DNA of 64,000 bases from Euprymna scolopes (lineage: Eukaryota): the NCBI GenBank assembly GCA_053919585.1, contig CM132791.1; one strand, given 5' to 3'. Under the pieces are notes generated by a model. That model did no database searches. It had not been told where the DNA came from and saw only the letters and a program-made list of their open reading frames with translations. The stretch's first letter is position 1; each line of letters opens with the position of its first letter. The position numbers were made by a program, and so were the translations under genes. Below are positions 1 through 64,000 of this stretch, piece after piece.

Positions 1-12507: not shown

Positions 12508-14053
12508 AAAACCACTTAAGAAAGTAAGTGTTTACGCATATTATCGATGTGTTAATCAATCAAATGGTTGTAACCATTGCCAAAAGGGAAAATATGATGG
12601 AAAAAATGAAATCTGCATTATTCGAAACCTTAACCCTGATCTATTAATTATTAAAAAAAAAACATTTTCACCTAGTAAAAATGATAAGACAACTGATAAT
12701 TTATCTAACAAAAGGGAATTATAAATTAATAAAAAGGGTCTCAGTATTTAGTGTAGCCTCTATTATTACGAATTACTTCGAAATCTCTACTCAGCATGTT
12801 TTCGACTAACTTTTTTATCAGTTGCGAAGGAATTTTATCCCATGTATTGAAAACTGAATCAGAAAGTTCCTTTATCGAATCATAATGGGTTCCATCCTTG
12901 AACACTTCTTTTGCCATCCATCTCCAAAGATTTTTAATGGGATTGAGATTCGGAGAACATGCTGAATGAGCTAACAATTCTATATTATTTGATGAAAAGT
13001 ATTCTCGTGCTTGTCGAGAAGTGTGTATCGCAGCGTTGTGTTGCTGGAAAATCCAATTTCTTCCACACAGACGTGTATCTTCAGTCATGATAGAAGCATT
13101 TTCAAGCATTGAAATGTACTTCAATGATGTTTGCCGGCCTTTCACTGCTTGCAACTGTAGGGTCCCAACTGACGAGAAAGCACCCAGATCATTAAATACC
13201 CTCCTCCACTATGCAGGGTTGAAAAAGTCTATTTGGGCAAATTTTTATCATGTCAATAATGTTGAGATCCATCTGGACCTCTAGATAAAACTTTTTCTCA
13301 TCGGAGAAAATTACATTTTCCCACTCCTCTTCATCCCAAAGCTGATATTTGGTGGTATATTTAAGTCGGTTAGTTTTGTGCTGTTCAAGAAGACGTGGTT
13401 TCTGCAGTCGCTTTAAATGATTGAAACCCTTCATTTTTAGATGCCTTTTGATTGTTTTAGGACTACATTCTGCTGCTGTTTTGCCTTTAAATCGACTTGA
13501 GCTCATACTGGAGTTTTTTGTTTATTTTTTACTTTTTCTGATACGGCGATCCAGTGATGGGGTTGTTTTTTTGGTCGACCTGGATTTTTTTGTGCTCACA
13601 TTGATCTGAATTTCTTTAAAAATTTGTGATGACCGTTTTGCTACGATTCACTTCGTTTGCAATGGATCTATGATCTATGGGAGAGTCCACCCCTATTAAG
13701 CTCAAAGATCCTTCCTCTCTCAAACTCTGATAATGGTTTCCCTTTTGTCATTTATAATTTAGTAAAATGTTTTTTATCCACAAACAAGTTGCTTTTAGTA
13801 ACATAGAAATCTTTTCGTTTTCATTTTTTTTTCAAAACTAGTCGATTTTATTAAAGTGGTCTTATCATTTTGACCAGGTGAAAATGTTTATTTTAAATAA
13901 TTAACAGATCCGGGTTAAGGTTTCGAACGAAGCAGATTTTTCCATCATATTTCCCCTTTTGGCAATGGTTTGAACCATTTGTTTGATTAAAAAGTCGATA
14001 ATATGCGTAAACGCTTACTTTCATAAGTGGTTTTATGATTTTTACAAGGGCTG
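12508..14053 (-). mobile_element. Tc1-family transposon with ~200-bp IR/DR-type terminal inverted repeats
   Basis: 12508-12694 is the reverse complement of about 13855-14035; right end ...agggctg followed by TA; left tip hidden in the N-gap. Confidence 0.9.
12741..13751 (-). pseudogene. Tc1 DD34E transposase pseudogene
   Basis: MTKGKPLSEFERG start, VIFSDEKKF, WIFQQHNAAIH, HSACSPNLNPIKNLW, GYTKY end; split over several frames. Confidence 0.88.
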
Positions 14054-14758
14054 TATATATAAGAGCAAATAGTTAATAAAACATGTTAAAAAACACTTTG
14101 AAAAAGAGTTATAAACATATTTACTCTGAAAAAGAAACACTAAATAAGTGGATAGTCCTTAATCCGCGGAGTTTCGAAGAAATACTTTCCTTCTATTCAG
14201 GGGGTAGGAATTAGCAAAATGCGGGATCAGATTTTGCATACAAAAGTATTTGATGAAACTGCAAGTAAGTCAAAGATCTTACTTAATAACAAAACGTTAA
14301 GCCGAGGGAATATCGCGAAGAAAATGTTTCACGTGATTTGATAGTCTGGTGAAATGTAAAATATCCAATGACGGTAAAATCCAAAAATTTATCTATCTCC
14401 TATTTTGTTTTATGGAGCTTTTACATCTGGTTCAGATTACTTTATAAATATTAATTCTTTTATATTTATAATATACTTTAGTTTTGCCATCTTGGATCAT
14501 TTTGGTANNNNNNNNNNNNNNNNNNNNNNNNNNNNNNNNNNNNNNNNNNNNNNNNNNNNNNNNNNNNNNNNNNNNNNNNNNNNNNNNNNNNNNNNNNNNN
14601 NNNNNNNNNNNNNNNNNNNNNNNNNNNNNNNNNNNCGCCATATATATTTTATAATTTACTACCTTGCTCTGCATACGTATTGAGCACTGTTGAAGGAAAT
14701 AATAGTTTCCACTAAATTTATACTTTCGTATATTAATTTATGTGACTAAACGAAGTAG

Positions 14759-14789
<31 letters not shown>

Positions 14790-14790
<1 letters not shown>

Positions 14791-15950
14791 TTAAAATCTA
14801 TGAATCTATAGTATGTAATTGATTCCAATATTGATAGCTGAATAAAAATAAAAAAATATATAAGCCTTTGACACAAGCACTTATTTGATTAGATCTTCGG
14901 AAAATGAAAGTAATACTATGAAAATAAAAAAGTCAACCAGTTTAGTATGTAAAAATATGGTGAATAGAACATTCTAAAATTAATTTATCGCCATACTGGA
15001 AGTAAATCATAAACACTGTCTAAAATGTAAAGCAAAATGTGGAAATACTGAATATCAAGACCGTTTTCTTTTATAAATGTTTAAACCGCATTTGCGTAGC
15101 GATATAACTTGTGATATTTCTAGGCTAGACAGTCATGTAGAATAGTGAAAAATGACTTCAAAAAGAATGTTCACTCTTTGAAATTGATTTTCATTTCTAG
15201 ACACACGTTGCCATTAACCACAAATTTTATTCAATATTTGTTATGCCGCGCGCACACGTTGAACTGTTCAAATGAATTACATTATTTTCCTAGCAGAATT
15301 CTATGTATCTAAAAGAGAATGTTATTTGAGTGTTGTATTTGAATAAACCTATTATTTTTCAATAGAAATCTGTCTCCCATTTCAATTTTAAAAACATGAA
15401 AGATTTGTGATTCAAACAGCTTTTTTATCTCGCATAAAACTAAATTAAACAAAATACATTCTAACTCACTAGCCTCATTCTGCATCTCATACTAATCTAA
15501 TAATTGCTTTATGTAGTAATATTCTTACTACGATTATATTAAACACCTAAGTAAATAAAGCTGCATCGCAACTTAAATATAAATTTTCTATTTTATGTTT
15601 TGTATTCTTTAAAACATTTTGCTTTAAAGTGAAATAAAACTTTAACTCTTTTTCATTGTAATTAATTCAGTTTCCTAGATTATTTTTTTATTTTTCCTTT
15701 CTCGAACATATATTGTATAAAATCGGTTCCAATACATATCACTTGTTAATTAAATTCAAATTATAATTCCTTACTTTATTATGTGTCATACTACGATTTG
15801 CATCTATCACTGTTATTATGAACTCCTAAAGTAACTGAGGTCTGGCTCAGAATTTATACTTCTTTACTTTCGTAAATTTAAATATTAAATATGTGTTTGT
15901 AGGGTATTCTGTAATTTAATCATGAATTCTTCGCGTAGTACCCAGTTTTA
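14790..15950 (+). repeat. Diverged ~1.15-kb duplication, copy A (12174-12349 also matches 19654-19830)
   Basis: Collinear with 19895-21080, e.g. cacttatttgattagatc, ttcatttctagaca(c/t)acgttgccattaa, tttttatctcgcataaaactaaattaaacaaaat. Confidence 0.9.
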
Positions 15951-15953
15951 GCT

Positions 15954-16028
<75 letters not shown>

Positions 16029-16301
16029 AAAGGAGATTAGAACGATAGTCTAAAGAGCTGAGTGTATTTTAATGTAACAGTGAAATTACTAGTTTAATTA
16101 AAATACAGGAAATAGAAAGTGCTCGTTGTAATTTAGATATATAATAAGCTCGATAGTTAAATGTCCTAGAGATAATTCAATATTAAGTAATGTGATTTAT
16201 AATTTAAAATTTAAAAATTTAAAAAATTTAAAAATTTAAAAATCAAATTTTAATTAAATTAAAAATCAGTTTCATAAGAAGGAACAACAACAAAATCAAT
16301 T

Positions 16302-16410
16302 ATCTGTACGATCGTTTCAGAATACAATGCTTTTTATTGTTGTATACATCAAGTTATGTAGAACAATTATATATAGTTTTTTGGTAAGCAAGGTCTCCTC
16401 ATCAGCAAAT
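16302..16410 (-). ncRNA. Type I hammerhead ribozyme (inverted copy)
   Basis: atttg-CTGATGA-ggag...ttct-GAAA-cgatcg-TA-cagat on the minus strand. Confidence 0.75.
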
Positions 16411-16639
16411 TTAGGAGGGTTTTTTATTGAATTTAAAAGACACCATAAATAAACCTAGCATTAAAAGTAAGGCAGATGAATCTGAAAAATTGAAATAAAA
16501 GGTCTGGATTTAAAATTTATAAGAAAATTAATATGGGTTAGTTAAATAATAACACCAACTTAAATCAATCTACCAATCAATTACTAATCAACCCACCACA
16601 TAATAATCCAACAATAGACCTAACGGAAAATAATCACAA

Positions 16640-16993
16640 CAATCAAGAGGTAATATATATTAGTTCCACATCTGGCCTAATAAAACATAGAATTTCAACG
16701 CACAAACATTCTTTTAAAAATAACTGTCTATCAAACCAAACTACTCTATCCAACTATATTTGGCAACTAAAAAAAACAGCAATATTTCTTTCAACTTAAA
16801 ATGGCAAATAATTGAGACTTACAAATCATATAAACTAGGAGATAAATTTTGTGCACTATGTACAAAAGAGACCCTAAAAATTTTAAAATATGAAGATATA
16901 AAATGTACAACCAAACTATTAAATTCAAGACAGGAGCTTCTGACATGTAGTCATACACGTTGGTTTAAATTTAATAAATATAAACCACCTTAA
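16640..16993 (+). pseudogene. Penelope-type GIY-YIG endonuclease remnant
   Basis: YISSTSGLIKHRISTHKHSF...TTLSNYIWQLK, then (frameshift) LKWQII...CALCTKE...LLNSRQEL..CSH. Confidence 0.8.
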
Positions 16994-17549
16994 ATCATTA
17001 AAAATTACTTATTAGTAAAAATAGATTACAATTATTATTTATTTTTTTAATAAATTAAGTTAGAATAATTACTTCCCTTAGACCCGTAAAATAAACAATA
17101 AATAAAATCAAGAACACATGACAATTATCTCCCCTTAAAGCTTGTAATAGAAATATTCTCTCTATATATATATATAAACTGTAGCGTCTTTAAATCAAAA
17201 ATACGCTAACGGAAACAATTTATTGCACGAGCGTCCCCATTTTTAAATTCATCATTCAATAAGATAAAAAGCTATAGCAAACAGCTAAATGACTACTTTA
17301 AACACAGTTCCTGATTTCAAAAAAAGATAAAATTAAAAGGTAAATATCACTGTATATTTTTAAATCAAATTTATTATGTAAATTCAAAAATATATATTTT
17401 TCTATACTTATTTCTATCTCTAACCCATATTAATTTTCTTATAAATTTTAAATCCAGACCTTTTATTTCAATTTTTCAAATTCATCTGCCTTACTTTTAA
17501 TGCTAGGTTTATTTATGATGTCTTTTAAATTCAATAAAAACCCTCCTAA

Positions 17550-17658
17550 ATTTGCTGATGAGGAGACCTTGCTTACCAAAAAACTATATATAATTGTTCT
17601 ACATAACTTGATGTATACCACAATAAAAAGCATTGTTTTCCGAAACGATCGTACAGAT
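17550..17658 (+). ncRNA. Type I hammerhead ribozyme with long loop II
   Basis: Stem I atttg/cagat; CTGATGA 17555-17561; stem II ggagac/gttttcc; GAAA 17642-17645; palindromic stem III ACGATCGT; predicted GUA cleavage after 17653. Confidence 0.82.
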
Positions 17659-17861
17659 AATTGATTTTGTTGTTGTTCCTTCTTATGGAACTGATTTTTA
17701 ATTNNNNNNNNNNNNNNNNNNNNNNNNNNNNNNNNNNNNNNNNNNNNNNNNNNNNNNNNNNNNNNNNNNNNNNNNNNNNNNNNNNNNNNNNNNNNNNNNN
17801 NNNNNNNNNNNNNNNNNNNNNNNNNNNNNNNNNNNACGATGATTTGTTGCTCGACAATCAT

Positions 17862-17914
17862 GAGCATGTTTCGGTCTTCTTGTATTTAGTAACTAGAGCC
17901 CTCTTCAGCCAATA
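17862..17914 (-). ncRNA. Degenerate hammerhead-like motif (Penelope pseudo-LTR fragment)
   Basis: CTGAAGA-ggg...acc-GAAAcatg; stems I and III do not pair properly. Confidence 0.45.
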
Positions 17915-18924
17915 AACGCTTATTTTCGAAATCGGAATTCTTTCGAAAATAGGCGTTGTTACTTACAAACCTAAATATACTATTAGAAACATTTTATTAA
18001 TAAAAAACGCTATAAATTCAATCAGACTATTTTTTAAATCAACAGTTTATACTTAATTTAAAAAAAAATGGGGATATAATGTACGACACTTAATCACTAC
18101 ACATTTGCTCGTCACATAAAAAAGTGTTCGCTTTTAATCGTAGTCCTATTAGGTTCAGTCCTGATAATATAATTAAAATAATCTTGTATATAATAAAGGG
18201 AACTACCTTAGACTGACAACAACGCATAAAATACTACTATATTTGTGTTATTAGCCATTACGTTATATAGCTATAGACCACAATTACATACAAATTATTT
18301 CGTAATATTAAAAAAATTACATTTAGTCTGAGGAGAGCAATGACGATAATCCTCCTAACTGAAATACGAATTAGCAAGACGTTCACCCTCACTTTACTTA
18401 CTAGTCTTATGATACCAGTTTACACTGCTTTCTTATATACTTAAACATACTTTTCATGGGTTATAACCATCATTAACCGACTTCAGACTTCTTACACATA
18501 CGCATGCTCTTAGCCTTTACATCCGACACCAATAATGATTTCTCCCTGTCAAACCTTCCGACACAAAACCTTGATAAGAGCATTACCAAGTACAAAAGGT
18601 TATCTGTGTGAACATTCTTAGAAACAAGCAAAACCGTTACGGAGTCAACAGGGAACAAAATCTCTCTAACACACAAAATGTATTTATATAAAATATTTCG
18701 CATTATATTATTTTACATTAATTCTTTGTTGCATTATAATATTTTACATTAATTACTTTATTTAACATTGATTTGTGTATGGGAAAATACGATATTTTAT
18801 GAGAAAGATATTGTAACTTGCTAGAAGCATTGCTCGTAGTGTAAGAACGATATGTGTTTAAAGGCTATATCAATGCAATATGTGGGAAACACGGAGGACA
18901 ATATTATTGCCAATATTAGAAGGA

Positions 18925-19310
18925 ATTAATTTATTGTGGACTATTACCCTCATCTTTCTTAGTTGTGTTTCACGAGGTCTCGGCAACTATTCCTTTGGTC
19001 TTCGCCAGGTGGTAACCGCGACAAGTAATGGGTTCCGAATCTCCTAACTGCATTCTCAGCAATTACTTCCATCCATAAGTGTTGTCGTCTTACCATGTTT
19101 TGGCCAAGTAATCTTCTGGCTGACTCAATAGGATTGAAACCGCTATCTTCAGACAATATTCACCTGGAACCATAGAGTCTCAACGCCTCTATCCACTGCG
19201 CCACGGGTTACCACCTGACGAAGGTCAGAGGAATAGTTGGCCGAAGCGTCCTGAAACAACATCTAAGAAAGATGGGGATAATAGTCTGCAATAAATAATT
19301 AAATATTAAT
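18925..19310 (-). mobile_element. Non-autonomous element with tRNA-like head, hammerhead tail and an inverted copy of the tail
   Basis: A-box tggcgcagtgg (19193-19203); B-box ggtttcaatcc (19131-19141); about 18925-19018 is an inverted repeat of 19206-19305; both arms are mutated hammerheads followed by AATAAA. Confidence 0.7.
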
Positions 19311-19384
19311 CATCTCAATAATGAATTCCAATAAAATAACATGTATTTGAAGAAATCTTCAAAAATTTTCAGTTATTGATTATG

Positions 19385-19642
19385 CCTCCGTTCAGTCTCG
19401 AAAGACAAAGCTTCCCCCTGTAGGGGCAGCTGCGCGTGTAATTATGAGGCAAGGATTTCGATATCCACAACCATAGCTCTTCTGACTCGCCACTCTAAAG
19501 TCCAATGGCAATAAGTCCAGGACTACTGGAAACAATGCCGAGATAAACGGAAAGCAAGTACAACACCTGGAAGTCTCAAATGGTCACCCATTATGTGCTG
19601 ACCAGATTCAACGTTGTTAAATTTCGGTGATCCAGTGGCGAG
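19385..19642 (-). mobile_element. 5S rRNA-derived SINE (SINE3-like)
   Basis: Minus strand gatcaccgaaatttaacaacgttgaatctggtcagcacataatgggtgaccatttgagacttccaggtgttgta aligns with the 5S internal control region and 3' end, followed by an unrelated body. Confidence 0.65.
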
Positions 19643-19830
19643 TTAATAGGAGTTAATGCCCAGGGGAAATTACTTATGAGATTTTAAAATGTGATTCATA
19701 GCTATTTTTTAATGTGCTTCTTGTTTACGTTTTTTATATACAATAAAATTAATGTAGAAATAACGACTAACACGACACATAATACGCATAGTTTATTCTC
19801 AATTTATGAGTCTATGACTGATCTCATTCA

Positions 19831-19886
<56 letters not shown>

Positions 19887-19894
19887 TATATACA

Positions 19895-21080
19895 GGATCG
19901 TATGTAGGTGCTTGAAATTATAAATCTAAATATATAGTGTTTCATTGATACGAATATAAGTAGCCGAATAACAATAGAAAAATATATAAGCCATTGATAC
20001 AGGCACTTATTTGATTAGATCATCGGAAAATAAAAGGAAAGATATGAAAGTAAAAACGTCAAATAATTTGGTATGTAAAAATCTAGTGAATGGAACATTT
20101 TTCAAATGAATGTTACACCATACTGGAAATAAATCATAAACAATGTCTGAAATGTAAAGCAAAACATAAAATTACTGAACAGCAGAACCGTTGCTTTTAT
20201 AAATTGGAAAATCGCATTTACGTAGCAATATAACTTGTGACATTTGAATGCTAGACAGTTATTTACAATAGTTAAAATGCCTTCAAAAAGAATTTTCACT
20301 CTGTGAAATTAACTTTCATTTCTAGACATACGTTGCCATTAATCACAAATCTTATTCACTATCTGTTATGTCGGGCGCGCATGATGAAATGTACGAATGA
20401 ATTACGTCATTTTCCATAGCAGTATTCTACATATCTAAAGCGTTAATTTATTGAGTGTTGTATTTGAATAAACCCCATTGTTTTACAATTTTGGAATTTA
20501 ACAAACATCAAAGATTTCTGAATGTTGCCATGAGAGATTTTAACAGTTTTTTATCTCGCATAAAACTAAATTAAACAAAATTTATCTTAGTTTCCCAGCA
20601 TCGTTTTATCCTTCATACTATTCTGTTAATTATTTTAGATTATAATAGTGTAGCTACGATTTTTATGAAACCTAAATAAATAAAGCTGTCTTTCAAATAT
20701 ACATTTTCTATTTTTCTGTGTTGTATTCTTGAAAACATTTTGCTTTAAAATGCAATAAAAGTTAAACTATATTTCATAGTAATCAATTCAGTTTTCTAGA
20801 TGTTTTTTTTTATTTTATAATTTTTACTTGTGCGAAAACATTTAAAATATTGTAAATAATTGTTCTAATAAATATTACTTCTTAATTAAAGTAAACTTAT
20901 AATTCCCTACGTTAGTATGACCATATATCATTGTTTATAGGAACTGTAAAAGTTAATAGATCACTTATTTAGTTATCTAAATAAAAACATTATTGTGTTT
21001 TTGTAGTGTGCCTTGGGCCTTAATTTAAAATTCGCCACGTAGCAGTAAATTCGTCAGATAGCATTCTGTTTTAGCCATAA
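19895..21080 (+). repeat. Diverged ~1.15-kb duplication, copy B
   Basis: Collinear with 14790-15950. Confidence 0.9.
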
Positions 21081-21109
21081 CTTACACACACATGCATACA
21101 CACATATAT

Positions 21110-21153
<44 letters not shown>

Positions 21154-21222
21154 TGTAATTTTTCCGAAATTAGATGTATGTCTTTCACACTCGTATTTGT
21201 AACCAGATGTTTAAGTAGTATG

Positions 21223-24200
21223 TGTTACACGCGTTTAATTGAATTCCGCATAAGCAGAAACAATACATGAGCGATCGCTACGCGTTCCTTGAAAACTTTA
21301 AGAGAGTTTTTTTAATACAAATAAGCATCTAAACAACAATGTAATCAAAAGAAATGGGCACGGTTTTATTTAGTAAACTCATAAGAATTAAAAACGAAAT
21401 TACTTTATAGTGTATATAAATGCACTTCCGAAAACAACCAAATTAAATTCAAAGCACCCGGGGAAAGGTTATTTTATAGTCACGTATTTTATTTAAATGA
21501 TTTTAGCTAGCCGTCGTAGTTAGCATTACAATAAACGATGCAAAAACTCAAATATACTACTATTAAAAAAACAATTTAACTTATAGCGTTATTTATAGTG
21601 CATATCGGTGTAAATTCCTCTATTCAAGGAAGGCCGGTATAACACCCCTTTGAAAATATCCTGTCTGAAATTAATAACGGTTTTGTTTTGGGTTCACCCT
21701 AATCAATTCTGTTGATTTCCGTTTTCTGTTTGATATTCTGTTCTACGGAGCTGTCCCTGGTATAGGCACGTGAAACGTATCAAACGGTTGGCGAGAAATA
21801 TAAACAAAACCATACAAACAAAAATACTAGGAAAAAAAATCAACCAATTTAACCCGAGACTGCAAGAATCACTGTTCGAGTATATTTTCCGAATTTTGTT
21901 AGTGTGAGGTTTGTGCGCGAAGCCTGATCCCTTAATCATGTAAACCATGTTGTCTCAACAATACCGGACCCCCCAGAAAGTTTTATTATTTTTGTGAATC
22001 TTGTAGAAGACTTTTTCGCCAACTTTATATCGTTTTTTTTTTTGTTATCGCTTTTTTTTTTTAGGTTTGGCCTATCCTGGTTTGGTAACAACCGTTGAAA
22101 AATCGATATAACATTGTGTCAAAACATAACCTCAACAGGTGTCTTCGACATTTCCATGTTTGCATTCGAAGTTACTATGTATACTTGTAAATACTGTTGG
22201 ATTGACTTATCCGTCGGCGACCCACTAGCTTTTTTCGAGCTCTCTTCAATGTATCAACGAATTCCTCTGCTTGTCCATTACTCCTTGGGTGGTATGGCGG
22301 ACTGGATATATGCTTGATTAGATGATACTCGCGAAAATGTTTAAATTCGGTAGACGTAAATTGCGTTCCATTGTCTGTAACAATGAAGTCTACCACCCCA
22401 AACCTAGCGACACAGGAAGTTGGTAGTTATCTCGGATGTGGATTCTTACATTTTAATATTTCTTGCCATTTAGATAGGCTGTATACAACAATGAGATAGT
22501 AGAATCCATCTAGTGATCCTGCAAAATCTAAATGTATCCTAGACCAAGGGCGGTCCGGTTTTGCCCACGATCCAAATTGAGTCGGAGGAGCTTTCATAGC
22601 TAATACGCATCCTCTACACTCCCTGATTTTTCCTCCGATATCCTTATCCATGTTTGGCCAATAAACGAAAGAGCGCATAAGGCTTTTCATTCTTGATATA
22701 CCTGGATGTCCTACATGAAAGTCCTTGAGCATTATTTTCTGTAGTGTTGCAGGAATTACGACCCTGTCGCTATATAACAGGACGTTATCGCAAATTGAAT
22801 AAATTTCTTCATCCAGTTCATTATCGTTGATCCTTTCTTTCATGCATATAATAAATTCGTCCACCTCTGCCTTACTCTTAATCTCATCAAGCGTTACTGG
22901 AAGTTCTCTTATTGTTTCACATAACGTATTTTACTTCAACTTACGCTTGAATAGCTGCTATTACCATATCCTCCAATGATTCTGTCTGCTTAGGTATTAA
23001 CCTCGATAATCCGTCTGCATGGCCAAATGTGTTAGACGGTACATACTCCATTGGAAAATTGTCATTCAGAAGTATGGTATCCAATCTTTGGAGTTTATTC
23101 GCCGTATGTTGTTGTAGTCTCTTTTTCGATCCGAAAATCGTTAATAATTGTGATCTGTTTGTAACGGAAATTGCCTATCGTGCAGGAAACGATAAAATTT
23201 CATTACCACGAATACTATGCTTAGCACCTCTTTTTCAATTTGTGAATAGTTCTTTTAGGCTGGTAAAAGTGATCAAGATGAATGTGCTATGGATTTCACT
23301 TTTCCATCATCCATTTTGTGTAAAATGCATGCTCCTATGCCACAGGAGTTGGCTCGCTTGCAACTATAATTTCACACTTGTGATTATAATGTGCCAGAAA
23401 CGAGTCAGACGTTAAAGTCTCTTTAATTTCCCGAAATGCTTCTTCACACTCTTGCGTCCGGACCCATTTCTGGTCTTTCATTAACAGCTCATTTAAAGGC
23501 GACCTTAGTTTATGCATATTTGGCACTAATACATTGTAGTAATTTGCCAAATATAAGAAACTTTGTAAAGACGCAATATTTTCTGGAGCAGGCATATTCT
23601 TTCTTGCACTCGATCTATCTGGATCCTGCCTTCTTCCAGGTTTATCGATGATTTGCCTCAAGTATTTTATTTTCTCCATGTTTCACATTTTTCTTGTTTT
23701 ACGTTTTCCATTAACACATCGTCCAAGTACCCTACTGCAAAATCCAACCCATTTAACATAATGTCCATAATTTGCTGAAAAATCGCAGAGGCGACTTTGA
23801 ACCTAAAAGGAAGTTTGTTAAGCTTGTACAATCTCTTATGGGTATTAATACATAGCAGGTTTGAACACTCCTCATCGACTGGCACTTGTAAGCACGCGTC
23901 ACTAAGGTCGATTTTAGAAAAATATTTCCCTCCACTTAGGTTCGCAAATATCTCTTCAGGGTTCAGAAGAGGATAATGGTGATCCTTTTATGCCCTGTTT
24001 AAGCCTGTCGCGAAGTTGGCGCAAATCCGAATCTTCTTACTCCTCTTTTTGATGTAAACCGTTGGTGCAGCCCACTCACTGTGACTATTTTTCCGATGAC
24101 ACGCATGTTTTCGAGTCTTTCTAATTCACCGTCTGTCTGTTCTATAGCGGCGGATGGAACATTTCTTTTCTTTCTGAACACTGGCTGTTCATTTACTTTT

Positions 24201-24450
24201 ACATCAAATTATGCTACCGCTTCTGTACACCTTCCCAAACCGCCTAAAAATACGTCTGGTAAATTCTCTTTTAACTCCCTCTTAAGTTTTTCTGACTCCA
24301 CATTCGAATCCTCAACTTTTTGGCTTAATGAGCTTAATGGCAGATCGCATAGTCTAAACTTTTCCAACAGATCAGTTCCAAAGAGGTTGTTTGATTTTCG
24401 CATGACAAAAATTCTTCCTTTTTCGGGCCTGTTCTGGAAAAAAATATTAC
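21223..24450 (-). mobile_element. 5'-truncated, decayed Gypsy LTR retrotransposon (pol, PPT and putative 3' LTR)
   Basis: RT (LCINTHKRLYK, GYLDDVL), RNase H, integrase (HVGHPGISRMKSLMRSFVYWP, WSRIHLDFAG, VTDNGTQF, PPYHPRSNGQAE); PPT aaagggg before TGTTA at 21644; distal LTR end at about 21223 is a guess. Confidence 0.88.
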
Positions 24451-25077
24451 GTTTTACGTAGCAAAAATAAAATTAATCGCTTTATATATCGAACGAATTC
24501 ATATGGGAAACTTTTAGGTTTTTTTTTCTTTTTCTTTTTTACCCTCTTTGCCTTTTGCAAAAAATGATTGATTCTTTACGTGTTTGCTAAGCACAAATGA
24601 CGAACGCGAATAATTATTTTTCACGGTCTGTCTCTTTCTCTCCTGACAAAGTCAAGCGTGTTTTTTTTTCAAATCCCTGATGTTATCGAAATAACGATAA
24701 GCTTACAGGGTATTTGCTAGTTGGTTTTGGACATTTAACTTTGCAGAAGAAAATTCTTACCGTAGGAAAATAGTTTCTAGTGTAGAAAAAGTGAACCCTT
24801 TTCCCATTTTTAAAACACTTGTTAAGTGTGTTCAATTATCAAATAATTGACAACATTCACGTATTTCGCTGTAGATTTTCTTAGCAAGTTTTTTCCCTGT
24901 CGTCAAATTACTATTGTAGTAATTAATTCGCTGTTAATTCTTTTCGTATCCAAATATCTGTTGAAATGACAAAGGTGTTCTGCCTTAAAGATTTTAAGAA
25001 TCTTTATTTCAATCACTTTTGGTGATTCTCTGCAGTGATGGTCGTTTCGATTCCTTGTTGCCAATCATACTAAATAG

Positions 25078-25137
<60 letters not shown>

Positions 25138-25347
25138 TAGATATGTATATATAATAGATATGTATAAATATGTGCATATGTATTTATATACATGTGTGTA
25201 TATATATATGTATGTGCACATGTACATTTATGTATTGTATATGCATATATTATATGTATAGAATATATAGTATACATATAATTGTATATATATATTACCT
25301 ATATATAATACATATATAAAGTATGTGTATGCATATTTATGTGTATA

Positions 25348-25391
<44 letters not shown>

Positions 25392-26406
25392 TAGCGAGTA
25401 AAATATAATATACAAAAATTGAAATTAAATAACTCATATTCATACAAATAATTTAAATCCTACCAGACCAAACCAAACAATAAAAGTGTCTAATGCGGAA
25501 AGATTGCTTTTTTGTTCAATCAATCTTAATAAAAAATTAAAGTGACGTTTTCGTCCAAAAATATTATCTTGAATTTATGTGTTAATACAATTTTTAAGAC
25601 TATAAGAAATAACAGGAAATGTTCAACTTCCTATGATAGAATAAAGCCTGTGTTCTACAATAAAATTCTTCTAATAGTCAGGTAATTGTGTTCAGGAAAA
25701 GTTTCATAACACCCAAGCAAATATAAAATGAAAGGAGTTTTATATATTCTAACGAACAAATAAAATTAAGACCATTACGCATAAATATAAAATACTGTTG
25801 GTACCTTCCGAGTTACAATAATGTCTTTGAAGTAAAGACATGACGTTTATTTTTTTGAAAAGTTAGGGAGTGAGCATAGAAGCCAACATACGAAAAAGAT
25901 TAATAAATTAAAATGCATAACAAATAAAGAAGAGCAGAGGCAGAACAGCTATATATTTCACCTACTTGGATATGGTTTGTGAGTTTTTAAATAAGTTACA
26001 GCCTTATTTGGGTTAACAAAATAACAAGATATAAAGCTTAACCGAGAAAAATTCCCGATGGGAACGCTAGATCAAGTCGTTCGCCTAAACAGAAAATCCA
26101 CTTATATATGAAGATAAACACTATAACGTCCTTTTAAACTAAACATTACGCACGTGTTCTTAACAGATTTGTTTATGCGATAGTCATAATTACCGGATCG
26201 CGAATGAATTTGACATGTTTCCATGCATATTTCCAAATAATTTAAAATCTAATTTCTAAATTAAATAAATAACAAAAATATGGAACCCATTTGGAGGATC
26301 ATGTTAGATTTATTGTGTTAGACGCGTTGCAGCAAAAATGCATGAATAGACCTATTCACGTGTGCATATAATTTACACAGATATAAACGAAAAATAAGAG
26401 TAAGAA

Positions 26407-26471
<65 letters not shown>

Positions 26472-26905
26472 GTGTATGATTATAGAAAAGAAAGTGGCAG
26501 GCGCTAAGTGTTCACGTTATGTTGAGACGATTGCCACTTTTAGATTAGTTGTCAATGCTTTAGTGATAATTTTCAACCCATGCCTTCTTTCATCTATTTC
26601 TATTTGCCCTTTACATTTCGATGTCAGTTTACACTTTCATGTTTCTTTATCATTCAAATAAATATTAAAAGTGACAATGTCATATGCATAAATATTTGAA
26701 CACAAATGACTCCAATGAATATATACACTTAAACGTTTTTTATAAACTCACGCACATGTACGTACACATACACACAAATACAAACACACTTATATAAATA
26801 TATATATATGTATATATATATGTATATATATATAGTAATGTATACATTTATTAAAAGGTGAAAGCTCAATATACGTTATAATAATAAGACCACACATACA
26901 CACAC

Positions 26906-26973
<68 letters not shown>

Positions 26974-26974
26974 A

Positions 26975-27383
26975 TATACTGGCATTTAATATTGGCGTTG
27001 CCCGGGTGTTTGGAGGTGTATGTTGAGCAAAAAATAAAGAAGCGGTCAATTTTTTAAACTTTAACCCCTATTATGACCCCTTAACATTAATTAACTGGGG
27101 CTCAAATAAAGTTATTAAGTTAGATCCATGTCTAAGAAACCTATATCTAAATTTTCAAGTGTTTGGACCCAAAATTGGTGGAGGAGTTTGGTAGATTTCT
27201 CAGAGTAAAATCGTTGAACCTTGACCCCTTAACAGCCAAATTTCTGGCTTTAAACGGATTACCGAAATTTGTCCAAATCTCAGGACCCTGTATATCAAAT
27301 TTCGAGTCTGTAAACTAAAAATTGATAGTTATTGCGTAGGGAAATGTACACACACATACACACACACAAAGACACGTTCACTT

Positions 27384-27400
<17 letters not shown>
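26975..27400 (+). mobile_element. Helentron/Helitron-type non-autonomous element (HINE/DINE-like)
   Basis: Starts in (TA)n with ggcgttgcccggg subterminal motif and ends with (CA)n/(TA)n; related copies at 33620 and 51190-51521. Confidence 0.55.
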
Positions 27401-27422
<22 letters not shown>

Positions 27423-27541
27423 ATAGAATAGAATAAAAATTTACAAGCCACATTTTTTTTCAATCTTTAAAAATTTCAATAAAACATTAAAGGCGGTGCC
27501 TTTTATAAGCAATTAAAATTTACATAATTACACACTACAAA

Positions 27542-28246
27542 TGTTAAAGAGCATCTCTCCTCTCTCTCTCTCTCTGGCTCTTTCATACTCTCTCTATTTT
27601 CTCTCTCTGTGTCTCTATTAGATAGTAGATCGAGAGAGAGAGGGAGAGGGTGGGAGGAGGTCAGAGAGATATTTTTGTAGTAAATCCACGTTGCAGGAAG
27701 TGACGTTTCATCTAACCGGATGTCATGTGATGCTACGTGGCAAGGTTGGTGAAACGTTGAGTCTCTCAGAAAATGCCAAGCCGAGCAGAAGTCTAAAATG
27801 GTTCTCTCCTAAGTAAGGGGGAGATGCGCGCCCCAGACGTGGGACGTGGTAGGTACCCACAGTGGAGACCATCGATGGCGACATCTGCAGATCATGCCTG
27901 GGAGAATAAAAGGTTGAAAACCCAACATCTGTCTTCATCTTGTGTATTCCGGCGAAAACAGCAAGAGAGCTCCACCCAGATGAAGACTCTCCCAGAGCAG
28001 CAAAACCAGGTATGAACTTCTATATATAAACACATACATCCACAAGTGTCCTAACCACCAGACAAACGGTTTAAGGGATTTTGGGTCCCGTTCTCTCGTC
28101 TCTTAACACTTGTAATATCTCTCTCTCATCGTCGTAAACTTTTTCTCTTCATTAGTAAAATGGACACGTCATCACCAGGGTACCAGTATCCTTCAAGTAA
28201 AGTGTCCAAAGTCCAAATCCGTTTCTTCTCCCTCCCTTATGTAACA
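27542..28246 (+). repeat. 5' LTR
   Basis: tgtta...taaca termini; about 3 visible differences from the 3' LTR; TATA-like tatatataaa at 28021. Confidence 0.95.
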
Positions 28247-28257
28247 TATCTGTTATT

Positions 28258-28303
28258 TGGTGCCGTGACCAGGATTCGAACCTGGGTTACCACGGCCATA
28301 ACG
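28258..28303 (+). promoter_or_regulatory. Primer-binding site complementary to tRNA-His(GUG), extended to 46 nt
   Basis: Reverse complement is cgttatggccgtggtaacccaggttcgaatcctggtcacggcaCCA, the 3' part of an invertebrate tRNA-His including CCA. Confidence 0.92.
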
Positions 28304-29801
28304 AGAAAAAGAGATAACGAGGAAAAATAAAGACAAGAAGAGAAATTGAGGAAAAAGGAGGGAGAAAAAAACGGAGAAGAGACAGTGGAATAAAAAAAGA
28401 AAGAATAGTGAAAATGAAGAGAAAAAGAGAATAAATGAAGAACAGTGAAAAACGGGTAGAGAGAGAGAAAGATAGAGAGAGAGAGGAAGGAAGAAGAAGG
28501 AAAAAAGATAGCAAAGGCATGAAGAATACCATACGCATTTAGAAGAAAATTAAACTCCAAAATTAAAAATACGCTGTAAGCTTTGAAAACGACTGAAAAA
28601 CAAAAGAGAAAAGAAAATTAATTTACCATATTAAAAATAAAAATAAAATTGAAAAACACAGAGAAAGAATTGAAGACACGGAGAAAGAAAAAAAACGTAT
28701 ATATATATTTAAATAGACAAGACAACACAAACGAACAATGTTGAAGCAAATGACATCGAGCTTGTCCACAGTTTATAAACCTGTCAGTCATTTGACATTG
28801 TTGAATTTAGCAAAGCGTTACAAAAATAAGGGACAGTGAACTTTTAAATGCATTCGGAATAGCAAGATGTCATTTTAGATTTGAAAAAAAGAAAAAAAAG
28901 AAAGAAGAAATTACACTATTGTCGAAAGTATTAGGTGATAAATAAAAATCAGGTTGGTGATGTGGCATCCCTCCGGATTAATTTTAAGTAAATTATAATT
29001 ATATGAATAGAATAGAAGCGGAACTTTTTAATTTAATTCTGTGGTTAATTGTAAAAGAATAATGATTTTTTTTTAGTTTCAGAAAACCCTTGAACTTTGC
29101 TTACGTGGACAATTTGATCTGTGATAATTTTGTTGAACTTTGCTGAAAGTTGTTAGTTATAAGTGAATTAATTAAGTATATATTAATTAAGTATTATTGA
29201 ATATTGTTAAGTATTGTTGAGTTGCCATGTGTATTTTTCTGTATTTCTTTTTCTGTACTTTTGTTATCTTGTATTTGTATAGCAGATGGGGGCATCGATG
29301 GTCTTGCCACGTGGTGTCAATGTAATTTAATTGTTTTAAAAATAAGATGATGACAGGATAGAGGTATATCAATTATCAATAATAATTTTTGAGATAACGG
29401 GATTATGCAAGGAAAACATAAATGAGAATTTTAAAATGGGATGATGTCGGAAGACAAAAGAATAAGGAATAAGGATTTTTTTATCGAAATACAGTAGTTG
29501 GACAGGCAGACGGTTTGCTGGATTATGAGTAATGAGGTCAGGAAGTCAGTCGGTATTTATCCTAGTTTCGAGGTGGTCATGTATACATATTTTTTTTTTG
29601 TTTGTTGTTTTGTTCTTGTAGTTTCGACAGAATTTTTTTGTTCCGGATGCGTAAGTCGGTGGAGGGCGATACAGAACGTCCTCGTAATAAATTAAAAAAA
29701 AAATCCATATTTTGGTAGGTGCTCAGGGAAGCACGAGATAGTTATAGAGAAATGGGCGATCTCTGTAACTAATATGGACAGTCGGAGGACATGTCCATTG
29801 T

Positions 29802-29882
29802 GTGTTGACCACACAAATGTAAATGGGGTAGAATAAATAAAGGTGTTGACCACACAAAGGTAAATGGGGTAGAATAAATAAA
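29802..29882 (+). repeat. 41-bp tandem duplication inside the LTR element
   Basis: gtgttgaccacacaaa(t/g)gtaaatggggtagaataaataaa x2. Confidence 0.9.
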
Positions 29883-30324
29883 ACCGACTTGATTACTCTT
29901 GGACCAATTAAGTATAGTCATAGAGGAGGTAAATTAATTAAGAACATTTGATGTGAAATGGTGAAGGTTTGGGATGGGATTTTTTGTTGTTGTTTTTGTG
30001 CTACCTAGGAGTAAAGAAGATTGTCCGTAAATCCTGAGATGTAAGTAGGAGGCAGATGGACCTCGATTTTGTGTTTTATTGTTGTTCGGCTAGGAGCCGT
30101 GAAATTATCGACCACGAGTAGTGTCGACTGGGAGCAAAGGATGCTCTGGAAGTCCCGAGATGGGTACGAAGAAGCCATGGGGGGCATAAAGGAGTTTGAC
30201 CTTGAAGAGCGCAGGGTAGCGCTACATGGCAATTTTATTGTTGTATTTATTTAATTTTGAGTTTATCGATTTATCGTAGGACAGTCTTCTTGCCAGCGGG
30301 TAGCGTATGTATTCCCTCCTTAGT

Positions 30325-30390
30325 TTAGTTAGTTAGTTATTAAAAATGTATGGCTTTGCCATACATTTTGATAAAAAAGGGATGGAGGAA
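30325..30390 (+). repeat. Internal copy of the hairpin+PPT block
   Basis: aaaatgtatggc-ttt-gccatacatttt then aaaaaagggatggaggaa; nearly the same as 32781-32845. Confidence 0.9.
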
Positions 30391-31635
30391 GAATTTTAGA
30401 AGTAAAATGTTACCCTATTGTGAATTAAAGGTACCAAATTTAAAAAAAAAAACATGCTGGGTGAATTTAATTGGTATTATTAAAATAAATTATTTTGGAA
30501 TAGATTTGGTTGGTTTAGTTATATTTTAGGGACGTTTAGCGCGTAGTTGCATTTTTTTCATGAGAATTACAAGGCGATTAGGCTGTAGAAAGCAGTTTTT
30601 CTGTTGTTTTATTTTTTTTATAAGCCACGGTATTGTCGCAAATTAGAAAATTTGGCAGGGGAAATACTATTTTAGAGTAATGAGTACCCTGTTAAAACAA
30701 TACTACTGGTTCCAGTGAGTTGGAAGATGCCACGTAGGCCCAAGCAACGGCAATAAGTCTTGTCCAACAAAAGTCTGGCGTGCGAGGTCGCGATAATTCC
30801 TCAGGGTACGGAGCGACTGGACAGTCGGTACCAAGCCTAATCACGGGGAGATAGAAGAAAGGGAAAGATGCAGATTACGTAAGGGACAAGATAGAGCCTT
30901 ATTATTTTTTAAATTTTTTTAGAGGAATGTGTGAGGGATATCTGGGTTGGCATCTTGGGACTTGCTGGGAATACGGAAAAATCACAAAGGGAAAGCTACT
31001 TAGTTAGAAATCGATGCGCAAGTAAGCTTTGGCGCTTTAGTTAGGGAGTGATGATTCCGTATCTTGTCGGGTTCCAGGAACTCAAACAGGCTCCGAGTGA
31101 ATCAGTGTGAAGGCGTATCTTGGCTTAGACCAACCAAGGGAGTTAGTAGAAGAGCTTTATGAAGTCCCAAAGTAGTAGATTGAATAGGACAAAGCTCCAA
31201 TAATAGGACCACTCAGAGAAAGACGTCAGGGCATTACAGTAGCAGTATCAGAATTTTTGTAGGAATTTTTGACACCCCTAACACGAAACTGCGAATACAA
31301 TATAAAAATCTCGTAATTTCTCTGTTAAAAGTGGGTTATTTATTTTCTTTATGGATTATACTTCCAAAATAAACTATTACAGTTGTTTTAAAAGTAATAA
31401 AAATATTTTTATTTTTTTTTAAAACAGTAATGAATTTTCCGAACTCAATATTTTTCAATTTTTAAACTCAATATTTTTAAATTTTAAAAATCTATAAAAA
31501 TTTTTCTATTGATTCTATTTTTACGATATTTTCAGGGTCAATGTGAAATTTTATGTTCTTTCCAATAAACCGAATATAATATTTTAGACAAACGTTTTTT
31601 TAAAATTCACGCCCCCCCATTTTCACGCCCCCCCC

Positions 31636-32270
31636 CATTTTGAAATGTCTATTAAAAAGTAAATAATTAATTTATGTTTAATAGGTTTATATATCACAAA
31701 TTGAAGAGAAAAGGTCAATAAATAATATATTCAAATTTAAAACAAAAAAAAAATCAGTTTTTTAGAAATTTACCTGTAAAGTCCGAAGTTTAAAACCTTA
31801 TTTTATAAGAACACATTTTTTCTTTTTGTCTTTTTTTTTTTTTTAATGAAACCTTGGTCCTTGCTCCTTTAATTGAAAAAAAATTAGGGCTTGAATTACA
31901 TTTTTCGAGGAGTTATAAGCTTAGAAAGATAGGGGGTCGAATAATTTACGCCTCTCATTTTGAAATGTCTATTAAAAAGTAAATAATTAATTTATGTTTA
32001 ATAGGTTTATATATCACAAATTGAAGAGAAAAGGTCAATAAATAATATATTCAAATTTAAAACAAAAAAAAAATCAGTTTTTTAGAAATTTACCTGTAAA
32101 GTCCGAAGTTTAAAACCTTTTAAAAAAAAAAAAAAAACATTGTTTTGTTTTGTTTTTTTTAAAAAATAAAACCTTGGTCCTTACTCCTTTAATTGAAAAA
32201 AAAAATTAGGGCTTGAATTACATTTTTCGAGGAGTTATAAGCTTGGAAAGATGGGGTGGAATTATTCACT
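31636..32270 (+). repeat. 320-bp tandem duplication inside the LTR element
   Basis: cattttgaaatgtctattaaaaagt... at 31636 and 31956. Confidence 0.9.
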
Positions 32271-32356
32271 ATTTTCACGAAATTTCTGACACTGCTAGCA
32301 TTACAGTAAAGGAAAAAAAACTGGGACTTAGGCCTATGCTGAAAGTCGAGAACGCG

Positions 32357-32429
32357 AGTGGGATGGTTGGGTCGGTAGAGTATCAGACTTTTAATCTGAG
32401 GGTCTGGGGTTCGAGTCCCCATGCGGTAA
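32357..32429 (+). pseudogene. tRNA-Lys(UUU)-derived sequence (pseudo-tRNA or SINE head)
   Basis: Perfect anticodon arm tcaga-cttttaa-tctga and T arm tgggg-ttcgagt-cccca; acceptor and D stems do not pair. Confidence 0.8.
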
Positions 32430-32827
32430 AGCTACCACCAACATGGAGCATCCGACGTTCTGGTCGTAATTGCGATATGCTGGCCCCATTTCGAAAAAGT
32501 GATCGAAAATGGAGTCTCCATTTGTTTGGCCAAGTGGTCCAAATAAAGAGCAGAGTCAGTGGAAAATATCCAACAATGCGACCGCCTAGACAAGATGTAT
32601 ATCTGCAAAGCTGTATCTTTGTCTAACTTGGAAGCAAGTTAATGTCGAGGAGGGACTTTCGAGAAGCAGCAGAAGGATTGATAGTGTTGTAGAAGAGTGC
32701 TGGTGCCTGATCTTTCTTGGAAAAGGGGTGAGTCCGGAAAGTGAAAGAATAAAGATGTACTTCGGACATAATTATTTTTTTTAGTTAGTTAGTTATTAAA
32801 AATGTATGGCTTGCCATACATTTTGAT

Positions 32828-32845
32828 AAAAAAGGGGTGGAGGAA
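32828..32845 (+). promoter_or_regulatory. Polypurine tract
   Basis: aaaaaaggggtggaggaa directly abuts the 3' LTR. Confidence 0.9.
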
Positions 32846-33555
32846 TGTTAAAGAGCATCTCTCCTCTCTCTCTCTCTCTCTCTGGCTCTTTCATACTCTC
32901 TCTATTTTCTCTCTCTGTGTCTCTATTAGATAGTAGATCGAGAGAGAGAGGGAGAGGGTGGGAGGAGGTCAGAGAGATATTTTTGTAGTAAATCCACGTT
33001 GCAGGAAGTGACGTTTCATCTAACCGGATGTCATGTGATGCTACGTGGCAAGGTTGGTGAAACGTTGAGTCTCTCAGAAAATGCCAAGCCGAGCAGAAGT
33101 CTAAAATGGTTCTCTCCTAAGTAAGGGGGGAGATGCGCGCCCCAGACGTGGGACGTGGTAGGTACCCACAGTGGAGACCATCGATGGCGACATCTGCAGA
33201 TCATGCCTGGGAGAATAAAAGGTTGAAAACCCAACATCTGTCTTCATCTTGTGTATTCCGGCGAAAACAGCAAGAGAGCTCCACCCAGATGAAGACTCTC
33301 CCAGAGCAGCAAAACCAGGTATGAACTTCTATATATAAACACATACATCCACAAGTGTCCTAACCACCAGACAAACGGTTTAAGGGATCTTGGGTCCCGT
33401 TCTCTCGTCTCTTAACACTTGTAATATCTCTCTCTCATCGTCGTAAACTTTTTCTCTTCATTAGTAAAATGGACACGTCATCACCAGGGTACCAGTATCC
33501 TTCAAGTAAAGTGTCCAAAGTCCAAATCCGTTTCTTCTCCCTCCCTTATGTAACA
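32846..33555 (+). repeat. 3' LTR
   Basis: Direct repeat of 27542-28246. Confidence 0.95.
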
Positions 33556-33619
33556 CAAACACAGTTACACACAGGCACAGGGTTGGCTCTTTCTCAACGT
33601 GCGAATACAAATACATACG

Positions 33620-34170
33620 CATATGCTAATATATGAGCTGCGGTTCCCGGCGTTGTCCGGGTGTTTGGAGATCTGTGACGAGCAAAAAAAAAAGTTGTGT
33701 AAGGGTGAAGGTGAAAAAGAACATGTAGGTGTGTGTAAGCGTTTTGGTTGAGCAAAAGAAAAAAATAAAGCACAAAAAAACAACATAGGAGTAGTAAGCA
33801 GGCTCGATCCCTTAACGCGCCAGAGAAAAAAAATTAGGTGCAAAAAAAAATGTTACCAATAAGCCTGGTTGTGACGTACGGGCAGTCGAAATATCGCCTT
33901 TTAAGCGACGTTGTGAACGCGAGGGTTGAATGATTGGCAAAAAATTTCAGCGAAAAAACAACCCTCTTTGTACAAAAGTGTCCAGGTGAGGGTGAAGGAG
34001 TTAATGTTTTTTAGCTAATTCTTCGGTATTTACCGTCTGAATGGCCGTCCTTTAAAATGATACCAAGCTCATAAATATCCGTCACTTCCCTCGAAAGTTT
34101 TTGCGCGACATACAAAAATACATACATACACACATTTATACATACATTTAACGAGACAGGTGAGATTTAA
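33620..34170 (+). mobile_element. Helentron/Helitron-type non-autonomous element
   Basis: cccggcgttgtccgggtgtttggag start shared with 26995; (CATA)n near the 3' end. Confidence 0.5.
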
Positions 34171-34202
34171 ATTATGGATAAATAATTGCAAAAAACTCAG
34201 GG

Positions 34203-36232
34203 TTTTATTTTACATGGAGTTCACCAATTATCAAGGCCCAATGGGCACTCAGGGATAAGGGTTATTGTGTGTACAGTAATCAAAGGGATAGTGTAGCAAT
34301 AGTATTGGAGAATTGTAAGGTGTCATTACTTAGGGGGTGGCGGTTCATCAGGAATTTGTTTGTTTTGGAGGTGAAGACATCCAGATTAAAGTCGGGAGGG
34401 AGACAGGCAAGCGGAACAGAGTTCCATAGGCGTGCAGTTCTAAGAAAGAAGCTTTGTTCATGGTATCTACGTTTTGATTTTGGCACAGATAGGAAGTAGG
34501 GAAAATTATTGACAGTGGTTTCAGCTAGTCGGGTGTTTTTTGAGAAAGATTGGCGAGGGGGGACCAGAGAATGGAGCTCAGACGAGCACCTGCCATGGAA
34601 ATAACGATAGAACAATGGCAAGCCGGCTACATCTCTTCTGTGGGAAAGAGGTTGCAGGGTAGAGAAAAGGGCATCCCCCACCAAGCCACGGAGTCTATTT
34701 TGTACTCCGTCAAGGCAGGATAGGCTGTTTTTTGCAGTCCCCGCCCAGATAGTGAAGCAGTACTCCATCTTTGGACGTACTTGGCTCTTGTATAGATAGA
34801 GAATTGCATCATTAGTGAGATATCTTCTGGAGCGGTAAAAGGATCCCACCATTTTCTCAGCGACCTTGGCCACAGACTTGATGTATGTGTTCCATTTAAG
34901 ATCAGGAGTAAAAGTCAAACAATAGAGCTTATCAAATCCTGGGGCCTCTCTTAGACGAGAGCCATTCATTTCAATTGATGCCAGATGGGGATCAGAGCGT
35001 TTATGATGTAGAGATAGGAGATTTGTCTTAGATGCATTAAAGTTAACCAACAACCTCTTTCCCCACTGCACCACGCGCTCAAGATCAGAGACGAGAGAAT
35101 CAGAGAGAACATCATCATTTAGGTCCTTTTATGTGTTGCCATAGATGGTCGTGTCATCAGCATAGATGTCAACGAAAGATTTTAGTATGTGTTTTGGGAG
35201 ATCATTGATGTAGATCAGGAAGATAGTTGGGCCCAGTATGGACCCTTGAGGGACTCCAGCATTAATAATGTGGGCCTCTGATTTCTGCCCATCAACCACT
35301 ACCCTTATGAGCCTATCTGAGAGAAATGACTTAATGATAGAGAAAACATTTCCAGTTATACCGTAGCTGGAAATCTTGTGTAGTAGGCCTTTATGCCAAA
35401 CCTTATCGAAGGTCTTTGATATGTCGAGAGCAATTGCCCTAGAAATGAAGTCTTTGTCGAGAGATTCGCTAATCCTATGACATATAACCGTTAGCACATC
35501 TGCTATAGATCTAGCAGAGCGGAAACCATATTGCGTGTCGCTAAGAAGTTTATTTCTGCTGGGGTGGTTGACTACTTCTCTATTTATTGTGGATTCCAGC
35601 AACTTACTCATGGCACACAGGAGACTTATTGATCTGTAATGAAAGAGGGATGACTTATGACCTTAAATACAGGGCATACTTATGAGGTTTTCCAGGGTGT
35701 TGGAAAGCAGTTCTCCTTAAGGGAACTTTACACAGTTTGGAAAGTATGGGGGCAAGTTCTGGTTGTAAATTTTTTAACACTATAATTGGAATACCGTCGG
35801 GACCAGTTGCTTTACTGAAGTCAAGGTTCTTGATTATCTATGCGAACTCCCGCACAGATATTTGTATGTTTCATAGCGTGCTGTCTGTTATAGGAGGGAA
35901 TATGGGGAGTTGATTGCCTTCGTCAAATATGGTAGAATTTGCCACAAAGTTTTTGGCAAATAGTTTGGCCTTGTCAGATGCTGTAGAGATGACCTCTGGT
36001 TCATTGATAATGGTTGGAATAGAGCGCACGTTTCTGTTTAAGATCCTATTTGCTATTTGGCAGAACTGGTGGGAACCAAGCCGCTGCTCAGCTAATTTGG
36101 ACTTAACGGATTGTGCATATAGCTCTCTTGCATTTTTTATTACTCTTTTACAGTGGTTGCTTACGGTTCTGAAAGCAGCTTTAGTTTCAGTGCATCTATT
36201 ACGTTGGTAGCTATGGAAAAAGTGATTTCTGT
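34203..36232 (-). mobile_element. 5'-truncated CR1/L2-group LINE, copy 1
   Basis: RT motifs QYGFRSARS, ALDISKTFDKVWH, GVPQGSILGP, IYADDTT; A-rich tail at about 34203. Confidence 0.93.
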
Positions 36233-37121
36233 GTACCCCTATTATTTATAAAAAATACTTTATATTAATGTTATGGGCGCATCTAACATAGGACGCATCC
36301 TTACTATATCTGTCCCCTACCACTGCCACCTTCGCCGAATTTTGTAAACACTTTGGTGACCTGCGCAAGTCTCACCTGTTTTTTCTTTCAGACTCATTTA
36401 TGACACGCATTTTATGTACTTTTATACTTTTCTATCTCCTCTTCTTAGTTTATCATATTTCCATTTTGTTTTCCCTTTTTTTTGTATTTTATCTCTTGTA
36501 ACAAGCAACTCTCTCTTGGAATTCCTAATCTCCTTTCCTTCCTTCTCTCTTTTTTAATCATAAATTATAATTAAATCTATTTAAATATACTTTTTCTTTC
36601 ACCTATTTTCTTGTTTTCCTCAATATTTTTCTTAAATGCCGTAAAGAAAAAGTGCATTGGATAATCATAGAGAAAAACTCATTTTATACCAAGATGTTAA
36701 TTAATAGGCAGTATCTGCCTTGATTTATAAAACTGAATAGGCATCATTCAAGAAAAGAAGTATATTACATAACATATTCAAATTATCTGTAAATCATAGC
36801 TTCATTTTATACAAAGACTCTGAAAACATCGTTTTCAAAATCGGCGCGGATGTTGGGGAGTTCATAGGAAATGAACTCANNNNNNNNNNNNNNNNNNNNN
36901 NNNNNNNNNNNNNNNNNNNNNNNNNNNNNNNNNNNNNNNNNNNNNNNNNNNNNNNNNNNNNNNNNNNNNNNNNNNNNNNNNNNNNNNNNNNNNNNNNNNN
37001 NNNNNNNNNNNNNNNNNNNNNNNNNNNNNNNNNNNNNNNNNNNNNNNNNNNNNNNNNNTGTATAAAAGGTCATCAATGCAGATATATGTATATGACTTTG
37101 CATATCCATATCAGCCGTAAC

Positions 37122-37185
37122 AAAATAGTGTAACGGTGAGAAGCGCTGATTATCACCAAGGTGGCTGAGTTTCAATCCTGGTTTG
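37122..37185 (+). mobile_element. Degenerate tRNA-derived SINE head
   Basis: tagtgtaacggt A-box-like and gagtttcaatcc B-box-like. Confidence 0.4.
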
Positions 37186-37462
37186 ATGTAGTCGCACTGA
37201 TAAGCTGTGATACAGCGAAACAGTACTGTATATGGATGACTATAAATGCTCTATCTTGGGTGTAGGATATAAGGAAACTAAATAACAAATTGCAACCAGC
37301 ATAAAAAGCAATAATCTTTGTGTAAACAAATCAAACTTAGAATTGAAACTCGGCCACCTAGGCGTTACATTATTTGACTGCTGCTGATATTGGTGTGCGA
37401 AATTATAATGATTTAACATTTCCAAACGCCTAAGCTCGATTTGTTTACACAAGGATTGTTGC

Positions 37463-37549
<87 letters not shown>

Positions 37550-37602
37550 GCTAGCAGTTCTGCCCGGCTTTGCTCGGGCCCTATGTACTATTCATAAGGT
37601 TA

Positions 37603-37657
<55 letters not shown>

Positions 37658-37763
37658 GTGTGAATATGTAAATGTATGCAAATATATAATGTTTTTCTGT
37701 ATAACAATCTACCTTAACTACCATAGAGAAAATGCAGACATTTTCACTTATATATATACACAC

Positions 37764-37818
<55 letters not shown>

Positions 37819-37894
37819 TAGATAGATAGATAGATAGATTGGATGCAATATATAGTTATGATTTATAAAGTATAAAAAAGACTCATGCACCACT

Positions 37895-49960: not shown

Positions 49961-51189
49961 ATCCTCCTAGAAAAATAAATAAATCAAAACAACAAACTTT
50001 TCTTTCAATCAAAATAGCAACGCCAGCCCGTACGACCGCAAAAAAATAAATAATATAAAAATAAATAAAATAAAAATAATATAAAAATAAATAAAATAAA
50101 AATAATATATAAATGAATAAAATAAAAATAAGCCGCGCTAAAAGTTACTGGCAAATGCTTTTATCCATCGGATCCCGACGACTTATGACGTAATTACTCT
50201 GCAAAATAACGTTTTTGAACATAGTTCCAATTTGATAAGCTTGCGTAAATTGTGAAAATCGCGTCTCAAAATGTTACCGTTCTTGCAAGAAATGGTCATG
50301 TTTATAATCAAAGAATTAATCTTAGTTTTTTTCTAAGTTTCATATATTATGGCCTGAAACAGATGACACCCGTTTCGACCCGGTCAAATACGGTTAACAA
50401 AAGTTTTTAGTGGACATACGAACACACGCACACGCAAACGCACAAACAAACCAACGTTTGAGATTATATAATATATAAACAAGCGCAAAAGGCTACACCG
50501 TTGATAAAAAACTAAATTGTGATGAATGGAAATGACGTACAACAAAAAGATATATGAAAACATCAAGTAGATTTATTTTTAAACATGAAATGAATTACAA
50601 ATAATTTAAGTACTGCACTGCATGAGTCATTAATATTAATTAGTTTTTTCAGTATTAATCTAAACGAGTCCTAAGTTTATTTAACTGATCATTAAAATAT
50701 TGTTTATCAAAAGAGGAAAAGAAAAATACATGTTTTTCTCCTGATTACGGCTTTTACTGAGGTTTTGGATATAATGTATGTAAAGAGATATACTCGGTGT
50801 GAACTAATTATTCGTTTGTAAATTTAATTGCTACAGTAAGTATTTGCATAAATCGTTACAGCATTTGAGACAATTAAATCACCATGTCTATGTGAGTTAA
50901 ATATTAATTTGAAATAATTTGGATAAATAATGGCACATCAAAAATTTATTAACTCTGTACTCACATTTAGATGTGATATTTGTGAATACATTTTTTCCGA
51001 ATNNNNNNNNNNNNNNNNNNNNNNNNNNNNNNNNNNNNNNNNNNNNNNNNNNNNNNNNNNNNNNNNNNNNNNNNNNNNNNNNNNNNNNNNNNNNNNNNNN
51101 NNNNNNNNNNNNNNNNNNNNNNNNNNNNNNNNNNNNNNNNNNNNNNNNNNNNNNNNNNNNNNNNNNCAATAACTTTGTCCATTTTCAAT

Positions 51190-51521
51190 CTACAAAAATC
51201 TACTCGAAATTTTATATACAGGGTACTGAGATTTGCGAAAATCGATGTGATCGGTTTTCGGCCAAAATTTTGGCTGTAACGGGGTCAAAATTAAACGATT
51301 TTACCTTTGAGAACTCTACCAAACTCCTCCACCAATATGGGGTCTAAACACTTGAACTTTTAGATATATGTTCCTTGAACATGCACCTAACTTAATAACT
51401 TGATTTGAATCCAGAACAATAAATGTTAAGGGGTAAAAATAGGGATAAAATATTTTAAAATTGACCTTTTCTTTTTTTTTTTTTTTTGCTCACTACACAC
51501 CTCCAAACCCCTGGACAACGC
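51190..51521 (-). mobile_element. Helentron/Helitron-type non-autonomous element, same family as 26975
   Basis: Minus strand gcgttgtccaggggtttggaggtgtg...attggtggaggagtttggtaga matches 26995-27195. Confidence 0.6.
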
Positions 51522-52257
51522 NNNNNNNNNNNNNNNNNNNNNNNNNNNNNNNNNNNNNNNNNNNNNNNNNNNNNNNNNNNNNNNNNNNNNNNNNNNNNNN
51601 NNNNNNNNNNNNNNNNNNNNNNNNNNNNNNNNNNNNNNNNNNNNNNNNNNNNNNNNNNNNNNNNNTTAATACCAAACAAGGTGAATAGGGTTCACAGTTT
51701 ATTGGACGTTAGCATTCAGAACTGTATAATAAACCACATCAATGAACACCTGTTATGAATTTATATCACGCGAAGTTCTGACTACTACTCTGATTTCTCT
51801 CAACGAATCCGATATAACATGAAAAAAAAAGTATAAAATCGTGTGAAAAATCAAAATATTTACTGACGACATGAGACTTGATTCGGTCAAGATACACTTT
51901 ATAGGACACTCAAAATGCGGGAATAAATGTTTAGTATCGGACAAAAGGTAAAAACCGTGAGTCTTAAGTATCGTCATTCTCAGAACTATAGAACAGATAT
52001 TCTTTGAAGTATTTCCATTATAAGAACCTTCAAATCCCAAGATGTGCTAAAATCAATTAGACTAGCAGGTCTATAATAAAATGTATAATTTTCAGATATT
52101 GAATTACATAGGAAAAAAGTTCAATGTATTCATCTCACTGTTTATCATTTATTTTAAACTGTTTTCTGTAATTTATTTATTTTCATGGATATCACAAATG
52201 CCGAGGATATTCGGTATAGTACGTTAAATATTAGAATATGATCTATCTGATGAGAAA

Positions 52258-52311
<54 letters not shown>

Positions 52312-52472
52312 TATATATATATATTATTAATTAAATACGTTTATAAATAATTCTGTTAGATAAAAAATATAATGAGATTGTTTAAGATTCATTTAAGAAC
52401 ATATAAGTGGGACATAGTGATGAAAACTCAAAACTTCTGCATACAAATGCGTTTGGAATCCACTAGTATTAA

Positions 52473-52473
<1 letters not shown>

Positions 52474-52527
<54 letters not shown>

Positions 52528-52593
52528 GGTTGGTGAAAAAATAATATTTTTGACATAAAATTGAATGTGAAAACCATTTTTTGCACCAACATG

Positions 52594-52664
<71 letters not shown>
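52474..52664 (+). repeat. (TAA)n microsatellites (two runs)
   Basis: Direct reading. Confidence 0.95.
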
Positions 52665-52665
<1 letters not shown>

Positions 52666-53450
52666 CGAAAGAGAACTAGTTTGTATAGAAGAAAATAAAA
52701 ACAGAATTAGAAAAATAATTAACGCAAAACACGGAAAGGATAATCATGGCAGCGAGAGACAAAGAAAAACCCCGACAAAACAGACAACAGTGAGACATAG
52801 GATAAAACGAGAATAAATATTGAAAGAAAAACAATTACATGGAAGATTCATAAGGATGACAAAAGAGGGGAATAGCGAAAAAACTTAGACATAGATGCGA
52901 AAAGGACACATAAACCGAAAAACTGAATCCTTAATAACCACAGCACAAGATAACTCGACAAGAACCAACCACACCAAAGCAAGGATCTACAAAACACAAG
53001 AAAACAGCAAATGTAAACTCTCTGGACAAAGAGACAAAACGATAAACCATACTACTTAATAAGACGAACCACACTTAGTAAGTGAATGCAGTAAATTGCC
53101 CCAAAGGAAATACAAGAACAGACACGACCAAGTGGGAAGGATAGTAAACTGGAAATTATGCAAACAACTACATTTCGAACGCAAAAACAATAAGCATAAG
53201 CCGGCGACAGTACTTCAAAACGAGAATCACTAAGTCATACGGGACATGAACATACAAACTGATAAACCCATACAAGCAAGAAGACCGGGCGTTGTAATAA
53301 TTAACCAGGAAGATAAATTCTGTAAAATCGTAGACTTTGCTGTTTCAGCTGACCACATAGTGAAATACACAGAGCTAGCCAGAGATCTGAAAAGGATATG
53401 GGATTTGAAGAAAATAAAAATAATACCTATAATAGTAAGAGCACTAGGAC
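52665..53450 (+). mobile_element. R4/Dong-clade (restriction-like endonuclease) LINE fragment
   Basis: KQLHGRF, TESLITTAQD, SECSKL...YKNRHDQV, DMNIQTDKPIQARRPGVV, IVDFAV, KYTELARDL; abuts (TAA)n. Confidence 0.85.
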
Positions 53451-54488
53451 TAATTTGCGTAGTTAATTTTCTGATGTCTAAATGATTTTATTATAAAAGT
53501 TATACATATGAATAGAGGACGTTTATAAATATATTATTTTTCAGTTGAATCCATTTTAAATTTTAATTTAAATAAGTAAGCATATTTATCGAGTTTTTAC
53601 AATATAATGCGCTGTGATATAATTATATTTTGCTGACATTTTTTCATATCATAGATGAAAATTGTGTACTTTTTTATATTTATATTCATATGCATATGCT
53701 CCCTGTTAAACTAATAATATACATAATTAATACGATTATTATCACATTAAAACTAATTAAATCGAATAATGTATTTCTTTGACTATAATTTGTATTGAGT
53801 TAATTTTTGGTACATACTCCAACAAAGAGGCATGCAAGTTATTTAAACATATTTAGTACTGTAATGATAACTTGGAATTCATAACTGGACAGATAGCGTT
53901 AGGTCGGAAGTAAATTAGTTTCTGTCGTATTATTTTTTTATCTGTTTGTAATTACATTGTAACTAATTCTACTACTAAGAAATAACACACACGCCGGTAA
54001 TGAAGCAAATACAACAACACACACACAAAAAAAAACAATACAATCATCCATGTGTGATATCAATATCCTGGTGTCAATCACCATTGTATACTATGCATAC
54101 ATGCATATATAAAACGGTTAACACATCCGAATGGAGACACTTTCATTTTTTTTTTTAAACAACTCAGTTAATTTTACTGAGGTAATCAAAAACTTTTAAG
54201 TGATCATTGTACCGAAAGTAATGCAACACGTGTCATACACAATGTACAGCGTTTCTGTCTATCCTTTCGGGTGAGTGAATAGAGAACAGAAGGAGGAAAT
54301 ACAACTTTCGTTCATAGACTATTTATTAATATAAATATGGCTTTAATTTGCATATTAAGTCGACGACGCTGTGAAAAAGAATGAAGGCAAAATCACGAGG
54401 CAGTCGTCTTTTTGGGACAACTGAGAAAGAAAGTATAAACAGTCGATGAAGATGTCAGTTGAAGTCGGTTGTTGTAAGAAAGAGTTTA

Positions 54489-54542
<54 letters not shown>

Positions 54543-55200
54543 CGGCTCACATGGAGCTTTCACACAAGTCAGCAAACGATCTGATTGGAGACCTGTGGTG
54601 TTCTCTGGATGCTGGGTGACAACAAGTCTCCCCAGACGTCCAGCTCTCTCCTCCTCCTTCGATAGCATTTGCAAATAAATTTGCATCATCGCAACAGCCT
54701 CTTATCATTGATTTCTCGCTGGCAGTGGCCATTGGTTTATACTGGAATTTGAGTGGCACAAAGCCTCCTTAAGATTCAAGTTCTCTTCGCACTTGTCCAG
54801 CGGAGGTCTGGCCAGTGCTCCCTCCTCAGTCTTTCCATCCTCCTTGACCCTTCTCGGCTCTTTGGTATCATTTTTCTATTGGGGGGACGGTGATGAAATA
54901 ATGGAGAGATGCATGAAGGGGGGTGTAAAACATGTAGATCTGCAGCTTCAGTGTTCTTCATTCCCTGTAACACTTCTTCGTTATATTGTCTTGTGTTATT
55001 GTCCGCATTCAAGGAGTTTCCTTAATATTTCAGCCGTTTTCCTTATTGTTAGATGTTGTATTTTTGCAGCTATTCCTCTGATTCTAATTTCTGACATTCT
55101 TTTTTCCAGGTTTTTAGGGATTGTTCCTAGTGCTCCTACTATTATCGGTACTATGCTGATTTTCTTCATCATCCAAATCCCTTGTAAGTCTCTGGCTAGT
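54543..55200 (-). mobile_element. R4/Dong-clade LINE 3' end with 3' UTR
   Basis: LARDLQGIW...IVPIIVGALGTIPKNLE...TAEILRKLL; (ATA)n-type runs on both sides (54489-54542, 55205-55255). Confidence 0.8.
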
Positions 55201-58200
55201 TTAGTATTATTATTATTATTATTATTATTAGTAGTAGTAGTAGTAGTAGTAGTATTTATTTTTTAATCTCCGTTTCATTCGCTCATTCATAACGTCATAC
55301 TAGCCTCGTCTTTACCATGAAGTGCCTATTTACAATGTCTCCCCACGGGACAGAATTAGACACCAGGAAAAAAGGAACAAAAATTAAAAATTGTCTCAGT
55401 CGTGGCGGACCTCTCCTACTCTGACAGAGAACAAGAAAGCGAAGTGCAGCATCTGACGAACAGATACTACACTGTGATCTCGGACGTAATCGCCTTTATT
55501 TTTTGGGTTTTGATCAGCACGATAAGAACTAGTCTCCTTTTTGTAAATAACAAACGGCAATTATCCCTTTATGTGCCGTCATCTCCTCTCTCGTAAACGT
55601 ATCTTCATCTTTTTAATAGCAACTCTGCTAAACGTTATTAATAAGAAAAAGGAAACAAATCATTTGGGTTTTACTAATATTTAGAGATTCACTTATCCCT
55701 TAATATAATACATATACAAGCTGGGACATCTGATGTTTACCGGGAATGTATAGGGATCAACGAAGGTTCCTCAGTTTTAATACTCTGCCATTTTTAATCA
55801 AATGAATTTACTGATTGTTCTAGTCACGGCCTTACTGTGGTGCGCCGAATTGGAAGTGATCATGCCCGTTCGCAGTGACATAATCGATGATACATTACAT
55901 TCTAGCTTACACTGGATAAAACCTACTGTTGATTTTCTAAAAAAGATTGTTTTTATACTGGCTTTAATAAAAGTTACAAAAACAAAAATCAAGCATGATT
56001 TTTTAATTGTTCTCCAAACAGAAACATTCGGTTCGAATGCGCCCATATTTTATCTTTACGACGGAATCTTTTGGTTGATAAGTAAGAAAACATCGTCATT
56101 AGTTGTATAAACATTGGTAAATATCAGACTGACCCTTCATAAACAACTTTTTCAATGTTCGATACTTTTCGGAACCACTCAGAAATAAAATAAAATCTAT
56201 TTATGAATATTAAAAAAAATATATGTGAAATTAAAAAGAAAGGCTATAGGTAATTGACACAGATGTTATATATTAGTAGTGATACACATATATAAATCTA
56301 ACTAATGCCACGTGTGAAAAGAGTTAACTTTTTTTCAGGAAATAAACTTCCTTTTTCTGCGGACTCAATTAAAATATATTCAATCTGCTTATCAATAACG
56401 TCACACAGGTTACTTTAGTTCAGTAATAGTGTATCTAGTGCTTTAACTTAACATATATATATCTTACATTAAAACGTATTATTGAAACATTATTTCGACT
56501 AAGCCGCGTCTAAATATCTCTGGACTAAACCAAAAATGCACGTTTTCAGCTTGCGTAGTTTTATTACCACTACTCCTTTCATGCCTCTACAGGCAATCTG
56601 TTTTATGATGTTTCTATATGTCCAGCTTATATATAATTCTTATATTTGTGTTAAAACTTTTAGCTGTAAAGTATGCCATTTTCTCTGAACTCAGATTGAC
56701 TCGAGCTCCACGAATATATGCTGTTACACGGCCACATCGATTGTAAATATATTCCGTTTTACTTAAGAAAAATTTGGAACAAAAACATATAGTACAATAT
56801 GCAGTTTACTGCTTGCAATCACAAAATAACACATCTGATTAGCATTCTATTTCTACCGCTTGATTTAACTGTCCATTTTTATATTTCTCTCTCTCTCTCT
56901 CTCTCTCTCATTTAGAAAATTTTTTCATTTCAACAATAGTTACTTATCAGTTACTCTAAAATACATTTGTTATATTTATATGAATATTTTCATAATCTCT
57001 ATTTTAAGCGATCAAGCAGTTGGACTCACAACATTCCTCATCTATTTCTTTTCTTTTCTTATTTCTTTATTTTTTCGAGAAGCATTCGAGTGGACATAAG
57101 AAAAAATGTAGAGATACAACATATCGACTCCGAGAAAAGGGATCATTCATACATACCAGTAACTGCCATATATACATATAACTAGTGGTTATGTTTTTTT
57201 ATAAGTGTCTTTCTTTGCAAGACTTCATGTTAAAAACAACCGCCCCTAAAAAAAATATACTAAATGTATGTCTACTTTAGCTGGTGTGCTAAACTGGCAG
57301 GATGTTTGTTTGTCTAGTTGTAAAAGAACGCTATATAAAATGTATCGGTTTGCTTGTGAACTGTGTAATTGAATATATACATACAACCGCTTCCTTATTG
57401 AATATTGCACGTTATTTAGCTGAACATTTTATACACATAAGTATATAATATAAACGTTTTGATTATCGATACAACACATACGTTTATTAAACACTAGAGA
57501 TACGCGAACCATACGTACAAAAAATAGGGAAGTTATAACAACTAGACGACACATGAGCTGAAACATACAAAACACACTACGTACAGACCTCGGCTAAAGA
57601 GCCTGTTCTTATAAAAACATGGTGTTTTACTTGTTTACGTAAACAAATATCATACGCGCACACGTAACATATTCACTATTTGCGCACACGCATGCATAAA
57701 TATGCAATCAAACTAATAATTACCCATGCTTGGCAACATATATAGATTCACACAACCTCACAAACACACACACGTCTACTATAACTGACAGAATGCACAA
57801 AAGTGTACTAAATGGCAGCGCCTATATAATAATACTGACGATCTTTTTAGTATTTACTTCTATACTCATTTGATTGGATCTTTGTTGCTTAGAATAGAAT
57901 ATGATACAAAAGGCAGCTATTATGTTATAATAGTTATTTATATTTTCTCTTTTTTATGATTATGTTTTCATTTTTACTTATTTGTTTCAATGAAATGTTA
58001 TTGTTAGTGCGCTCGCCGCCAGCGTCAGTTTCCTTTTCCGTGTGCTAAGCAAACGTTGGCACGGAACAAAACACGCTGTCGGCTTTCCTAGATATAATAA
58101 GGGCCATCGGCATTTCCGAGATTCGTCTTGCTTGCGTATTAAAGTAAAAAAAGTATCAATTATATGAAGAAGAGTCGAACTTTTGCCTGCTCATATGACT

Positions 58201-58285
58201 ATGTGTATGAGTAATCCTGTCAATTTTACTATTACCTACTGTCATATACGTACATATACGCGTATATATATATACGCCCCCCCAC

Positions 58286-58349
<64 letters not shown>

Positions 58350-59397
58350 GCATGTATATAACTGCAGACACAAGTGTACTGATCAGTGTATGAAGTGACG
58401 GTTGCCGCACGAACAATCGAACAATCCACAAAGCCATCATGTTCTCTTAGAAACGAACATTTCACTTGCTCCTACGTCAACCGCCAAGATTTATTAAAGG
58501 ACATTAAACATTTAGAAGAATAATACAGACATTGCGTCGATCTGAATTAATCAAGAGTCCTGAAATAGTGATCACACATGTAGTTTAACAGATGCTTCTG
58601 CAGTTTAATTACCCCCTCCTCCCCAATGTAAACAGAATTTGTTGTGAAATGGTAAATATCGACGCGTTACTTACGGAAAAATGGTTAATTAAACTGCAGA
58701 ATGCATCCCCCAAAAGAACGAAAAACCTAAAAATGTTGAAGTGCTCATGCTTTTGCAAACCGCTCGTGACAACTTGCTTTGTTAATAAATTTTAAAAAAG
58801 CATTAATAACAAGGTAAGACGAAAGAAAATGAACCACATTTTTAACTTTCTTATTTTACAAATTCCTACGCGATATGATATGACACATCACTACGCCCCT
58901 TCGCTCGCTAACGTATCATGTAAGGCGGTGAAATGGCCCAAAATTATCCCAAGGGCTAGGGGTTCATACGATGCAAACGGTAAATTTGTGGCGGGTTTGA
59001 TTATCAGATTCGTTGTCAGTGACCTCGAATACCCCTAAAAAACAAATTAGATCAGTGTTCTGTTTTGGCGTAAGGTAACATTTACCTTTTAATCAAACAA
59101 ATATCAAACAAATATCAAACAAATATCAAACAAATATAAAACATTCAATGCTAAAATTTTACTCTGGTTTCATTGAAGATTGCGTTTAATTGTATGGCGA
59201 CGGGTCTTGCTTAAATGATAACGCTATTTGTATTGTATGTATGCGTGTTTGTGTGTGTCTGTGTGTAGGACACTGTCAGGGGATAGCGTCTAGAACGCAT
59301 AACTTACTCTAAAAATAAAAATATATTTTAAATGTATTTCGTATACTTTAAACATAGATTAAAGGATGCGTCTAAAAAACGTAATTAGTAAAAATAG

Positions 59398-59874
59398 TGT
59401 AGCGGAATTGACAATAATCGAAATTGCGGAAATAAAGAGCTTACCTCGGATACGTCTGCTGTTGTGTTGCGGGCCGAGGGGAAGTGAGTGGAAGAGAGTT
59501 CCAAGATGGCGTCTGTGGGTTTTTATTGGCGTTGATCCGATGCAATTTTCGCAGAATCGTGTGTGCTCTCGCGCGATTATACAAATATATAATTCCCGGC
59601 TGCTATAAAGGCAGGGCGCTGGGAAGCAGTCAGGCAGTGTCCTGCAGATTGTGTGTAGGTAGTTCTGGCGGTTGGATTGTTCTTTGTGACGAAACATGAA
59701 TCTGAGAGAAGCGAGTTTTCGTCTGCCTTTTTTCTATCTCCTTCTTCTTTCTCTCCTTCCTCTTTCTCTACGGACATTACAGCCTAGAAATACCTCTCTT
59801 CTAGAAGTGGGCAGTGTAGACCGAAACTGACTATTTCCTTTGTTCCTAATTTTTGCCTACTACATTTTGCTACA
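59398..59874 (+). repeat. 5' LTR
   Basis: Diverged direct repeat of 62798-63221. Confidence 0.9.
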
Positions 59875-62797
59875 AGCTATTTCGGGTCGACTATGGCGAG
59901 GGTGCGGATAAGCAGTGATATCCTCAAGCCGTTCTCTGCCGAGGGTGATGGTGTAACGTGGCTGAAAAAGTGAGTTGTCGCAGAATTTCAGCAGGTGGAT
60001 GATATAGCGAGTCTGCTTCCTTTATATCTGGAAGGTGATACACTGACCCTCTACATGGTAATGGAGGACGACAGGCATCCATGTTGACATGACGCGATGT
60101 TTGACGCTTATTGACAAATGATGCTCTAGAAAGATTTTACATGCATACCGGTGCCGGTCTATGAGAAGAACAAACGTGAATGTCGAAACGATTGGTGGAA
60201 TATCCTATCCGTGCTGCGGTATTGGAGCGGTCTCTGTATCAACTGATGAAGGTGTTTCTGCAGAATCGATGTGTTGCTGGTGCGTGCCAAACCGCTCGGG
60301 TTTGACTTACTTCTAGGGATCGATGCAATAAAAGCTCTGGGAGGTGTCATTGTCGAGCCTACATTTTGACCATCAAAGCCGAACGTGGACCGCATCGTGG
60401 AAGTGGTCTGAGGACCACTCCCCTGAAAGGCTACACAATCGAGTGTCAGCCTACCCAGTGCCGTCAAAAATCGGTGAAGAATACATGCAGGAGCTCCGCA
60501 CCTGGATAGATAATGGTTGGCTCGTACCGTACCCAGAGGATAAATTGGGACCCCCCAAAGGCCTAATTCCCCTGATGGCTGTGATACTGCAGAACAAAGC
60601 CAAAGTGCGCTTGGTGATGGACTACCGGGAGCTAAATCATTACGTAGACGCCTTTACGGCCAACGCAGATGTTTGTGTGGCTAAGCTGCGCGAATGGAGA
60701 CAAATAGGTGGTAAAGTGTCTCTACTGGACCTCAGGAGAGCAGACCTAAAAGTACAAGTCCATGAGACGCTGTGGTCATACCAAACTGTGGAAATCGACG
60801 GGGAAAAATACTGTCTGACCCGTTTGAGGTTCGGCTTGAATGTTGCTCGCTGATAATGAGAGCAATTGACAGCGAAGTATTATCTCAGGAAGAAGATGTA
60901 GGCCGCGCAGCATCTACTTACATTGATGACATTTTTGTCAATGGTGCCCGCGACCTGCGTAAGAGAACACCTAGCGTAGTTAGGGTTGGAGTGCAAGAAC
61001 CCGGAGCGGTTGAAGGACTGTGCACAGGTGTTGGGATTGGCGCTCGGGATGGAACGTAGTGAACTGCGGTGGAAGCGAGGAAATGCAATTCCAGCGGCTC
61101 TCAGTATTGTTATGCGACGAACAATGTTCTCCCTGTGTGGTCTACTTGTCGGGCACTTTCCGGTGTGCAGCTGGTTCGTGTGGCTTGTGGAATACTCAGA
61201 AGGAGAGTAAGTTCGGTAACAAAGGGTTGAGATGATGAAACGAGGGATTCCGTACTGCAGCGTATGATGTTCGAGACCGTAGAATATGTACAGCAGGACG
61301 TACGGCCGGGAAAGTTTGTGTGTGAACGGCAAAGAGCTGAATGTATGGGTCGATGCTAGCTCCCTGGTAATAGATGCAGTCTTGGACACGCGTGAAACTG
61401 TGTTGGAAGACGCATGTTGGCTGCGACCTGAAGATGACTCTCAGCCCATCAACTTAGCTGAAGTGGACGCCGTATTGAAAGGCACCATTTTGCCCTTCAG
61501 TGGCAGGGCAAGGTGGTACACATAAAGACAGATTATGTCTGCGTATACTATTGGGTCTCGGGAACGCTAACTGGAAAGGCGCGAGTACGCACAGAAGCAG
61601 CAAGCGGGATGCTTATTAGGAGGCAACTAAGCACTCTCAAGGATCTCGTGAAAGAGTACAGGCTGACAGTGGAGGTGGCGCTGGTTCCATCAGCACGAAG
61701 CATCGCTGACCGATTGACACGAGTACCAAAGCGGTGGTTTGAGGCGATAAAAAAGAAAAACGGGCTTGGCCCGGCAATTGGCGCGGTTCACATAGACGAG
61801 TTGAATGAGAGTGAAATCATAGCTATTCACAAAGATAATGGGCATCCGGGGATGCGACGCACTACCTACTTAGTCAGGAAAATTTGTCCCAACCACGACA
61901 AAAGCAACCGTTAAAACGGTCATATGGAAATGTGAGGAATGTCACTCCATTGACACAGCGCCGGTCAAGTTGGAAAAGGGAAAGCTGGAAGTGAACGAGA
62001 ATTGGCAGAGAATTGGAATGGATATCACGCATTATGGCACCTTCCTTTTTTTAAATATGACAGACTGTGGTCCATCGCGTTTCCCTATTTGGAGGATATT
62101 GGCGGGACAGGACTCGGCAAGCGTGATTTGTCAGTTGGGGGCAGTGTTCCTCGAACGTCGCTCGCCGCATGAAATCCTTTTAGACAATGACACGGCTTTC
62201 TGCAGCAAAGTGTTCACTTGCGATTCTATTGTGTATACGCTCCAGCCGAGAATGGCATAGAAGAGCGATATCAACGTACAGCGAAACGAATAGTGGCTAG
62301 AATGCGCTGACCCATACAGGACGCTGTCTACTGGTATAACATAACACCAAGAGACGACATATTTCACTGCGCCTCCCAAGAGAGTTTATCGGTACGAAGT
62401 TCGAGTAAACGAGACCAACCTCGCAAATGCGCCACAGGTCCCAAAGAACAGCTTTTACCAGGTTGGAGATCGCGTGTGGGTAAAAGACCGCAAAATCGAT
62501 ATACTATGAGGTTCGGTAATGGTGCGGTGATCAAGGTAATCAACTCTGAATCGATTTTGGTGGACGGTGTGCCTCGCCACGTGAAGGATCTGCGACCTCG
62601 CCATTATGGTGTTACATCGGAGGAAGAGGAAGAGGAAGACAGTATGATGTCTTCCGAAAAGAAAGAGAGTATGATGCAGGACGAAATGCACATACTGATG
62701 AAGCGAAAGAACCACCCCCTTTCCTTTACGAAGGAGCACCAGACAAAAACGCCCGTCACCAGACTGCCATCCTTGTGATTATGAGATCCGGAGAGAG

Positions 62798-63221
62798 TGT
62801 AGCTTAATTGGCAATAACCGAAATTGGGGAGGGGATAAAGAGCTTACCTCGGATACGTCTGTTGCGGGCCGAGGGGAAGAGAGTAGAAGACAGTCCCATG
62901 TAATTTTCGCAGAATCGCGTGTGCTTTTGCGCGATTATGCAAATATATAATTCCCGGCCGATATAAAGGCAGGACGCTGGGAAACAGTCATGCAGTGTCC
63001 TGCAGATTGTGTGTAGGTAGTTCTGGCGGTTGAATTTTTCTTTGGGACGAACCACGAATCTGTGAGAAGCGAGTTTTCTTCTGCCTTTTTTCTGTTTCCT
63101 TCTTCTTTCTCTACGGTCGTTACAACCAAGAAAGCCCTCTCTTCTAGAGGTGGGCGATGCAGGGCGAAACTGGCTATTTCCTGTCTTTGTTCGTGATTTT
63201 TGCCTACTACATTTTGCTACA
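62798..63221 (+). repeat. 3' LTR
   Basis: Diverged direct repeat of 59398-59874, with small deletions. Confidence 0.9.
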
Positions 63222-64000
63222 AATATATTATAAAAAGTTAAAAGTTAAACTGTGTGTGTTAGAGATGGGGCAAAGAGGGATATTGAATATACCTGTTTTC
63301 AAGTACAAACATTAAAAGAAAATGTAATAATAAATAAAGCAATTTCAATCTGAAACAATTAAATTGTGTAAGACAGAAAAAAGAAAAGAAAACACAAATG
63401 AATTGATAATTAAATGAACGTTAAGACGAAGAAAAGTTATCGCATATCGCAACAAAATCGAACATACACACAAACACACGCATGCACAAACTAAAATAAA
63501 TACCATTTGCTGAGGAAAATACGCACAGTCAGAGAGAGATAGGGGAGGAGTAACCTCTTTAACACACCAAGTTGATCCTGTCGTATCTAAGAGGATAGCA
63601 GTCCGACAGCTAGGATGTATTTATATTATCGACAAATAGAAATAGAAAAGGTAGTCTTATATTGCATAGTGTATGTTAAAGTTGCAAATGTAAGCATAAT
63701 GTTAAATCTGTTCCATGGTAAAGAAACCTGACCGTAAGGGCTGTGTAGTTTTTGGTTGATATTTTAACGACGACGACGAAGGAGATTTTTATAATTGATA
63801 GCGTGATTTAAACTTAGTAAAAGAAAGCATGTAAACTGTTTATGGAACCCTGTTTAATTATTTCCTCTCTTTTGCATTTGCTATCTTACATAACTGAAAT
63901 GACAGATGCATTAAATGAACCTAACGCCAGGCGAAATAATAAGTGACGCCATATTCTAAATTTATTAACCGTTCGTTTATAAAGCGGAGAACTGGATTCT

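What the first reader, a model, noticed from the sequence alone, without database searches (positions are those of the whole stretch)
28242..28303. Primer-binding site extends 46 nt along tRNA-His, with its only mismatch at the wobble base
Seen: complementarity to mature tRNA-His starts at CCA and runs through the T arm and variable loop across the anticodon loop. Against the invertebrate tRNA-His sequence as I recall it, the single difference is anticodon GTG to ATG. The PBS is separated from the LTR by 11 nt that form a small hairpin with the LTR end (taaca-tatc-tgtta). Known: PBSs are usually 18 nt or less because m1A58 stops copying of the primer, and G34 of tRNA-His is normally queuosine. 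Inference: either RT read through m1A58 and m1G37, mis-copied Q34 and fixed the product, or the element is selected for extended primer pairing. Such a site could out-compete the helper for primer or bind 3' tRNA halves.
Basis: partly seen in the sequence, partly recalled or inferred. Interest (0 to 1): 0.7.

Follow-up and report, generated by a model that had tools for sequence, protein, structure and literature searches.

The report
tRNA-His primer copied into retroelement
One very young copy of a non-coding LTR retroelement in a mollusc genome has had the start of its leader overwritten with a 39-41-base copy of its own tRNA-His primer. This is a natural fossil of reverse transcriptase reading past its usual stop in the tRNA, in a family whose other copies carry only a decayed version of the same tract.

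Summary
Window 28258-28303 matches 45 of 46 bases of the reverse complement of this genome's own tRNA-His, CCA included. It lies 11 nt behind the 5' LTR of a 6014-bp non-coding LTR element (27542-33555).

The interpretation needs changing. At least 127 family copies carry a decayed form of the same tract:
- one extra T after the first 9 bases;
- 26-30 nt of foreign sequence replacing the T-loop part;
- one extra A and three substitutions.

They also carry the same T at anticodon position 34. The "wobble mismatch" is therefore inherited and was not mis-copied in this event.

The window copy is 98-99.6% identical to those copies outside the tract. It shares a 22-nt deletion with two of them, so its clean tract is derived.

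The best explanation is that plus-strand strong-stop DNA read through tRNA position 58 to position 37-35, and that this product was inherited.

A sister family has one copy with a fresh 73-nt tRNA-His copy that at least 35 siblings lack. Other families show similar fossils. The scan noted a related fossil elsewhere in this genome (s1-292384).

This is a new variant of a known process. Independent read support for this one copy could not be obtained.

The parts
27538..27541 (+). target-site duplication CAAA, left copy (right copy at 33556-33559)
   Evidence: Read directly.
27542..28246 (+). 5' LTR, 705 nt, TGTTA...TAACA termini
   Evidence: Differs from the 3' LTR by one substitution (28080), a 4-nt (CT)n indel and a 1-nt G-run indel.
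28247..28257 (+). 11-nt spacer between the LTR end and the primer site; forms a weak hairpin with the LTR end (28242-28255)
   Evidence: A 10-11-nt spacer ending in ATT recurs across tRNA-His-primed families.
28258..28275 (+). canonical 18-nt primer-binding site, complement of tRNA-His positions 76-59
   Evidence: Other families in this genome stop at 17-19 nt.
28276..28298 (+). read-through extension, complement of tRNA-His positions 58-35. Together with 28267-28275 it replaces the family's decayed version. Informative differences run from just after 28266 to 28296.
   Evidence: alignment A1.
28299..28303 (+). inherited remnant of an older tRNA-His copy (positions 34-30), with T at position 34 shared by the family
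28304..28700 (+). purine-rich, non-coding leader shared with the family
30320..30386 (+). internal copy of the last ~65 nt before the 3' LTR, polypurine tract included; suggests a two-module composite interior
   Evidence: Read. A relative (L042) joins its primer site to window position ~30409.
32363..32422 (+). tRNA-Lys(UUU)-like segment without an acceptor stem, inside the element
   Evidence: Rfam tRNA, 35.8 bits, E 8e-5.
32828..32845 (+). polypurine tract directly before the 3' LTR
   Evidence: Read.
32846..33555 (+). 3' LTR, 710 nt

Best explanation
The element belongs to a tRNA-His-primed, non-coding LTR family. The family's leader begins with an old, decayed antisense copy of tRNA-His. 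In the retrotransposition that made this copy (or shortly before), plus-strand strong-stop DNA did not stop after 18 nt. It kept copying the tRNA still attached to the minus strand, passing A58 and reaching position 37-35. Its 3' end could pair with the family's own tRNA-like remnant on the minus strand, so it was extended. The plus-strand version was then inherited. This overwrote the decayed stretch, including the 26-30-nt foreign insert, with clean tRNA sequence up to the point where copying ended. The T at position 34 and everything downstream come from the parent. What is shown: the tract, the decayed state in relatives, the derived status of the clean state, and its restriction to one copy. 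What is inferred: which strand carried the copy, and why it ended at 37-35. Possible reasons for that end point are a stall at a modified G37, run-off on a 3' tRNA half, or an arbitrary repair boundary.
For: (1) The tract matches the genome's own tRNA-His at 45/46 positions, CCA included. (2) All 29 fetched relatives carry the same decayed tract. Of the 100 listed rows among 127 genome-wide hits, 97 show the family letters at positions 48, 44, 37 and 34, and only the window shows the tRNA letters at 48, 44 and 37. (3) Outside the tract the window copy is 98.0-99.6% (LTR) and 97.3-99.1% (interior) identical to relatives. Inside 28266-28296 it differs at 10 or more positions plus three indels (A1). 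Scattered differences confined to 31 nt fit a single templated replacement, not gradual divergence. (4) The window copy has the shortest mean distance in a star-like family. It shares a 22-nt deletion and four substitutions with L016 and L037, which have the decayed tract, so the clean state is derived. (5) The same-LTR relatives that carry a corrected 17-20-nt primer site continue with sequence other than the family's decayed tract. Four distinct junction types (L042; L043=L040; L044/L046; L048=L041) lead into later family sequence at 0-6 nt of homology with the end of the tRNA copy, for example CAGGAT at window 29355. That homology exists only in the tRNA copy, not in the decayed parent site. 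Two others (L047=L039, L049=L038) continue with sequence that was not placed. (6) Independent parallels exist. L002, in a sister family with a 100% identical 3' LTR 3.1 kb away, has a fresh 73-nt tRNA-His+CCA copy and a duplicated spacer that at least 35 siblings lack. L004 has a private full-length copy at an LTR end. L060 and L071 have decayed extended tracts, and L071's ends at position 37. Genome-wide, 22 sites carry TGG plus at least 25 nt of tRNA-His. (7) Ty1 and Ty3 do not inherit the primer's sequence, and they accumulate tRNA-extended plus-strand 'dead-end' products (PMC5371799). That explains both the persistence of the decayed site and the rarity of copies like this one.
Against: No independent read or contig spans the clean tract into the unique downstream context. 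The four public runs laid were Logan contigs, which show only the decayed family form and tRNA genes. The modification state of tRNA-His in this animal is unknown. Position 37 was copied correctly, which is not the usual outcome at m1G. Mismatch repair could have set the right-hand boundary, so the true end of read-through is not fixed. Only 29 of at least 127 copies were aligned in full.
Confidence: 0.75

Rival explanations
1. The extended tRNA-His complementarity is a selected, functional bipartite primer site: 13 nt, then a hairpin that skips A58, then a second segment pairing with the T-stem, variable loop and anticodon stem. On this view the window copy is simply its best-matching member.
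For: Three families (the window's, L002's and L060's) keep the order primer site - insert at the T-loop - remainder of antisense tRNA-His - purine-rich leader. The inserts of two of them fold as 5-bp hairpins with different stem letters, GCCCC/GGGGC versus GCATC/GATGC. Ty1 and Ty3 use bipartite sites (PMC5371799).
Against: The second segment carries mismatches and indels in every family. Most tRNA-His-primed families sampled have nothing beyond 17-19 nt. The perfect form is found once in at least 127 copies, so it is not what selection maintains. Shared descent plus occasional refreshing explains the pattern without function.
Confidence: 0.12
2. DNA-level ectopic gene conversion from one of the ~370 tRNA-His genes or a retro-copy overwrote the tract after integration.
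For: Many donor genes exist, and the decayed tract keeps 36 of 40 alignable positions.
Against: Homology is only 13 nt on one side and 28 nt on the other side of a 26-30-nt insert. The element is very young, with one LTR substitution, which leaves little time. The tract starts in register with the CCA-bearing primer site. The L002 parallel includes CCA and a duplicated spacer, which no gene donor can supply.
Confidence: 0.06
3. The clean tract is ancestral and the decayed form arose once in a sub-lineage that produced all other copies.
For: The window copy is close to the centre of the family's star phylogeny.
Against: It shares derived characters (a 22-nt deletion and four substitutions) with copies that have the decayed tract. 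A sister family has a homologous decayed tract with an insert at the same place. Ten or more differences confined to 31 nt beside 0.3-0.7% divergence in the flanks cannot accumulate gradually.
Confidence: 0.03
4. Assembly or polishing artefact: reads from the many tRNA-His genes were mis-mapped onto this copy.
For: About 370 near-identical tRNA-His genes exist, and no independent contig confirms the junction.
Against: Only 1 of at least 127 equivalent targets is affected. The change removes a 26-30-nt insert cleanly. It stops before position 34 instead of continuing into gene sequence. The analogous L002 junction is seen in an unrelated RNA-seq run (X14, record 16 and its loose end).
Confidence: 0.04

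Closest known systems
Retroviral plus-strand strong-stop DNA, which copies 18 nt of the primer tRNA and stops at m1A58
   Same: The geometry is the same: LTR, short spacer, then the complement of the tRNA 3' end starting at CCA. Most families in this genome stop at 17-19 nt. The role of m1A58 as a stop, and increased read-through when it is lost, are discussed in PMC8599865.
   Different: Here the copy runs 39-41 nt, past position 58 and through position 37, and it was fixed in a germ-line insertion. In sister elements the whole tRNA was copied.
[quoted passage not shown]
   Same: A primer site that no longer matches the tRNA beyond 9 nt persists in at least 127 copies. That fits inheritance from the RNA genome and not from the primer.
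   Different: This copy, and the relatives that carry a corrected primer site, show the opposite outcome: the tRNA-extended plus strand was used. Whether this family's unknown helper is Ty3-like was not determined.
Bipartite or extended primer sites (Ty1 boxes, Ty3 5'-3' site, HIV-1 primer activation signal; engineered tRNA-His-using HIV-1 needing anticodon complementarity, the last from my own knowledge)
   Same: There is complementarity to the primer beyond the 18-nt site, including the T-arm and anticodon-stem sides.
   Different: Those contacts are short, conserved and functionally tested. Here the extension is a contiguous templated copy in one element and a decayed relic in its relatives.
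Ohshima/Okada model deriving tRNA-headed SINEs from retroviral strong-stop DNA with its primer (recalled from memory; not found in the paper library)
   Same: The antisense tRNA with CCA is joined through a spacer to U5. Full-length examples (L002, L004) have exactly the proposed arrangement.
   Different: The window tract lacks the D-arm (A box), was not found outside an LTR context, and is not a dispersed SINE family.
3'-tRF targeting of primer sites (review PMC7472051)
   Same: A perfect antisense match to the tRNA 3' end would be a target for 18-22-nt 3' fragments, and here also for ~40-nt 3' halves.
   Different: No small-RNA data were examined, so this is only a possible consequence.

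Membership tests
LTR retrotransposon, non-autonomous (LARD-like) | Two direct long terminal repeats with TG...CA termini | tested here: met
   27542-28246 and 32846-33555, TGTTA...TAACA
LTR retrotransposon, non-autonomous (LARD-like) | Target-site duplication | tested here: met
   CAAA on both sides
LTR retrotransposon, non-autonomous (LARD-like) | Primer site complementary to a tRNA 3' end near the 5' LTR, and a polypurine tract before the 3' LTR | tested here: met
   28258 onward against tRNA-His; polypurine tract at 32828-32845
LTR retrotransposon, non-autonomous (LARD-like) | No gag/pol coding capacity | tested here: met
   Longest ORF is 137 aa and overlaps the tRNA-like region. Relatives L038 and L039 have no ORF of 150 aa or more.
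Canonical 18-nt tRNA primer-binding site | Complementarity ends at tRNA position 59/58 | tested here: not met
   Uninterrupted match runs 41 nt, 45/46 overall
Antisense tRNA-derived SINE head | Occurs dispersed without the LTR; has both A and B boxes | tested here: not met
   The 46-mer with up to 3 mismatches occurs at 7 genome sites: this copy, tRNA genes and CCA-bearing retro-copies. The D-arm is absent from the window tract.
tRNA-His gene or pseudogene | Full cloverleaf, no encoded CCA, own flanks | tested here: not met
   ARAGORN finds no tRNA in the window. The tract includes CCA and only positions 76-30.
Functional bipartite/extended primer site (Ty1/Ty3/HIV type) | Extra tRNA-complementary segments conserved among family members | tested here: inconclusive
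   A decayed second segment is shared by three families, but with mismatches and indels
Functional bipartite/extended primer site (Ty1/Ty3/HIV type) | Extra segments required for priming | not testable with these tools
   Needs biochemical or genetic assays

The most novel reading that the evidence does not exclude
This clade of tRNA-His-primed elements may be a natural record of where reverse transcriptase stalls or runs off on its primer in vivo. Fresh tracts end at 59/58, at 37-35 (window copy and L071), or near the tRNA 5' end (L002, L003, L004). Old tracts carry foreign inserts exactly at positions 63-58 (three families) and at 38-37 (the L002 family), and a substitution at 37 (the window's family). 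If those end points reflect m1A58 and m1G37, or the 5' end of a 3' tRNA-His half used as primer, then the genome holds a readable footprint of primer modification or fragment use. It would also hold the proposed raw material (tRNA joined to U5) for new tRNA-headed SINEs.
Probability: 0.2. Interest if true: 0.75.

Novelty: new variant of a known kind. Interest (0 to 1): 0.55.

Why it matters
The 18-nt length of retroviral primer sites is explained by a stop at one modified base of the tRNA. What happens when that stop fails has been studied mostly in vitro or in engineered cells. Here a wild genome preserves the before state (at least 127 decayed copies) and the after state (one overwritten copy) of such a failure, with parallel events in sister families.

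This shows that tRNA-extended plus strands can be completed and inherited in an animal germ line. It also shows that a leader resembling the primer makes such products acceptable, and that a family can keep an imperfect primer site for many cycles.

The case offers a way to map read-through end points against tRNA-His modifications or tRNA halves. It also gives concrete examples of the tRNA-plus-U5 arrangement invoked for the origin of SINEs.

Tried and rejected
- ARAGORN on the window found no tRNA.
- Rfam found only the tRNA-Lys-like piece at 32363-32422. Its weak microRNA hits lie on the (CT)n/(GA)n part of the LTR and are low-complexity noise.
- A tRNA-His(AUG) primer as the source of the T at position 34 is unlikely. 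One such gene exists against 369 GTG copies, and it carries a second change.
- Public runs gave no independent support. All 24 runs listed were Logan contigs. The four that were laid cover the family LTR and the decayed tract (poly-A RNA libraries included) and the tRNA genes, but none bridges the clean tract into its downstream context. This is neither confirmation nor contradiction.
- L003 and L006 (CCA-bearing antisense tRNA-His copies) have no LTR repeat within 10 kb on the side I hold, so I do not count them as LTR-linked.
- No gag/pol helper was found in the 1.5-4 kb behind 30 tRNA-His primer sites, so the superfamily is undetermined.
I did not try to read them another way.
- Four paper searches found no earlier description of naturally fixed primer read-through in LTR elements. 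The two Lauermann and Boeke papers are not held and are cited only through PMC5371799.
- The fold of 28225-28320 is not better than shuffles.

Full report
**The element**

- Two direct repeats, 27542-28246 and 32846-33555, differ by one substitution (28080), a 4-nt (CT)n indel and a 1-nt G-run indel.
- They begin TGTTA and end TAACA, and are flanked by CAAA on both sides.
- A polypurine tract (32828-32845) abuts the 3' repeat.
- The 4.6-kb interior has no ORF above 137 aa.
- This is a very young, non-coding LTR retroelement of 6014 bp, as another note of this scan also said (s1-247394).
- Run labels call the host a mollusc. The assembly is 5.9 Gb.

**The observation**

Eleven bases after the LTR end, 28258-28303 reads as the reverse complement of tRNA-His from CCA inwards. 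I compared it with the genome's own genes instead of a remembered sequence. The genes come from a tandem array on contig 40 (L007, eleven genes in 3 kb) and a single gene (L005), both called tRNA-His by ARAGORN.

The match is 45 of 46 and nothing similar occurs in shuffles. Using standard tRNA numbering, which I inferred from the gene sequence:

| Window position | tRNA position |
|---|---|
| 28258-28260 | CCA |
| 28275 | 59 |
| 28276 | 58 |
| 28296 | 37 |
| 28299 | 34 |
| 28303 | 30 |

The only mismatch is T at 28299. The small hairpin between the LTR end and the spacer is real but weak and is not conserved in sister families.

**What the relatives show**

A search of the whole genome with 28060-28420 returned dozens of copies (757 first-look candidates). 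All 29 that I fetched have the same LTR end and spacer, followed by a decayed version of the tract (alignment A1):
- TGGTGCCGT, then an extra T, then GACC;
- 26-30 nt of foreign sequence with a small GC hairpin, in place of positions 63-58;
- the rest of the tRNA complement, with an extra A and substitutions at positions 48, 44 and 37;
- the same T at position 34.

A pattern search leaving those four positions free found 127 sites. Of the 100 listed:
- 97 carry the family letters;
- one differs at position 44;
- one has C at position 34;
- only the window carries the tRNA letters at 48, 44 and 37 together with the family's T at 34.

The extension is therefore a family trait in decayed form. 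The T at position 34 is inherited, and the clean form is private to this copy.

**Direction of change**

Outside the tract the window copy is 98.0-99.6% identical to relatives in the LTR and 97.3-99.1% in 1.4 kb of interior. Against the state shared by most copies, it differs at:
- 2 LTR positions, one of them a post-insertion change;
- about 10 interior positions;
- 10 or more positions plus three indels within 28266-28296.

It has the shortest mean distance in a star-like family. It shares a 22-nt deletion at 28501 and four substitutions with L016 and L037, both of which have the decayed tract. Scattered differences confined to 31 nt, in a copy nested among decayed ones, mean that the decayed tract was replaced in one step by tRNA sequence.

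**How it most likely happened**

In reverse transcription, the plus strand started at the polypurine tract copies U3-R-U5 and then the tRNA still attached to the minus strand. It normally halts after 18 nt. In this genome 17-19 nt is indeed the rule in about 20 other tRNA-His-primed families.

I propose that the plus strand ran on here to position 37-35. Its 3' end (...GGCCA) could pair with the family's own relic (...GGACA) on the minus strand, so it could be extended. The plus-strand version then survived.

This accounts for several features:
- the left register at CCA;
- clean removal of the insert;
- the correct letters at 48, 44 and 37;
- the return to family sequence at position 34.

The informative differences run from just after 28266 to 28296, so at least 39 nt of primer were copied, and 41 at most if the primer had G34.

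The same-LTR relatives give supporting detail. Those that carry a corrected 17-20-nt primer site continue with sequence other than the family's decayed tract.
- Four distinct junction types (L042; L043=L040; L044/L046; L048=L041) lead into later family sequence at 0-6 nt of homology with the end of the tRNA copy. An example is CAGGAT at window 29355.
- That homology is present in the primer copy but absent from the decayed parent site.
- Two others (L047=L039 and L049=L038) continue with sequence I could not place.

Persistence of a site that matches the primer for only 9 contiguous bases fits what is described for Ty1 and Ty3. There the primer's sequence is not inherited, and tRNA-extended plus strands accumulate as dead ends (PMC5371799). 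Copies like this one would be the rare cases in which such a product was used.

**Recurrence**

- L002, in a sister family, has LTR, spacer, a fresh 73-nt tRNA-His+CCA copy, the spacer again, and then that family's own decayed tract with an insert at the same T-loop place.
  - Its 3' LTR lies 3.1 kb away at 100% identity.
  - At least 35 siblings run straight from the spacer into the decayed tract.
  - Its junction also appears in an unrelated RNA-seq run.
- L004 has a private full-length copy at an LTR end.
- L060 has an 18-nt site, a ~29-nt insert, then a decayed copy reaching the acceptor 5' strand.
- L071 has a tract ending at position 37, followed by an inverted copy of its own spacer and site.
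- Genome-wide, 22 sites carry CCA plus at least 25 nt of tRNA-His.
- Another agent of this scan described tandem decayed antisense tRNA-His cassettes behind an LTR elsewhere in this genome (s1-292384).

**What remains open**

- Why copying ended at 37-35 is not known. It could be a stall after a modified G37, run-off on a 3' half, or a repair boundary.
- A tRNA-His(AUG) primer is unlikely: 1 gene against 369.
- Whether the old tract has a function is unresolved. Two families keep a hairpin with different stem letters, but most families have no extension, and the perfect form is not what persists.
- I could not confirm the clean tract in independent reads, fetch more loci, or find the coding helper.
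No N was filled. No merged or mended version of the element was built or printed, and copies were compared only site by site.

**Verdict**

Read-through is supported. A mis-copied wobble base is not, and neither is selection for a perfect 46-nt site. This is a natural, datable instance of a known side reaction of reverse transcription, set in a clade where it recurs.

Noticed in passing
window 32363-32422 (+): A tRNA-Lys(UUU)-like segment without an acceptor stem lies about 430 nt before the 3' LTR (Rfam tRNA, 35.8 bits). The same region is present in relatives L040, L042 and L043. It may be a captured tRNA or a SINE head.
   Followed up: partly
window 30320-30386 compared with 32779-32845: An internal copy of the last ~65 nt before the 3' LTR, polypurine tract included, splits the interior into two modules. 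Relative L042 joins its primer site to about 30409, just after this copy.
   Followed up: partly
window 28247-28257; L042-L071: A 10-11-nt spacer ending in ATT separates the LTR's terminal CA from the tRNA-His site in many families. The usual distance is 0-5 nt, so an unusually long overhang would have to be removed from the U5 end before integration.
   Followed up: partly
L007 (G000:C40:48.03-48.06 Mb) and G000:C3:12.68-12.99 Mb: There are very large tRNA-His gene clusters: a tandem array with a ~284-bp period on contig 40, and a looser cluster on contig 3. Together they give 369 exact hits to a 22-nt gene-specific word. One array member reads ATG at the anticodon.
   Followed up: partly
L002:1600-1910: Behind its primer site, the sister element has tandem ~105-nt units built from pieces of antisense tRNA-His (positions 34-20, 44-38 and 12-5) separated by A-rich filler.
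   Followed up: no
L071 (minus strand), 1506-1560 in element orientation: The tRNA-His-derived tract ends at position 37 and is followed by an inverted copy of the spacer and the start of the site. It looks like a snap-back product.
   Followed up: no
L059 and L061: The spacer plus primer site is duplicated a short distance downstream, a second site after (TA)n or A-rich filler. This resembles the duplication in L002.
   Followed up: no
window 31631-31883 and 31951-32203: A 253-nt tandem duplication (90% identity) lies in an AT-rich part of the interior.
   Followed up: no
window 27560-27670 and 32868-32980: The U3 part of the LTR holds a (CT)n run facing a (GA)n-rich run. This draws weak, meaningless microRNA hits from Rfam.
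   Followed up: yes
window 34200-36200 vs 42200-44200; 14800-15700 vs 19930-20820: Two further pairs of direct repeats are spaced 8.0 kb (79-92% identity) and 5.1 kb (74-86% identity) apart. They may be older LTR pairs or segmental repeats.
   Followed up: no
Read laying X14, records 13-14, on window 27620-28434: Contigs from poly-A RNA libraries carry the family's LTR and the decayed tract, so the family may be transcribed. DNA carry-over is not excluded.
   Followed up: partly
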